Source: Candidatus Poribacteria bacterium (GTDB lineage: Bacteria; Poribacteria; WGA-4E; PCPOR2b). Taken from it: a stretch of 64,000 bases of DNA. This document shows, one piece after another, positions 1 through 64,000 of the stretch (position 1 is its first letter; each line of letters starts with the position of its first letter). The notes beneath the pieces were generated by a model, which made no database searches, was not told the DNA's origin, and saw only the letters and a program-made list of their open reading frames with translations. The position numbers and the translations under genes are program-made. The DNA is taken from the NCBI GenBank assembly GCA_965116925.1, contig OZ220744.1, positions 1,440,001-1,504,000 on the forward strand, read 5' to 3'.

Positions 1-3000
1 AACAAGATTAAATGATTATTCAGGTAATCCGGCAAATTTTGAAAATCACGAGTATCTAACTTAAAATTTGGGCATGAGGCATGGAGCTTGAGATGTGAAG
101 ACGGAAAAGTCTCAAGATCAACATGTAGGTTACCTTCCACTTTAATTGGATTGCCAAGTAAGAGTAGATCGAAAGACTCAACGTTAAGGCTCCCGTCCTT
201 ATAGATGAGGGTGCCCACAGCTTCACGAATTGGAATTTGCCCGATAGGTGTTTGAAGCACTAGATCGGGAATGTTCCAGTTGAGTTCTAGCTGTGGAGCT
301 TCATAAGTCCCACCACCCGTGAATTTGTAGCTGACGTTTCCTGAGAAAAGTGGTGGTAGTCCCAACAGGTACGATAATCCCTCAAGTGGAAATCCATCGG
401 ATTCTACTGTGAAGCTGAATGTATTGGTCGTCTCTGACCCCTGATCCGATTGGGGGGTATCTATCGCGCTCTGCATGGGGAAAGTACCTTCCGCATTTAG
501 GAATGGGCTGCCATCCCGTTTATCAGCGAGCACCAAGGATTGAATATGCCACAGGTTATCCACAAAGGAAACGCGGATCGGAGCGGGGTTAGTCAGCGGA
601 CGTCCATTAACATCGAGCGCAGCCTTGGACAGGGACATCTGGAACTTAAATTCTGACAAATCTTCTAGCATTCCTTCAATCTCAACGGTGCCATCGGCTG
701 TACCTGCAAAATAGTCTGCTACATTAAAGATTCGTAAGAATGGAAATAGATCGACTCCCATCCCATCAACAGCAATCTGATAAGGGCTGCCTTCAACTGA
801 TTCCAAAACTCCGCGAATCTGACAGGTATCATTAAAGCCCACACCTTCAAAATTCAGTGCATTGTTTCTGTAGATACCGGTTATGTAAATATCCTCTAGT
901 TGGTTGCCTGCGTAAGTAACATTTGAGAAGTTGAAGGTTACATCTACAATCGGATCTGCTGCGTTTGCCTGCCCCTTAGCTGTGACAATCAGATCGGCGT
1001 CCAGCAAAAAGTCAGTCATTCCGCGTGCGATCGCAATTTCTGCGAGTTGCATTGACTCACTTTGAAAGTCAATTACATAATTTTGATTAGGGTCAATCTG
1101 TGCGTTGAGGATACCTTTCTGACCACGGGTTAGCAGTTCAAAATCGGGAATTTTCACGACATAATTTTCAATCTCTAGCGGCAGCGTTAATAGGTCAAGC
1201 GATAGATCCCACGCTTTGCCGCTCTCAATCTGAAGTGTGCCACGACCATTAAGCCTCGCTAGCGTTCCATCCAATACCAGCTCCCCCGTTGCAATCCCCT
1301 CGATTGGGTAATCATCACCTGCTAGCCTCACATAGTCTGCAATTTGGATCGGTTGGGCACGCACCTTAAGATCTATCGGCGTATCCCCTTCCATACGGGC
1401 CACTCCATCGGCAATCAATACGCTCTCCCCTTTGACAAGACGTATTGGGTTCAGAAAAACCTTATTCTCCGTATAATGAAAATCCGTTGTCAACACACCA
1501 ATTGGCACATCATACAGTGTTGCTTCTGGAATTTTGAGGAAACCGTGCAAAGAATACAGTGGATTATTCCCTACACCTGCACTACTTTTCCCCGTAAGCG
1601 TACCTTCGCCAGCGAGGTCTGGCATTTGCAAGATTCGGGAGATTTTACCTATGTCAATTTTTGTGATACGCAGATCCATATCGTGTTGAGCAGTTAATCC
1701 GGGGTTACCATTAATTTCAATCTGTGCATCGTCAAGATTCGCTGTAATCGATAGATGTTGGTCGTTGAGTTGGTATCGCGCTGCTGAAAGGCGAATTGGT
1801 ACTCCATTTAGACTCGCATCGTCCAGTTGCAATTTGCCATCAAGATTTATTTTGCGGAGGTCTGAGCCCTTACCACTAAATTGGGCTTCACCATCCAAAT
1901 CCCCCTTAATAGCCAACAAATCTTGCGGAAAATCTATAATTGGTAGTAGTTGCTCTGTCCGAAGGGAGTTAAGTTGTATCCAACCTTTGTACGTGGGATG
2001 TTGCAAATCTTCTTGTGTGGGAGGGAGGTCAATTTCTGCCGCTCCTGTCAGCTTTCCTGAAGCGAATAGAGCATCAATATTGGTAACTCGGACGTTACGC
2101 GGTGTGAACTCGGCTTGGAGGGTGAGATTCTCAAATTGGAGTGCGTTTAACTGGACAGACGGAAGGCTAATCCCGATGCTACCGACCATTTCCGAAATTG
2201 GACCACTGGCTTTGACCTCCACTTCTGCCACCCCTTCTATTTCCCCTGGGGCAGATAGTATCTTTTGCACATCACGGAAATCGAGGGTCATTTGGATTTG
2301 TGTCTTGACCTGTGGAGATTGTTTGCCAAGATTGTTTGCCTCACCAGCAACAGTCAGCAGGGAATTTCCCAGCGCGAAACGCAACGAGTGCAATGCACCT
2401 CGATTTTTCTGTAACTCAAATTCAGTTTTGAATTCATTAATCTGTGTTTCAACGCCGTTCAGTTCAAAACGTCCATCTCGCACCTCCAAATGACTACGGT
2501 ATTTCCAGTTGTTCAGAGGACCGTCAACGCGCCCCCGACTGTCAATACCGCCGATTGCAACTTTGAGGGAACCACTTTCATCTTCAAAATTAATGATGCC
2601 ATTTTCAACACTAATATCTTCGATACTGATATCGGAGATTAACAGGTGAACTGGCACTTTAGGGCTCGTTCCGGTCCCGTTTTTCGGAATTAGCCTTGCT
2701 AAATTGATAGTTCCGTCTGCCTCCATGTGCGTATTAACTTGGGGTTGGTTAAAGTGCAGTTGAGTGATGAGGAATTTCCTCTGCGCCAAACTCCATAATC
2801 TATATCTTATCCGGATTTCGTCTAGGGCTATTAGAGGAGGGTTTTCTGGATCCGTATCTGCGATTTCAACCCCTCTAACATCCAAGCCGGTAAACACATT
2901 TCCTGCAATTTTATTGATGGTGACTGAATGTTTTAAGTGCTTCTGGAGCTCAAGCTCTAATACGAGGCGCACCCGGTTAAGCACATAAGATGAGCGCAAA

Positions 3001-3074
3001 AACAGAAAGCCTCCAAGTATTAAAATCACTCCAAAACAGGAAAATAGGATTAAGCGTTTGTTTCGTCTGTGCAT
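1..3074 (-). CDS. TamB/AsmA-like translocation and assembly module protein, 3' end outside window
   Basis: Not in ORF track (no stop inside window). Manual translation from ATG 3074: MHRRNKRLILFSCFGVILILGGFLFLRSSYVLNRVR...IAGNVFTGLDVRGVEI; N-terminal membrane anchor then long beta-rich sequence. Confidence 0.7.
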   Translation of the reverse strand, partial: MHRRNKRLILFSCFGVILILGGFLFLRSSYVLNRVRLVLELELQKHLKHSVTINKIAGNVFTGLDVRGVEIADTDPENPPLIALDEIRIRYRLWSLAQRKFLITQLHFNQPQVNTHMEADGTINLARLIPKNGTGTSPKVPVHLLISDISIEDISVENGIINFEDESGSLKVAIGGIDSRGRVDGPLNNWKYRSHLEVRDGRFELNGVETQINEFKTEFELQKNRGALHSLRFALGNSLLTVAGEANNLGKQSPQVKTQIQMTLDFRDVQKILSAPGEIEGVAEVEVKASGPISEMVGSIGISLPSVQLNALQFENLTLQAEFTPRNVRVTNIDALFASGKLTGAAEIDLPPTQEDLQHPTYKGWIQLNSLRTEQLLPIIDFPQDLLAIKGDLDGEAQFSGKGSDLRKINLDGKLQLDDASLNGVPIRLSAARYQLNDQHLSITANLDDAQIEINGNPGLTAQHDMDLRITKIDIGKISRILQMPDLAGEGTLTGKSSAGVGNNPLYSLHGFLKIPEATLYDVPIGVLTTDFHYTENKVFLNPIRLVKGESVLIADGVARMEGDTPIDLKVRAQPIQIADYVRLAGDDYPIEGIATGELVLDGTLARLNGRGTLQIESGKAWDLSLDLLTLPLEIENYVVKIPDFELLTRGQKGILNAQIDPNQNYVIDFQSESMQLAEIAIARGMTDFLLDADLIVTAKGQANAADPIVDVTFNFSNVTYAGNQLEDIYITGIYRNNALNFEGVGFNDTCQIRGVLESVEGSPYQIAVDGMGVDLFPFLRIFNVADYFAGTADGTVEIEGMLEDLSEFKFQMSLSKAALDVNGRPLTNPAPIRVSFVDNLWHIQSLVLADKRDGSPFLNAEGTFPMQSAIDTPQSDQGSETTNTFSFTVESDGFPLEGLSYLLGLPPLFSGNVSYKFTGGGTYEAPQLELNWNIPDLVLQTPIGQIPIREAVGTLIYKDGSLNVESFDLLLLGNPIKVEGNLHVDLETFPSSHLKLHASCPNFKLDTRDFQNLPDYLNNHLIL

Positions 3075-3387
3075 AGAATTTATCTCAATCTTTTTTTGTT
3101 TCAAGGGCTTCAACCGCATAAAACGCCAACAGAACGATTCACGATTCGCTCCAGTTTATATCATAGCAAATTTGGAGGTAAATGTCATAAGATATAGGAA
3201 AAATAGGCGAGGATTCAGATTTAATGCAGTGACCGTTTCGGTTGGCAGTGTGCACTTCAAGGTTGAGAACTGAACCGTATAATGGCAGGAGAGAGGACTA
3301 GTAGGCTATTTTTAATCTAATGTTGAATGTATGTATTGTCACTACAGATTTTCTCAAATTATAGCATTTGAAAACGGATTCGAGCAC

Positions 3388-4080
3388 TTAGGAGCTATTG
3401 CTGTTAAGTGTTGTTAAGGACAACTGCTGGTTTGGGTTGTGATACAACCACATCTCCATGTTCTTTTTAAGATCAGTCCACTCATTGTCCAATATTGAAT
3501 ACCAAGCAGTATCTCGGTTTCGACCTTTTACGATCATGTGCTGTCTAAAAACACCTTCAAACTGAAAACCGAGACGTAGAGCAGCTAATCGTGACTGCTC
3601 ATTCAAGGAATCACATTTCCACTCAACTCGACGGTATTTTAGTCTATCAAACGCCTCGCAGAGCATCAGATATACGGATTCCGTATTTACATTTGATCTT
3701 TGAGCATTGAGCGAATACCAAATGTGCCCCAGCTCGAGTCGCCGCATATCACAGATGATGTTTAGAAAACTGACCATCCCCACTCGGCGTTTCGATTCGC
3801 GATGGTGTACCGTAAAGAAAAGTGGATCTTTCGATTTTGCTCCAACTTCAAGCCACCGCTGCATGCTGCGTACATTGTCAAAGGGTCCGTAGCTCATGTA
3901 GGTCCATATTTGCTCCTTCTCATCGGAGCCGTGGGTGCACCTGTGGAGCTCTTCAGCATCAGCTTGTGGATTGATTGGTGACAGTACAATGAACTTACCC
4001 TCGTAGTTGGTCTGTCGGGGCACGTCTATATGAGTAAGTGGTTTTACGGCATTGCCGAATGGAGGAGATAAATGCGACAT
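3388..4080 (-). CDS. GNAT N-acetyltransferase, RimJ/RimL family
   Basis: ELGHIWY, YRRVEWKCDSLN, RLGFQFEGVFRQHMIVKGRNRDTAWYS; start placed at MSHLSPP (uncertain). Confidence 0.9.
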   Translation of the reverse strand: MSHLSPPFGNAVKPLTHIDVPRQTNYEGKFIVLSPINPQADAEELHRCTHGSDEKEQIWTYMSYGPFDNVRSMQRWLEVGAKSKDPLFFTVHHRESKRRVGMVSFLNIICDMRRLELGHIWYSLNAQRSNVNTESVYLMLCEAFDRLKYRRVEWKCDSLNEQSRLAALRLGFQFEGVFRQHMIVKGRNRDTAWYSILDNEWTDLKKNMEMWLYHNPNQQLSLTTLNSNSS

Positions 4081-4267
4081 AGCCTGCCTACTTCCAGCCG
4101 CTGTCTGGGATGCAGATGTTGGAATATTTCCAATTTCTATTATCGGGCTGCTAGAAATATGGGGATGACCATGCAAGTGTAGATCTAGTCGTTATCTCCG
4201 GTATCTTGTATCAGCTCACACAGACGACCGAGAACATCGTGGCAATTTCAATCGCTAGGAAAACCCC

Positions 4268-5488
4268 TCAACGACCTAGATCGTTCAACAGCATATTGAG
4301 CTCTTCTTTAACCATATCGTTTTGTTCCTGGTTCTGAAAGTAGTAATAGATATCGAGTTCAATATTGTCATCATGTTCTTTTGGAGCATTCTTAATCTGC
4401 TTTATAAGTGCCTCTTTTTTGAGGACCAAGACAATCCGGATTCTATCTTTTGGATCACTCACAGTTGGTAACGCCTTAATGAGCTGCCGCGCGATGCCTT
4501 GTCCAAAATCTTGTCCGGCATGAACGATTAAAGCCTTCGCTGCCGCTTCTCTCGCGTTCTCATTTTCATCATTTGCCACAATTTCAACGAGTCGATCGAT
4601 AGCTTTTTCACTTGGATACTGTTCAAGCGTTTGACCTGCATACATCCGCACCCACGCATCGGAATCGCTAAGGGCACTGACAACCTCATCCACGGGCGGA
4701 TTATCAAGTCGCAACATTGCCTGTGCCGCTGCACGGCGAACCGCAACATCGCTATTGCTGAGCCCATCAATGATTTCTGTCCTATACTCTTGCTTGCCAA
4801 GGTTATAAAGCGCGATGTTGACTTCCATCTTCAAGCCTGGGGTGCTCCCACTTTGGATTGCTTCTAAAGCCGGAATTGCGCGCGAATCGTTTATCCTTCC
4901 AATCAATTGCGTCAAGGTCGCTTTCATCTCTGGCGGAGTTTCGGCATCCTTGAGTGCAGCGGTCAAATGGTCTAGACCTTCGGAACCAATTTGATATAGC
5001 ATTTCAATCAGCTCGGGTCTAAGAACCATATACCTTCTTACACCGAGATATTCGATCAATACGGGGACAGCATCTGCTCCTTTATCGACCAAGATCTGTA
5101 TAGTTGCGTCTTGTGTGCGATGTCTTTCAGCGAGCAGTTGAAGCATTTTTTTGATTTCAGTATTACTTAATGCCGCAATCCTTTCACTCCGGGCCTGTTT
5201 ATACCGGTCTTCAAGCCCTGGAATTTCAGCTTCTTGAGTTTTAGCGTCTCCGGTAGCGATGGCGTGTGAGTAGGCAATCAACAATAAGGCTCGTGGTTCT
5301 ACTTTTTCGGCTGGGGTTTTGGCTTCCTCAATTTCCGCCCTTTCGAGGTGATTAACGGCTTCGATTGTCAGACCAGCAAGGAGCAGTTTGTTTCTACCAA
5401 CCTCCAGTTGTGTAATCGGTTGGTCCTGTTCACACCCGATACTAACAGCCAAAATAAGAAATATCAGTAGGGTTGAAAACTTTTTCAT
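4268..5488 (-). CDS. HEAT/PBS-lyase repeat lipoprotein
   Basis: Signal peptide with lipobox-like VSIGC; repeats LSNSDVAVRRAAAQAM, LSDSDAWVRMYAGQTL, ENAREAAAKAL. Confidence 0.8.
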   Translation of the reverse strand: MKKFSTLLIFLILAVSIGCEQDQPITQLEVGRNKLLLAGLTIEAVNHLERAEIEEAKTPAEKVEPRALLLIAYSHAIATGDAKTQEAEIPGLEDRYKQARSERIAALSNTEIKKMLQLLAERHRTQDATIQILVDKGADAVPVLIEYLGVRRYMVLRPELIEMLYQIGSEGLDHLTAALKDAETPPEMKATLTQLIGRINDSRAIPALEAIQSGSTPGLKMEVNIALYNLGKQEYRTEIIDGLSNSDVAVRRAAAQAMLRLDNPPVDEVVSALSDSDAWVRMYAGQTLEQYPSEKAIDRLVEIVANDENENAREAAAKALIVHAGQDFGQGIARQLIKALPTVSDPKDRIRIVLVLKKEALIKQIKNAPKEHDDNIELDIYYYFQNQEQNDMVKEELNMLLNDLGR

Positions 5489-5755
5489 ATCTAACTCTTT
5501 TTCTCCTCTTCATTTAAGGGATTTATTGGGTAGAACGTTCTTTTCAGCGCATGTATCTTTTGCGTAGAGTCTAAGTTTACAAAATATTCCTTCTTCTGTC
5601 AAGGGAATTATCAGCAAAAATTTCAGCGTTAGTAACTGATAGCTTAACTCAGCCATAATCATAAGATGGGGTTCTTGATTTCATTTGCCTTTTGCCATGC
5701 GGTGTGCTACAATACGATCTTATGTTAGGCTTGAAAAATCAGCAGGAGTTAATGG

Positions 5756-6166
5756 ATGCGCGTTGAGAACAATAATCGTTGTTTTGCATGTGGTAAGGAA
5801 AACCCTTTTGGGTTGCAAGTTAATCCAGATATCACCCCCGATGGAACACGGGTCAAGATTGAGTGTACCCCCCCCGGTCATTTTCAAGGCTGGGCAAATG
5901 TAATTCATGGTGGAATCTTGAGCACGCTCCTCGATGAAGCGATTACCTATGTGGGTATCGCCAGCTTTGATGGGCCTGCGGTAACAGCACAACTTGAGGT
6001 ACGATTCAAGAAGCCAGCAATGGCAGGCGATAAATTAATCGTTACAGCCAATCGAGTTAAAATGGGTAAGCGTCTCATTGAAGTTGAGGCACACATCAAT
6101 TCAGAAGATGGCGAACTAATTGTCGAAGGAAGCGGGAAGGTGATGAAAGTCGCTGGTAATTTTTAG
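5756..6166 (+). CDS. PaaI family hotdog thioesterase
   Basis: CFACGKENPFGL, HGGILSTLLDE, VTAQLEVRFKKP. Confidence 0.9.
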   Translation: MRVENNNRCFACGKENPFGLQVNPDITPDGTRVKIECTPPGHFQGWANVIHGGILSTLLDEAITYVGIASFDGPAVTAQLEVRFKKPAMAGDKLIVTANRVKMGKRLIEVEAHINSEDGELIVEGSGKVMKVAGNF

Positions 6167-6268
6167 TGCCTAGTCGATATTGTGTCGCCTTGGACAACAT
6201 TCTCACCTATCAAAGTCAAACGACAATCCTCTGTGTATAAAACAAGGCTTTGTTCAAGAAGGGAGGAT

Positions 6269-7837
6269 ATGCACAAACCTCCTGATCCTATCAACCCCAC
6301 AATGAATCATCGATATATCGTCCAATTTGATTCAGCCAAATTACCAAGAATCGACACCGATTTCTTAGTAATCGGGGCTGGTAACGCCGGGTTAAGTGCA
6401 GCGATGGCAGCTAGTCCACATGGTGACGTTTTACTGATTACTAAGTCTGTCATAAAAGAGAATGGCTTGTCTCATGTACAGGGTGGAATCACTGCCGTCA
6501 TGAGCGAAGCTGATGCGATCACTTCTCATGTTAAAAAAACTCTAAAAATGGGAAAAGGGCTCTGCAAGGAAATAGCAGTTGAAGTGATGGTTGAAAAAGG
6601 TGTTCAACAGGTTTCAGAATTGATTCAGACTGGAACGAGCCGTGACCAAGAGGAGGAGACGATATTAGTCAATCCCTTTGAAAAGCAGGAGAATGTGCGG
6701 GTCATCGAACAAGCTTTTGCAATTGATTTTATGACCCAAGGGGATAGATGCTATGGGGTGGTTGCCCTCATTAACGATGCGCCTCACTGTATTTTTGCCA
6801 AAGCTACCATCCTTGCCTCGGGCGGCCTTGGACACATCTATCAATCTACGTCGAACCCAACGATTGCAACAGGCGATGGGTTCGCGGCAGCTTGGCGAGC
6901 GGGCTGTGAGATGATGGATATGGAGTTTATCCAATTTCATCCGACGACACTGTTCCTGATGGAAGCACCGCACTGCTTGATAGGTGAAAAGGTACGTGAG
7001 GAAGGCGGTATTTTAATTAATTCGCGTGGGGAACGGTTCATGGGAAAATACCACGATATGGAGGAACTGGCTCCGTGTGATGTTGTAGGGCGTGCAATTC
7101 TGAATGAAATGGAATTAACCGGAAGCCCATGCGTTTATCTAGACATAACCCATTTGTCATCTGATTTCATACGCAGCCGCTTTTCAAGTATCTATCAGTT
7201 TTGCCATCAGTTTGGAATTGATATTACTACTGATGTCATCCCTGTTAAATCCGGCGCGCACTTTATGATAGGCGGTGTTTGCACAACCCTAAACGCAGAG
7301 ACAACCCTACGCGGTCTCTATGCCTGCGGGGAGGTTGCTTGTACCGGTGCTCACGGGGCAAGTCAATTGGCAAAAAATTCTTTACTTGAATGTATTGTGT
7401 TTGGTACGCGCGCTGGGAATGCAGGCGTCGAATATGCAGGGACAATTCAATCGGACAATTATGCGAACCTCCGAATCTCCTCTGACGATGACTTTTCTCG
7501 CTCTCAAACAACATCTCAAAATATTGATATTGAAGCAGCAAAAGCACTCGTTCAAGAAATGATGTGGCAGCACGTTGGACTGGTTAGGCATGGTGAAAAT
7601 TTAGAGACGATACTCGATGAATTGAAAGCACTGAACCGGAACTGCTATTGGGATAGTGGGGGGGCATTTGAGTTTCAAAACATGTGCGATGTTGCGGCAT
7701 TGATAACGGAGGCGGCAACTCTACGCACGGAGAGTCGTGGCACACATTATCGAGAAGATTTCCCTGAACAGGACGATATTAAATGGAAAAAGCATATTGT
7801 CCTTCAGCGAGGAGATGCAGCACGAATTGTAGCGTGA
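6269..7837 (+). CDS. nadB: L-aspartate oxidase-like flavoprotein with degenerate active site
   Basis: GAGNAGL FAD motif, QGGI, DMEFIQFHPT, NSLLE, RTESRGTHYREDFP; GGAGG RBS before ATG 6269; EGGHS segment missing and two Arg replaced (see findings). Confidence 0.8.
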   Translation: MHKPPDPINPTMNHRYIVQFDSAKLPRIDTDFLVIGAGNAGLSAAMAASPHGDVLLITKSVIKENGLSHVQGGITAVMSEADAITSHVKKTLKMGKGLCKEIAVEVMVEKGVQQVSELIQTGTSRDQEEETILVNPFEKQENVRVIEQAFAIDFMTQGDRCYGVVALINDAPHCIFAKATILASGGLGHIYQSTSNPTIATGDGFAAAWRAGCEMMDMEFIQFHPTTLFLMEAPHCLIGEKVREEGGILINSRGERFMGKYHDMEELAPCDVVGRAILNEMELTGSPCVYLDITHLSSDFIRSRFSSIYQFCHQFGIDITTDVIPVKSGAHFMIGGVCTTLNAETTLRGLYACGEVACTGAHGASQLAKNSLLECIVFGTRAGNAGVEYAGTIQSDNYANLRISSDDDFSRSQTTSQNIDIEAAKALVQEMMWQHVGLVRHGENLETILDELKALNRNCYWDSGGAFEFQNMCDVAALITEAATLRTESRGTHYREDFPEQDDIKWKKHIVLQRGDAARIVA

Positions 7838-7925
7838 TTTACGTAGGGAGACGACTTTTGCCTGCAAAACTAGGGGAAACTATTAGTATGTTCCCAAGAA
7901 TTTACCTCAGAGGAGAAATATAGCG

Positions 7926-9497
7926 ATGCAGAAACCCCGCTTAATTTATTACAACGATGCCCATCATTTCAACGCAAAGCGGATTGAACCGCCTGCTTCC
8001 ATCCATAAGCTCCAATGGCCCGTTGATGAGGTACTTGGCACTGGTGTAGACCTCCTGGTGTTAGGACTCGGATATGCTGATGTCTATTTCCATAACAGCA
8101 AGGTTGGACGTGTTGTGGGGCAAATGAAAGAGGTTTGGGACAACTACATTGACTGGCGAATTATGCGGATGGTGGAGGAAGCCCAAAAGATGGGCACCGA
8201 CCAAGTCCGCGAAGTCATCAACCGAGGCCGTCAAATGGGATTGGCTGTATTTCCTTCCCTGAAGTTACAGGCAAGTTCGCCGCCGGACAGCGAGCGGTGT
8301 GGTTTATTGAAATGGAACCATGGTGCCGAAGTATGTATCGGAGAGGAAGGACGAGCGGAATGGTGTTACGATTTTGCTCACGAGTTAGTGCGACAGGACA
8401 AACTTGCTGTGCTCAGGGAGATTTTGGAGGACTACGAGGCTGATGGGATAGAGTTGGACTTTATGTTTGATTCATATTATTTTAAGCAGGATGAGATAGA
8501 GAAAAACATTCCGTTGATGAATCGCTTCGTCGCTGAAATTCGGGAGATGGCAAACGCTATCGGAAGTCAACAGGGAAGAGAAATCCCCGTCATGGCGCGC
8601 GTTGATCTCGAGCAAGAAAAAAATCTGTCGATGGGACTGGACGTGGAAACATGGCTCAAGGAGGGCAGCATCAATTATGTCGTCGGACAAGATCCGTATG
8701 TGTTGACCGATACGCAGCCGAAACCTCGCTGGATGCCGGATGCTGCTAATGCCGTCGGTGCTGCAGCTTACTATCGTCCACCCAGACGCGTCTACGACGA
8801 GCGAGTCGGTCTGCCGAGTATTGAAATGTACAACGCATTAGCGCAGACACTTCGCTGGGATGGTTGGGCTGGTCTGTATGACGGTTACCTATCTTGGCCC
8901 TTCAGCGAAAGGGAATACCAAATTCTGAGAGAGGTGGCTTATCCTGAAGTCCATGCACGGAGTGATAAGCGTTATCTACTCCAGCCGCGGGAAGGAGAGC
9001 TAGACAAACCGACAACCACACCAGAGCGCCAACTACCATTGGAAATTAAGCAAGGGGAAACCGCTGCTATCAATATCTGGATTGCTGATGATATTGACAG
9101 TGCCAAGAAAGACGGAGAGGTGCGCAACCCCATTCTTACGCTTCGCTTCTCCTTCTTCTGTATTGAGGACGATATTGAATTTAGCTTTAATGGCAGGGTA
9201 TTGCCTTGGGAGGAGGCGGAGATTACTGACGAACGGGCCTTAACCATTCCGGTAAAACTCGCGGGTTTGATGCACATCCAAGCACCGCTCGGTATGTCCG
9301 CCCACTGGTTTCGGTACAAGCTGGAATTGGACGATCTTACACGCGGGAAGAATACCCTTGAAATCGAAACAAAGCATTTGACAAAGACAGCAGGTTTTAC
9401 CCGTAGCCTCAACGGTGTCGAGCTACAGACCCGTTATAAGGACTTCCTCCGCCCAGAAGGATTGGAGGTAGAGCGGATTGCACCGCCCGGCGGGTAG
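7926..9497 (+). CDS. Glycoside hydrolase-like protein (GHL10-like TIM barrel) with C-terminal beta domain
   Basis: LIYYND, YDFAHELVRQ, YEADGIELDF motifs. Confidence 0.6.
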   Translation: MQKPRLIYYNDAHHFNAKRIEPPASIHKLQWPVDEVLGTGVDLLVLGLGYADVYFHNSKVGRVVGQMKEVWDNYIDWRIMRMVEEAQKMGTDQVREVINRGRQMGLAVFPSLKLQASSPPDSERCGLLKWNHGAEVCIGEEGRAEWCYDFAHELVRQDKLAVLREILEDYEADGIELDFMFDSYYFKQDEIEKNIPLMNRFVAEIREMANAIGSQQGREIPVMARVDLEQEKNLSMGLDVETWLKEGSINYVVGQDPYVLTDTQPKPRWMPDAANAVGAAAYYRPPRRVYDERVGLPSIEMYNALAQTLRWDGWAGLYDGYLSWPFSEREYQILREVAYPEVHARSDKRYLLQPREGELDKPTTTPERQLPLEIKQGETAAINIWIADDIDSAKKDGEVRNPILTLRFSFFCIEDDIEFSFNGRVLPWEEAEITDERALTIPVKLAGLMHIQAPLGMSAHWFRYKLELDDLTRGKNTLEIETKHLTKTAGFTRSLNGVELQTRYKDFLRPEGLEVERIAPPGG

Positions 9498-9675
9498 CAC
9501 CCCAATTATTAGCTTTTTAACCTTCTACGACGACGGGGCGCACAGATAAGCAATCAGTCTCAGTTGGGTATTGAATTGAGAAGATTCAATCTAGTAGACA
9601 CAAAAAACCTTGCATTTTGGCAGGGGTATATGATATGTTAAACAGGTTGCACTACGAATAAAGGAGGTGGTTCAA

Positions 9676-9909
9676 TTGGCTCGAGTTTGCCATGTTTGTG
9701 GAAAAAAGCCGATGGCAGGTAATAAAATTGCCCGAACTCGTGGGCAGATTAGTAAGCGTTCAAAACATAGACAACTCCCCAACCTACAACGAGTCCGTGT
9801 TCAAACGGAAAGCGGGAGCCAACGAGTTCGTGTATGCGTGCGATGTCTCCGTACCGGGAAAGTTATCAAATCAATTTCTGGTGGGGCACAAGTTACCTAC
9901 GGCAGTTGA
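9676..9909 (+). CDS. rpmB: 50S ribosomal protein bL28 (Cys-containing type)
   Basis: ARVCHVCGKKPMAGN...PNLQRVRV...VCVRCLRTGKV; AAGGAGGT RBS before TTG 9676. Confidence 0.95.
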   Translation: MARVCHVCGKKPMAGNKIARTRGQISKRSKHRQLPNLQRVRVQTESGSQRVRVCVRCLRTGKVIKSISGGAQVTYGS

Positions 9910-9929
9910 AAGTATCCGGTGGGAACAGG

Positions 9930-12113
9930 TCAGATTTTGCTCTCTCTCAAGTGTTTCCGTGTTTTTTTAGAGGAAAAAGATGTAATCCGGGAGACGCGTT
10001 GCACCCCTTTTAAGTAACGGATTGACTCCATGATAGCTTCTAACTGTTCAATCCCGTTTACTTCCAAAGTGAACTGATCATGACCAGTTTCCTTATTTAG
10101 TCTGTGAAAAACGACCCCGTCAATATTAACCTTGTATTGGGCAATTAATGTTGTAATTTCTGCTAACATCCCAGGGCGGTTGTCACACTCAACGGTGACC
10201 GGTGCAGGATAGGTCACATTCTCAACAGGTGTCCATTCGATATCAAAAATTCTTTCTGGCTCATTAATAATTCGAGGACAGTCTGCTCTGTGGACAGAAA
10301 TGCCGCGCCCCCGCGTGAGATACCCGATGATTTCATCTCCCGGAATAGGATGACAGCACTTCATAATACGCGCCAGATCTAAATCAATCCCTTCCATTTC
10401 AATCGATGGTGTGGATTGGGGAGGGCGCGTAGTTGTTTCTTTTTTCTCCGTGGTCGGAGGCGGTTCAGGTGTCAATAAGTTGGCGACATGTGTAGCTGAC
10501 TCCTTACCATTGCCAATCTGTCTAAAAAGCTCGTCAATTAGCGGCAGTTGTGCCTTTTTCTTCGATACGAGTTTTGCCGCTATGTCAAGTAGTTCTGATG
10601 ATTTGAGATAGTTTTTCAGATTCAGTTGGCGTTGTCGCATTTCAATTTCAAGCAGTCGTTTCCCCAAATCAATCGCCTGTGCACGGTTCTGTTCGTTGAG
10701 CCAAGACTGGACTTTATTGCGTGCCCGCGCTGTTTTGACCCACCGCAGCCAGTCACGGCTCGGGTGTCCATTCGCCCGCGTCTGAATGTTTACCCGATCC
10801 CCATTCTGTAACCGGTACTTAAAGGGAACTATCGCGCCATTAACCTCCGCCCCAGAACAGGTCTGTCCAATATCAGTGTGTATCTTGTACGCAAAATCAA
10901 TTGGGGTTGAGCCCGCTGGCAAGCTGTGGAGATCTCCTTTAGGCGTAAACACAAACACCTCGTCTGGAAACAACTCACCTTTCATAGAACGGATAAACTG
11001 AAACGGATCTTTGAACTCTTGAATCTCTGCAAGCATTTCTCTGAACCAGGCAAAAATCCTTTCGTTGTCTGTTTCCGATGGCATCCCTTCCTTATACCGC
11101 CAATGTGCAGCAATTCCATATTCCGCGATTTGGTGCATTTCATGGGTCCGAATCTGAATCTCTACAGGCTGTCCGCGGTCTACAATTGTTGTGTGTAAAG
11201 ACCGATAGCCATTCGCCTTCGGCAGACCGATAAAATCCTTAAACTGCTCAGGAATATGATTCCACTTGTTGTGTAAAATTCCAATCACTGCATAACAGTC
11301 TCCCACGCTATTGACTAGCACACGAAGTCCGAATAGATCTCGAATCTGCTCAAACGGGACCCCTCTTTGATGAATTTTCTGATAGATACTGTAGATATGC
11401 TTAGGGCGACCGTAGACCCTCGCTTTGACGCCCATCAGATCCAATTCCTGTTGAACAACATCGACCATCCACTTCGTATACGCTTCCCGTTCACCTAACT
11501 TTGCCGCAAGCAAATCGGCAATCTCTCTGTATTCGGTGGCGTACAGATATTTGAACGCCAAATCCTCAAGCCTGCTTTTAATCCGAGCAATACCCAATCG
11601 GTGGGCGAGCGGAGCATAAACCTCAAAAGTTTGTTTGGCAATACGTTCCTGTTTATGTGGGGGCAATGCGGCAAGAGTTTGCATATTATGCAACCGATCC
11701 GCCAACTTGATAAGGATTACCCGTGTATCTTTCGCTGTTGCCAGAAGCAGCCGCAAGTAATTTTCTGCTTGCCTTTGTTGGACTCCGCCCCTGAATTTAT
11801 ATTTACTTATATTGGTAACGCCTTCAACTAATTCGGTGATTGTGTCTCCAAACTGATCCACAAGTTCATCACGGGTGGCAGATGTATCTTCGAGTACGTC
11901 ATGTAGTAGTCCGGCGCAGATAGTATCCGTGTCCAATTTTAATTCAGCTAACGTCTTAGCCGTCTCGAAGCAGTGGGTAAAATAAGCATCTCCGGATATC
12001 CGCTGCTGACCATGATGAGAGGCTTGGCTAAATTCATAGCTTCTTCGCAAAAGATCGCAATCCGCATCGGGGTTATATGCTAGGATTTGGCGAATTAGAT
12101 AGTTGACACTCAT
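9930..12113 (-). CDS. relA: Bifunctional (p)ppGpp synthetase/hydrolase Rel
   Basis: HD motif LLHDVLED, IKLADRLHNM, GRPKHIYSI, EIQIRT, TGS (DFAYKIHT), CCHPIPGD, C-terminal ACT. Confidence 0.95.
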   Translation of the reverse strand: MSVNYLIRQILAYNPDADCDLLRRSYEFSQASHHGQQRISGDAYFTHCFETAKTLAELKLDTDTICAGLLHDVLEDTSATRDELVDQFGDTITELVEGVTNISKYKFRGGVQQRQAENYLRLLLATAKDTRVILIKLADRLHNMQTLAALPPHKQERIAKQTFEVYAPLAHRLGIARIKSRLEDLAFKYLYATEYREIADLLAAKLGEREAYTKWMVDVVQQELDLMGVKARVYGRPKHIYSIYQKIHQRGVPFEQIRDLFGLRVLVNSVGDCYAVIGILHNKWNHIPEQFKDFIGLPKANGYRSLHTTIVDRGQPVEIQIRTHEMHQIAEYGIAAHWRYKEGMPSETDNERIFAWFREMLAEIQEFKDPFQFIRSMKGELFPDEVFVFTPKGDLHSLPAGSTPIDFAYKIHTDIGQTCSGAEVNGAIVPFKYRLQNGDRVNIQTRANGHPSRDWLRWVKTARARNKVQSWLNEQNRAQAIDLGKRLLEIEMRQRQLNLKNYLKSSELLDIAAKLVSKKKAQLPLIDELFRQIGNGKESATHVANLLTPEPPPTTEKKETTTRPPQSTPSIEMEGIDLDLARIMKCCHPIPGDEIIGYLTRGRGISVHRADCPRIINEPERIFDIEWTPVENVTYPAPVTVECDNRPGMLAEITTLIAQYKVNIDGVVFHRLNKETGHDQFTLEVNGIEQLEAIMESIRYLKGVQRVSRITSFSSKKTRKHLRESKI

Positions 12114-14661
12114 ACGACACTCTCTCCCAAATCTGTTTGACATTCTGCCGTAATTGAAATTCCGAAAACCAGTGGCTCGCTTGTTTCATCTGTTCGCCGT
12201 TTAGATAGGTTTCGGATTCATGGAGTTGACGCTTCTTCGATGGTGGTGGTAAAAGTTGAATTTCTTGTTTTGAGCAATTTGGATATTGCGTCAAAAGTTG
12301 CAATTCTTCAAGGATTAAAAGGCCATTTTTAACAGCAGACACTGGGATTGAATCAGTTTGTGCACCAATTATAACCGATTCAAGTGTGAGTTGGTGCCTG
12401 TTGTCCTGACTGAGTGCTTGTAAGCATTTATAGAGTTTTTGTAGAATCTGCTTATCTGGATATTCCCAAGAGACACATTTGCACATCCACTCTATATCCT
12501 TGGATTGATAAATGAGGTGGATATATGTGGTCTCAGGATGTCTGAATGCGGACTGACATCGATTGAAGAAAGTTAAGTGTTGAGGAATTGGGTGGCAGAA
12601 CACTATATGGTTAATGTGAGGCAGCTGGGTTAATGTGCAATTTGAAGCGATCGCAAGTAATTCTCCACGTGCCAATTTGCCTGTGACTTGCGCTTTGTCA
12701 GCTTCCGACATATCGGTTTCGCATCGCCCAATCTTTTCCGTTGAGCCAAGCATCTCGAAGAGTTGATCCAGTGCTTTTTCGTCCCGGACATATAGCAATG
12801 TTGATTCTTTCTGTTCAAGGAGGTTAAGCAGAAAATCTTGCTTGTTGTCCAAAACTCTGTGGTCAACAATTTTAACAGGGCTTTTTTCCTCCTCCGTAGG
12901 AAACATCCTTCCAACGGTGCTTCGTTCAAGTGTGTGGATGTGCAAATCCGCAATCTTTAGTTGAACGCGACGGCTATTATTCCACTCATTAATCTCCGGC
13001 TCAAAAGCCAAGTCTAATCGAATGTTCTTGTTCTGCAACGCAATGAAGTGATCCGCCATGCGCCATCCGACGGCTTCAAGCGTTTGTGCTCCATCCGTCA
13101 CGAATAGTTTGAGATGGTTCTTCTCCTTACCCATTACGCTGGGTGGTTTTTGAAGGCGAAGATTGCGTAGTGCAAGGTGTGGGGCTGAATTGTCCTCGCC
13201 AAACGGCTCCAGCATCTGTAATTCCTCTAGGGCTGGAAGCGTCAAATAAGAAGACTGGACCTCAAGATCCAATTTTACTTTGGGTTTCAGATCTTCATCA
13301 GAGAGGTGCTCACACGCATATTGATCAAATCGGGCAGCAAACTCATCAATGTTCTGCGTTTTGATCGTTAACCCTGCTGCCGCCTCATGTCCGCCATGTT
13401 TAACTAATAAATCGTCACATGCGTTTAAGCTGTCAGCGAGATTCATGCCCTCAATGCATCGTCCCGAACCGTGTGCTTCGTCGTCCTTAACTGCCAGCAC
13501 AAACACCGGGCGGTGATACTGATTAACCAGCCGCGAAGCGACAATCCCGACGACACCCTGATTCCAATCTTCATCGTCTTTATTGTAAACAACTAATCCT
13601 TTCTTTTTTACATGATCGTTATTTTTTTCAATCGTAGCGGCTGCCTGTTCCCGAATTTTGTTCTCTACTTCTCTCCGCTTTAGGTTATAGTCATCAAGTT
13701 CTTTGGCAATTGGTACTACCTCATCATAGGACTCCCCCGTCAATAACTTGACCACCTTGTCTGCTGTCTCTAGCCGTCCTGCGGCGTTAATTCGAGGTCC
13801 TAAGACAAACCCCAATGTATGGCCAATGATCTGCTTGCCCTCGCCATGGTTTGCCACATCGCAGAGTGCTTTTATCCCTGGTCGTTCGCGCTTATTGAGT
13901 TCTACTAAACCGAGGCTCGATAAAGCTCGATTTTCCCCTGTTAGCGGAGCCATGTCTGCAACCGTACCGAGGGCAACCAGATCCAGTAGAGATTGCAGAA
14001 ACGGGTCCAGATCTCCACCGCCCATCAATCCGTGTGCCAACTTGAACGCTAACCCGACCCCCGCAAGCCCATCGAAGGGATATTCGCTCTCCGGCATTTT
14101 GGGAGTGATGAGACCAATTGCCGGTGGCAGTGCATCGGGGCGTGGTTGATGGTGATCGGTGATAATGACATCCATACCGAGCGTGTTGGCAAACTCGACT
14201 TCCTCAATCGAGGTGATCCCACAATCAACGGTAATCAGCAGATCACATCCATGCTCCTTCAACTTCCGAATCGCTTCCTTATTGAGACCGTACCCTTCCT
14301 CAAAACGGTTGGGAATGTAAGGTTTCACTGGAAAGTCAAGGTGCCGGAAAGTATTTATCAGCAACGAAGTCGCGGTCGTACCATCTACGTCATAGTCTCC
14401 GAAGATCCAGATCTGCTCACTACGCGCCATCGCTGAACGGATGCGCTCAACTACCTGCTCCATCCCGTGCATTAGAAAGGGGGAATGCAGCTGATCAAGC
14501 GTTGGATACAAATACGCCTGCGCTTCGTCTTCCGTTTCAATTCCCCGATTGATGAGAAGCTGTGCCACTAATTGTGAAATCCCAAGCCTCACTGCCAATC
14601 GGGAACTCTTCTCGATGTCAGGTGTTCTATGTTCCCAGATCTTTTGCTGCTGTCTGTTCAT
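12073..14661 (-). CDS. recJ: ssDNA exonuclease RecJ with long C-terminal extension
   Basis: GDYDVDG, ITVDCGI, TDHH, GPRINAAGR, GGHEAAAG, LEPFG. Confidence 0.95.
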   Translation of the reverse strand: MNRQQQKIWEHRTPDIEKSSRLAVRLGISQLVAQLLINRGIETEDEAQAYLYPTLDQLHSPFLMHGMEQVVERIRSAMARSEQIWIFGDYDVDGTTATSLLINTFRHLDFPVKPYIPNRFEEGYGLNKEAIRKLKEHGCDLLITVDCGITSIEEVEFANTLGMDVIITDHHQPRPDALPPAIGLITPKMPESEYPFDGLAGVGLAFKLAHGLMGGGDLDPFLQSLLDLVALGTVADMAPLTGENRALSSLGLVELNKRERPGIKALCDVANHGEGKQIIGHTLGFVLGPRINAAGRLETADKVVKLLTGESYDEVVPIAKELDDYNLKRREVENKIREQAAATIEKNNDHVKKKGLVVYNKDDEDWNQGVVGIVASRLVNQYHRPVFVLAVKDDEAHGSGRCIEGMNLADSLNACDDLLVKHGGHEAAAGLTIKTQNIDEFAARFDQYACEHLSDEDLKPKVKLDLEVQSSYLTLPALEELQMLEPFGEDNSAPHLALRNLRLQKPPSVMGKEKNHLKLFVTDGAQTLEAVGWRMADHFIALQNKNIRLDLAFEPEINEWNNSRRVQLKIADLHIHTLERSTVGRMFPTEEEKSPVKIVDHRVLDNKQDFLLNLLEQKESTLLYVRDEKALDQLFEMLGSTEKIGRCETDMSEADKAQVTGKLARGELLAIASNCTLTQLPHINHIVFCHPIPQHLTFFNRCQSAFRHPETTYIHLIYQSKDIEWMCKCVSWEYPDKQILQKLYKCLQALSQDNRHQLTLESVIIGAQTDSIPVSAVKNGLLILEELQLLTQYPNCSKQEIQLLPPPSKKRQLHESETYLNGEQMKQASHWFSEFQLRQNVKQIWERVSYECQLSNSPNPSI

Positions 14662-14998
14662 GGTGGATTCTGTTAAGATTTGACGGATTCAACCAATCTT
14701 CGTTCTAAGAATTTTCGACTTAATCTCCCTTGAGACGATTTCAGGTGACCGTTGATTGGAGCGTTCACCGAATCGTACAGTAGAAAGTCAACACATCCTA
14801 GTTATGTTATCACGAATCCCACTTCTGGTCAAGAGAAGATTGGTGTTGAAAATTTACAGAAATTCATAAATCACTTGGAAAAACAGACCAAATTGTGACC
14901 TAAGAAATCGGATCTATAAGGGTTGATAGCACTAGTCAGTATAGATCGGCAAATCCAATATGACGTACTAATCAACGATTCCAACCTTTTTGAATATA

Positions 14999-16951
14999 TC
15001 ACACCCAAAAACCGTAGGTTGACATTTTTGCCAGAATACCGAATATTGTCCAGAGACTACCAACAGTGAATTCTCCCAGAATAAGCCCCAAGAAGAAAGG
15101 GGCAACACGACGATGCAGCCCGATCCCACCATGTCGTAGTAACAGCCACTTGATGAGCCAACTGACAAAAAGGCAGCTCCATGTCACTCTCATTCCCCAA
15201 CTTGTCGAGATGGCAAAACCGGCGGGGTGGAGGGGCCACCACACAAATCGCATACGGAAAAACATCAGGACGCTAGCGATGATAAACCCACAGACCATAA
15301 ACCCACTTTCAGCCATTAATGTATCTGTGGGTGTACTCAACCAACGGTCAAGCCGTCGATACGGCTCGATGCCGAATGCACTTAACGAAGGACGGGGGGC
15401 ACGCGTCTCCATCCCCAGCTGATAGCCACGATCGATCAATGCCCAAAAACCGGAGAGTGAGCCGAGAAATGCGGCAAGCATAAGTGCGAGCATGAGATGC
15501 CGTAGGTTCATGCGCGTCCGCTCTGCCATTTTGAACCCCTCTAGTTGATGCGGCATCGGGTGGCTACGGTAGGCACGATTGATGAACCAAAACATTGAGA
15601 ACATCACCAGATTCCCACGTCCCAGTTTTCGGGTGCCGATTGTCCGTGTGAGGATCTCGTCAGGACCGGAATAGTGCAGGTCATGGACGGGCGTTCCTAA
15701 CTCTGCTCGCATACGGGTTATAGCGATAGAGATAGCGTAATAGAGGGCGAAGAAAGCGATCGTGATACCCACCGTTGCCCCACCACGATAGCAGAAACAG
15801 ACAAGAAACACTATCACACCAATAAGCCCTAACACTGCTGTGTGATACTTCATCGGTTCATCTGAATCGTCGAGATCTTCAACTTCACCAAACACCTTTC
15901 TGGCAATCATTATCAGGTGTCTTCGACTCGCCCAGAGCGCGATGACGGCAAGGGCGATATAGCCCCCCGATGCCTGTTCTCTCATGTACGGGAAGTCCGG
16001 CAGGCTCCGCAAGCCCATCGCGGCACCGGCGACACGCATCAACCGCCAGAACCAGAAGAAGAACCAACAGGAGAAGGATAGGTCAAGCGGAATGAAAAAT
16101 CCGAGCCCAATGGCAAATGGGTAAAACGAGAGTGGAACTCGCCCCATGGCGTTCCATGGGCTATCAGTAAAAAGATAAAAGCTCCGAATCCGCGTCCGAA
16201 GTTCGGGGACAACGGGAAAAATGAAGTTCAAACCGTTCAGCAGTGCTAGGGTTCCTGCGAGGGCAAATCCGATCCACATCACTCGGTTACGAAAGAACGT
16301 CTGCCGTTGGGTCTCCGTCATCTGGAGAGGCAGCTGAATAATTGGGTAACTGAGTTTCTCGTGTTCAATCCACTGTTTACGGATAATAACGTTGATGCAG
16401 AACATCCCGAAGACAAGTACGAATATAAATGTTGTCCACCATAGAACGGGCGAAACCCAGCCGATCAGTTGTTCGGCGGTATAGAGATTCACCTCCCCTT
16501 CGTAGTACCCACGAGCAACTTTGCTGTCGCTGACGGTCAGCCATTGTGGAAGGTAGGGCAGAAATAGTTCACGCCATTCGTTCTCGGGGGTAGCAAAGCG
16601 GAAGGCGTGTCCCAACATCGGTACAAGGATTTCGAGCATGTCGTGCCCCGTAATACCAGACGCGATGGAGAGCATCAGGTAGATGATGATAAGCTCTCCC
16701 TGGTTGAGTGCAGCGCGGGGTGAAAACCACTTGAGAAGCTGGTTGGCTCCGATAATTACAAAAAGACTAAAAATGACGTTGAAGAAGAGGGAGATGGTGA
16801 CCGGATGGCCTGAGTATCGGATGATCTCCATCTCAATGACCCAGTAGCAGTTAATCGGGATGAGTAGGGAGGCGATGAGAATAGATTTGACAGTGACACC
16901 TTCGATCGGTTGCTGCTCTGTTTTTGAGAGGAATGAATCTGTCGTTGCCAT
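14999..16951 (-). CDS. Polytopic membrane protein, DUF6785/DUF6784-like (putative transporter)
   Basis: Many TM segments; EKLSYPIIQLP, TRMRAELG, WWPLHPAGF, PFFLGLILGEF. Confidence 0.7.
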   Translation of the reverse strand: MATTDSFLSKTEQQPIEGVTVKSILIASLLIPINCYWVIEMEIIRYSGHPVTISLFFNVIFSLFVIIGANQLLKWFSPRAALNQGELIIIYLMLSIASGITGHDMLEILVPMLGHAFRFATPENEWRELFLPYLPQWLTVSDSKVARGYYEGEVNLYTAEQLIGWVSPVLWWTTFIFVLVFGMFCINVIIRKQWIEHEKLSYPIIQLPLQMTETQRQTFFRNRVMWIGFALAGTLALLNGLNFIFPVVPELRTRIRSFYLFTDSPWNAMGRVPLSFYPFAIGLGFFIPLDLSFSCWFFFWFWRLMRVAGAAMGLRSLPDFPYMREQASGGYIALAVIALWASRRHLIMIARKVFGEVEDLDDSDEPMKYHTAVLGLIGVIVFLVCFCYRGGATVGITIAFFALYYAISIAITRMRAELGTPVHDLHYSGPDEILTRTIGTRKLGRGNLVMFSMFWFINRAYRSHPMPHQLEGFKMAERTRMNLRHLMLALMLAAFLGSLSGFWALIDRGYQLGMETRAPRPSLSAFGIEPYRRLDRWLSTPTDTLMAESGFMVCGFIIASVLMFFRMRFVWWPLHPAGFAISTSWGMRVTWSCLFVSWLIKWLLLRHGGIGLHRRVAPFFLGLILGEFTVGSLWTIFGILAKMSTYGFWV

Positions 16952-17037
16952 AGAAAAGATGGGCTATATCGCGGGGTTCAGGTTAAATCGAGAAAAGAGA
17001 TGCATCCTTTATTCTATCTCATTCAGTTGATAATGTT

Positions 17038-18147
17038 TCAGAAATCGTAAACAATACTAAATCGATGGCTGCCTGCTGTGCCCCTGATCCCGCCGATAGG
17101 GAAAAGAAAGCCGTAGTCGATTCTGAGACTTCTGAATGGACGATAACCACCACCAAGTGTCAGGTTTGTTCCCCATGCCAGATTTTCCAATCGGAATCCG
17201 CCACGTAGGCTTAAACTTTCATCATAGAACTGAGATTCAATGCCGACTTTGACATCGACTTCGCTCTCTCTGAAAACGAGATCCATCCCCCATGTGGAGT
17301 TCTCCGCTACAATACCCATACCGAGCATTACCTGCAGTGGAAGATTTTCGGTGGCAGTTGAACTGGCAGAAGCAATATTAGGTGTGTTGAGATTCTGGAG
17401 AGAAAGTGCTATCGGAATATTTGGGGATGGACGAAAGATCATGCCAACATCGAATGCGAACCGACTTCGCCCCGGCAAGTCTTCCACAACAGCACCATCT
17501 GCCCCGATTGTCGGTGCTGTGTCCCAATTCAATAGCTTGACTGCACCTCCAAGCGAGACGCGTCGTTTTTCTTTCGCTCCGAAGTTGTAACTCTTGCTCA
17601 CCCCAACAAGGAGGTAATTTTCAGAATACAACTCACCGACATTCAACCGCTTCCAGAGTAGTCCTAAGGCTCCTTGTGCGGGTCGGGAATAGGCATAGCT
17701 AATCAGATTTTGTGTAATCGAGGTCTTATCGCTCAATCCGAGATGTAGCCTCGCCATTGTTGCTGATAGCTGTTGTGCGGATTGGCGTGGTTCGGTTTGA
17801 TGCGTCAAGCTAGCAATTGATGCGGGATTAACTAACAATCCATCTGATTCCTCCCCGATAGCCGAAAACGCTCCGCCCATAGCAAAAGCACGTGCACCGA
17901 TAAACCCATCTTCAAATGCGGCATGCGTCGGCACAGGAAAGCCCGCTATGCCAACCCCAATCAGTACGAGAAAGAGTATTAACTTGAGAAAAGGAGAAGA
18001 ATGGCAAAAGAACAAAAGAAAGGGTTGGAAAGTAGAGGTGCAAGGACGGGGAGAATGCAAGATTGGGAGATCGGAACAACAGCAAGTGATAGAAATCCAC
18101 AGCCTGCCCCTACTTCTGTTCCTACTTCCAACTGAAAAATTACTCAT
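17038..18147 (-). CDS. PorV/PorQ-family outer-membrane beta-barrel (start uncertain)
   Basis: Signal peptide ending PTHA, IGARAFAMGGAF...NPA, C-terminal HRFSIVYDF ending in Phe. Confidence 0.7.
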   Translation of the reverse strand: MSNFSVGSRNRSRGRLWISITCCCSDLPILHSPRPCTSTFQPFLLFFCHSSPFLKLILFLVLIGVGIAGFPVPTHAAFEDGFIGARAFAMGGAFSAIGEESDGLLVNPASIASLTHQTEPRQSAQQLSATMARLHLGLSDKTSITQNLISYAYSRPAQGALGLLWKRLNVGELYSENYLLVGVSKSYNFGAKEKRRVSLGGAVKLLNWDTAPTIGADGAVVEDLPGRSRFAFDVGMIFRPSPNIPIALSLQNLNTPNIASASSTATENLPLQVMLGMGIVAENSTWGMDLVFRESEVDVKVGIESQFYDESLSLRGGFRLENLAWGTNLTLGGGYRPFRSLRIDYGFLFPIGGIRGTAGSHRFSIVYDF

Positions 18148-18838
18148 CGGTAAATTTGTAGCCAACTCCCCAGACAGTTATAATGTATTGGGGGTGGCTC
18201 GCATCTGTCTCTATCTGTTCCCGCAAACGCCGGATGTGTACATCAACAGTGCGCGCTCCCACGAAGCTATCCTGCCCCCACACATAATCGAGTAAGTGAT
18301 CGCGCGAATAGACATGTCCTGGGTTTTGCATTAAAAATAGTAGAAGATCGAACTCTTTCATTGTGAGTTCTAATTGCTTAGACCCAATGTTGGCTGTCCG
18401 GCGTTCAGTATCAATAAACAGCTCTTTATATTTTAGTGTTACCGTCTGGTTATGAGATTGATAATCTTGGCGGTAGGTTCTTCGCAAGATCGCTTTGACC
18501 CGTGCTACCAATTCACGCGGATTGAACGGTTTGGGCATATAATCATCCGCGCCAATTTCCAATCCGACAATTTTATCCACATCGGTATCTTTTGCTGTAA
18601 GCATCAAAATTGGCACAGCGGATTCTGTCCGCATTTGCTTGCAGACTTCAAAACCATCCAATCCCGGCAACATAATGTCGAGGACAACGAGATCGGGGAG
18701 GTCTTGTCGCATTTTATCAAGTGCTTGCACTCCATCGTAAGCTGTGATAACCTCATATCCCTCTCCTGTTAGATAATCATCAATAAAATCAACGATATCT
18801 ACTTCATCATCGACCACTAGGATTTTATAAGTTTTCAT
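18140..18838 (-). CDS. OmpR/PhoB-family response regulator, no adjacent kinase
   Basis: ILVVDDE, LDIMLP, GADDYMPKPF, RTVDVHIRRLR, TVWGVGY. Confidence 0.95.
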   Translation of the reverse strand: MKTYKILVVDDEVDIVDFIDDYLTGEGYEVITAYDGVQALDKMRQDLPDLVVLDIMLPGLDGFEVCKQMRTESAVPILMLTAKDTDVDKIVGLEIGADDYMPKPFNPRELVARVKAILRRTYRQDYQSHNQTVTLKYKELFIDTERRTANIGSKQLELTMKEFDLLLFLMQNPGHVYSRDHLLDYVWGQDSFVGARTVDVHIRRLREQIETDASHPQYIITVWGVGYKFTDE

Positions 18839-19218
18839 TGTCATTGTCTGTCTTGGAATCACCTACAGTTTTATGATTCTCTGAGTTGATGTTGTAGGCA
18901 TACAGTGCTGGAAATGATTTTATCACTAGTTCCAAAGAAGATCCAGCCGCGCGAAGGGATAAACACTCTACAATATCGGACATGATGCCTAAAACGCGAG
19001 GGTAATTTTCTCTATATTTCGGCTGCTGTTATTATACTTGATGTCCAGATCTCTGTCAAATCCCATACTGAAAAGTAATCGGCTGAACCAGACCAAAGTC
19101 AGCAGATTTGTTTGTAAAATTTATGAAATTGAGATATAATCATAATTGACAGTGAATCCACGATGCGGGGTTGTCTGGTAGAGAATTCAATTTTGTTGCC
19201 TGACATAAGCATAAGCAC

Positions 19219-19247
19219 TTGATCTATGCTTTCTTTTTTGTTATAAT
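19219..19247 (+). promoter_or_regulatory. Sigma70-type promoter upstream of the sulfite reductase leader
   Basis: TTGATC-17 bp-TATAAT with TG extension. Confidence 0.6.
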
Positions 19248-19292
19248 ATATTGTATAATCCCGCTTAAAAAAGATCTAGAAGCCGATTTTTC

Positions 19293-19510
19293 ACGGTCAA
19301 GAGAAAAGATTGGGAAGACAATTCGACCCATGAGACGAAAATCTGGAGGAAAGTGAACGAGAAATCAGGTCTCCCAAAAATAGGTGGCGACTTGGACCGT
19401 AACAGCTCACCGTAGAATCATAATTAAGAACGGTGTAATAGATTAAAATCCTAAACCCCATCAGAGATGGTGCTGTTTATGCGAACCCCAACCCCAATTT
19501 GGAAGGAGCC
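19293..19510 (+). ncRNA. Candidate structured RNA (cis leader or 6S-like), unassigned
   Basis: Nested helices ACGGTCAAG/CTTGGACCGT and TTGGGAAGAC/GTCTCCCAA, further hairpins CACCGT/ACGGTG and CCATC/GATGG. Confidence 0.4.
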
Positions 19511-19514
19511 AATA

Positions 19515-21953
19515 ATGGCGACAGAGAGTTTAGTACCTTTTAACGTGGATGCAATAGATCCGGATGAGGCCCGCGCAATTGAAATTTATGAGATGCAGCT
19601 GGGTCGCGTTCAAGCGGGCCAGATGCCGGAGGAGATTTTCCTCGAATTTAGACTCCGTCACGGTGTTTATGGGCAACGCGACGAAGGTTCACAGATGATT
19701 CGCGTAAAAATTCCGTTCGGTGGTCTAAACGCGGGGCAACTGGAAATGCTTGCAGATGTTGCCGAAGAATTTTCGGATAATATCATTCACATCACGACCC
19801 GCCAAGATGTGCAGTATCACTATGTGGACATTAACAATACGCCAGAGTTAATGCGTCGATTAGCCTCCGTTGGTATTACGACCAAGGAAGCATGTGGAAA
19901 CGTGGTTCGGAATGTCACCGCTTGCCCCCTTTCTGGCGTATGTAACGATGAACCTTTTGATGTAACACCTCACTCCAAGGCGTTGTCTGCCTTCCTGTTG
20001 GGACATCAAGATGCACAAGACTTCGGACGCAAGTTCAAGATAGCGTTTTCTGGCTGCCATGAACATGCCTGTGGTTTAGGATACATGCACGACATCGGCG
20101 CGGTTGCGGCAATTAAAGAGGTTGATGGCAAACCGAAGCGTGGATTCAAGTTGCTTGTCGGTGGTGGCCTTGGCCCTGTGCCACATCAGGCAAAAGTCTT
20201 TGACGAGTTTGTGCCTGAAGAGGAATTGCTGCCGATTTCGCAAGCAATTTCGAGGGTATTCACCCGTCTTGGAGAACGTAAGAATCGCAACAAGGCGCGG
20301 ATGAAGTTTGTCGTAGCAAATCTTGGCATCGAAGAGTTTCGGCGTCTTGTGTTGGAAGAACGGGAACAGTTACGCCATGATCCTGCGTGGACTGCTCATC
20401 TCGAAAATCTGGACGCGTATGATGAGACACCACTTAAGCCGCCGACGCAGCTTAACGGTGCATCGAAACCGGAAGGATTTGATGAATGGCATGCCACAAA
20501 CGTGCGTTCCCAACGACAGCCGGGATACGCAGTCGTCAATATCACGTTGCCGCTTGGAGACATCACCGCGGATCAGACACGGGCATTGGCGGATATTTCG
20601 CGCAAATACGTGAAGGATACCATCCGCACGACCGTCGAGCAGAATCTTGTTTTGCGTTGGGTCAGCATGAGCGATCTGCCCGCACTCTATCAGGAACTCA
20701 AAGCAATCGGCTTAGGTGCATCGGGTGCTGAAAGTACGGTTGATATTACAGCCTGCCCCGGCACCGATTCCTGCAAACTGGGCATCTCATCTTCTCGTGG
20801 GTTAGCCGCCTACTTGAGGAACTATTTCATCGAAACCGGTGTGAAGGAAGGGCTCCAAGATCTGCGGATCAAGATCAGCGGTTGCCCCAATTCATGTGGT
20901 CAACACCACATCGCAAACATTGGCTTCTTCGGCTCATCAAGACGTATGGGGAAACACATCGCCCCGTATTATCAGGTTCTGTTGGGCGGTCACGCTATCG
21001 AGAATGCTAGTGCTTATGGACTTGCCGCCGGAAAGATTCACGGCAAGAACATCCCGCAATTCATCGAACACCTGACAGGAAGATACATTGATGAACGAGA
21101 CGACGATGAATCTTTCACCGACTACATTGCGAGACTCGGCAAGGTCGAGATTAAGGCGATCCTCCGTGAGTATGATAAGATCCCTTCCTTCGAGGAAGAT
21201 CCCAGCTACTATATCGACACCGGCGACACGAAGGAGTTTCAACTCAAAACGGGTGTCGGCGAGTGTGCGGGGGCATTGGTCGAGTTGGTTTCGTTCATAC
21301 TTGAAGAGGCGGACCGGCTGATCTATGAGGCGGGGATCGATTTGGAACGTGACCAATATGTGGATTCCGCTGAACACGCTTTTGAAGCGATGATCAAAGC
21401 CGCGGACGCACTGCTGACGACCGAGGGACAGCAACACATTGACAACGAGACGACAGTCAGGGAATTCCGAAGTCGGTTCTTTGAACCGGGAGTTGTCTTC
21501 CCCGGTTTTGGAGCACATATATTTAAGGCAGCAGAGGAAGATCCCAGCACCTTTGATAGGGAGCTAACCCATCGTCGTGTCGAGGAAGCCACCCTCTTTG
21601 TTGAGGAAGCCCATAACGTCTACGGACGGATGCGGATTCGGCAGGAGGAGGAGGCAGACACCAAGAAACGGGAAGCTAGACCGGCCCGTATCCCCAAGGC
21701 GCCGCCGAAAGCGGAGCCTGTCGAGGAGATCGTTGATAGTCTCGACCTTAAAGGCGTGGCGTGTCCGTTCAACTACGTGCAAGCCAAAATCCGCTTGGAG
21801 ACGATGAATGTTGGTCAGCTGCTCGAAATCACGATTGATGATGGCGAGCCGATTGAAAACGTCCCCAAGAGCCTCACGAACGATGGGCATGAGATTACCG
21901 ACACCAAGAAGGTTGGTCAGCACTATCGACTCGTGATTCGCAAAGGTGAATAA
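19515..21953 (+). CDS. Siroheme sulfite/nitrite reductase fused to HEPN-like and C-terminal TusA/SirA domains
   Basis: GVYGQR, HITTRQDVQ, ACPGTDSC...SGCPNSCGQH ligands; C-terminal LDLKGVACPFNYV...IENVPKSL; GAAGGAG RBS. Confidence 0.9.
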   Translation: MATESLVPFNVDAIDPDEARAIEIYEMQLGRVQAGQMPEEIFLEFRLRHGVYGQRDEGSQMIRVKIPFGGLNAGQLEMLADVAEEFSDNIIHITTRQDVQYHYVDINNTPELMRRLASVGITTKEACGNVVRNVTACPLSGVCNDEPFDVTPHSKALSAFLLGHQDAQDFGRKFKIAFSGCHEHACGLGYMHDIGAVAAIKEVDGKPKRGFKLLVGGGLGPVPHQAKVFDEFVPEEELLPISQAISRVFTRLGERKNRNKARMKFVVANLGIEEFRRLVLEEREQLRHDPAWTAHLENLDAYDETPLKPPTQLNGASKPEGFDEWHATNVRSQRQPGYAVVNITLPLGDITADQTRALADISRKYVKDTIRTTVEQNLVLRWVSMSDLPALYQELKAIGLGASGAESTVDITACPGTDSCKLGISSSRGLAAYLRNYFIETGVKEGLQDLRIKISGCPNSCGQHHIANIGFFGSSRRMGKHIAPYYQVLLGGHAIENASAYGLAAGKIHGKNIPQFIEHLTGRYIDERDDDESFTDYIARLGKVEIKAILREYDKIPSFEEDPSYYIDTGDTKEFQLKTGVGECAGALVELVSFILEEADRLIYEAGIDLERDQYVDSAEHAFEAMIKAADALLTTEGQQHIDNETTVREFRSRFFEPGVVFPGFGAHIFKAAEEDPSTFDRELTHRRVEEATLFVEEAHNVYGRMRIRQEEEADTKKREARPARIPKAPPKAEPVEEIVDSLDLKGVACPFNYVQAKIRLETMNVGQLLEITIDDGEPIENVPKSLTNDGHEITDTKKVGQHYRLVIRKGE

Positions 21954-21980
21954 CGGATAAGGGGTAAGAGGTTGTCAAAG

Positions 21981-22027
21981 TAAAGCGTGATGGACTGAAG
22001 TTGGGTTCGTCACGCTTTATTTTTTTA
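21981..22027 (+). terminator. Rho-independent terminator
   Basis: TAAAGCGTGA...TCACGCTTTA followed by T-run. Confidence 0.85.
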
Positions 22028-22124
22028 TAAGGCCACCCCAGATACAATCACATCAATAACGGTTCATACAGCAACACAACAACAGATTCGATTCCGGATT
22101 CGGACCGGAGAGATATACTCTTGA
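22026..22124 (+). pseudogene. C-terminal remnant of a DUF4258-like toxin
   Basis: Startless frame YKATPDTITSITVHTATQQQIRFRIRTGEIYS* directly before the DUF2283 gene. Confidence 0.45.
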
Positions 22125-22135
22125 ATAAGACAAAG

Positions 22136-22342
22136 ATGGCATATTTTGAGCAAGAAGACATATTGCATTTGGCGATCTCTGATGAACCAGAAAGGGGAAG
22201 TATTGAACTGAGTCCCAATATTACCGCAGAATTGAATGACAACGGAGAACTAATCGGTATCGAAATTCTAAATGCTAGTGCCTTCATTCGAGATTCAATT
22301 TTGGAATCTGTACAAGCAAAGATACTTTCGCTCGGCAAATGA
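22136..22342 (+). CDS. DUF2283-domain putative antitoxin
   Basis: YFEQEDILHL...ELNDNGELIGIEILNAS. Confidence 0.85.
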   Translation: MAYFEQEDILHLAISDEPERGSIELSPNITAELNDNGELIGIEILNASAFIRDSILESVQAKILSLGK

Positions 22343-22366
22343 AGTAAAGCGAATTAGGAACCTGTT

Positions 22367-22576
22367 ATGCAACAAATAATTGATGATAAAAATCAACTCA
22401 AGGAAGTGTTCAAACAAGCATTCGCTGAATTGCTACAAAAACGGAGAGATATGTTGTACGATGTTTTTACAGAAGTTCTTGAGGATATAGCTTTGGCAAA
22501 TGCAATCAAAGAAGGGGAAGAAACCGAGGTTGTCTCCAGAAAACAGGTTTTCAAAATCTTAGAAGGTGAATCTTGA
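22367..22576 (+). CDS. Putative antitoxin of a RelE-type pair
   Basis: EDIALANAIKEGEETEVVSRKQVF; stop overlaps TTG of relE remnant. Confidence 0.7.
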   Translation: MQQIIDDKNQLKEVFKQAFAELLQKRRDMLYDVFTEVLEDIALANAIKEGEETEVVSRKQVFKILEGES

Positions 22577-22707
22577 AAGTTGAATTTAGAAGTAGCTTCG
22601 CTAGGGACCTCAGACGCCTCCGGTACCGATTTGTAAAAGAACGCGTCAAAGGGACGATACAACAAATTGAAGAGGCAGATGACCTTACAGAAGTCAGTAA
22701 CATTTGA
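22573..22707 (+). pseudogene. Truncated RelE/ParE toxin (N-terminal half)
   Basis: MKVEFRSSFARDLRRL...IEEADDLTEVSNI* (44 aa); stops before the usual YRIRxGDYR segment. Confidence 0.7.
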
Positions 22708-22723
22708 GGAAGGAAAAGTAATT

Positions 22724-22942
22724 ATGACACAACTTCTGGAAAAAGTACTCACCGAGGTTTATAAACTTCCACCCGAAAAACAGGACACCATTGCAGCGTT
22801 GATTCTTGAAGAACTTGACGATGAACAACGATGGGACGCGGCTTTTGCCGAATCACAAGATAAAATTGCCCAACTTGCCCGCAAAGTCCGTGCTGACATT
22901 AAGGCAGGTCGCATCAAAAAGATGGGGATTGATGAGTTGTGA
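22724..22942 (+). CDS. Putative antitoxin
   Basis: MTQLLEK...ELDDEQRWDAAFAESQD; 4-nt overlap with downstream toxin. Confidence 0.75.
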   Translation: MTQLLEKVLTEVYKLPPEKQDTIAALILEELDDEQRWDAAFAESQDKIAQLARKVRADIKAGRIKKMGIDEL

Positions 22943-23208
22943 ACTCATATCTGACAGAGGATTTTCTTGCCTGCTTTCGACGATTGCCTCAGAACGTCAA
23001 AGAGAAAGCTCGCAGGAATTACCGTCTTTGGCGGCAAGACCCTAACCAGCCAAGTTTGCAATTCAAACGGGTACATTCCAGAGAGCGGATTTACTCAATC
23101 CGAGTCGGAATTGGCTGGCGCGCTTTGGGCTTGCGGGAAGATGATGCGATCTATTGGTTCTGGATAGGCTCTCATGCTGAATATGACAGATTGCTCAATC
23201 AACTTTGA
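22939..23208 (+). CDS. ParE/RelE-like toxin, apparently intact
   Basis: PSLQFKRV, YSIRVGIGWRALG, WFWIGSHAEYD. Confidence 0.85.
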   Translation: MNSYLTEDFLACFRRLPQNVKEKARRNYRLWRQDPNQPSLQFKRVHSRERIYSIRVGIGWRALGLREDDAIYWFWIGSHAEYDRLLNQL

Positions 23209-23265
23209 ACTCCAAACGTGCCGAATTATACCTTGGATTGACTTCAGGACGGGGAAGGAAACAAA

Positions 23266-23526
23266 ATGCTCAACGATGAAGCGTGGAATGAAACATTAAT
23301 GGAGAAAAAGGTAACGTATAGTATTGAAGTCGCTGGGCAGTTCGTCATTATTGAAAATGTGCCTGCCCGCGTAAATGTCGAAACAGGAGAAAGGTACTTT
23401 TCTCCAGAAACCGTTGAACACTTACAGCAAGCTGTATGGGAGCGGTATCGCCCTGTTCGCACTATCGAAACACTTGTGTATGAGTACACCGCATTTGAGC
23501 CTGACAAGCCGTTGCAGCCATCTTAG
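23266..23526 (+). CDS. YgiT-type (MqsA N-terminal-like) antitoxin, Cys-free variant
   Basis: IIENVPARVNVETGERYFSPET. Confidence 0.75.
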   Translation: MLNDEAWNETLMEKKVTYSIEVAGQFVIIENVPARVNVETGERYFSPETVEHLQQAVWERYRPVRTIETLVYEYTAFEPDKPLQPS

Positions 23527-23632
23527 CCCGAATCTATTAGGGCAACGGTGGGGAATACAGTGTTCAGGAAACCCCACCGTGTACATCTTAGAGTCGGATA
23601 ACTGAACTTTTTCGCCTGAAGAGATATGTAAG

Positions 23633-24451
23633 ATGAACCAAAAATTTGAGATAAGCCCAAAACTAAAAAAGTGGCTCAAATGGATGGAAATTATTCAAGG
23701 CGAGATTCAAACGCTTCTGCGGGATACAAACATGTTCTGGGAAGTCCAAGATATCATCCGTGAGAATCCGCGTATCCAACAGCCGAGTGCTTTCTATCGC
23801 TATCTTGGAAGGACTTATCTTTCCCATGCGCTAGCGGGGTTACGTCGGCAAGTCAAGCCACAGAAGGACAGCATATCTTTTGTGGGTTTGCTTGAGGATA
23901 TTGCTAAAAACCCTGAAGAGTTATCTCGCAGCTACTACCGTTCTCTCTGTGCTAATTCTGATGGACCTGACATCAGCCAAATTGAGATTGAGGGCAAGGA
24001 AGGGCTTGAAGAGGTGGGAATTACTGACACTTCGCAACTGAAGGATTTGATACATATGGATGACTTCGCCCCCTACGCAGATGCCAGCGGAGAGCATGTA
24101 TGTCCCAAGATGGTGAAAGCCGATCTAAATGCACTCAAATTAGCAGTAGAAAAACATGAGGAGTTTGCTGATAAACGTATTGCCCATTGGGATAAGGGTG
24201 AACCGGACGTTGTACCAACATTCGGAGAATTGGACGATTGCATTAAATTACTCGACAAGACGTATGTGAAATATCATCTCCTGTTTTATGCCGAATCTAT
24301 AGACACGTTGATGCCAACCTATCAATATGAATGGAAGGCCGTTTTTCTGGAACCTTGGCTAAAAGCTGTCGCTGGAAGTGCAAAAGGACTTATTCACATC
24401 CATGAAGATTTTGACGACGAACTCCCAGATTTCAAAGAGTATATGGAATAA
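23633..24451 (+). CDS. AbiU2-like HEPN protein with DUF2281-like C-terminal tail
   Basis: ISFVGLLEDI, FADKRIAH; tail GSAKGLIHIHEDFDDELPDFKEYME. Confidence 0.55.
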   Translation: MNQKFEISPKLKKWLKWMEIIQGEIQTLLRDTNMFWEVQDIIRENPRIQQPSAFYRYLGRTYLSHALAGLRRQVKPQKDSISFVGLLEDIAKNPEELSRSYYRSLCANSDGPDISQIEIEGKEGLEEVGITDTSQLKDLIHMDDFAPYADASGEHVCPKMVKADLNALKLAVEKHEEFADKRIAHWDKGEPDVVPTFGELDDCIKLLDKTYVKYHLLFYAESIDTLMPTYQYEWKAVFLEPWLKAVAGSAKGLIHIHEDFDDELPDFKEYME

Positions 24452-24484
24452 GAAAGTCAAAAGGAGAATCGAGGAGTTTCAAAG

Positions 24485-24721
24485 ATGACCCAAAGCGCAA
24501 AGTACATCAAGATTGTCGAATGGTCTGAAGAGGATCAATGTTTCATCGGTTGTTGTCCGGGAGTGATTGGTCCGTGTTGTCATGGGAACGATGAAGTCGA
24601 AGTTTATCGGGAGTTATGCCAGATTGTTGATGAGTGGCTGGCAATCACTTATCAGGAAAATAAGGTACTACCACCCCCGACTATCGGTAGGAATGTTGCC
24701 GAATTGTTAACAGCCACCTGA
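24485..24721 (+). CDS. HicB-like antitoxin (orphan)
   Basis: YIKIVEWSEEDQCFIGCCPG...CHG...LPPP. Confidence 0.75.
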   Translation: MTQSAKYIKIVEWSEEDQCFIGCCPGVIGPCCHGNDEVEVYRELCQIVDEWLAITYQENKVLPPPTIGRNVAELLTAT

Positions 24722-24937
24722 GCAGAATCCACCGTTGCGGTTGGCGGTGCTAAGTTGTCGTTTTGCTGATGTTCTTGAGGTTTTGTCTTGGAGTCTTTTG
24801 ACAAACGCATTCTCCACAAGCAACTACATTTTTTCCGTTAGATTTTCAGTGAAGGGGACGAACCAACTTCGTCTCCCTATCCCCTATATGGGTGTTAAAA
24901 TCATTTCCAGAAAAGGAGTTTCTGATTACAGCAAACT

Positions 24938-25519
24938 ATGGATCTACAACAGATTAACATTAAGGTTTTCACCACAGAAGACAGCCAAATCAACTATGAG
25001 AATTTCATCAGGGTATTCAACAGGTGGATGGCAGAGGGAGAACCAGACGAGTACCTGAACTACGCTGATTACTCATTTACCCACGCGGGTCCCGGCGTTC
25101 TACTAATTTCGGCAAGCACCAACTATAGCATTGATGCAGCCAGAAGTCGTCACGGTTTTCTCTATAACCGGAAGCATAAGGTAGAAGGGGATAATCGCGA
25201 AAAAATCCATCAGGCGTTCACCGAAACACTTCAAAGATGTGTTCGTTTAGAAGAGGCAGAAGAACTAGAGAACGCTGTACATCTAAACGGAGATGAGATT
25301 CTGTTTTTTATTAATAACCGCCATATTGCACCAAACACCCAAGAGATGTTTGATGCGATTCAGCCGGACTTAACCGCGGTGCTAGCGCAGATGTACGGTG
25401 GGGACGACTTTACGGTTGAACTTGCATTTGAAGATATTCGGGAACGGTTTGCGGTTCAAATCTCGGCACGTTCAGGCAAAGGAATTGCGGATCTGCTAGC
25501 GAACTTGGAAAATAACTAG
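24938..25519 (+). CDS. Hypothetical protein, likely part of the sulfur-relay locus
   Basis: 193-aa ORF co-oriented with moeB, 37-bp gap; YADYS..AGPGVLLI, GFLYNRK. Confidence 0.7.
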   Translation: MDLQQINIKVFTTEDSQINYENFIRVFNRWMAEGEPDEYLNYADYSFTHAGPGVLLISASTNYSIDAARSRHGFLYNRKHKVEGDNREKIHQAFTETLQRCVRLEEAEELENAVHLNGDEILFFINNRHIAPNTQEMFDAIQPDLTAVLAQMYGGDDFTVELAFEDIRERFAVQISARSGKGIADLLANLENN

Positions 25520-25556
25520 AATCCATTCTTGCGGTTCATAACGAGGGAATTTTGAG

Positions 25557-26363
25557 ATGTACAATTTTAGTAGTGAGCAAATTGAGCGATATAGTCGGCA
25601 CATCATCCTCAAAGAGGTTGGGGGGATGGGGCAGACCAAGCTGCTTGAGTCGAAGGTGCTTCTCATCGGTGCAGGTGGGCTTGGATCGCCTGCGGGACTG
25701 TATCTCGCCGCAGCGGGTGTCGGAACACTCGGAATCGTTGACGACGATGTTGTGGATGTGAGCAATCTCCAACGACAGGTTCTTCACGGAACGAGCGATG
25801 TGGGCAAACTGAAGACAGAGTCCGCAAAAGAGACGATTGCAGACATTAATCCCGATGTTGAAGTCATCATGCATAACGAGAAGATAGTCTCGGCAAATGC
25901 GTTTGAAATACTTGAGGGTTATGACCTAATTGTTGATGGGTGTGATAATTTACCGACCCGTTACCTGCTGAATGATGCTAGTGTGATGCTCGGCAAACCG
26001 ATCGTGCACGGCAGTATCTTCCAATTTGAAGGACAGGTAACTGTCTTCCATCCCGGTCGGGGACCGTGTTATCGTTGTCTTTATCCATCGCCACCGCCCC
26101 CTGATATGGTGCCGAGTTGTCAAGAAGCGGGTGTGATTGGTGTGTTACCGGGTATTGTCGGAAATGTGCAAGCCGTTGAAGCTATCAAGGTCCTACTTGA
26201 CATTGGGAAACCGCTGGTCGGTCAACTGCTTCTGTTTAACGCTTTATCAATGGAGTTTAAGAAACTCACGCTTCGCCAAGATCCTGAATGCCCTGCTTGC
26301 GGTAAGAACCCAACGATTCACGAACTGATTGACTACGAGGAGTTTTGCCAAGTACGTTGGTAA
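25557..26363 (+). CDS. moeB: MoeB/ThiF-family sulfur-carrier adenylyltransferase (no rhodanese domain)
   Basis: RYSRH, GAGGLG, SNLQRQ, CYRC, PSCQEAGV, CPAC. Confidence 0.9.
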   Translation: MYNFSSEQIERYSRHIILKEVGGMGQTKLLESKVLLIGAGGLGSPAGLYLAAAGVGTLGIVDDDVVDVSNLQRQVLHGTSDVGKLKTESAKETIADINPDVEVIMHNEKIVSANAFEILEGYDLIVDGCDNLPTRYLLNDASVMLGKPIVHGSIFQFEGQVTVFHPGRGPCYRCLYPSPPPPDMVPSCQEAGVIGVLPGIVGNVQAVEAIKVLLDIGKPLVGQLLLFNALSMEFKKLTLRQDPECPACGKNPTIHELIDYEEFCQVRW

Positions 26364-26387
26364 TCTCCACCAACCCTAGGGATAATA

Positions 26388-26432
26388 AGAAGCCCCAAGA
26401 CGCAGGAGGTATGGAGTTTTGGGGCTTTTTTT
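26388..26432. terminator. Hairpin terminator between convergent moeB and brnA
   Basis: AAGCCCCAAGAC...GTTTTGGGGCTT then T-run. Confidence 0.75.
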
Positions 26433-26694
26433 AGGTAACATCCGATTCTTGGTGTAATCCATCAACAATCCACTTCTGTAACAATTGAACAGAACTCAAC
26501 CCTTTTTCCAAAGCTAATTTTCGCACATCGCGTAAAAGATCCTCGTTCAGTGGCATAACGATTAAGTGTTTTCGAGGAACAAAGCTAACTATAACTTCAT
26601 CATCCTCCATATCTTCCCAATAATCTGCTGAATCGTGTGTTGACCAGAACTCTTGAATTTCTTCTTCACTGTTGAATTTTGGTATCCTTGCCAT
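26431..26694 (-). CDS. BrnA/CopG-like antitoxin
   Basis: IPKFNSEEEIQEFWSTHDSADY; C-terminal RHH-like LALEKGLSSVQLLQKWI. Confidence 0.85.
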   Translation of the reverse strand: MARIPKFNSEEEIQEFWSTHDSADYWEDMEDDEVIVSFVPRKHLIVMPLNEDLLRDVRKLALEKGLSSVQLLQKWIVDGLHQESDVT

Positions 26695-26699
26695 ACATC

Positions 26700-26969
26700 T
26701 CACCTCCGTAAATAAAGCCGCCGTTCGTGCGAGCTCATATCCCGTGCACTAATTACGCGGACCATACCACCGCCCAAATCGAGATAGACCACAAATAGAT
26801 AACGTCCGGCTTCCGTCTGTCCGTATACATATCGGGTGCCATCTCTGCCGCGTCTAAAATAAGGGTCAGTATAGAAAACCTCTTCTGCTTCTTCGGGGGT
26901 TACACTGTGCCGTCGCCAAAGATGTTCTTCGTTCCGTTCATCCCATTGAAATCTTTCGATGTGTATCAC
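26700..26969 (-). CDS. BrnT-family toxin
   Basis: FQWDERN...EAEEVF...GQTEAGRYLFVV...RVISAR. Confidence 0.9.
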   Translation of the reverse strand: MIHIERFQWDERNEEHLWRRHSVTPEEAEEVFYTDPYFRRGRDGTRYVYGQTEAGRYLFVVYLDLGGGMVRVISARDMSSHERRLYLRR

Positions 26970-27038
26970 TGATTTTTTCCCCATACATGTTTTCACTTGA
27001 AAAATTATATGTCATGGTCCGCTGTTGTGTCAAGACTT

Positions 27039-27776
27039 TAGAACTTACGCAGTTGAACGCTCAAAGTCCTGTAGTTCGGCAATTCATCGCCGTTGGACAC
27101 AACTTCCAACGCCCGTTAAGAAACGGGCAACTACAGTAGGGGCACCATCAAGGATCCCGACCACAATATGTAACTGTTTGTAACTGTTTGTAATACGATT
27201 TGACGAGCATGACGAAACGGTTCATGCTGAAATAGGGACAATTTTCCCATTTGCGCGGGAAAAATGGGAAAATTTGATTTTCGTAGGCGAAACGTAACCT
27301 TTTTAATCTCGCTCATGCGACCTTCATCTGCGAGATCTGCGTCCGTCTCTACTCTTAAAACTGAAGTGCGTAAGTCCTATACACAATTATAGTGAATTCT
27401 AAAAATAAATAAACACTTTCGCTCCCCATGTTTGGTAGGCGCTGTTTCTAACTGCGCCGATTTGGCGTGTCCCATTAATTCTAAAATCTACTATAACTTG
27501 AACTGATGTTTTACGCTTGGGTCAATTCAAATTGTCAAAATCTAACAAAATCTAACACTTTTTACAAAAATTCTTAGGACTTACGCAGTTGAACGCTCAA
27601 AGCCTTGTAGTTCAGCGATTTATTGCTGTTGGACACCGTTCTCAACCTTGGTCTTAGAACGGACCCCCGATGAATCAGGCAACTACAGTAAGGTTTTAGG
27701 TTTGTAGTAGGGCGATTTATCGTCCGTCCGGACGCGCAATGAACGCGCTACTACAAACTCAAGTGCGTAACTCCTA
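27039..27776. mobile_element. Composite non-autonomous element of three MITE-like units (27039-27379, 27387-27496, 27575-27776) with GTAG hairpins
   Basis: TIRs TAG(A/G)ACTTACGCA / TGCGTAA(G/C)TCCTA; second TIR pair TTATAGT.../...ACTATAA; CAAGACTT direct repeat at 27031-27038 and 27777-27784. Confidence 0.8.
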
Positions 27777-27848
27777 CAAGACTTATAAAAAATGGCACAG
27801 AGATTGAGTACCTCGTCAAAAGCATGTTGTAGAGCAATGTGTTTGTGC

Positions 27849-27877
27849 TTGACAGCACCTATGATGGGTGCTATACT
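27849..27877 (+). promoter_or_regulatory. Sigma70 promoter with palindromic spacer
   Basis: TTGACA-17-TATACT; AGCACC-N7-GGTGCT across the spacer. Confidence 0.75.
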
Positions 27878-27996
27878 AAAGCCTATTCTTAAAAAATATG
27901 TTACACTGGAATAAAGCCTATCGAATCGTGAGGCTACAAAGATCTGAGCCTTGAGGATCGGTATAATATAAAATCCGTGAAAGGAGCTTTTGAAGC

Positions 27997-29037
27997 ATGT
28001 CGAAAAACAGAGTGGTTTTATTGGGAACGATTCTATTAGCGGCTGTGTTGATAACAACCGTACCCCATGCCGACGGACAATGGAATGTTTTACAACAGAT
28101 GGACATGGAGGATGTTCGGGACTATAATGGGGTTGCTTTTATCAGTCCAAACGAAGGTTGGGTTGTCGGTATTTCAGCATTGGATATGGACAGTCCGGGA
28201 TATATTGGCCACACCAGAGATGGAGGCAAAACGTGGGAGAAAGCGGAAGAGCCCATCAATCAGATGCTCAATGACATTTTCTTCTTCGATAAAAAAAATG
28301 GATGGGCAGTGGGCCAAGAGGGTATGATTGTTGGAACAACGGACGGCGGAAAGCGCTGGGATATCCAAACGAGCAAAGTTGGAAACTGGCTTAAAGGTGT
28401 CCACTTCGTTAGCCCCAAAATCGGCTATGCAGTTGGGATGAATGACACAATTGTTCAGACCACCAACGGAGGAAAACAGTGGAGTGTGCTTCGTGGTGGG
28501 GAGGTTGCCGCTGCTGTGGGTGACGAAGAAACGGTCGTGCTTAATGCTGTCCAGTTTATCGATGAATCTACCGGTTGGGTGACCGGGGTTAGAATTAGTC
28601 CTGAAACTGGGGGACAAGATGGTTTAGTTCAGAAAACCACCGATGGCGGAAAAACGTGGGTGGATCAACCCACAAATATCCCGGATATTCTCGAGGACAT
28701 TTGCTTCGTGGATGCCAATAACGGGTGGGCGGTTGGAGAAAACGGTATCGTCTTACACACCACAAATGGTGGCGATAGTTGGGGGCTTCAAACAACCGGG
28801 ACGGAAGAAAAGCTATTGAGCGTCAGCTTTGCCGACAGTGCTGTCGGCTGGGCAGCTGGCGGCGGGTTGGGTGTCAGTATTATCATCCACACAACTGACG
28901 GCGGAGCAACTTGGGTCACACAAACTATTGATGACCCCATCATCAGTAAGGTGCCTGCAAACGGTATTTTTCTGCTAGATGCAAACAACGTTTGGGTTAT
29001 CGGCAACAATGGTTTCGTTGTGTCATCTTCAAAGTAG
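27997..29037 (+). CDS. Secreted YCF48-like/BNR-repeat beta-propeller
   Basis: Signal peptide; repeated GWAVG..G.I.HTTDGG.TW units. Confidence 0.9.
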   Translation: MSKNRVVLLGTILLAAVLITTVPHADGQWNVLQQMDMEDVRDYNGVAFISPNEGWVVGISALDMDSPGYIGHTRDGGKTWEKAEEPINQMLNDIFFFDKKNGWAVGQEGMIVGTTDGGKRWDIQTSKVGNWLKGVHFVSPKIGYAVGMNDTIVQTTNGGKQWSVLRGGEVAAAVGDEETVVLNAVQFIDESTGWVTGVRISPETGGQDGLVQKTTDGGKTWVDQPTNIPDILEDICFVDANNGWAVGENGIVLHTTNGGDSWGLQTTGTEEKLLSVSFADSAVGWAAGGGLGVSIIIHTTDGGATWVTQTIDDPIISKVPANGIFLLDANNVWVIGNNGFVVSSSK

Positions 29038-29101
29038 AATAGATCTATTTGAACACAATCCTAAAGTTAGGAGAAACTATTTTCAAAAATTGAGGTGATA
29101 G

Positions 29102-30268
29102 ATGAATTTTGCAGATCGAATGGACCGTTTGGGAACGGAATCTGCTTTCGAGGTACTTGCCAAAGCCAAAGGACTAGAAGCGCAGGGTAAAGACATCGTC
29201 CATCTCGAAATTGGTCAGCCCGATTTCATAACCCCTGCGAATATTAGCGAGGCGGCTTTTAAGGCAATGAAGGAGGGTCACACCGGATATGGACCCTCCG
29301 CAGGTTTATTGGAGTTTCGTGAAGTTATCGCTGAACATATTTCGGAAACGCGGGGTGTAGAGATTCATCCGGATGAAGTCACTGTTACGCCTGGTGCCAA
29401 ACCTATTATCTTTTTTACCATCTTGGCACTTGTTAATGAAGGAGATGAAGTTATCTATCCTAACCCCGGATTCCCGATCTATGAATCTGTCATTGATTTT
29501 ATTGACGGGAAAGCAGTCTCCCTTCCGCTGCGTGAGGAGGTTGGTTTTCGCTTCCGGATTGAGGATCTTGAGGCTTCCATCTCGGATCGGACGAAGCTGT
29601 TGATTATCAACTCACCACAGAACCCGACAGGCGGCACGTTGGCAAAAAGTGACTTGGAAGCAATCGCTGAACTAGCGATTAAGCACAATTTCTATGTGTT
29701 GACAGACGAGGTCTACTCGCGAATCCTTTATGAGGGTGTCCATGATAGCCTCATCAGTCTGCCGGGCATGAAGGAGCGAACGATTCTGCTTGAGGGGCAC
29801 TCCAAAACCTATGCTATGACCGGCTGGCGGCTGGGTTATGGGATAGCTCCTACGGAACTAGCGGATAAAATCACACAGTTGACTATAAACTCTAACTCGT
29901 GCACCGCGACTTTCACGCAATTTGCAGGGATTGAGGCGCTGAAGGGACCGCAAGATTTTGTCCACGAAATGGTTACTGAGTTCAGAAAACGGCGTGACGC
30001 GATTGTTGACGGTCTCAATGCAATTGAGGGTGTGAGCTGCATTAAACCCCTTGGCGCATTCTACGTATTCCCGAATGTTTCAGAACTGCCTCTTTCTTGC
30101 CAAGACCTATCGGACTACCTGCTTGAAGACGCAGGGGTTGCAGTTCTGCCCGGCACCGCCTTTGGTAAATTTGGCGACGGCTACTTGAGATTGTCGTATG
30201 CAAACTCGCTGGAAAATATTCAGGAAGCCTTAGCCCGGATGGATTCAGCAATTTCACGGATTCGGTAG
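29102..30268 (+). CDS. Class I PLP aminotransferase (aspartate aminotransferase-like)
   Basis: NSPQNPTG, DEVY, SKTYAMTGWRLG. Confidence 0.9.
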   Translation: MNFADRMDRLGTESAFEVLAKAKGLEAQGKDIVHLEIGQPDFITPANISEAAFKAMKEGHTGYGPSAGLLEFREVIAEHISETRGVEIHPDEVTVTPGAKPIIFFTILALVNEGDEVIYPNPGFPIYESVIDFIDGKAVSLPLREEVGFRFRIEDLEASISDRTKLLIINSPQNPTGGTLAKSDLEAIAELAIKHNFYVLTDEVYSRILYEGVHDSLISLPGMKERTILLEGHSKTYAMTGWRLGYGIAPTELADKITQLTINSNSCTATFTQFAGIEALKGPQDFVHEMVTEFRKRRDAIVDGLNAIEGVSCIKPLGAFYVFPNVSELPLSCQDLSDYLLEDAGVAVLPGTAFGKFGDGYLRLSYANSLENIQEALARMDSAISRIR

Positions 30269-31183
30269 ATGTCCAACAAAGCAACCGCTCGTGTTCCAGC
30301 GAGCACTACAAACTTAGGCCCGGGTTTTGATGTCCTTGGACTTGCCCTCCAACTCTATAGCACGATTTCGCTTGAAGAAATTGACGAGGGAATCGAGATT
30401 GAGGTCACCGGCATCGATGTAGATAAGCTCTCCAACGATGAGAGCAATATTGCTTACCGAGCCGCAAGTCTGGTTTTCGACAAGTGTAGGTATAAGCCGA
30501 AAGGGCTGCGATTGGTTCTAACAAATGGCATTCCCGCAATTCGGGGATTGGGTGGTAGCGGCACAGCAATACTCGGTGGGTTGTTGACAGCAAATGCCTT
30601 ATGCAATAGCCCTTTTTCCCGCGCTGAATTACTCGATTTTGCAACGGAGTTTGAAGGGCATCCGGATAATGTTGCTGCATCACTGCTAGGTGGCTTGGTT
30701 ATATCTATGATGCAGGGGAGTCGTGTACATTCAATCCAATTGGACTGTGGTTTAGATCTGCGGGTTGTTGTGGCAATCCCCGACTTTTCGTTGTCAACCA
30801 AAGCAGCTCGCAGTGTTTTACCTCAAACAGTCGATTTCGCTGATGCCATCCACAATGTGAGCCGCTCCTCGATGTTAGTCGCAGCCATTGCAACAGGCAA
30901 ACTCGAAATGTTATCGCTTGCGATGGCGGATCGACTCCATCAACCGTACCGAACCGCTCTCATCCCCGGATTTGACGATGTGGCTGCATCCGCTATGGCT
31001 GCAGGCGCGTTAAGTGTGGCTCTGAGTGGTGCAGGTCCCAGCATTGCAGCCTACTGCACAACATCAGCAGATGAAATCGGTTCACAGATGAGCCAAGCCT
31101 TCAAGCGAAATCAAATTGCTTGCGACATTAAGGTTCTACCCATCGATTCCATCGGGGCAACTGTCCAGATGAATGGAATCTAA
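30269..31183 (+). CDS. thrB: Homoserine kinase
   Basis: VPASTTNLGPGFD, EGHPDNV, DRLHQPYR, SGAGPS. Confidence 0.95.
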   Translation: MSNKATARVPASTTNLGPGFDVLGLALQLYSTISLEEIDEGIEIEVTGIDVDKLSNDESNIAYRAASLVFDKCRYKPKGLRLVLTNGIPAIRGLGGSGTAILGGLLTANALCNSPFSRAELLDFATEFEGHPDNVAASLLGGLVISMMQGSRVHSIQLDCGLDLRVVVAIPDFSLSTKAARSVLPQTVDFADAIHNVSRSSMLVAAIATGKLEMLSLAMADRLHQPYRTALIPGFDDVAASAMAAGALSVALSGAGPSIAAYCTTSADEIGSQMSQAFKRNQIACDIKVLPIDSIGATVQMNGI

Positions 31184-31305
31184 GCATCTGAAATCCGTTT
31201 TTTTATATTCCTAACAACTTCGCCGCTTATCCCCTCCTACCCTCTATTTTTCTGTTTCGTTCATTATTGACTGTGCGTTGTAAAATGTAAGGGAGCGAAC
31301 AAACG

Positions 31306-32601
31306 ATGAATACAGACACCGCAAAAATCTATGCGAAGGGCGGCAGGGGCGGAAATGGCTGCATCAGCTTTCGTCGAGAAAAGTTTGTGCCACGCGGTGG
31401 TCCCAATGGCGGTGATGGTGGACGCGGCGGTAGCGTTATTTTGGAAGTTGCCGAGGGAATAAGTACGCTTATTGATTTTCGATATAACCCCCATCAGGTT
31501 GCGGAGAATGGGCAGCATGGCATGGGTAAACTGATGCACGGATCGGATGCCGAAGATCGCGTGGTCAAGGTCCCAGCAGGTACAATTATACGGAGTCCAG
31601 AGACAGAGGAGATTATTGCTGACCTGAAAGGGATGGGACAGCGTACAGTTATTGCCCGTGGTGGGATCGGTGGCAAAGGGAATGCGCGGTTTAAGAGCAG
31701 CACGTTCCAAACCCCGCGTGTTGCTGAGAAGGGGGAGCCGGGGGAGGAGCGTACCGTCACGCTAGAGGTGAAGTTGATCGCGGATGTTGGCTTGGTCGGC
31801 TATCCGAACGGAGGTAAGTCAACACTGCTCGCCCGAACCTCGGCTGCAAAGCCGAAGATTGCGGACTACCCCTTCACAACGCTGACCCCCAACCTAGGTG
31901 TCGTCCGAGTTGATCCAGAACACAACTTTGTGCTTGCCGATATTCCGGGTCTTATTGAGGGGGCGCACGAAGGCGCCGGGCTGGGACATGACTTTTTGCG
32001 GCATATTGAGCGCACGAAGATGCTTCTCCACATCATTGATGCTGCCGCCGTCGATGGACGCGATCCAATCACCGATTACGAACAGATTAATACAGAACTC
32101 GAACGATATAATCCCCGTTTAATCCGCCTGCCACAGTTAATTGTCCTCAATAAAATCGACCTTCCTGATGCTCAGACCAATTTGCAGCAAGTCAAAGATT
32201 ATTTCGGAAAACGTCGTGTCTTTCCAATCTCTGCGGTTACCGGCGAAGGAATAGACCGACTCATCAGAGCAGCCTATCAGCTTTTGCAGCGGATAAATGA
32301 ACGTATCCGCGAACGCCAAGAAACTGTGGAACCGCAACCGACCTTCTACCTCCCCAAGCCTAGCGAGCGATTTGAACTCATCACGCGGGCAGATCGTTTT
32401 ATTGTGCGTGGCGAGGAACCGCGTCGCGCCGTTCTCATGACCGATATGGAAAATGATCAGGCACTGGTTCTCCTCCATCGAAAACTGAAAAAAATGGGCG
32501 TCCTGAATGCGCTCATCAAAGCTGGTATCACGGCAGGCGATACTGTTCAAGTCGATACCTTTGAATTTACGTTCAGCCCTGATGAAATCAACACAAATTG
32601 A
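31306..32601 (+). CDS. obgE: GTPase Obg/CgtA
   Basis: FRREKFVPRGGPNGGDGG, GYPNGGKS, YPFTT, DIPG, NKID. Confidence 0.97.
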   Translation: MNTDTAKIYAKGGRGGNGCISFRREKFVPRGGPNGGDGGRGGSVILEVAEGISTLIDFRYNPHQVAENGQHGMGKLMHGSDAEDRVVKVPAGTIIRSPETEEIIADLKGMGQRTVIARGGIGGKGNARFKSSTFQTPRVAEKGEPGEERTVTLEVKLIADVGLVGYPNGGKSTLLARTSAAKPKIADYPFTTLTPNLGVVRVDPEHNFVLADIPGLIEGAHEGAGLGHDFLRHIERTKMLLHIIDAAAVDGRDPITDYEQINTELERYNPRLIRLPQLIVLNKIDLPDAQTNLQQVKDYFGKRRVFPISAVTGEGIDRLIRAAYQLLQRINERIRERQETVEPQPTFYLPKPSERFELITRADRFIVRGEEPRRAVLMTDMENDQALVLLHRKLKKMGVLNALIKAGITAGDTVQVDTFEFTFSPDEINTN

Positions 32602-33730
32602 ACCTCGTCAACTGTTAGCACGTACTCGACGCGTTGTCGTGAAGGTTGGCAGCACAACCGTTTCAAAGAACTTCGATCTTGATTCCGATCGTCTAGATGC
32701 CTTGGTACAAGATCTTGCCTTGGTAAAACAAAGGGGTAAAGAGATTATCCTCGTTACCTCTGGTGCGATCGCTGCGGGTACGGGCAGATTGGGGCTCACG
32801 CAACGCCCGCAAACACTCCCCGGATTGCAGGCAGCGGCATCGGTCGGACAGACTCGCTTGATGCACGCTTATGAGCATCGGTTTTCGCAATACAACCAGA
32901 TTACAGGGACGATGCTGCTGACGCAGGATGACTTCAATTTCCGCGAACGCTATACACATATGAGCAATACATTACGTGCTCTTCTGCGGCTTGGCGTCCT
33001 TCCCATCATCAACGAAAATGATACTGTAGCGGTAGAGGAGATTAAGGTTGGCGACAACGATACGTTAGCGGCATATGTAACGAATCTCGCAGAAGCGGAC
33101 CTGCTAATTATCTTGTCGGATCAGGATGGGTTTTATACCGCAGATCCCCGCAGAGACCCGGACGCCAAATTAATTAGCCTTGTTTATGACGTTACTGATG
33201 AACTCAAACGTTCAGCCGGAAATGCGGGCAGCCAGAGCGGCACCGGGGGTATGGCTACAAAACTACACGCTGCTGAAATTGTGACCGGATCAGGTGAGAT
33301 GATGGTGCTTGCAAATGGCACCGAACCCCAAATCATTAACCGAATTTTAGCGGGTGAAAAGGTCGGGACCCTCTTCCTCCCACAGGAGCGGATGTCAGGA
33401 CGGAAACGCTGGATTGCCTATTCACGCCCTCCGAAAGGTCGTCTGTTTGTAGACAACGGTGCACGTCGTGCTTTGGTCCATCACGGTAGAAGCCTACTCC
33501 CCTCCGGGATTCAGCGAGTAGAGGGAAACTTCAATCACGGGGACACTGTCTCTTGTCAAGACGAAGACGGTGTCGAACTCGCCAGAGGACTTGTTAATTA
33601 TAACACTCACGATTTGAAACGGATTATGGGCAAACAGACCAGCGAAATTGAAAAGGTTCTCGGCTACTACTATTATAACGAAGTGATTCATCGGGATAAT
33701 TTGGTTGTGATGCACAGGGTTGAAACGTGA
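32582..33730 (+). CDS. proB: Glutamate 5-kinase with PUA domain
   Basis: VVKVGS, INENDTV, GDNDTL, GTGGMATK. Confidence 0.95.
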   Translation: MKSTQIEPRQLLARTRRVVVKVGSTTVSKNFDLDSDRLDALVQDLALVKQRGKEIILVTSGAIAAGTGRLGLTQRPQTLPGLQAAASVGQTRLMHAYEHRFSQYNQITGTMLLTQDDFNFRERYTHMSNTLRALLRLGVLPIINENDTVAVEEIKVGDNDTLAAYVTNLAEADLLIILSDQDGFYTADPRRDPDAKLISLVYDVTDELKRSAGNAGSQSGTGGMATKLHAAEIVTGSGEMMVLANGTEPQIINRILAGEKVGTLFLPQERMSGRKRWIAYSRPPKGRLFVDNGARRALVHHGRSLLPSGIQRVEGNFNHGDTVSCQDEDGVELARGLVNYNTHDLKRIMGKQTSEIEKVLGYYYYNEVIHRDNLVVMHRVET

Positions 33731-33804
33731 GAAGCGTATGACACTCAATCCAGAATATCCGACAGCAACAAAGCCAACCGTGATAGTGGAGGAGGAATAG
33801 GACA

Positions 33805-33841
33805 AAAAACGGGCTTCAAAGATTAAATCTCTGAAGCCCGT
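33805..33841. terminator. Hairpin terminator between proB and the peroxiredoxin
   Basis: A-run then ACGGGCTTCA...TGAAGCCCGT (T-run on minus strand). Confidence 0.75.
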
Positions 33842-33881
33842 CGATTACTGCTGTATTTCAGATTGGATTTGAAATACCGAT

Positions 33882-34349
33882 TTAGCTTAATTTATCAAGT
33901 TCACTCAGTACCTGATTCACGGCAAGGGTGTTGTCCGGTGGTGCATCTTCGACGTGCTTGAAAGCGATATTGCCTTCTGTATCAATGATGATAACACCGC
34001 GGTTCGTGATGCCGACCTCTTCAAGTGCCATCCCAAACTGTTTTGATACTTCAAGATTCATGTCGGCAAGGAGTGGGAACTTAACGCCGCCCAGATCCTC
34101 GCTCCACGCTTTATGTGCAAACGCTGAATCACGGTTTATCGCAATAATCTCAGCATTTTTTGCGCGAATCTCATCAACCTTTTCATTAAAATCGGGAATC
34201 TGTTCAGAGCAAACCGGCGAGAAGTCGAGCGGATAAAATATCACCACTAGATTCTTCCCTTTGAAGTTGTCTAGAGAAACCTCTGTGTCCTCGGAACCGA
34301 GAGTGCCTGTCAGTGTAAAATCAGGTGCAGCACTTCCTACATTTGCCAT
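33882..34349 (-). CDS. Peroxiredoxin (AhpC/AhpE-like, single Cys)
   Basis: FYPLDFSPVC, FPLLAD. Confidence 0.9.
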   Translation of the reverse strand: MANVGSAAPDFTLTGTLGSEDTEVSLDNFKGKNLVVIFYPLDFSPVCSEQIPDFNEKVDEIRAKNAEIIAINRDSAFAHKAWSEDLGGVKFPLLADMNLEVSKQFGMALEEVGITNRGVIIIDTEGNIAFKHVEDAPPDNTLAVNQVLSELDKLS

Positions 34350-34464
34350 ATAAGCAACCTCCTTCTAAACATTTGATGTTGTGGTTCAATAGTTGGTACA
34401 GTTATATTTGCAGCGCAAAGTCTATCACAAATTCATAGAAGTGTCAAGTGGAGAGTCAGGCTAT

Positions 34465-34587
34465 TAGGGGCATTTAGTTTTTGGTTTTTTGACCGGTTTT
34501 GGAACGACCCGAACCCGTAGGCGGGGCATCTTGCCCCGCCGTTGCATTAACCAAGACATCGAGCTACGGAAGAATTAAATGACCCTA
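34465..34587. mobile_element. 123-bp MITE with 9-bp target-site duplication and internal GTAG hairpin
   Basis: TAGGGGCATTTAGTT / AATTAAATGACCCTA; TCAGGCTAT at 34456-34464 and 34588-34596; internal GTAG-GCGGGGCA-TCT-TGCCCCGC. Confidence 0.85.
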
Positions 34588-34663
34588 TCAGGCTATAAAT
34601 ACTTGAACTTTCGCAAGATAGAGGTAGGACAGATAAATTGTTTGCAGGTTATGTTTTTCGTGC

Positions 34664-34939
34664 TCATCCCTTGTTGATGAGCCACCGCCGCCATCGATGC
34701 CACATCAATTTTCGTTTGAGGATTTTCACATGGATCCGATGCACAAACAGCTGTTTCCCTTCCAATTCAAGCACGGGAATTAGCTCTTTATATTTTGTGA
34801 ATAGCCCCAAGTTCGCCGTGATGTCAATTTCTTCGATTTGGATTGGACACTGCGCTGCAAGTAGTTCAAGTGATTCCTTCGCTTCATCGCAAAGCGGGCA
34901 ATCCGCTTTCGTGTAAAGTTGGAGTTTGATTTTATCCAT
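34664..34939 (-). CDS. Glutaredoxin-like protein (DUF836 type)
   Basis: LYTKADCPLCDEA...EEIDIT...IPVL. Confidence 0.85.
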   Translation of the reverse strand: MDKIKLQLYTKADCPLCDEAKESLELLAAQCPIQIEEIDITANLGLFTKYKELIPVLELEGKQLFVHRIHVKILKRKLMWHRWRRWLINKG

Positions 34940-35061
34940 TAGTTGGATCCCTCAGATTTTATGGCGGTGTATTGGGCTGATTGAGCGATGGGCGGATAGG
35001 CAGCAATCGGATACATCTCTATTTTCGCAGAAGTATGTTTCAGCGTCAAACCTTTTTAGCG

Positions 35062-35182
35062 TCGGGCTATTCAGTTTTCGGCTTTTTAACCCTTTTGTTT
35101 GAAAAACCACAACCGGGAAATCGTACCTACAGTGAGGTGTCGGGATTCGGCGATCCCTCCTACAGTAAAACTAAATGCCCTA
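35062..35182. mobile_element. Degenerate MITE related to 34465-34587
   Basis: GGGCTATTCAGTTTT / AAAACTAAATGCCCTA; internal hairpin-CTAC (GGGATTCGGCGATCCCTCCTAC). Confidence 0.6.
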
Positions 35183-35201
35183 ATTTTTACATCATTCTGG
35201 C

Positions 35202-35230
35202 TTGACATGCGGGCTGCCATGCAGTATAAT
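35202..35230 (+). promoter_or_regulatory. Consensus sigma70 promoter of argF-thrC-livGF
   Basis: TTGACA-17-TATAAT. Confidence 0.85.
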
Positions 35231-35260
35231 CAGGGCTTTCAAACTTTTGGGAGATCTATC

Positions 35261-36175
35261 ATGAATCTTGTTTCACTAAAAAACTGGTCTACAGAGGATA
35301 TTATTGAGGTTGTTGAGGGCAGCATCGCAATCAAAAACAATCCAGAACGATATGCGGATACTACCAGTCGGCGTAGTCTCGCTATGCTATTCCAGAAGAC
35401 CTCAACCCGAACCCGCTGTGCTGGGGAAGTCGGTATGACTCAATTGGGTGGCCATGCAGTTTATCTGGATTGGCGTACCACTAATTTCGCGCTTGCTGAC
35501 TTACGCGATGAAATTCGTGTGCTATCGGCTTACTCAGACCTTATTCTCGCTCGTTTTCTCAAACATACGGATGTCGCCAAGGCAGCCGGGAGCGCGACGG
35601 TTCCAGTTATCAACGGGTGCTGCGACCGTTATCATCCGACACAAGCACTCGGTGACTTGATGACCATACAGGAAAAATTTGGACGTATTGAAGGGATTAA
35701 ACTCACTTACATTGGAGTGCACAATAACGTATGCAATTCATTGATTACTGCCGGGCTAAAGGTGGGAATGGAAGTAACTGTCGTTGCGCCGGAGATGAAT
35801 CCTGCAGCTGTTGATGAGGAGCTTTATGAAGCAGCACGTAGAGCAGGCACTTATAAAACATCAGATCAGCTCCACCAAGCGATTGCACATAGCGACATTG
35901 TGTATACGGACACATGGGTTGATATGGAGTTTTTCACGGATCCAGCGTTTAAGGAGGAGAAGGAACGACGCATTAAGACACTTTCCCCGTATCAGTTGAA
36001 CGCAGAGTTACTCGCAGGGCAGGATGTTCTCGTTATGCACTGTTTGCCCGCCCACCGTGGTTATGAGATTTCCGGTGAAATTGTTGAAGACCCAAGATCG
36101 ATTATGTTCGATCAATCGGAGAACCGACTCCATAGTATGAAGGGATTAATACTGAAACTGTTGGGAGGCCTATGA
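35261..36175 (+). CDS. argF: Ornithine carbamoyltransferase
   Basis: FQKTSTRTR, HPTQ, MHCLP, ENRLH. Confidence 0.85.
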   Translation: MNLVSLKNWSTEDIIEVVEGSIAIKNNPERYADTTSRRSLAMLFQKTSTRTRCAGEVGMTQLGGHAVYLDWRTTNFALADLRDEIRVLSAYSDLILARFLKHTDVAKAAGSATVPVINGCCDRYHPTQALGDLMTIQEKFGRIEGIKLTYIGVHNNVCNSLITAGLKVGMEVTVVAPEMNPAAVDEELYEAARRAGTYKTSDQLHQAIAHSDIVYTDTWVDMEFFTDPAFKEEKERRIKTLSPYQLNAELLAGQDVLVMHCLPAHRGYEISGEIVEDPRSIMFDQSENRLHSMKGLILKLLGGL

Positions 36176-37320
36176 GTTATTTCACTCATCTCGAATGCAG
36201 CCGTTGCGCCCAAACCTATGATCTCAACGTTCCACAGAACTTGTGCACGAAGTGCGGCAAACCGCTATTTTCGCGTTATGCGTTGGATAAGATCGCTCAA
36301 ACTTGGGATAAATCTTCCCTTTTGGAACGTGAGGCATCAATGTGGCGATATGCTGAACTCCTTCCTGTGATTGACTCATGCAATATTGTTTCCCTCAATG
36401 AGCCAATGACGCCGCTCCTACCAGCACAACGGCTCGCCGCCTTTTTTGGAATTGGAGCGTTGTGGGTGAAAGATGAGTCCCGTCTACCGACCGGCAGTTT
36501 TAAGGCACGCGGATTGGCAATGGCAGTTTCCAAAGCCAAAGAGCTCGGTTTGACCAAACTCGCGATCCCGTCTGCCGGTAATGCGGCGACTGCCCTATCT
36601 AGCTACGCTGCCCAAGCGGGCATGGAGGCGTATATCTTTATGCCTCAAGATGCTCCCCCGTTTAATCGTAACACTTGTCAACTGGCGGGCGCAGATGTTA
36701 CGCTTATTGACGGATTGATTACGGATGCGGGAAAAGTCGTTGCCGAGCGTAAGGAAGATGAAGGGTGGTTTGATGTTTCAACGCTCAAAGAGCCGTATCG
36801 CGTTGAGGGGAAGAAGACGATGGGGCTTGAGATTGCGGAACAGTTCAATTGGGAGCTTCCTGATGCTATCATCTACCCGACAGGTGGAGGTACGGGGATC
36901 GTCGGAATGTGGAAGGTATTTCAGGAGTTGGAAACTATCGGATGGATTGACGAAAAACGTCCGCGTATGATCTCTGTACAATCAGCGGGCTGCGCTCCAA
37001 TCGTCAAAGCGTGGCAGGAGGGTGCAGCTGAAGCCGAGTCGTGGTCAAACGCGCAGACAACCGCAGCAGGCTTGCGGGTGCCACAGGCTGTCGGTGATTT
37101 TCTGATTCTTGATGCTATCTATCAGAGCGGTGGGGCTGCAGTCGCTGTCAGCGATGATGAGATACGAGAGGCGATGGGGACCTTGGCGGCGCATGAAGGT
37201 ATTCTCGCTTGCCTTGAAGGCGCGGCAACGGTTGCCGGACTTCGCAAGCTGGTGGAGGCGGGGGAAATCCAACCCAAAGACAGAGTGGTGTTATTCAACA
37301 CAGGTGGGTATCAGGTGTAA
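36172..37320 (+). CDS. thrC: Threonine synthase
   Basis: PTGSFKARG, SAGNA, EGKKT, PTGGG. Confidence 0.85.
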   Translation: MSYFTHLECSRCAQTYDLNVPQNLCTKCGKPLFSRYALDKIAQTWDKSSLLEREASMWRYAELLPVIDSCNIVSLNEPMTPLLPAQRLAAFFGIGALWVKDESRLPTGSFKARGLAMAVSKAKELGLTKLAIPSAGNAATALSSYAAQAGMEAYIFMPQDAPPFNRNTCQLAGADVTLIDGLITDAGKVVAERKEDEGWFDVSTLKEPYRVEGKKTMGLEIAEQFNWELPDAIIYPTGGGTGIVGMWKVFQELETIGWIDEKRPRMISVQSAGCAPIVKAWQEGAAEAESWSNAQTTAAGLRVPQAVGDFLILDAIYQSGGAAVAVSDDEIREAMGTLAAHEGILACLEGAATVAGLRKLVEAGEIQPKDRVVLFNTGGYQV

Positions 37321-37361
37321 ATCCTCCTGTCAACTTTTTATTCTACATATAAATAAAAACT

Positions 37362-38147
37362 ATGGACACAACAGCACCAATTCTTGAAATTACCAACCTG
37401 AGCAAGCATTTTGGTGGCGTGACCGCCGTGTCAAATGTCGATATATCTGTGCACCAAGGGCAGATCGCCAGTCTCATTGGTCCTAACGGTGCCGGAAAAA
37501 CGACACTTTTTAACTGTATCACAGGGCTGGAGCCTCCAACCGAAGGGAGTGTCAAGTTTCAAAATCGAAATATTGTTGGTTTGCGTCCGGATCAGATTGC
37601 GGAAATTGGAATGGCGCGGACATTTCAAAACATCCGCCTATTTTCTGAACTGACGGTTTTGGATAATGTGAAAATCGGCAGGCACTGCCGGTCAAAAAGC
37701 CGCCTCTGGAACTCAATCAGTCGTAACCAAAAACAGCGTCAAGAAGAATCTCACATTACGTCATATGCGTTTCAACAACTCAGTTTCGTTGGGTTGGATG
37801 GATTTAGGGACCAACTCGCCGGCAATCTTTCCTATGGAGATCAGCGGCGGGTTGAAATTGCGCGGGCGTTAGCGATGGGACCAGCACTGCTGCTTTTGGA
37901 TGAACCCGCGGCGGGAATGAACCCACAGGAAACACAACAGTTGATAGAGCTTATCCATGCCATCCGTGAACAAGGAATCACGATTCTGCTGATCGAACAT
38001 GACATGAAACTGGTCATGGAAATCTCAGAATGGGTCACTGTAATCGCGCAGGGTGAAAAGATTAGTGCCGGCGAGCCGGAAGCCGTCCAAAACGATGAGC
38101 GTGTTATCAAAGCATACCTTGGGGAATCTTACGATGCTCAAACTTAA
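37362..38147 (+). CDS. livG: Branched-chain amino acid ABC ATPase LivG
   Basis: GPNGAGKT, RTFQN, LSYG, DEPAAG, IEHDM, AYLG. Confidence 0.9.
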   Translation: MDTTAPILEITNLSKHFGGVTAVSNVDISVHQGQIASLIGPNGAGKTTLFNCITGLEPPTEGSVKFQNRNIVGLRPDQIAEIGMARTFQNIRLFSELTVLDNVKIGRHCRSKSRLWNSISRNQKQRQEESHITSYAFQQLSFVGLDGFRDQLAGNLSYGDQRRVEIARALAMGPALLLLDEPAAGMNPQETQQLIELIHAIREQGITILLIEHDMKLVMEISEWVTVIAQGEKISAGEPEAVQNDERVIKAYLGESYDAQT

Positions 38148-38838
38148 CGAGATTCACACCTACTACGGCAATATTCGGGCTATCAGAGGCGTCTCACTTT
38201 ACGTCGAAGAGGGGGAAATGGTCTGTCTGATTGGAGCCAATGGGGCGGGCAAATCAACGACGCTGATGACGATATCGGGTATTCATCACCCCGCGCAAGG
38301 GACCATTACCTTCGAGGGGGACGATCTAACTACAACCACAGCGGAAAAGCGTGTTGAATTGGGCATTTCGCAGGTCCCCGAAGGGCGGCTTATCTTTCCT
38401 GAAATGACGGTGTTAGAAAATCTTGAACTTGGCGCATTCTTGCGCAGGGATACCGCCGTCATCAGAGAGGATCTTGATCGAGTGTTCGATCTTTTTCCGG
38501 TTTTGCGGGAGCGCAGAGCGCAGCAGGGAGGTACATTAAGCGGTGGTGAGCAGCAGATGCTGGCTATTGGTCGTGCGCTCATGTCACATCCCCGTCTCCT
38601 GCTGCTTGATGAACCTTCGCTTGGACTTGCACCACTTCTGGTTGAGCAAATTTTCGAGATAATCCAGGAGATTAACAAACAAGGAACGACTATTCTTCTG
38701 GTTGAGCAGAACGCGTATCTCGCCTTACAGACTACCCATCGCGGCTACGTTATGGAGACCGGGGAGATAGCAATTGAAGGCACATCATCGGAACTTCTGA
38801 ACGATGCACGAGTACGGGAGGCGTATTTGGGGGAATAG
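38134..38838 (+). CDS. livF: Branched-chain amino acid ABC ATPase LivF
   Basis: GANGAGKS, VPEGR, LSGGEQQM, DEPSLGLAP, VEQN. Confidence 0.9.
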   Translation: MLKLNEIHTYYGNIRAIRGVSLYVEEGEMVCLIGANGAGKSTTLMTISGIHHPAQGTITFEGDDLTTTTAEKRVELGISQVPEGRLIFPEMTVLENLELGAFLRRDTAVIREDLDRVFDLFPVLRERRAQQGGTLSGGEQQMLAIGRALMSHPRLLLLDEPSLGLAPLLVEQIFEIIQEINKQGTTILLVEQNAYLALQTTHRGYVMETGEIAIEGTSSELLNDARVREAYLGE

Positions 38839-38873
38839 CGGCGAGGTGGGACGGCTCATTTTCGGCTGTGAGT

Positions 38874-38972
38874 GTTGGGTTTCACTTTTGCTGCTGTAAG
38901 AACGTCGTGTTGGGGGCAAAAACTTGACTGGCGTTGATAGTGAGCTCCTTTCAGGCGTTCAACCCAACCTAT
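38874..38972. repeat. REP-like inverted repeat between convergent genes
   Basis: GTTGGGTT (38874-38881) / AACCCAAC (38961-38968); minus strand reads ATAGGTTGGGTTGAACG. Confidence 0.5.
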
Positions 38973-39934
38973 CTATCTTCTAGCCGTGTCCAACCCCGTC
39001 CGGGATGGAATGCTCCCGCTCCCTGAAAGCGTTCTCGGATTCTACGAAATTCTTCTGGGCTGCGAACCTCTTGCTCCGGGGCTTCGGGATTACGCAGGAC
39101 AAAATCGGCTTCTGGTGGGTAACACGCCATCGTAACAGTTTCTCGCTCCGGTGTATAGGATTCAGGACCTTCGTCTGCGTTGTTTGGGGCTTCAGCGTTT
39201 TGATACCGCAGATCCACACTCCAACGTACCTGATCGCTGTGATTTTCAAACGAGGCGTGCGGCGTTAGGTTGGTCAAGAATAGCACATCTCCTGCCTTCA
39301 TCTCCATCGGAATAGGTCCTGTATCTGGAAATTCATCGGTAGGCACCTCAAGGTATCCACCATGCCCCCCGGTATAATGTCGAAAAACTCCCCCCCGATG
39401 TACCTTCGGCATCACATAGAGACAGCCGTTATTCACGGTCGAATCAATTAGAGGAATCCAGCAGGTGACGAGCAGGTGTTTATCACAGTGGGGAAGAAAA
39501 TAACCAGAGTCTTGATGCCACGGCACCTCACCGCGTTCCCATTCCGGCAGCTTTGGGCGAATACGATACGCCGAAGCACCGATAATGGTGGGACCGATAA
39601 GGCTTTCGACACAAGACAGTAAAGGCGGGTGGGTGAGCATACCGAACATCGATTCTCCACTAAAACCGCCACCACCTGATCCCATGACACCTTTGGTAAT
39701 CTCTACTGCAGCGTCGAGGTTGGACTTTCTGATACGTCCCAGACGGTTACCGAACGGTTCGTCAGGAAAAATGTCTTCCAACACACCCTCAGATTGTATG
39801 CGCTTTGCTTCTGTATCGACTATTTCGCTAAGGGCATCTTGGATTGGTTGTAGGGCTTCCATCGAAAAGACAGCAGATTTCACCACATAGCCTTCTTCAT
39901 TAAACTGTTGCAATTCTGTGTTGGTGAGGCTCAT
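38969..39934 (-). CDS. Phytanoyl-CoA dioxygenase (PhyH) family Fe/2OG enzyme
   Basis: PWHQD, WIPL, NGCL, H...N.SD..RWS.DLRY. Confidence 0.9.
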   Translation of the reverse strand: MSLTNTELQQFNEEGYVVKSAVFSMEALQPIQDALSEIVDTEAKRIQSEGVLEDIFPDEPFGNRLGRIRKSNLDAAVEITKGVMGSGGGGFSGESMFGMLTHPPLLSCVESLIGPTIIGASAYRIRPKLPEWERGEVPWHQDSGYFLPHCDKHLLVTCWIPLIDSTVNNGCLYVMPKVHRGGVFRHYTGGHGGYLEVPTDEFPDTGPIPMEMKAGDVLFLTNLTPHASFENHSDQVRWSVDLRYQNAEAPNNADEGPESYTPERETVTMACYPPEADFVLRNPEAPEQEVRSPEEFRRIRERFQGAGAFHPGRGWTRLEDR

Positions 39935-40036
39935 CAATATCTCCTTCAAGGCTAGTTGAGTCCGTTTTGGCAGTTTTTCAAAATAATTAAAGATAAGTTT
40001 ACCAAAGTCAGATTAAAAAAGGCAAGCAGGAAAAAT

Positions 40037-41869
40037 ATGAGCAAAAAACAGACATGGGATGTCATTGTTGTGCGGGACGTTATGGTGCCCATGCGGGATG
40101 GCGTGAATCTGGTCGCAGATCTCTACTTTCCTGCGGAACATGGTCGTCCGTTGGAGGGCAAACTCCCCGCCGTTTTACAGCGAACTCCTTACAAGAAGGA
40201 AAGTTATGAGAACATGGGGAGTTTCTTCGCGGAGCACGGTTATCTATCGGTGGTGCAGGACTGTCGTGGTCGCTTCAAATCTGGTGGCGATTTTTTCCCG
40301 TTTCGGGATGAGCCGCAAGATGGCTATGACACTGTGGTATGGCTTGCAGACCATCCCTCTTGCAACGGGAAGGTAGGTATGTATGGTTGTTCGCACATGG
40401 CATGGGTACAGTTCCACGCAGCGACGCAGAACCCGCCGGGATTAGCCACAATAATCCCGTATGAAGGTCCCATCAATGCGTATCATTACAGTATGCGTGT
40501 GGGCGGTGCGCTGCATCTGGGGCTTTTGAAGTGGATTCTTGAAACGGCAATAACCAGCCAAGAGGCACAACAGAATCCCGCTATCGCCGAAGCAGTTCGG
40601 ACGATGAGTTCGGGTCAGAACTTTCTGAACTGGGCTTCTCGGATCCCGTGGCAACGTGGACAGACACCGCTTAGCATTGTGCCCAAATATGAAGATGCTG
40701 CCTTTCAGTTGTATTTTGAACATTACGACTATACGGACTTTTGGCGTCAACCCGGCTTTGCGATGGACGAGTATTTTGAATGTTTTCCGGAGATTCCTAT
40801 CCTATGGGTCGTCGGTTGGTATGATTGGTATCCGCGCACCATTATCGACGGTTACCAGAAGATGGTGCAGATGGATCGAGAAAACCAGTATCTCCTCGTC
40901 GGTCCTTGGACGCATAACAACTTTAATTCGTTATGTGGGGATGTGAATTTTGGGGTAGCAGGAACCATTCACAACTACGACGATTTCTTAAATTTGGAGT
41001 TGGCATGGTTTGATCGCTGGCTCAAGGAGGATCAGAGTGCTGATATTGGAACGCCCGTCAAGGTATTTACGATGGGAGGTGGAGATGGAAGACGCGACAA
41101 TAACAGGAGACTAAAGCACGGTGGAGAATGGCATTACGGCGATATTTGGCCCCCTGAAAGTGTTCAGCCGACACCATTCTACCTACACCCAGATGGTGTG
41201 CTATCACAAGACAAACCGAGTCAGGAGAGCGCGTGGACGACCTACACTTATGATCCACGGAACACAGTTTCCAGCAATGGCCGTTGTATCATTCCCTATG
41301 GCCCAGCCGCCGAAGGAGGGTTCTCCGGGATGGGACCACGCGATCAGATTGATTTGGAAACCTTGCCGGGGCACGGCATTCCGGGTATGCCCATTGCTTC
41401 CCGTCCTGATGTATTGGTCTTCCAGACTCAACCTCTGTTTGAAAAAGTCCGAATTGCCGGAAACATAAAGGCTATTCTATATATATCATCAGATGCACCC
41501 GACACTGATTTTTTCGTGAAGCTGATTGATCTTTATCCCCCAAGCCCCGATTATCCGACGGGTTACGCCTTCCCGGTATCCGAAGGTATCCTCCGTGCAC
41601 GGTATCGGGAGGAGTGGGATACATCGAAGCCGATGGAGCCGGGAAAGATATATCAGATCGAGATCCCACTTGAACCATCAGCTAACCTATTTGCAGTGAA
41701 TCACAGGATTCGTATTGACATTTGTAGCAGCAATTTCCCAAACTTTGACATCAATCGCAACACCGGCGATCCAAATGATAGGCGATGGCATATCGCCGAA
41801 AACACTGTCTATCATGACATGAATCACGCTTCCCACATCGTGCTGCCCATATACCCACTTGGTTCTTAG
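40037..41869 (+). CDS. CocE/NonD family hydrolase
   Basis: VPMRDGV.L, RTPY, QDCRGR, GCSHMA nucleophile elbow, GWYD, GPWTH, SSNFP. Confidence 0.9.
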   Translation: MSKKQTWDVIVVRDVMVPMRDGVNLVADLYFPAEHGRPLEGKLPAVLQRTPYKKESYENMGSFFAEHGYLSVVQDCRGRFKSGGDFFPFRDEPQDGYDTVVWLADHPSCNGKVGMYGCSHMAWVQFHAATQNPPGLATIIPYEGPINAYHYSMRVGGALHLGLLKWILETAITSQEAQQNPAIAEAVRTMSSGQNFLNWASRIPWQRGQTPLSIVPKYEDAAFQLYFEHYDYTDFWRQPGFAMDEYFECFPEIPILWVVGWYDWYPRTIIDGYQKMVQMDRENQYLLVGPWTHNNFNSLCGDVNFGVAGTIHNYDDFLNLELAWFDRWLKEDQSADIGTPVKVFTMGGGDGRRDNNRRLKHGGEWHYGDIWPPESVQPTPFYLHPDGVLSQDKPSQESAWTTYTYDPRNTVSSNGRCIIPYGPAAEGGFSGMGPRDQIDLETLPGHGIPGMPIASRPDVLVFQTQPLFEKVRIAGNIKAILYISSDAPDTDFFVKLIDLYPPSPDYPTGYAFPVSEGILRARYREEWDTSKPMEPGKIYQIEIPLEPSANLFAVNHRIRIDICSSNFPNFDINRNTGDPNDRRWHIAENTVYHDMNHASHIVLPIYPLGS

Positions 41870-43050
41870 GTCTCCGAACAGAGAATGAGTGCCCCTGTGT
41901 AGGTGTGTGCGAAATTTCGATTACCGATGGGCGCAAATTCAGCATTTCCGAAGAAACCGATAATTGGCAGATCCGGAAATTTCTCCTTGATAATCTGAAT
42001 ATCGTGATTTACTTCACCGTATAATCCTGCGCCCCTACCCAAGCAATTGAAGTAAAGCCCAAAAGCTGGCGGATGTGCCTGTGCGCTTTCATGCAGCCGA
42101 TTCACGATGGCATGGATATCTTCTGACGCGGCAAAAGGATTTCGCAGATGAAACTGCACAATTTGTCCCGTTTCGATCCTTTCTGCTACTCCGACTGCAG
42201 CACTTTGTGGATCAATGCCCGTGATGTTACGAATCAGGTAGTCGCCCGGTTTCGGGGACGGATTTGATGTATCCATTGCAATACCTATGAAAATCATTCT
42301 GCCTGAACGCTGTATATCTTCCTCAGTCAGCAGTGCAAGTGATTCTTGCAACACCTCCACCGCTTCCCGACCATCCAACTCAAGAATCAGGTTGTCCTCT
42401 GCGCGAGTAATTTCAACAGGGCTACCAATGGGTTGACACCCTTGTGCGACGCCGATCTCTGCATGGAAATCTCCTGTCAGCAACACGCCTGCGACACTCA
42501 ACTCTGCAATGTCTGTCCCGCACCATTGGTGCATTTGACCGCTCATCGGATCTCCGGATGCAGCTCCACCAACGATGGGGAGTGCATCTCCATGCCCTCC
42601 GATCTGTTGGACAAGTTCGGCAGGCTGGACACATCGCACATCCGGCAATACGACCAAGAGTGAATTTTCACGGAGTTCTGGTTGTATTTGATTGCGTATG
42701 GTTGTGCCAACAGGCGACACCCCATCTTCAGAGACACAGAAAGAAAGGGCGGATAACTGATCTGAGCGCAGCACCAGGACAGCAACAACAGATTGCCCTT
42801 CAAACTCGCCGTCCGAAGTGAGGACACCCATCCCACTGCAACCGATTAGGTGTTCGCATCCTGATATTCTCTGTACTGCCTCACAGAGCTGCGTGTATTC
42901 GTTCTGATAGTCAGCCGTTGCAAAAACAAACGCAAGGTCTGCTTTAGCCAATTTTGCCTTGCCCATTGCCGTTGTGGTTGCTTGTTCAGCAGCTTCAGAG
43001 CCTGAAGCACTGAGGCTATGCCCAACACCAGCGCGTATCATCAACCTCAC
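41866..43050 (-). CDS. Stand-alone FIST-domain protein
   Basis: LIGCSG, GGAASG, VAQGCQPIG, YFNCLGRG, GFFGNAE. Confidence 0.9.
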   Translation of the reverse strand: MRLMIRAGVGHSLSASGSEAAEQATTTAMGKAKLAKADLAFVFATADYQNEYTQLCEAVQRISGCEHLIGCSGMGVLTSDGEFEGQSVVAVLVLRSDQLSALSFCVSEDGVSPVGTTIRNQIQPELRENSLLVVLPDVRCVQPAELVQQIGGHGDALPIVGGAASGDPMSGQMHQWCGTDIAELSVAGVLLTGDFHAEIGVAQGCQPIGSPVEITRAEDNLILELDGREAVEVLQESLALLTEEDIQRSGRMIFIGIAMDTSNPSPKPGDYLIRNITGIDPQSAAVGVAERIETGQIVQFHLRNPFAASEDIHAIVNRLHESAQAHPPAFGLYFNCLGRGAGLYGEVNHDIQIIKEKFPDLPIIGFFGNAEFAPIGNRNFAHTYTGALILCSET

Positions 43051-43146
43051 CTTGCCTTTCTGTTATCCCAGAATGTAAGATCCTTGCTTGCTATGATTAT
43101 ATCCCATTATCGCTCAGTAAAGTTTCATCTGCAGAGTAGATTAAAA

Positions 43147-44397
43147 TTACTCCGCCGCGATGACAAATTCTAGCCGACGATGTGCTTCGCGTAGGGAGGC
43201 TTCAACGCTTTCAGGCGTATTCCCTCTCGCAAAGATAAATCCAAGATACCTTGCACCTTCCGGCAGCGGAAGAACTTCCTGCCCAATCGGTATACTGATG
43301 GTAACCTCCTCAATGCCTGAAATCTGTTCCGCGCCCGTTTTGCCTCGCACCTCCCGCAAAATCCCGGCATGGGGAATGGGAATCATCATCACACCAGCCG
43401 GTTGTCGTTCACGCTGCAACGACTCAACTTCCAGTCCGATAGCGTGCCGAATGATGAGCTCTTCTAGCGAAATACCTGTACCAAATCGCAACGTCCGTGC
43501 ACAAAGCCCACCAATCGACCGAGCGGCGATTTCGATTATCCATGCACCATGGTCGTTGACTCGCAGCTCTGCATGGATGGGGCCCTCCCGCAAGCCAAGT
43601 GTGTCTGCCGTTCGTGCCGTGCACGATATAATATTGTTTTGAACCTCAGCTGGTAAGCGAGATGGGGTAATGTAGAGCGTTTCCTCAAAGAAGGGTCCAT
43701 CTAACGGGTCAGGTTTATCAAAAATAGCGAGTACCTTGAGTCTCCCTCGAATCAGGATGCCCTCAAGAGCAACTTCTATCCCCGGTATAAAATCTTCAAC
43801 AAGAATTTGCTGTGCTCTTACATCTTTCCGCGATTTAACGTCAGATGCCCCTAAAATGCTAATAATTCTCTGAAATGCCGTTACAAATTCCTTTGGATTG
43901 TTCGCACGGATGACACCCCGACTCGCCGACAGAGAAAGCGGTTTGAGAACACACGGGAAGTTTACACCAGTTACAATTTTTGCTGGATCCGCGCTGATTG
44001 AAACCAGTTCAAAGTGCGGTGAAGGGATACCTCCCGTTGCAAGTACTTTTCGCATCTGATATTTACTGCGGGTAGTGCGAGCGGATTCCACAGAATTATG
44101 CGGTAGGGACAGTGCCTTCGCTACCATTGACACCAAAATTGTCGTGTCATCATCAACCCCGACAACTGCGTCAATCGGATGGGTTTGGGCAAACGCAACG
44201 ATCTCCTCCGTTGCCTTCTCAGGTTTGCTGAAGTTAATGACCAAGGACTTGCGCGGCGACAACTCAGACAACGTTTGTGGTTGATCTGATCCAATCGCAA
44301 CCGCCACCCCTAGCTGCGATGCAGCTGAGAGAAATGCCTTCGCCCGGTATGTTTTTGTGGGCAAGAGTAGAAGAATGCGCTTTTTGTTTGAGTTCAT
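43147..44397 (-). CDS. ATP-grasp domain protein
   Basis: FPCVLKPLSLSASRGV, VEDFIPG.E, HAELR, IEIAARSIGG. Confidence 0.9.
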   Translation of the reverse strand: MNSNKKRILLLLPTKTYRAKAFLSAASQLGVAVAIGSDQPQTLSELSPRKSLVINFSKPEKATEEIVAFAQTHPIDAVVGVDDDTTILVSMVAKALSLPHNSVESARTTRSKYQMRKVLATGGIPSPHFELVSISADPAKIVTGVNFPCVLKPLSLSASRGVIRANNPKEFVTAFQRIISILGASDVKSRKDVRAQQILVEDFIPGIEVALEGILIRGRLKVLAIFDKPDPLDGPFFEETLYITPSRLPAEVQNNIISCTARTADTLGLREGPIHAELRVNDHGAWIIEIAARSIGGLCARTLRFGTGISLEELIIRHAIGLEVESLQRERQPAGVMMIPIPHAGILREVRGKTGAEQISGIEEVTISIPIGQEVLPLPEGARYLGFIFARGNTPESVEASLREAHRRLEFVIAAE

Positions 44398-44643
44398 AAC
44401 ATATTTTCCAACGGAGAGTTCGTCTGACAAATTATACAAAATCTGCCAATCTAAAGCAATCGGAAAAAGCGTATAGAATGCAATTGCAATTCCCTACGTT
44501 CTATGTTAAACTATAAACGTTTTGAGAGAAACTTGGAAAATTCTTGAGAAACCATCGATATGACGTCATCCACCAATGCTGATAAGTTGATAATGGAAGT
44601 TTCAACACCTAAAACCCACATACCCAATTTTAAGGAGTGAAAA

Positions 44644-45462
44644 ATGATGTACCGAAAGTTTTTGGGCATCTTTGCCCTTATCACGACCATCAGCATTTTA
44701 GCGGGGTGTGCACCAAAGCCGCAGATTGAAATTTATATGGAACCTGTTGCAGGCAGAGAACACGCCCAAATCGATGCACAAACAGGCTCGATCTCCGTGG
44801 AGCATCGCGACGTTCAGATTACGCTTGAACCACTCGATGAGGTAGAATTGTTTGAACTAACAGAAGATCCACGGATTAATCCATATCTTGGGATTGACCG
44901 TTGGGGCAATGTCGAGCCGTTGTATACCGTTTTTGGTATCCACATCGAAAACAGATCTAAGTCGCGAGTCATCGTTGATTCGACAGCGATTTTAATCGAT
45001 CTCAACGGCGAACAGTATGCCTCCCTCCCCTACGATTACTTTAAAGAACTCTACGAGAACGTGAGGCCAAGAACGGTAGCATTCTACGACCCTGGCTATC
45101 GATACCGTTATCCTCGTTCTTACTATCGGATCCCCTACCGCCCTTACTACTACCACCCATATAACTATCGCTTAGGATACCGGCACCGCTACCCTTACAC
45201 ACCGTATCGGGTATATGATTACTATCCGGATCCGGCTGCTGCGAATCACGAGCGGCTGGTTGCGCGTGAGACGGTGTTCGATGGTGGTCAGCTTTTCTCA
45301 GGTGCACAACGCGACGGACTCTTGGTGTTTGATAGACTTGACATCGGTGCAACAGACGTCAAGGTTATCTTGCCGGAAGTTCAGATTATTAATAAGAAGA
45401 AAAAACGGTCAAAATCCGATTTCGTGTTTGATTTTCGACAGGTTGTCAATGTGAAAGAATAA
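44644..45462 (+). CDS. Hypothetical lipoprotein with Tyr/Arg/Pro-rich insert
   Basis: Lipobox ILAGC; low-complexity YRYRYPRSYYRIPYRPYYYHPY... Confidence 0.75.
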   Translation: MMYRKFLGIFALITTISILAGCAPKPQIEIYMEPVAGREHAQIDAQTGSISVEHRDVQITLEPLDEVELFELTEDPRINPYLGIDRWGNVEPLYTVFGIHIENRSKSRVIVDSTAILIDLNGEQYASLPYDYFKELYENVRPRTVAFYDPGYRYRYPRSYYRIPYRPYYYHPYNYRLGYRHRYPYTPYRVYDYYPDPAAANHERLVARETVFDGGQLFSGAQRDGLLVFDRLDIGATDVKVILPEVQIINKKKKRSKSDFVFDFRQVVNVKE

Positions 45463-45574
45463 AATCTTTGACGAGATTAGACAGAATCACTTAGATTGTC
45501 AGCAATGAAAAGTTGATAGCGATTTCGTTGCTGACAATTTTCTTTGTGACGATGAATCAATCAAGGAGATATAT

Positions 45575-46747
45575 ATGAAGAAAAATAGAGCGCGTTCAAC
45601 CGTTATACTTGTCATTTCCGTCATGACATTTGCTATGATTATAGGTTTTGCACTTACCGGATGTGAAACTAGAAATGAGATTAAAATCGCTGTTGCGGGT
45701 CCCTTTACCGGTCCTATTGCTGCTTTCGGGGAGATGATTAAGCGTGGCGCGGAACTCAAGGCGAAAGAGATTAATGCGGCAGGCGGTGTTAATGGCAAAA
45801 CACTAACGCTTGTCTTTGAAGACGACACCGGCAAAGATAAAGAAGCGAGTTTAGTTGCAGAGCGCATTGCCAGCAATCGACAGATTCTTGCAGTCGTAGG
45901 ACACTTTAATAGTTCCTGCTCGTTAGCGGGTAAACCTATCTATCAACGTGCTGGTATCGTTGAACTTTCACCTGGCTCGACCAACGTCCGTGTTGCTGCG
46001 GGCAGCGATTGGACATTCAGAAATATCTACCGTGATGATTTTCAAGCTGCATTTGCAGCGAAGTATATCAGAAACGTATTAGGGGGCATCCAAAAAGTTG
46101 CCATCTTTTTTGATAACGATGACTATGGGCGCGGCCTTAAAGATAGCTTTGCTGCTGCCGCCAAAGAACTTGGACTGGAAATCGTTGGGATGGAAGCGTA
46201 TGATCGGGATAACACCGACTTTAAGGCGCAATTGACAAGCATTAAAGCGAAGCAACCGGATCTGATTTTTCTCTCAGGGTTGTACAGTCAGGCGGGATTA
46301 ATCACCTCCCAAGCGCGTGAGGGAGGCATCACCGCACAACTCTTTGGTGCGGACGGCGTTGATTCTCCGGATTTCCTTCAAATCGCAGGCGATGCGGCTG
46401 AAGGTACGTACGTCACGACACCGTTTGTTTTTGGACTCGACGACCCCAAAGCTCAAAAGATGGCGGTGGCGTTTGAGGAAATGCATGGGGTTGCTCCTGA
46501 TACGTGGGCAGCACTAACGTATGACGCGGTCGGCATGATTGTCGAAGCGATCGAAACAGGCGGTGAAAATCGAAAAGCGATTCGCGACCATTTGGCGTCA
46601 ATTGACACTCCCGAAGAAGGGTACAACGGTATCACAGGTCTGACCTATTTTGATGAGAACGGGGATTGCGCCAAGCCTGCTTATGTCAAGATTGTCAAAG
46701 ATGGTCAGTTCGTCCCCGCTCCGGAGCAGATGCTTGGTGTGGAGTAA
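45575..46747 (+). CDS. livK: Branched-chain amino acid ABC substrate-binding lipoprotein
   Basis: Lipobox LTGC, INAAGGVNGK, VVGHFNS, DYGRG, DFKAQLT. Confidence 0.85.
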   Translation: MKKNRARSTVILVISVMTFAMIIGFALTGCETRNEIKIAVAGPFTGPIAAFGEMIKRGAELKAKEINAAGGVNGKTLTLVFEDDTGKDKEASLVAERIASNRQILAVVGHFNSSCSLAGKPIYQRAGIVELSPGSTNVRVAAGSDWTFRNIYRDDFQAAFAAKYIRNVLGGIQKVAIFFDNDDYGRGLKDSFAAAAKELGLEIVGMEAYDRDNTDFKAQLTSIKAKQPDLIFLSGLYSQAGLITSQAREGGITAQLFGADGVDSPDFLQIAGDAAEGTYVTTPFVFGLDDPKAQKMAVAFEEMHGVAPDTWAALTYDAVGMIVEAIETGGENRKAIRDHLASIDTPEEGYNGITGLTYFDENGDCAKPAYVKIVKDGQFVPAPEQMLGVE

Positions 46748-46861
46748 CGTGCACAGCCGTGTCTCACGTAGCTGCTGTGAAAACTTTTGCTCTGTTTCGC
46801 TAACCTTCTCGTTGACATTTTACATTTCACACATAACGTCGTAGGAGCTTTTAATTTCTTT

Positions 46862-47755
46862 ATGGCCCAATTTCTGGAACAAATCATAAACGGACTTGTG
46901 CTTGGCGGCATCTACGCCCTGATTGCCGTGGGCTATACGATGGTCTACGGCATCATCCAGCTCATCAACTTTGCACACGGCGAGATTTTTATGTTCGGTG
47001 CGTACTTTGCCTTCTTATGTGTCACGACCTTCGGCCTTTCATTTTGGGTTGCATTACCGGTCAGCATGGGCATGTGTGCCTTGATGGGCATGTTAATCGA
47101 CTTTGTCGCCTACCGGCCGCTCCGTAACGCGCCACGTCTCTCCGCACTGATTACCGCCATTGGTATCTCTCTGATGCTACAAAATCTTGCTCGATTGATT
47201 TGGGGGGCAAGATGGCGTAAGTTTCCTGTCGAAGCAACGCCTACGGTCTTGACGGGAAATGCTATCCCGCTACCCGGTGGAGCACAAGTTTCATTCCTAG
47301 ATGTCTTTATTATCCTGCTCGCCGTTGTTTTGATGATTGGCTTAAACCGGTTAATTCGCTTGACGAAGATCGGAAAAGCGATGCGGGCTTGTGCTCAAAA
47401 CAGAGCCGCAGCCAGCTTGATGGGTATTGATACCAACCGCGTAATCACGGTGACGTTTGCGATTGGATCCGCGCTGGGAGCCGTTGCTGGTGTCATGGTA
47501 GGACTCCGCGAGGTTACGGAGCCTGCAATGGGGTACTACAAAGGGGTTGCAGCATTTGCCGCAGCTGTGCTTGGAGGGATTGGTAATATTACGGGCGCAA
47601 TGCTTGGTGGCGTGGTCCTCGGCGTTGCTGAGGCCCTTGGAGCTGGCTATATCTCATCTGAGTACCGTCTTGCGATTGCTTATATCATTATGATTCTCGT
47701 TATTATCTTTCGACCATCTGGACTGCTGGGAAAATCAACAGCAACACGGGCTTAA
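46862..47755 (+). CDS. livH: Branched-chain amino acid ABC permease LivH
   Basis: YALIAVGYTMVYG, INFAHG, GKAMRA, AAVLGGIG. Confidence 0.9.
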   Translation: MAQFLEQIINGLVLGGIYALIAVGYTMVYGIIQLINFAHGEIFMFGAYFAFLCVTTFGLSFWVALPVSMGMCALMGMLIDFVAYRPLRNAPRLSALITAIGISLMLQNLARLIWGARWRKFPVEATPTVLTGNAIPLPGGAQVSFLDVFIILLAVVLMIGLNRLIRLTKIGKAMRACAQNRAAASLMGIDTNRVITVTFAIGSALGAVAGVMVGLREVTEPAMGYYKGVAAFAAAVLGGIGNITGAMLGGVVLGVAEALGAGYISSEYRLAIAYIIMILVIIFRPSGLLGKSTATRA

Positions 47756-47769
47756 TCCGATAAACCAAC

Positions 47770-48756
47770 ATGCCGAAAAAACTATTCACTCCTAAAACCA
47801 TTGTCCTCCTTGCGGCGGTGTGTCTCTTTCCGCTGATAGTCTACGGTTCCGACCGTATTGCAGATCTGTTCTATGAACGCGGCATCATCTTACCGCTACC
47901 GAGTGGATCCTATGTCCTCCGAGTCGCCGTGATGGCTTATCTTTATATGCTCCTGGCTTTAGGGCTCAACATCGTACCGGGATTCACAGGATTGCTTGAC
48001 TTGGGATATGTCGGATTTTACCTCGTCGGTGGGTATACGGCGGGGTTGTTGATGGCGAGGCTCGGTTGGAGTTATTGGATTGTGCTGCCGCTTGCTGCAA
48101 TTCATGGTGCCCTCTGGGGTCTATTACGCGGTGCCCCTACGTTGCGTCTGACAGGCGATTATTTTGCCATTGTGACCTTTGGGTTCGCGGAACTGCTTTT
48201 CAGAATTGTGAAAAATGAGGAGTGGCTCATCGGTGGTCCCAACGGATTTGTAAACGATATTCCACCCCCTACGCTTTTTGGATATGGACTCGATGCACGC
48301 TGGCAACAGTATTACCACATCCTGATCTTGCTAGCTCTCACAATTGTCGTTGTGCATCGTCTGCAGCATTCGCGCGTTGGGCGAGCGTGGGCAGCAATCC
48401 GAGAGGACGAACGGGCGGCAGAGAGCATGGGGATTAACCTCCGCGAATACAAATCTCTCGCCTTTGCTGTCAGCGCGGCAATCGGAGCTGTTGGAGGGGC
48501 ATTTTTCGCACCATTTCAGGTCAATATCAGCGCAGGCGCGTTTGAATTCTGGGAATCTATTTTCATTTTATGTATGGTCGTGCTCGGTGGAATGGGAACC
48601 ATCAAGGGCTCAGTTATCGGAGCCGGCCTCCTCGGGGTTTTAGGAGAGCTCCTACGTCCATTCGGTGGATGGCGCTATCTAATTTTTGGCATTATCCTAA
48701 TCCTCATAATGCGTTTCCGTCCGGCAGGCTTGCTATCAACGAAAGAACAAGATTAA
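47770..48756 (+). CDS. livM: Branched-chain amino acid ABC permease LivM
   Basis: GLLDLG, LRLTGDYFAIVT, AIREDE, VVLGG. Confidence 0.9.
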   Translation: MPKKLFTPKTIVLLAAVCLFPLIVYGSDRIADLFYERGIILPLPSGSYVLRVAVMAYLYMLLALGLNIVPGFTGLLDLGYVGFYLVGGYTAGLLMARLGWSYWIVLPLAAIHGALWGLLRGAPTLRLTGDYFAIVTFGFAELLFRIVKNEEWLIGGPNGFVNDIPPPTLFGYGLDARWQQYYHILILLALTIVVVHRLQHSRVGRAWAAIREDERAAESMGINLREYKSLAFAVSAAIGAVGGAFFAPFQVNISAGAFEFWESIFILCMVVLGGMGTIKGSVIGAGLLGVLGELLRPFGGWRYLIFGIILILIMRFRPAGLLSTKEQD

Positions 48757-48774
48757 CCCTAGCTGGCAAAGAAA

Positions 48775-49872
48775 TTAGCCTGATAACAACGGCAGCTGCA
48801 CCGGCTGTCCTGTTTCATAACACTGCAAAGCCGCAAAAGCAATCTCGTGCGTTTTGATCGCGTCCTCCAGATTGCAGTGTGATTCCCGATCATTCAAGAT
48901 GCAATCGACGAAATGGTCCATCTGCCCTTGGAATGGGTGGTGCGTAACGTCGGCGCTGTCGGGTAGGATAGCAGGGATCTCGACCCACCCATTTTGTCCG
49001 GGATACTTATGTGACCAGATCCGATTGTCCTTAATTGATCCCCGATTGCCAAAGATCTCAAGTGGAAAGGTGTAGGGCATGATGCAGCCGTAGTTGACAG
49101 AGACCTTGCCCAACACACCGTTGCTAAACTTGACCAGACAGATCTCAAAATCGTCATATTCTAGCGGGGGCGCCTCTTGCCATTGGGAGGTGAAGTAGTC
49201 ATACTCCTCCGAAACCCCTTTGCGGTAACCACCAGAATAAGCGAATACTTCGATGGGATCGGCAGCCTCATACTCACCTTTGGCGGCAAACCAACGCAGT
49301 GAATCGGCGGCGTGGCAGCCTCCTGTGATCATCGCACTCACACCTGTTGATTTCTTTCGGGCATCTTCGTAACCTGTCCACCAACTAGCAATATCATGCT
49401 GATAGTCCGTTTCGACAAAGTACGGATCACCAATCGCGTTGTCTGCAACCATCGCCTTGAGCGTTTCAAAAAGGGGATTCCAGCGTAAGACGAAACTCAC
49501 TATTGTCTTCACCCCTGCTGATCGGACTGCATCACGCATCGCCTTGATTTCTTCTAGATTATTGGCAATCGGCTTTTCAATAACGATATGCCTCCCGTTC
49601 TCTGCTGCGGCAATCGTATTTTCTGCATGTAAGTATTGAGGTGTACATACAGAAACGATGTCTACACCATCATGCTTGAGGGCTTGTTCATAGTTATCGT
49701 AAAGCCCGATATTTTCCAATCCTGCTTCCGTCGCACGGGCTTGACAACTTGTCAATTTTCGGCTTGAGATTGCGACCACCTCTGTGTGTGGATTCGTTTC
49801 AAACGCTTTAATGTGTTGCGTCGATACCCAACCTGCTCCGTGGACCAATACCCCTAATTTTTTTTCAGCCAT
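48775..49872 (-). CDS. Gfo/Idh/MocA family oxidoreductase
   Basis: GAGWV, VSVCTP..H, IEKP, GCHAAD. Confidence 0.9.
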   Translation of the reverse strand: MAEKKLGVLVHGAGWVSTQHIKAFETNPHTEVVAISSRKLTSCQARATEAGLENIGLYDNYEQALKHDGVDIVSVCTPQYLHAENTIAAAENGRHIVIEKPIANNLEEIKAMRDAVRSAGVKTIVSFVLRWNPLFETLKAMVADNAIGDPYFVETDYQHDIASWWTGYEDARKKSTGVSAMITGGCHAADSLRWFAAKGEYEAADPIEVFAYSGGYRKGVSEEYDYFTSQWQEAPPLEYDDFEICLVKFSNGVLGKVSVNYGCIMPYTFPLEIFGNRGSIKDNRIWSHKYPGQNGWVEIPAILPDSADVTHHPFQGQMDHFVDCILNDRESHCNLEDAIKTHEIAFAALQCYETGQPVQLPLLSG

Positions 49873-49985
49873 CTTAATCTCTCCTTTCCGGATCGTAGTG
49901 TTAGTAAATAGCTTGACATACTCCCCGCCCTAAAGGAGGGGGATTGTTTTGATTTCCCTGTCCAATAGTTTTGGGAATTGCGCTA

Positions 49986-51122
49986 TCAACAAGGACCGGA
50001 CGGCGAACCGCCTCTTACGTCCTCTCCTTCAAGGGTTGATGCCCCAACCCTATAGATGTTAATTGCGGCGTTACGGTCACGGTCATGGATTGTGCCACAA
50101 TCGTCGCAACGCCAGTTTCTATCACGCAGATTCAACGTTTCATTGATAGCAGCGCAAACTGAACAGGTCTTACTAGAAGGATACCACTTATGAATGAACA
50201 CGATTTTGACACCCTTTTTAGCTGCAAGGTATTTCAACTTTTTAACGAAATCGGCAAAGCCGAGGTCACTGACTTTGCGTCCCCAAAGTGATTTCATGCC
50301 TTTAAGATTCAAATCCTCAAGCCGTATCTCGTCGTATGCGTCAGTCAGTTGGTGTGCAAGTTTCCAGTGGAAGTCCTCTCGTTGCCGTTCAATCTTACGG
50401 TGCTTGCGTGCCAAGTCAAGCCGTGTGCGTTCCCGATTCTTTGACCGCTTCTTAGTTCGTGAATGTGCTCGACTTGCACGTTTGATAGCGTTGAGACTCC
50501 GCTTAAAAAACTGAGGTGATTCTATATCATGTCCATTATGACCGGTGAGATACCTTTTGAGACCAAAATCAAAGCCTGCGATTTTACCCGTCATGACTCG
50601 ATTGGGGTCAGGTTCTACATAGTCCGTTAAGATACAGATATAGACATCGCCGATACTATCCCGTTTAATCGTGCAACGTTTCGGGTTGCCCAGAATATCA
50701 CGGGACTTGAAATAGCAATAAATACGCTTTCCTATCTTGATACGATTACCCGGTAGAAGTTTCCAACCGGCTTGTAGTAAAGTGAATGACTTATACTTAC
50801 GACGGGGTTTGAAACGCGGTCTTCCCCATTTCTTACCACTAGCACGGGCTTCAAACATTGCTTTGTAGCCTTTGTCAATTCGTGCTACTACGTCTTGAAC
50901 GGCTTGGCTCGGTAATTGATTCCAATGAGCAAACTTGGGCAACCGTTTGAGTTTAGAGATATGGTTAATCAACCGAAACCTGCTGATATATTTACCGTAG
51001 CGGGTATAGTAGCGACGTTGAAGGGCTACGCAATGATTCCATACATGAGCGTGTCCGTCTATGGTCTTGTGCAACTCACGATTGCCGTGATTAGAATACA
51101 TTTTGAACTTGTAGGTTTTCAT
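49986..51122 (-). CDS. tnpB: RNA-guided endonuclease TnpB
   Basis: RuvC GFDFG, LEDL, DRDRNAA; zinc ribbon CSVC...CDDC. Confidence 0.95.
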   Translation of the reverse strand: MKTYKFKMYSNHGNRELHKTIDGHAHVWNHCVALQRRYYTRYGKYISRFRLINHISKLKRLPKFAHWNQLPSQAVQDVVARIDKGYKAMFEARASGKKWGRPRFKPRRKYKSFTLLQAGWKLLPGNRIKIGKRIYCYFKSRDILGNPKRCTIKRDSIGDVYICILTDYVEPDPNRVMTGKIAGFDFGLKRYLTGHNGHDIESPQFFKRSLNAIKRASRAHSRTKKRSKNRERTRLDLARKHRKIERQREDFHWKLAHQLTDAYDEIRLEDLNLKGMKSLWGRKVSDLGFADFVKKLKYLAAKKGVKIVFIHKWYPSSKTCSVCAAINETLNLRDRNWRCDDCGTIHDRDRNAAINIYRVGASTLEGEDVRGGSPSGPC

Positions 51123-51220
51123 TATGGATTGTCTTTCTGTCTTTCATACCTTTTCAACGAGGTGTAGGGGACGTTAGCGAGGGTGCTAACGGTTGAAATC
51201 CCCTACAGAAAGACAAGAAA

Positions 51221-51249
51221 AGTATACCATATTTCACCTGCAAATTCAA
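51221..51249 (-). promoter_or_regulatory. Internal tnpB promoter
   Basis: TTGAAT-17-TATACT with TG extension. Confidence 0.65.
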
Positions 51250-51416
51250 CTTTTTTGATTAACTAACAGGATTTGCCGTTCTGTATCCCCGCCTTGAAAG
51301 ACGAGGTTTTAGAACGGAAGATTTTGATAAAACACCCCATCAGCCAAGTCAACTACTTTTCTGCATCACCTTGCTCACCTCCTACATCGTGAGACGACGC
51401 CAACCGAACTTTCCCG

Positions 51417-51444
51417 TTGACACCGATCTGATAATTTGTATAAT
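51417..51444 (+). promoter_or_regulatory. Sigma70 promoter of the SelA-like gene
   Basis: TTGACA-16-TATAAT. Confidence 0.7.
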
Positions 51445-51550
51445 CAAGCCCACACTGTTAAATTGATTTTGCGAGAAGAAACAATAGGGATAGGGGTTAG
51501 CTTCGGAGAGGTTCATCAGGCAACACACTTGAACGCAAGGAGAGAAATGG

Positions 51551-52798
51551 ATGCGTTATTCAGCCGAACAACAGGTAACAGAAGGAACAGATCACAGCTT
51601 TGACGCCAACGTTTATACCCGCTTAGGTGTCAAACCGTTCATCAATGCCAACCTCCCGTTTACGTTTTTGAGCGCGACGGTGGTGTGGCCAGAGGTGCGC
51701 CGGGCAATTGATGAAGCAGCGCATTATATGGTTGATGTGGTCGAATTGCAAAGGGCTGTGGGCAGACGGCTTGCGGAGATTTCGGGGGCAGAATCCGGCC
51801 TGGTCTCCTCCGGTGCTGCTGGATCTATGGCGTTGGCAACAGCAGCGTGCATCGCAGGCACGGATCCAGAGAAGATTTGGCAATTGCCCGATACCACTGG
51901 ACTCAAGGATCAGGTAATCATGTGGGGTGGGCGTAATATCTTCGACAGTGCGCTGCGACTGGTAGGAGGAAAACCGGTGGTGGTTAGGTCGCTGGACGCG
52001 TTGCGTCATTCCATTAACGATAAGACCGCCATGCTTTGCACGGGATACTCTGCTGATCCAGATCCGGTCGATCCACCACCGCTAGCAGAGATGGTGTCGA
52101 TTTGTAAGGCTGCGGATATTCCTGTATTTGTAGACGCAGCCGGCGGCATTCCACCCATTGACAATATCCGGCGGTATGCCGGTATGGGTGTAGATCTATA
52201 TGGGTTCAGTGGCGGCAAAGGATTACGGGGACCGCAAGCTAGTGGGCTATTGTTTGGACAACGGGACTTGATTGAAGCGGCACTTGCCAATGCCACGCCA
52301 GTTGAAGGTGCGGTATGCCGCGCAATGAAGGTCGGAAAGGAAGAGATTATCGGTTGTATGGCAGCTCTTGAAAAATGGTTGACTGTTGACCTTGAGGCAT
52401 TGTATCACGAACAGACGGAGACGTTGAAGATAATCGCCGGATTTCTAGAATCTGTATCCGGTGTTGAAACTAAGATTGAGCTCCGCAACGGCAGTAACCG
52501 CTTCATGCAGCTGGTTGTGGATTGGGATGTAGAGGTTTTTGGGCTTACTGCAGATGAGTGTGGACGCGAGTTGCGAGAAGGCGATCCGCCTATATCGGTG
52601 CTGTGTAATTACAATCCCTATGTGACGCGGGTACGCGAACTCTTTCCACCGGCTCCGCCTGATGACAAATCGGCCAAGCGTCAAAGTACCTCATTGACAG
52701 TGTTCTCACTCAGCCTTCAGCCCGGCGAAGAGCAGATTGTTGGCACCCGACTTCGCGATGTATTGATGGCAGCCCTTAATGGGACTTCATCACATTAG
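51551..52798 (+). CDS. SelA-like/DgaE-family PLP enzyme
   Basis: LGVKPFINA, VDAAG, FSGGKGLRGPQ, MKVGKEEI. Confidence 0.85.
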   Translation: MRYSAEQQVTEGTDHSFDANVYTRLGVKPFINANLPFTFLSATVVWPEVRRAIDEAAHYMVDVVELQRAVGRRLAEISGAESGLVSSGAAGSMALATAACIAGTDPEKIWQLPDTTGLKDQVIMWGGRNIFDSALRLVGGKPVVVRSLDALRHSINDKTAMLCTGYSADPDPVDPPPLAEMVSICKAADIPVFVDAAGGIPPIDNIRRYAGMGVDLYGFSGGKGLRGPQASGLLFGQRDLIEAALANATPVEGAVCRAMKVGKEEIIGCMAALEKWLTVDLEALYHEQTETLKIIAGFLESVSGVETKIELRNGSNRFMQLVVDWDVEVFGLTADECGRELREGDPPISVLCNYNPYVTRVRELFPPAPPDDKSAKRQSTSLTVFSLSLQPGEEQIVGTRLRDVLMAALNGTSSH

Positions 52799-52850
52799 AG
52801 TTTTAGAATGAAGGTGCTACTGGAGTGGGAGAGCTATTGAGAAATTAATC

Positions 52851-55604
52851 CTAACGACGCCGAATCGTGAGATTCAAGGGCAAAAATAGCAGAACTGCAC
52901 AGAATGCGAGCATCCATTGCCACTCTTGGACGAGTGGTGCAAAACCGAATATCTGTTGTGTTGTTGGTAGATAGACGAAAGATAGATGCAGCACAATGCA
53001 AGCCAAGATAGTGAAACATAGGGGAAGATTTGCCTTTATTCTTTGGAAAACAGATTCCCAAAAGAAGCGATGGCACTGGAAATTTGAAATCAACAACCCT
53101 AAAATCAATGTCGTACATGCTGCCGTTTGCGCCGCGGCATGAGGATTCTGCTGGGTTGCATCTGCACTCACAGCTGTAAGAATAAAGCTAAAAATAGTCA
53201 TTGATGCAATGACAAGGCTGCGTAGCAGCATATCGTAGAAATCGGCGCGCGCTAGGAAGGGAGGAATCTCTTTGGGTTTGCTATATCTGATATCACCACG
53301 GACGCGATCATATCCGAGACTTATCAGCGGGATCAGACTTACGAGTAGATGGGCCCAAAACAGTTGAAGCAGGGTCAACGGCATGGGTAAATCACGTAGC
53401 TTAGGAAAAAAGAAACCGATATACGGCAGCGCGTATCCAACGATGAGCGTGATAACTTGTGCAAGACTGCAGGAGAGCAGCCAGCGCATAGAACTCCTTA
53501 AGTTGATATAAGATTCACGGACTTGACGCATGAGATCTGTGATAACAGCAAAACCGTCTTTAAGGATCACACACCCTGCGCGGTGTTGAACAATATGAGA
53601 TGAGCGTGCAGCGGCAGCGAAACTGACATCTGCCATTCGCATCGCCCGCAAATCGATCGGTAATTTTCCCCAAAATCCAACAGAATAACCGAGGCGTTTC
53701 AAATGTTGTACCAAATTCTGTTTTTGTTCGGCGGAAGGACGGCAATATACAAGTAAACGATTTACAATTGATTCATAGTGCTCATCACTGAACTCAGCTA
53801 GGTCTTCTTGCGTAACAACTCCATGTTTATCCTGAACAATGGTGAGTTCTTTGGCAATATCGAGAGCGGCGTTTCTGTCTCTATCTGTTATTGTGATAAT
53901 TTTAAGTCCTGCATCAAGACTAGATTCGATAATCTCCTTTGAATCAGGATACTCTAGCTCCATAAAAGTAATGAAGCCTAAAAAAGTCATGTTGTGCTGT
54001 GTTTCTTCCAGTGGAGGCGGAGTGTTTAGGTTTCGATAAGCGACAGCAAAAGCCTGAGTTTTACTGTTTGATAGGTATCCGATTGCCTGATGTATCAACT
54101 GCTTCTGATCGAAGCTCATGTAATTAGCGTTTCCATCAAGTTGAATGCGATGACAAGTTTGCAGGATTGCCTCTGCCTTCCCAAACATTAGCTTTAAGAA
54201 TTTTCCATCTTGAAGTGCAAAAACGAGCGTTTTATATGGGCGTTCTGATGTCTGAATCTGTTCATCAATCTTAGTGAAAGTCGCATTGTAACGTTCCAAG
54301 TCAAATCCAATTCTTTCGGCAATTTGGTTTAGCGTAGTGCTGATGCTTACTTCCGCTACGGTCGAAGTTTCGTCCATATTACTCCTGTCTCTATCCGCGG
54401 CACAGCGACTCGCGAGCAGAATCAACAGTGGGAATTCGCGTGGCACGTCTGAATCTGGCAACGCCATTGAAATTGTATCTTCGCCACCTTCATCCGATAG
54501 ATGTTGATCCCGGGATTTCAACCAAGCTTCCCACGTCTCCTGATCGACGAGATTGTCATCAACAAAAACGTGCGAAGCAGTCATCTCTCCCGTCATAAAA
54601 TTGCCGACTTCATCGACACAGACTGCCGTAAGTTTGCTCAATCTTTCCAGATTGACAAGATTACGAATTGCGATGCCCTTCTGTAAGAGTGTATAAGCGT
54701 GTTGGGTCAGGATAGCTCGACTCGTTGAGACAATCCCTTCTGGAATAGCAGCGACAACAAAACCGAAACCAAGAAACAGGAGTTCACTCCAATGGGCACT
54801 TTTATCTTGAAACAGAAACGCTAGGGCGATCGCTACTACTGCCAATATACCCCCGCCAATTCGGAAATAATCGTAGAAGAAGCCCATCTGTACTTCCGCT
54901 TCGGCATCTAGGTCCACCATCGCTGGCGTCCGCTTGTCGGATTTGCTTATCTGCATCTGATCGCCGGTCTCAACAACAATTGCTCTGGCTTCTCCTTCAA
55001 GAACATAGGTTCCTCCAAAGATCATGTTACTTTGCTTGTCGGGTGGCAAGTTCGGAGTAGAGATATCTTCATCGGTTTTTTGCGTGTTCGTTGTTGTTCC
55101 AAACACCGGTGCCTCATCGACAACTAGGGCATCAGCCTCAACAATGCGAGCATCAGCAGGGACAGAATCTCCTTCCTTCAGGAGTAATAGATCCCCGGGG
55201 ACAATCGCTGTAGGGGATAGTTTGATAATCCGCTCACCTCGAATAACGGATATACTGACCTCTAAATGGGTTTTAATCGATTGAAGCTGCGAATGCGTCC
55301 GTCCAGCCTGAATGAATCTCCAGAGGACATGAAAACAGAGAATGGCTGAAAACACTAAGATCTCGTGAATAGTACGTTGGAGATAGAAAAGGAGGCAGAT
55401 GACAATAAACAGGAGAATAACTGTTAAATTGGCAAATTGTTTCAGTAAGAGGGCAAGAAATGAACGTTCATAGGTTTGCAGAATTTCGTTGTTCCCATAT
55501 TTGCTACGTTGGGAAGTGGCTTCCTCACTACTCAACCCATGATTGAGGTCTGTTTTGAATTCATGTAGAAGATGTGGAATTTTTTGGGAGTACCAATTTG
55601 ACAT
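52851..55604 (-). CDS. P-IIA-type ATPase-like membrane protein with degenerate catalytic motifs
   Basis: GLSSEEA...YGNN, VPGD, VPADAR, IPEG, MPLTLLQL, full TM layout; DKTGT reads DEVGN, TGES and GDGVND absent. Confidence 0.85.
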   Translation of the reverse strand: MSNWYSQKIPHLLHEFKTDLNHGLSSEEATSQRSKYGNNEILQTYERSFLALLLKQFANLTVILLFIVICLLFYLQRTIHEILVFSAILCFHVLWRFIQAGRTHSQLQSIKTHLEVSISVIRGERIIKLSPTAIVPGDLLLLKEGDSVPADARIVEADALVVDEAPVFGTTTNTQKTDEDISTPNLPPDKQSNMIFGGTYVLEGEARAIVVETGDQMQISKSDKRTPAMVDLDAEAEVQMGFFYDYFRIGGGILAVVAIALAFLFQDKSAHWSELLFLGFGFVVAAIPEGIVSTSRAILTQHAYTLLQKGIAIRNLVNLERLSKLTAVCVDEVGNFMTGEMTASHVFVDDNLVDQETWEAWLKSRDQHLSDEGGEDTISMALPDSDVPREFPLLILLASRCAADRDRSNMDETSTVAEVSISTTLNQIAERIGFDLERYNATFTKIDEQIQTSERPYKTLVFALQDGKFLKLMFGKAEAILQTCHRIQLDGNANYMSFDQKQLIHQAIGYLSNSKTQAFAVAYRNLNTPPPLEETQHNMTFLGFITFMELEYPDSKEIIESSLDAGLKIITITDRDRNAALDIAKELTIVQDKHGVVTQEDLAEFSDEHYESIVNRLLVYCRPSAEQKQNLVQHLKRLGYSVGFWGKLPIDLRAMRMADVSFAAAARSSHIVQHRAGCVILKDGFAVITDLMRQVRESYINLRSSMRWLLSCSLAQVITLIVGYALPYIGFFFPKLRDLPMPLTLLQLFWAHLLVSLIPLISLGYDRVRGDIRYSKPKEIPPFLARADFYDMLLRSLVIASMTIFSFILTAVSADATQQNPHAAAQTAACTTLILGLLISNFQCHRFFWESVFQRIKANLPLCFTILACIVLHLSFVYLPTTQQIFGFAPLVQEWQWMLAFCAVLLFLPLNLTIRRR

Positions 55605-55743
55605 GGTTCAAAATTCTTGTCTGAAAACGTAAGAAAGTATGAGAAATAAAATAGTTGAGTCAAATAGGATCGGTCCGATAAGATCTGCCGTGTTCTAAAG
55701 AGCGGAGAATATATTTTACCACGTAATCATACGTCTGAAAACA

Positions 55744-55771
55744 AAAAAGCCTCGCCTAATGACGAGGCTTT
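55744..55771 (-). terminator. Terminator after rplU-rpmA
   Basis: AAAGCCTCG...CGAGGCTTT with A-run (T-run on minus). Confidence 0.85.
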
Positions 55772-55800
55772 GAATTTAACGATTTTGATGGGATAAAGCA

Positions 55801-56067
55801 CTAGAAATCGGGGCGTTCTGGATAAACGCTAACTTTCCTACGGAATTTATCTTTCCGCTCAAACCAGACATAGCCATCAATTTTCGAGAAAAGCGTGTAA
55901 TCGTTTCCCACCCCAACGTTCCTTCCGGCGTGGATGTGCGTACCGCGTTGTCGAACCAGAATGCTCCCAGCAGTCACAGTGCTCCCAGAAAACTGCTTGA
56001 CACCGAGCCGTTTACCAATACTATCTCGTCCATTGCTTGTACTTCCACCGCCTTTTTTATGAGCCAT
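55801..56067 (-). CDS. rpmA: 50S ribosomal protein bL27 (short N-terminus)
   Basis: [29 protein letters not shown]. Confidence 0.97.
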
Positions 56068-56410
56068 TTTCGTTTTCCTCCTCAGATGCGTTATTTCCGT
56101 CTCGTATTTCAGTAATGCGTAATCGGGTAAATTGCTGCCGGTGTCCAAGTTTCCGCTTATACCCTTTGCGCCTTTTCGACTTGAAAACGACAATTTTTTT
56201 GTTCTTAGCTTGTTGTACGACTTCACCAACGACAGCGGCATTTTCGAGGTACGGTGTACCGACTTGCACGTTGCCGTTACCGTCGCCTATAGCCAATATT
56301 TCTGGTAGGGTCACTTCTTCACCGACAGGCGCGTCTAACTTTTCAATATCAATTAGCGTATCCACCTGAACACGATGCTGTTTCCCACCCGAGGCAAATA
56401 CAGCATACAT
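56057..56410 (-). CDS. rplU: 50S ribosomal protein bL21
   Basis: [25 protein letters not shown]. Confidence 0.97.
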
Positions 56411-56481
56411 CTTTCTTTCTCCTTAAAAAAATCTGTGTAGTGTTCGCGTCCCCTTCCAAGCAAGCGGAGATGCAAGTAAGA

Positions 56482-56510
56482 ATTATAACAAAAATTCTCT
56501 CAACAGTCAA
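56482..56510 (-). promoter_or_regulatory. Promoter of rplU-rpmA
   Basis: TTGACT-17-TATAAT with TG extension. Confidence 0.8.
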
Positions 56511-56512
56511 TG

Positions 56513-58060
56513 TTAATTCAAGTAAATCTCGCGATTAGAACCCTCTGCAAAGATTTGATAATCCTCAAGATGTACATCCGCATCCCCTTGCAGCCGAATC
56601 TGTAGATTCATTGACTTCTCAAGTTGTCCCAATCTACCGGCTTTCTCGTCAAGCAGATGGGATACAATGTGTTCATTTGCAACTACCCTCAATCGGCGTT
56701 TCCGGGATTTCCGATGGGCTTTCTTGATAGATCGGAACAGATCAATCGTAATTGTATCAGTTGAAAGGACTGATCCGTGCCCATCACAATAGGGACAAGA
56801 TTCAGTGAGAACAGTGGCCAAGCTGGGACGGGTCCGTTGCCGCGTCATTTCTACGAGTCCAAGATCGGATATGTGTAACAGGTTCGTTCGGGCCCGATCT
56901 TTATCTAGTGCCTGCTGCAGCAACTTATAGACCATTCGTCGATGCTCGGGATTATCCATATCAATAAAATCAATGACGATAATTCCGCCAAGATCTCTCA
57001 GGCGAATCTGCCGCACCACTTCCTCAACAGCCTCTAGGTTTGCGCTCAAGATGGTACTGTCGGGGTCTCCTTTCCCGACAAATTTCCCGGTATTGACATC
57101 AATAGAGACCATCGCTTCCGTCTGTTGAATAACGAGGTGTCCACCACATTTGAGCCAGATTTTTTCACTCAGTGCCTTCTTGAGTTCTTTTTCAATACCG
57201 TAGGCTTCAAAAATAGGGGTTGATTTGTTATAAAACTTGACCTGTGAACGTAGTTCCGATCCAGAAGATGAAAGGTACTCCATCGCATCCTGATGTTGTT
57301 CCTTGGAATCAATGACAAGCCGTGTAACTTCGCTTGTGAACGAATCTCGAATAACTCGCACAATGAAGCTGTGTTCCTTATGAACAAGACTTGGAGCTGG
57401 CATCTTCTCAGCTTGTTTAACAATCCGTTTCCATTGGCCAACAAGGTACTGGATCTCTGCGGTAAAGTCCTTCTCACTTTTTCCTTCAGCAGAGGTGCGA
57501 ATAATAAATCCACCTTCGACATCAGCACGTATCGCTTCGGCAATGCTCCTGAGACGCTGCCTCTCTTCTGCTGACTCAATCCGGCGGGACACACCGATGT
57601 TTGACGCGGTGGGCAGATAGACAACATAACGCCCAGGCAGCGTGATACAGGTTGTTACCCGGGGCCCCTTTGTCCCAATTGGCTCTTTTCCAACCTGTAC
57701 TAGAATCTCTTGGTTTGGGTGAATAAGGTCGCTGATAGAATACGAATATCCCCTTCCGGGTTTTGGTGAGTTGTTCGATTTTCTATTGAGATCGAGTTTT
57801 GTGGAATCATCATTGGAGCCATCTTCTTCCAAATCACGAATGATATCCGAAATATGCAGAAAAGCGTGCCGCTCCAGTCCAATATTCACGAAGGCAATCT
57901 GCATACCGGGAAGGACGTTCTCTACGCGACCCTTATAAGTGTTGTTGAGCGTGTGCTCGTCATTTTTGCGTTCAATATCAATCTCGGTTAGAACGCCATC
58001 TTCAAGTACAGCACATCGCGTTTCATATTCATCGTCAGAAATGATAATCTCTTTTTGCAT
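56513..58060 (-). CDS. rng: RNase E/G family ribonuclease (RNase G size)
   Basis: KEPIGTKGP, IDVNTG, RLRDLGGIIVIDFIDM, EMTRQR, CPYCDG. Confidence 0.93.
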   Translation of the reverse strand: MQKEIIISDDEYETRCAVLEDGVLTEIDIERKNDEHTLNNTYKGRVENVLPGMQIAFVNIGLERHAFLHISDIIRDLEEDGSNDDSTKLDLNRKSNNSPKPGRGYSYSISDLIHPNQEILVQVGKEPIGTKGPRVTTCITLPGRYVVYLPTASNIGVSRRIESAEERQRLRSIAEAIRADVEGGFIIRTSAEGKSEKDFTAEIQYLVGQWKRIVKQAEKMPAPSLVHKEHSFIVRVIRDSFTSEVTRLVIDSKEQHQDAMEYLSSSGSELRSQVKFYNKSTPIFEAYGIEKELKKALSEKIWLKCGGHLVIQQTEAMVSIDVNTGKFVGKGDPDSTILSANLEAVEEVVRQIRLRDLGGIIVIDFIDMDNPEHRRMVYKLLQQALDKDRARTNLLHISDLGLVEMTRQRTRPSLATVLTESCPYCDGHGSVLSTDTITIDLFRSIKKAHRKSRKRRLRVVANEHIVSHLLDEKAGRLGQLEKSMNLQIRLQGDADVHLEDYQIFAEGSNREIYLN

Positions 58061-58654
58061 TGTCGCCTCCGTCCTTAAGTTCAAGAACTAGGTCACACAA
58101 CTCACAACCGATCTATCTATGGAGGCAACGAACAAAACAATCAGGCTTAGGGAGAGGTAATCTTTTAATCAATAATGGTAATCCGTATGCTTTTGCATCG
58201 TTCGGGCATATCGTATAACACCGCCCGGCGTAAGGTCTACGATAGATACAGCTTCACTTTTTTCGTTGTTACTGCACCATCACTATATTCATGATAATCT
58301 TCACCATGACCGCATCCAGAGTTGAAACGCGAAGCACCTTTCTCATCCCGTTTCATGTATTGTATCCAAATTCTTAAATTATTGAGAAAATTGTAAGAAC
58401 TTGAAAATTAAAAGATTAAGTGAGCATGTGCACTATCACCAAAGATGTGAGAAAATCTCATGAGAACAGGATTAACACCAAAAATGTCAAGCCGTTAGAA
58501 GCGGGGGAAATTAAGTGGCGGTATGAGGAAGCGTTCCTCTACCCGTTCACTTTTCGATTCTGTATCCGCCCACACTAGACGGGAAATGCTGTTCTACGAA
58601 ATTCTTCACAGGCGATCTGTGAGTACACTCTTTCAACCTGATTTGTTTAGAACC

Positions 58655-60229
58655 TTAACTTTGTTCGCGCGGAGTCATTGTGACCACTGGTATAATCAAT
58701 TCGCCCGTCGAGATACCACCATGTTGGAAGCCCCCTCGAAATTGGCGGGTATATTCATTGAATTGATTGGGGTAAACAAAGTAATAATCTTCTTTTGCAA
58801 TAATGTAGTTTTTACTTGCGTTTTCGGCAGGTAATCCATACCGTTTCGGATCGTCAATATAAATCGCTTGATCCGTATCGCAGCCTAAATTTGTACCAAC
58901 TTTAAAGCGCAGACTTGTAGAGGTTTCGCGGTTTCCATACGCTCTTGATGGTCGATTACAGAGAACCGAACCGTGATCTGATGTTAGAACGATAACGGCG
59001 TCCTGTTTCGAGATGATTTTTAGGATCTCGAACAGTGCCGAGTGAGCGAACCACGACTTTGTCAGAGATTGAAAGGCGGATTCATCCGGCGCAATCTGCT
59101 GAAGAATGTCTGACTGGGAACGCTGATGTGTCAACATATCAATAAAATTCACGACCAAAGCGGATAGGCTGATCCGATCAAACGAAGAGACTTGGCGTAT
59201 AAACTCATTGCCTCCCTTAGTATCGAAGATCTTAAAGTACTTTAATCCCGGTTTAAGCTTGATTCCTGCACGTTGGAGTTGGAGTTGGAGGAGTTGCCTT
59301 TCATAACGGTTCGTGCTAGTTTCGTCTGTGGCGTCCTCCTGCCAATACTGTGGGAATCTTTCCGCTAGCTCTTGCGGAAACAGGCCACTAAAAATAGCAT
59401 TGCGCGAGTAGAGCGTTGCGCTAGGTAGAATTGAAAAATAGTAATTCCTATCGATATAGAAATAGGGTTGGAGTACGGGTTCAATTGCTATCCAATGATC
59501 CAGTCGTAGGCAATCAACGACAATCAAATACACCTGGCGTTCCTGTTTCAGGTGAGGAATAACAAATTTATCAACAACATCAACTGATAGAATTGGGGAA
59601 TCCTTACCTTGTAACCAACGGAGGTAGTTTCCCTGCACATAATCAGAAAACAGTGCGTTACACTCTTTTTTTTGCTCTAAATGTGTTTCTTCAAGCCCTG
59701 TTTGTGCTAATTGATTCAACTCAAGATCCCATTCGAGCAACTTGAGATAGATATCTATCCATTCTCGCCAGTCCGGATTTGCGTCCTTACTGGCGCGGAT
59801 TTGGTTAAAATCGTGGGTATAGTTGCGTGGCACCTGTGCTTCAATGATATTAGTCTGATCTAGAACACGTTTTAAGGTCGAAGCGATCTGAGCCACACCA
59901 ATGGGCTTCACCAAAAAGTCGCTAACCCGTTTTCCTAGTGCCTCATTAATTAACTGGTCTTCGCTGCCTTGCGTGACCATAATCACAGGTAAGATAGGGT
60001 TAATTTCACGGATTTGGTCGAGTGTTGCCATGCCATCCTGCCCCGGCATAACCTGATCGAGCAAAACAGCATCATAGTAGGATTCCTTGAGTAGTGAAAT
60101 CGCATCAGTTCCATTGGAAACTGGTGTCACATCGTAAGATTTCTCACGGAGAAGAAGGATGTGGGGTTTCAGTGCATCAATCTCATCATCAACCCACAAG
60201 ATTTTACGCGTTATGTTTTGCGCTAACAC
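58655..60229 (-). CDS. PorX-like response regulator (REC + PglZ/alkaline-phosphatase domain)
   Basis: ILWVDDEID, LLDQVMPG, KP; VVDCLR, LPSAT.YSRNAIFSG, NFIDMLTH, TSDHG, FQHGG. Confidence 0.9.
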   Translation of the reverse strand: MLAQNITRKILWVDDEIDALKPHILLLREKSYDVTPVSNGTDAISLLKESYYDAVLLDQVMPGQDGMATLDQIREINPILPVIMVTQGSEDQLINEALGKRVSDFLVKPIGVAQIASTLKRVLDQTNIIEAQVPRNYTHDFNQIRASKDANPDWREWIDIYLKLLEWDLELNQLAQTGLEETHLEQKKECNALFSDYVQGNYLRWLQGKDSPILSVDVVDKFVIPHLKQERQVYLIVVDCLRLDHWIAIEPVLQPYFYIDRNYYFSILPSATLYSRNAIFSGLFPQELAERFPQYWQEDATDETSTNRYERQLLQLQLQRAGIKLKPGLKYFKIFDTKGGNEFIRQVSSFDRISLSALVVNFIDMLTHQRSQSDILQQIAPDESAFQSLTKSWFAHSALFEILKIISKQDAVIVLTSDHGSVLCNRPSRAYGNRETSTSLRFKVGTNLGCDTDQAIYIDDPKRYGLPAENASKNYIIAKEDYYFVYPNQFNEYTRQFRGGFQHGGISTGELIIPVVTMTPREQS

Positions 60230-61784
60230 TTTGTTCCCCTTTCTTTCTCCCCTTAAACTTCGTCCAGAACAGTGAACTTTTCGTCAGAAGTTTGGCTGTT
60301 TTCTCGTTTTCGGCGGTTTCTACGGGCAATACAATCTCAAAGGTTGTTCCCTGTGAACTAGTCTCAATGAGCCGAATCCGCCCATGATGATATGCTTCAA
60401 TGATTCGTTTAACAAGCGTCAAACCAAGTCCCCATCCATGTTTCTTTGTTGTCATCCCCGGACGAAAGATTTTATTCCGGTTTTGCCGGGGAATTCCTTG
60501 TCCATTATCTTTATACCGGACGACAATCTGATGCTGCTTTGGATGGAGCCGAGGATCGATTTCGATGACGCCATTTTCTTTGTCTATTGCATCCAGTGAA
60601 TTCCGGATCAGGTTTTCAAACACCCATTGTAACAGATCTGCATTCGCTACAATTTCGGGCAGTTCGTGGTCAATAACGCGCAACTCAACCTGTTTGCTTA
60701 GATTCGGCAAACGTTTTTGAAAGTATGCAACGGCATCGCCTATAACTGTGTTAATATCAATTCGGGTTTGTTGCGGATACGATCCAATCTTGCCGAAACG
60801 TTCCGTGATGCGCTGGAGTCGCGTAATATCGCTCTGCATATTTGCATAAATTTCGGCAGTTCTATTGTCTCCTCGATGCTTGTCCAACTCCATTGATAAC
60901 TCAACCCACCCCATCAAGGAAGAGATTGGTGTGCCAAGTTGATGTGCGGTTTCCTTCGCAAGTCCGCCCCAAATTGATGCCTGTTCAACGGTTTTAATCC
61001 GCCGATAGCTCAAAAAACCGACAATTAGAACCGTCGAGAAAACAACCACTAACACGATGGGCATAACGAAGATGCCGTAGTCGGGGGTGATTTCGTGGTA
61101 CAGATGTCCATGGAGGGAGCCAAGGTTAGTTTGCAGTGGGGTGTACCGCTCCATGGCTTTGGAATTTTGAACAAGCCGCTTTGCCCGCTCATATTGCTCC
61201 GCCGTAGCGGTTTCTGGCGTGAGCAATTCATCCCAGATTTTCCATTGTTTCGGGTTGTCTTTCAAATCCGTGAAAACAAACGGAAGCTGATCTATCGCAT
61301 TTCCATCTGCTTCACCATGATATAAATATCCATCAATCAGAAAATTATGAAGCGGCTTGGGATCATCGTACCGCTTCATCCGATTGAGAATATTATCAAG
61401 TTTTAACTTCTCAGCGTCAGAGAGCGGAATGTTATTATAAATCTTGCTTTCAATGGTCTTATCGCTGAGATTTTTCGCGACTTTGACTTGACCATCCTCG
61501 GCATCCGTGATGATAAATGAGAGCCGGCTTTCAGCTAACAGCTCCTCCTTGATAATCTGGCTCAACTGGCTTTGCAGCTGTACATCGTTGATCCTGGGAA
61601 GCAAAGCCTCAAGCTCCGCCAGCGGCTTCACCTGCTTCTCGAAGACCTCATTGTGTTGGAGAAGCAGTCGTGTATAATAGACAAAAGCAAGCGAAAGAAT
61701 CAGCAGCCCGACAATGAAGCAAGTAAGCAAGAAATTGGAGGCAGCGTAGCCGGTGGGAACAGTCCTCTGACGTTTGAAAAACAT
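60204..61784 (-). CDS. Membrane sensor histidine kinase
   Basis: Two TMs around a large periplasmic region; AKETAHQLGTP, ENLIRNSLDA, DNGQG, GWGLGL. Confidence 0.93.
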   Translation of the reverse strand: MFFKRQRTVPTGYAASNFLLTCFIVGLLILSLAFVYYTRLLLQHNEVFEKQVKPLAELEALLPRINDVQLQSQLSQIIKEELLAESRLSFIITDAEDGQVKVAKNLSDKTIESKIYNNIPLSDAEKLKLDNILNRMKRYDDPKPLHNFLIDGYLYHGEADGNAIDQLPFVFTDLKDNPKQWKIWDELLTPETATAEQYERAKRLVQNSKAMERYTPLQTNLGSLHGHLYHEITPDYGIFVMPIVLVVVFSTVLIVGFLSYRRIKTVEQASIWGGLAKETAHQLGTPISSLMGWVELSMELDKHRGDNRTAEIYANMQSDITRLQRITERFGKIGSYPQQTRIDINTVIGDAVAYFQKRLPNLSKQVELRVIDHELPEIVANADLLQWVFENLIRNSLDAIDKENGVIEIDPRLHPKQHQIVVRYKDNGQGIPRQNRNKIFRPGMTTKKHGWGLGLTLVKRIIEAYHHGRIRLIETSSQGTTFEIVLPVETAENEKTAKLLTKSSLFWTKFKGRKKGEQSVSAKHNA

Positions 61785-61983
61785 CTGTGTGCCCCAATCA
61801 AACACGACAAAAATTTATGCACGCACGAAATATATGTCTGATAGTATTGTATCAGACAACATAGTGTAAAGTCAAGCACTCGTTTGGGAGCTATCAAAAA
61901 CAGGCTTGACAGAGCCTTCTAGATTCCTTTATAATCAACTTCAGTTTTTTTACTCTTAATGTCAGTAAGTGGAAGGAATTTTG

Positions 61984-62931
61984 ATGAAACTTGTAGGTAG
62001 CAGTCTTCACTTGATCATCTCCATCTTGTCTGGTTTTCTCTGGTTCGGTTGCCAAGGCGGTGGATTTAACATCGGCGATGTAGGCACTAGCGAGAATCCA
62101 CTCCAAAAATCCGGTGAGTTGATGGAGAACGAGGTCTGGGCGGGAAAGGTTCAAATTGTCGGCGATGTCATTGTCCCCGAAGGGAAAACGTTGACTATTC
62201 GATCCGATTCGGTTGTCGGCCTGGATTCGGAAACAGGCACCCATCAACTGATTATCCGGGGATCGCTGTATGCAGAAGGCAAGCCGGACCGTATGATTAT
62301 ATTTGGTTTACTCGGATCCGAGACAAAACCGCCCAAAACCGGCGATTGGATCGGCATCCGATTTGAAGGGACTAGTCCCAATTCTCATCTGAGTTACTGC
62401 CGCATTCAGGAAGCTGCGATCGCACTATCTTCGCAATCTGACGGCGTGCAGATTGAAAGTTGTCTACTACAGAATAACGAGATGGCAATCCTCTGTGACG
62501 ATAGTTCCCCAACGATAAGTGACAATCAAATCGACAAGAATGGCACGGCAATTAAATGCCTAAAAAATGCGTCCCCAGAAATAGCCCGAAACTCAATTCT
62601 AGCGAATGAGTTAGGGATTGTTTGCGATGATGGCTCCCGACCGACGATTCACTACAACGAAATCTCCAGCAATTATCAAGATGCGATTAGATGTCACGCC
62701 TCTGCTTCGCCCGAGATCGTTTCCAATAATATCACTTCCAATGGAGGATGGGCGGTATATGATGGGGGTCGTTTACGCGAAAATTATATCAGTGGGAACA
62801 AGGAGATAGGGGCAGGGGTTGTTGACCGTGGCACGGGACGTGAGAGTGGGCAATTCTACGGCGTAGATGAAGTTTTGGATCCGCGCGCTGCTCCTGTGCC
62901 TGATGCCGGCACACAACGGGAAGGATACTAG
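61984..62931 (+). CDS. Right-handed beta-helix repeat lipoprotein
   Basis: Lipobox-like WFGC; GDWIGIRF; repeats SSPTISDN, ASPEIARN, SRPTIHYN, ASPEIVSN. Confidence 0.8.
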   Translation: MKLVGSSLHLIISILSGFLWFGCQGGGFNIGDVGTSENPLQKSGELMENEVWAGKVQIVGDVIVPEGKTLTIRSDSVVGLDSETGTHQLIIRGSLYAEGKPDRMIIFGLLGSETKPPKTGDWIGIRFEGTSPNSHLSYCRIQEAAIALSSQSDGVQIESCLLQNNEMAILCDDSSPTISDNQIDKNGTAIKCLKNASPEIARNSILANELGIVCDDGSRPTIHYNEISSNYQDAIRCHASASPEIVSNNITSNGGWAVYDGGRLRENYISGNKEIGAGVVDRGTGRESGQFYGVDEVLDPRAAPVPDAGTQREGY

Positions 62932-62938
62932 GCATGAT

Positions 62939-63634
62939 ATGGCGAAAGCTACTCAAAACTCAGTAGGTCATCATAACTGGTCAGCGTGGGTCGGCACAGA
63001 TGAAGCGGGCAAAGGGGATTATTTCGGGTCGTTGGCAGTAGCTGGTGTATATGTTGACCCTGAAGTCCGTGAAATACTGCACACATTGGGTGTCCGTGAC
63101 GGGAAACAACTTTCTGATCCGCAGGTCAAGAAACTTGCCAAAGCAATGCGGGTGCGCTGCGGTGAAAATATCTCGTGGGCAAGCCTTGAACCGACCGGAT
63201 ATAATGAACGATACGCTTTATTCAGGAGAAGCGGCCGAAATCTGAACCATCTGCTTGCGTCGCTTCACGCCGAAGTGATTCGGGACCTCCTCAAACGGGT
63301 GGACTGCCGTTACGTCCTTGTAGACCGTTTCGCCAAGGAAGAAGTATTGGAAACAGAGATGCAGGTTGTTCTGAATCCCAACATCACGTTGGTGCAAATG
63401 CCGAAGGCAGAGAGCGATATTGCTGTCGCTGCTGCATCAATTATTGCCCGTGACATTTTTCTTCAACAACTAGAACAACTCTCCAAAAAATATCAAATCC
63501 AATTACCCAAAGGCGCGTCGCAAGTCATTGACGCAGGCAAACAGTTTGTTAAACAGCACGGTGCTAGATCTTTGTATCATGTCGCTAAGCTGCACTTTCG
63601 GACAACGACGGACATTTTAGGAGATGAACAGTAA
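62939..63634 (+). CDS. rnhC: Ribonuclease HIII, catalytic domain only
   Basis: GTDEAGKGDYFG, NLNHLLA..H, VAAASIIAR, LPKGA, AKLHFRTT. Confidence 0.88.
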   Translation: MAKATQNSVGHHNWSAWVGTDEAGKGDYFGSLAVAGVYVDPEVREILHTLGVRDGKQLSDPQVKKLAKAMRVRCGENISWASLEPTGYNERYALFRRSGRNLNHLLASLHAEVIRDLLKRVDCRYVLVDRFAKEEVLETEMQVVLNPNITLVQMPKAESDIAVAAASIIARDIFLQQLEQLSKKYQIQLPKGASQVIDAGKQFVKQHGARSLYHVAKLHFRTTTDILGDEQ

Positions 63635-63666
63635 GCTGAAAGCGCAATAAAAGGGGGGAAAACGTT

Positions 63667-64000
63667 ATGTTGACTCGCTTAAAAGTTTCTGGCTTCAAAA
63701 ACCTTGTTGATGTTGATGTTCCCTTAGGACCCTTTACCTGTGTTGCTGGTGCGAACGGCACAGGCAAATCGAATCTGTTTGATGCAATTCAGTTTCTCAG
63801 TGCCTTAGCCAATGATACATTGATTGATGCAGCCCGGTCAGTACGCAGTGAGGAAGGAAGGACAAGTGATGTGCGTAATCTGTTTCATCGTATTGGCGAT
63901 ACGGATACCACAGAGATGTCCTTTGAAGCCGATATGATAATTACCCAAACAGGGATAGATGACTTGGGACAGCAGGCAAAAGCAACGACGACGTTTCTCC
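63667..64000 (+). CDS. ABC-like AAA family ATPase, 3' end outside window
   Basis: Not in ORF track. MLTRLKVSGFKNL...FTCVAGANGTGKSNLFDAIQFL (Walker A). Confidence 0.8.
   Translation, partial: MLTRLKVSGFKNLVDVDVPLGPFTCVAGANGTGKSNLFDAIQFLSALANDTLIDAARSVRSEEGRTSDVRNLFHRIGDTDTTEMSFEADMIITQTGIDDLGQQAKATTTFL

Follow-up and report, generated by a model that had tools for sequence, protein, structure and literature searches.

P-type ATPases are defined by a phosphoenzyme cycle, and motifs of the DKTGT, TGES and GDGxND type are essential for ATP binding, phosphorylation, dephosphorylation and cation binding. Catalytically degenerate members are already known. The human disease protein TMEM94/ERMA (PDB 9jjk), of about 1350 aa, is a stand-alone P-type fold with 10 TM helices that lacks TGES and GDGVND, and it is described as having a degenerate DKTGT (DKQGI), an occluded N pocket, few acidic residues in its TM helices and a disputed function (PMC12134183, PMC13322241). 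Under the name TMEM94 it is reported as rigid across six near-identical structures, with no ATPase activity, no Mg2+ binding, micromolar binding of AMPPCP and a buried lipid (PMC12134183); under the name ERMA, ATP-dependent Mg2+ uptake that needs D427 is reported (PMC13322241). Whether a P-type ATPase without its motifs can transport is an open dispute for this protein. Two further precedents are more remote. The P4-ATPase-like module of alveolate guanylyl cyclases, represented by P4GC-beta of Cryptosporidium, is reported to have an eroded DKTGT kept by selection (PMC13466520), and in PcrP (PA2803), a non-catalytic HAD protein, a dead HAD-fold site is said to be reused for protein binding (PMC12632274).

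Here we describe a family found across Candidatus Poribacteria, starting from one gene in a 64,000-nt stretch of DNA (the window) from a genome that is 99% complete and in one contig. The encoded protein, P0001, is like the P2A Ca2+/Mn2+-ATPases (LMCA1, SPCA1, SERCA) in its domain order and 10 TM helices but, unlike them, has lost the catalytic and ion-binding motifs. By analogy, the closest counterpart of the family would be TMEM94/ERMA, which differs from P0001 in its greater length and in its retained Asp-Lys, with a DKQGI loop and TM4 PILP reported (PMC13322241) where P0001 has DEVGN and IPEG. The P4GC-beta module is described as flippase-derived, eukaryotic and fused to a cyclase (PMC13466520), whereas P0001 is P2A-derived and unfused; PcrP is described as small and soluble, without a membrane, A or N domain (PMC12632274). 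The Poribacteria family thus offers an independent and compact bacterial case for the TMEM94/ERMA dispute. It also offers a natural series of a canonical paralog, a form with the ATP pocket only and a fully dead form, and this series, together with the compact size, makes the question directly testable.

Fold and motifs of P0001

The P0001 gene is a single stop-free ORF on the minus strand (Table 1), and the plus-strand reading of the same interval contains many stops. P0001 scores above the Pfam cut-offs for PF00122 (E1-E2_ATPase), PF00689 (Cation_ATPase_C) and PF00690 (Cation_ATPase_N) and matches TIGR01494 at 98 bits (cut-off 62); it falls far under the cut-off for all 14 other P-type models listed, every P2 equivalog included. 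These scores put the resemblance to P-type ATPases far beyond chance. The best sequence match among P2A pumps is at E 1e-51, and a profile search reaches E 1e-104. An AF2 model of P0001 alone, built from a family alignment of 71 rows, has a complete P2A-ATPase fold (pLDDT 85.3, pTM 0.80) that includes the superfamily's A, P (HAD) and N domains and Pro-broken TM4, and the best solved relatives are Listeria LMCA1 (9euq/6zhf) and human SPCA1 (8iww). Judged by sequence and modelled fold, P0001 is a member of the P-type superfamily by descent, derived from P2A pumps and with 10 TM helices, where the assignment to P2A is by similarity because our tree has no P2B-D or eukaryotic rows. The original prediction, that 917 codons without stop or frameshift preserve the domain order and TM layout, agrees with the intact frame and with the full fold of the model. 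P2 and P3 pump structures match the model at VIA Z 29-32, and TMEM94 at VIA Z 21.7 (rank 13, 15% identity); nor is TMEM94 among the best 60 PDB matches of either family profile. Since true P2 pumps are structurally closer to P0001 than TMEM94 is, we infer that the likeness of TMEM94 to the family reflects convergent loss, probably with no closer kinship.

Motif positions in P0001 come from an alignment with canonical P2A pumps. Residue roles are assigned as in SERCA, and some of them are stated in PMC10654040 and PMC13322241. Each motif substitution listed in the original prediction is present in the alignment, but the list understated what is left: DEVGN keeps Gly334 besides Asp331, and Thr573, Lys628 and Asp651 are kept too, giving four retained HAD-type site residues (D331, T573, K628, D651). 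VPGD, VPAD and IPEG are still present, and the PEG Glu alone is left of the P2A Ca2+ ligands.

Table 1. Features in the window (positions count from its first nucleotide; res., residues of P0001).
Feature	Position	Strand	Remark
Pseudo-P2A ATPase gene (P0001), 917 aa	52851..55604	-	A, P, N domains and 10 TM helices
A-domain TGES to FGTT, res. 168-171	55092..55103	-	Alignment; Glu in 0/112 homologs
TM4 PEG, res. 288-290	54735..54743	-	Pro invariant, Glu unconserved in family
Phosphorylation motif DKTGT to DEVGN, res. 331-335	54600..54614	-	Alignment
N-domain KGAPE to FGKAE, res. 474-478	54171..54185	-	K/R in 38/41 deep relatives
Hinge DPPR to ELEY, res. 549-552	53949..53960	-	Alignment
TGD to TDR, res. 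573-575	53880..53888	-	MITGD to TITDR spans 571-575
GDGVND to GKLPID, res. 646-651	53652..53669	-	Last Asp in 33/34 representatives
TM5 ion ligands lost, CNxGE to CSLAQ, res. 712-716	53457..53471	-	Alignment
TM6 ion ligands lost, NLVTD to HLLVS, res. 752-756	53337..53351	-	Alignment
Sigma70-like promoter match upstream of pseudo-ATPase	55636..55663	-	Consensus only; 2 found, 0.8 expected
Terminator-like hairpin after rpmA	55746..55771	-	Separates gene from rng-rplU-rpmA
Ycf48-like, aminotransferase, thrB genes	27997..31183	+	Lie next to the gene, upstream, in most other genera; 24 kb from it here

Across the family, none of 162 proteins has DKTG[TS], TGE[SAP] or GDGxND, so that no ortholog with canonical motifs was found; DKTG is kept in eight. 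The TGES Glu is missing from all 112 homologs and present in 2 of 13 intermediate members, the TM5 Glu and the TM6 Asp each occur in 0 of 73 family rows, and the KGAP K/R is kept in 2 of 19 order-level representatives. The commonest family-wide substitution is TGD Gly to Asp or Glu (31/34 representatives, 0/54 canonical pumps). Position 331 is D in 93, N in 18 and S in one of the 112 homologs; of 49 order-level orthologs, 19 have N, S or Q there, one of these being among the 20 from the same genus. While the TM4 Pro (P288) is present in all 112 homologs, E289 is Glu in 77, and the residue after the Pro can be E, D, Y, H, Q, N, S or M across the family. Asp331 and the PEG Glu289 of P0001 are accordingly not family-wide features. 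By sequence and modelling, the whole pump fold is kept, but the residues needed to bind ATP and cations, to phosphorylate the Asp and to dephosphorylate it are missing.

The four HAD-type residues that P0001 retains, together with the reported abolition of uptake by ERMA D427N (PMC13322241), would suit a non-canonical ATP-driven pump working through Asp331, as claimed for ERMA. We regard such a pump as very improbable: besides the variation at position 331 within the order, just 12 of 41 deep-clade proteins have D there, the TGD Gly is D or E, the N-pocket is lost in the window's order, and the activity of ERMA is itself disputed (PMC12134183). Unless claims of the ERMA type generalise, established chemistry excludes ion pumping, and even if they do, the Asp is unconserved.

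Distribution, selection and gene order in Poribacteria

A homolog search returned 112 proteins at 31-100% identity, followed by canonical pumps at 24-27%, and the named members among the 112 are Candidatus Poribacteria; overall, family and canonical pumps share 22-30% identity. When the phylum was searched, the window's order gave matches at E <1e-140 in 156 of its 159 genomes; in two others the gene is present as fragments at contig ends, and G071 (81% complete) gave no match. Degenerate orthologs, some of them partial, also occur in 14 of 14 genomes from other orders of the class and in two of three from other classes, the third (G003, 450 contigs) showing a canonical pump only. The total is 174 of 176 Poribacteria genomes. 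The motif readings cover 49 order-level loci and 16 outer genomes, whose orthologs share the losses. In our main tree (LG+C20, motif columns removed), with 51 rows, 30 of the family and 21 canonical, from 114 aligned, a branch with SH-aLRT 100 separates the family from the canonical rows. The family arises within the P2A pumps of bacteria and archaea, and inside it a deep clade is sister to all other members; a FastTree tree of 93 rows agrees, with long branches as a caveat. An insensitive scan for two patterns outside Poribacteria, across 185,579 species genomes, gave six loci: two titled Poribacteria, one uncultured bacterium, two canonical pumps and one partial (L139). In the ESM Atlas we found canonical pump clusters only, with no degenerate family members. 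That the family is nearly universal in this phylum, whose members are major sponge symbionts, suggests a membrane function that is core yet unannotated. The database label on members, 'Ca2+-transporting ATPase', is probably wrong.

We found no description of a degenerate Poribacteria family in the literature searched, although a genome-survey supplement could list it, and the review PMC10654040 makes no mention of Poribacteria, TMEM94 or 'degenerate'. The family can therefore still be called undescribed, as originally suggested; the suggestion made no mention of the degenerate eukaryotic precedent of TMEM94.

The gene is under purifying selection and is no pseudogene. Within the genus its median dN/dS is 0.115 (Nei-Gojobori, pairs with dS below 1.5, pseudo-ATPase gene only; 187 of 190 pairs usable), and in four other groups it is 0.09, 0.11, 0.14 and 0.21 (7/21, 2/10, 6/6 and 1/1 pairs usable, respectively). 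Every domain is constrained (dN/dS about 0.1), P and TM5-6 usually most and TM1-2 often least. The gene also evolves much faster than its neighbours, its protein having 32-35% identity where ThrB has 62-64% and the aminotransferase 79-82%. It is covered end to end by an RNA-library contig (52352-55725; two libraries, one study), and contigs of that study break at the terminator-like hairpin after rpmA, although such contigs prove neither transcription nor strand; in runs X5 and X6 of a second study, the gene is barely covered. A functionless relic or a sequence error might account for the fast evolution and for the ortholog of G009 (64% complete), whose reading frame is broken in two where the P-site motif lies (L045 / L053). 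Frames are intact in 150 of 150 matches listed from the phylum search, and, with constraint in every domain and a contig spanning the gene, the relic reading is largely refuted and exceedingly unlikely. We conclude that the family is, very probably, a selected non-canonical protein without a Post-Albers cycle, in line with the main inference of the original prediction. Because catalysis and the ion site are lost yet the gene is kept under selection, the pump shape would now serve another job.

In most of the class, the pseudo-ATPase gene is preceded by a Ycf48-like gene, an aminotransferase gene and thrB, the last of these in 24 of 34 loci. In the window's genus it follows rplU-rpmA in 19 of 20 loci, the twentieth lying at a contig end. 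Reversing 31.2-55.7 kb of the window would restore both thrB-ATPase and rpmA-obg, the latter presumably the ancestral order, and we therefore propose a probable genus-specific inversion of about 24 kb (window 31200-55700), after which thrB precedes obg and rpmA precedes the pseudo-ATPase. We considered thrB as a dedicated neighbour and rejected it, reading the upstream linkage as ancestral gene order; thrB is absent upstream in the window's genus, in family f5, in genus g25 and in the deep clade. Deep-clade loci have no neighbour common to most of them, and since no neighbour is conserved phylum-wide, there is no dedicated partner gene. The Ycf48-like repeat protein (window 27997-29037, plus strand) is secreted-looking and has several paralogs in the genome; in family f5 a Ycf48-like gene lies directly upstream of the pseudo-ATPase. 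A DgaE/SelA-like PLP enzyme gene (window 51551-52798, plus strand) is convergent with the pseudo-ATPase gene in 20 of 20 loci of the genus. The window also has an IS200/IS605-family TnpB gene (49986-51122, minus strand), with related copies in RNA-library contigs.

Staged loss in the deep clade

A search from the deepest ortholog found 40 close relatives and then canonical pumps (80/80 with DKTGT), so that the deep-clade set comprises 41 proteins, with a median pairwise identity of 50%. These keep the N-domain pocket: the GDPTE Glu is present in 41/41, the aromatic residue (Phe/Tyr) in 40/41, the RK motif in 41/41 and 39/41, and the KGA Lys/Arg in 38/41, and in the hinge the DPPR Asp is present in 40/41. 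Phosphoryl chemistry is lost (TGES Glu 0/40, phospho-Asp 12/41, second DKTGT Thr 0/41, GDG Asp 8/41), as is the ion site (PEG Glu 0/40, TM5 Glu 0/41, TM6 Asp 0/41), with a hydrophobic P-M/A/I-G in TM4. Two ATP-contacting arginines are mostly gone (8/41 and 0/41), D or E takes the place of the TGD Gly in 35/41, and productive ATP binding across N and P therefore seems unlikely even in the deep clade. Intermediate families keep the pocket in part (aromatic 10/13, RK 11/13 and 10/13, KGA Lys 0/13), and in the window's order it is lost (1-6 of 19 representatives). The locus L080 (G001) has a deep ortholog followed by a histidine kinase gene and a PhoU-like gene (identified by eye), an arrangement seen in three near-identical loci only.

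We propose that, in the ancestor of the phylum, the protein would first have lost its ion site and its phosphoryl chemistry and retained the N-domain nucleotide pocket, giving a pseudokinase-like state in which nucleotide was bound and not hydrolysed; the pocket would then have decayed in the class and order of the window. Predicted conformations may weakly support this order of events. The AF2 model of a deep member best fits closed E1-AMPPCP states (TM 0.82-0.83) and that of P0001 best fits nucleotide-free E1 (TM 0.76-0.81, versus 0.65-0.69), with E2P-like states fitting both models poorly (about 0.55-0.6), these fits covering P0001 and the one deep member.

Candidate functions

Our tentative preference, which we hold with slightly less than even confidence, is that the family is a phylum-wide pseudoenzyme from a P2A Ca2+-ATPase, acting as a non-cycling binding platform (a scaffold or adaptor) that was ancestrally nucleotide-binding. 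P0001 would neither cycle nor pump; it would adopt an E1-like shape in the inner membrane, and its head in the cytoplasm, together with the cytoplasmic side of TM5-TM10, would bind a partner encoded elsewhere. Nucleotide could switch the protein in deep lineages, and the platform would be constitutive in the window's order. We favour a platform because conservation fell in the transport and catalytic parts (family/canonical: TM1-2 0.32/0.54, TM3-4 0.34/0.54, P 0.45/0.69, TM5-6 0.43/0.57) and is hardly below that of canonical pumps in A, N and TM7-10, and because family-biased residues lie in the cytoplasmic parts (D349, D574, W708, D791, R795, Q843, R846, P909). There is also precedent, since TMEM94 is reported as rigid and without ATPase activity (PMC12134183) and a dead HAD-fold protein is reported to bind partners (PMC12632274). 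The 'scaffold' reading was reached partly by elimination, and several observations count against it: the family evolves fast, its invariant residues are mostly structural and common to canonical pumps, ERMA is reported as a Mg2+ pump despite what looks like similar motif loss (PMC13322241), and the low dN/dS of TM5-6 (0.03-0.13 within lineages) might point to a function inside the membrane. Compared with canonical pumps, the cytoplasmic face has only a modest excess of basic residues. We also considered, and rejected, a basic pocket beneath TM8 like that of TMEM94, its basic residues being largely common to canonical P2A pumps.

The low TM5-6 dN/dS would also suit an ATP-independent lipid-binding or lipid-moving protein (scramblase- or chaperone-like), whose de-charged TM core would hold a phospholipid as in TMEM94, where a PA-shaped lipid lies between M3, M4, M5 and M7 (PMC12134183). 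Acidic residues per sequence are 0.00 in TM5, 0.09 in TM6 and 0.03 in TM8, against 0.96, 1.00 and 0.31 in canonical pumps, and the hydrophobic TM4 of the deep clade fits the same idea. We nonetheless think a lipid role rather unlikely, as conservation is lowest in TM1-4, the position following the TM4 Pro is free to vary and no lipid genes are conserved near the loci examined. Another scenario that we rate as unlikely combines a nucleotide-gated, non-hydrolysing form in deep lineages with a later nucleotide-free device that moves or presents lipid or Mg2+, an independent bacterial counterpart of TMEM94. If that were true, living intermediates would show the passage from a primary pump to a facilitator or receptor.

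The Mg2+ transporters of these genomes bear on a further possibility, a passive conduit for Mg2+ or another cation that makes CorA and MgtE dispensable. The window's own genome has no CorA and only a remnant of MgtE, and 70 of 176 genomes, many of them incomplete, have neither CorA above the cut-off nor an MgtE frame of at least 330 aa; CorA is above the cut-off in 67 of 176 only, and 41 have no match to either. ERMA is reported to bind its ion through the TM4 backbone and a TM5 Gln (PMC13322241), and Q716, a putative counterpart of that residue, is Gln in 105 of 112 homologs. We consider a conduit quite improbable: there is no phylum-wide ion ligand (the Q716 position is T, M, I or L elsewhere), the gene is kept equally in genomes having CorA or MgtE, and the own genome has two CNNM/CorB genes. 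CorA/MgtE loss in many genomes does keep a Mg2+ role alive. A more general role in filling a pathway hole was rejected, with YidC, TrkH, a Ca2+ exchanger and CNNM present in the own genome (Nramp is marginal) and CorA/MgtE loss patchy in the phylum. The MgtE 3' remnant of the own genome lies behind an aroC-like gene (L119:1429-1620; G000:C1:585182-585280), and many other Poribacteria have MgtE remnants that are short or contain stops.

The family might instead supply a regulatory subunit of an active P-type pump, and this may have been its original role, since the two genomes of the deepest family, G001 and G002, have a degenerate ortholog and a canonical P2A pump together. We judge it highly unlikely. 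The matches listed for a canonical P2A query include no canonical P2A pump from any of the 173 genomes of the class; such pumps were found in G001-G003 only, outside it, and a single MgtA-like pump in G029 (L055, G029:C108) is the sole intact non-P1B pump seen in the class. In the window's own genome the only intact P-type ATPase is of the P1B-like heavy-metal type, with no other P2 gene. Of the four roles suggested originally, the pump partner is thus disfavoured by the lack of a P2A pump found in the class and the passive conduit by the lack of conserved ion ligands; scaffold and sensor remain. Three proteins of 1600-1700 aa (P0137, P0154, P0178) have an N-terminal P1B-like ATPase, with no clear CPC, fused to a canonical P2A ATPase.
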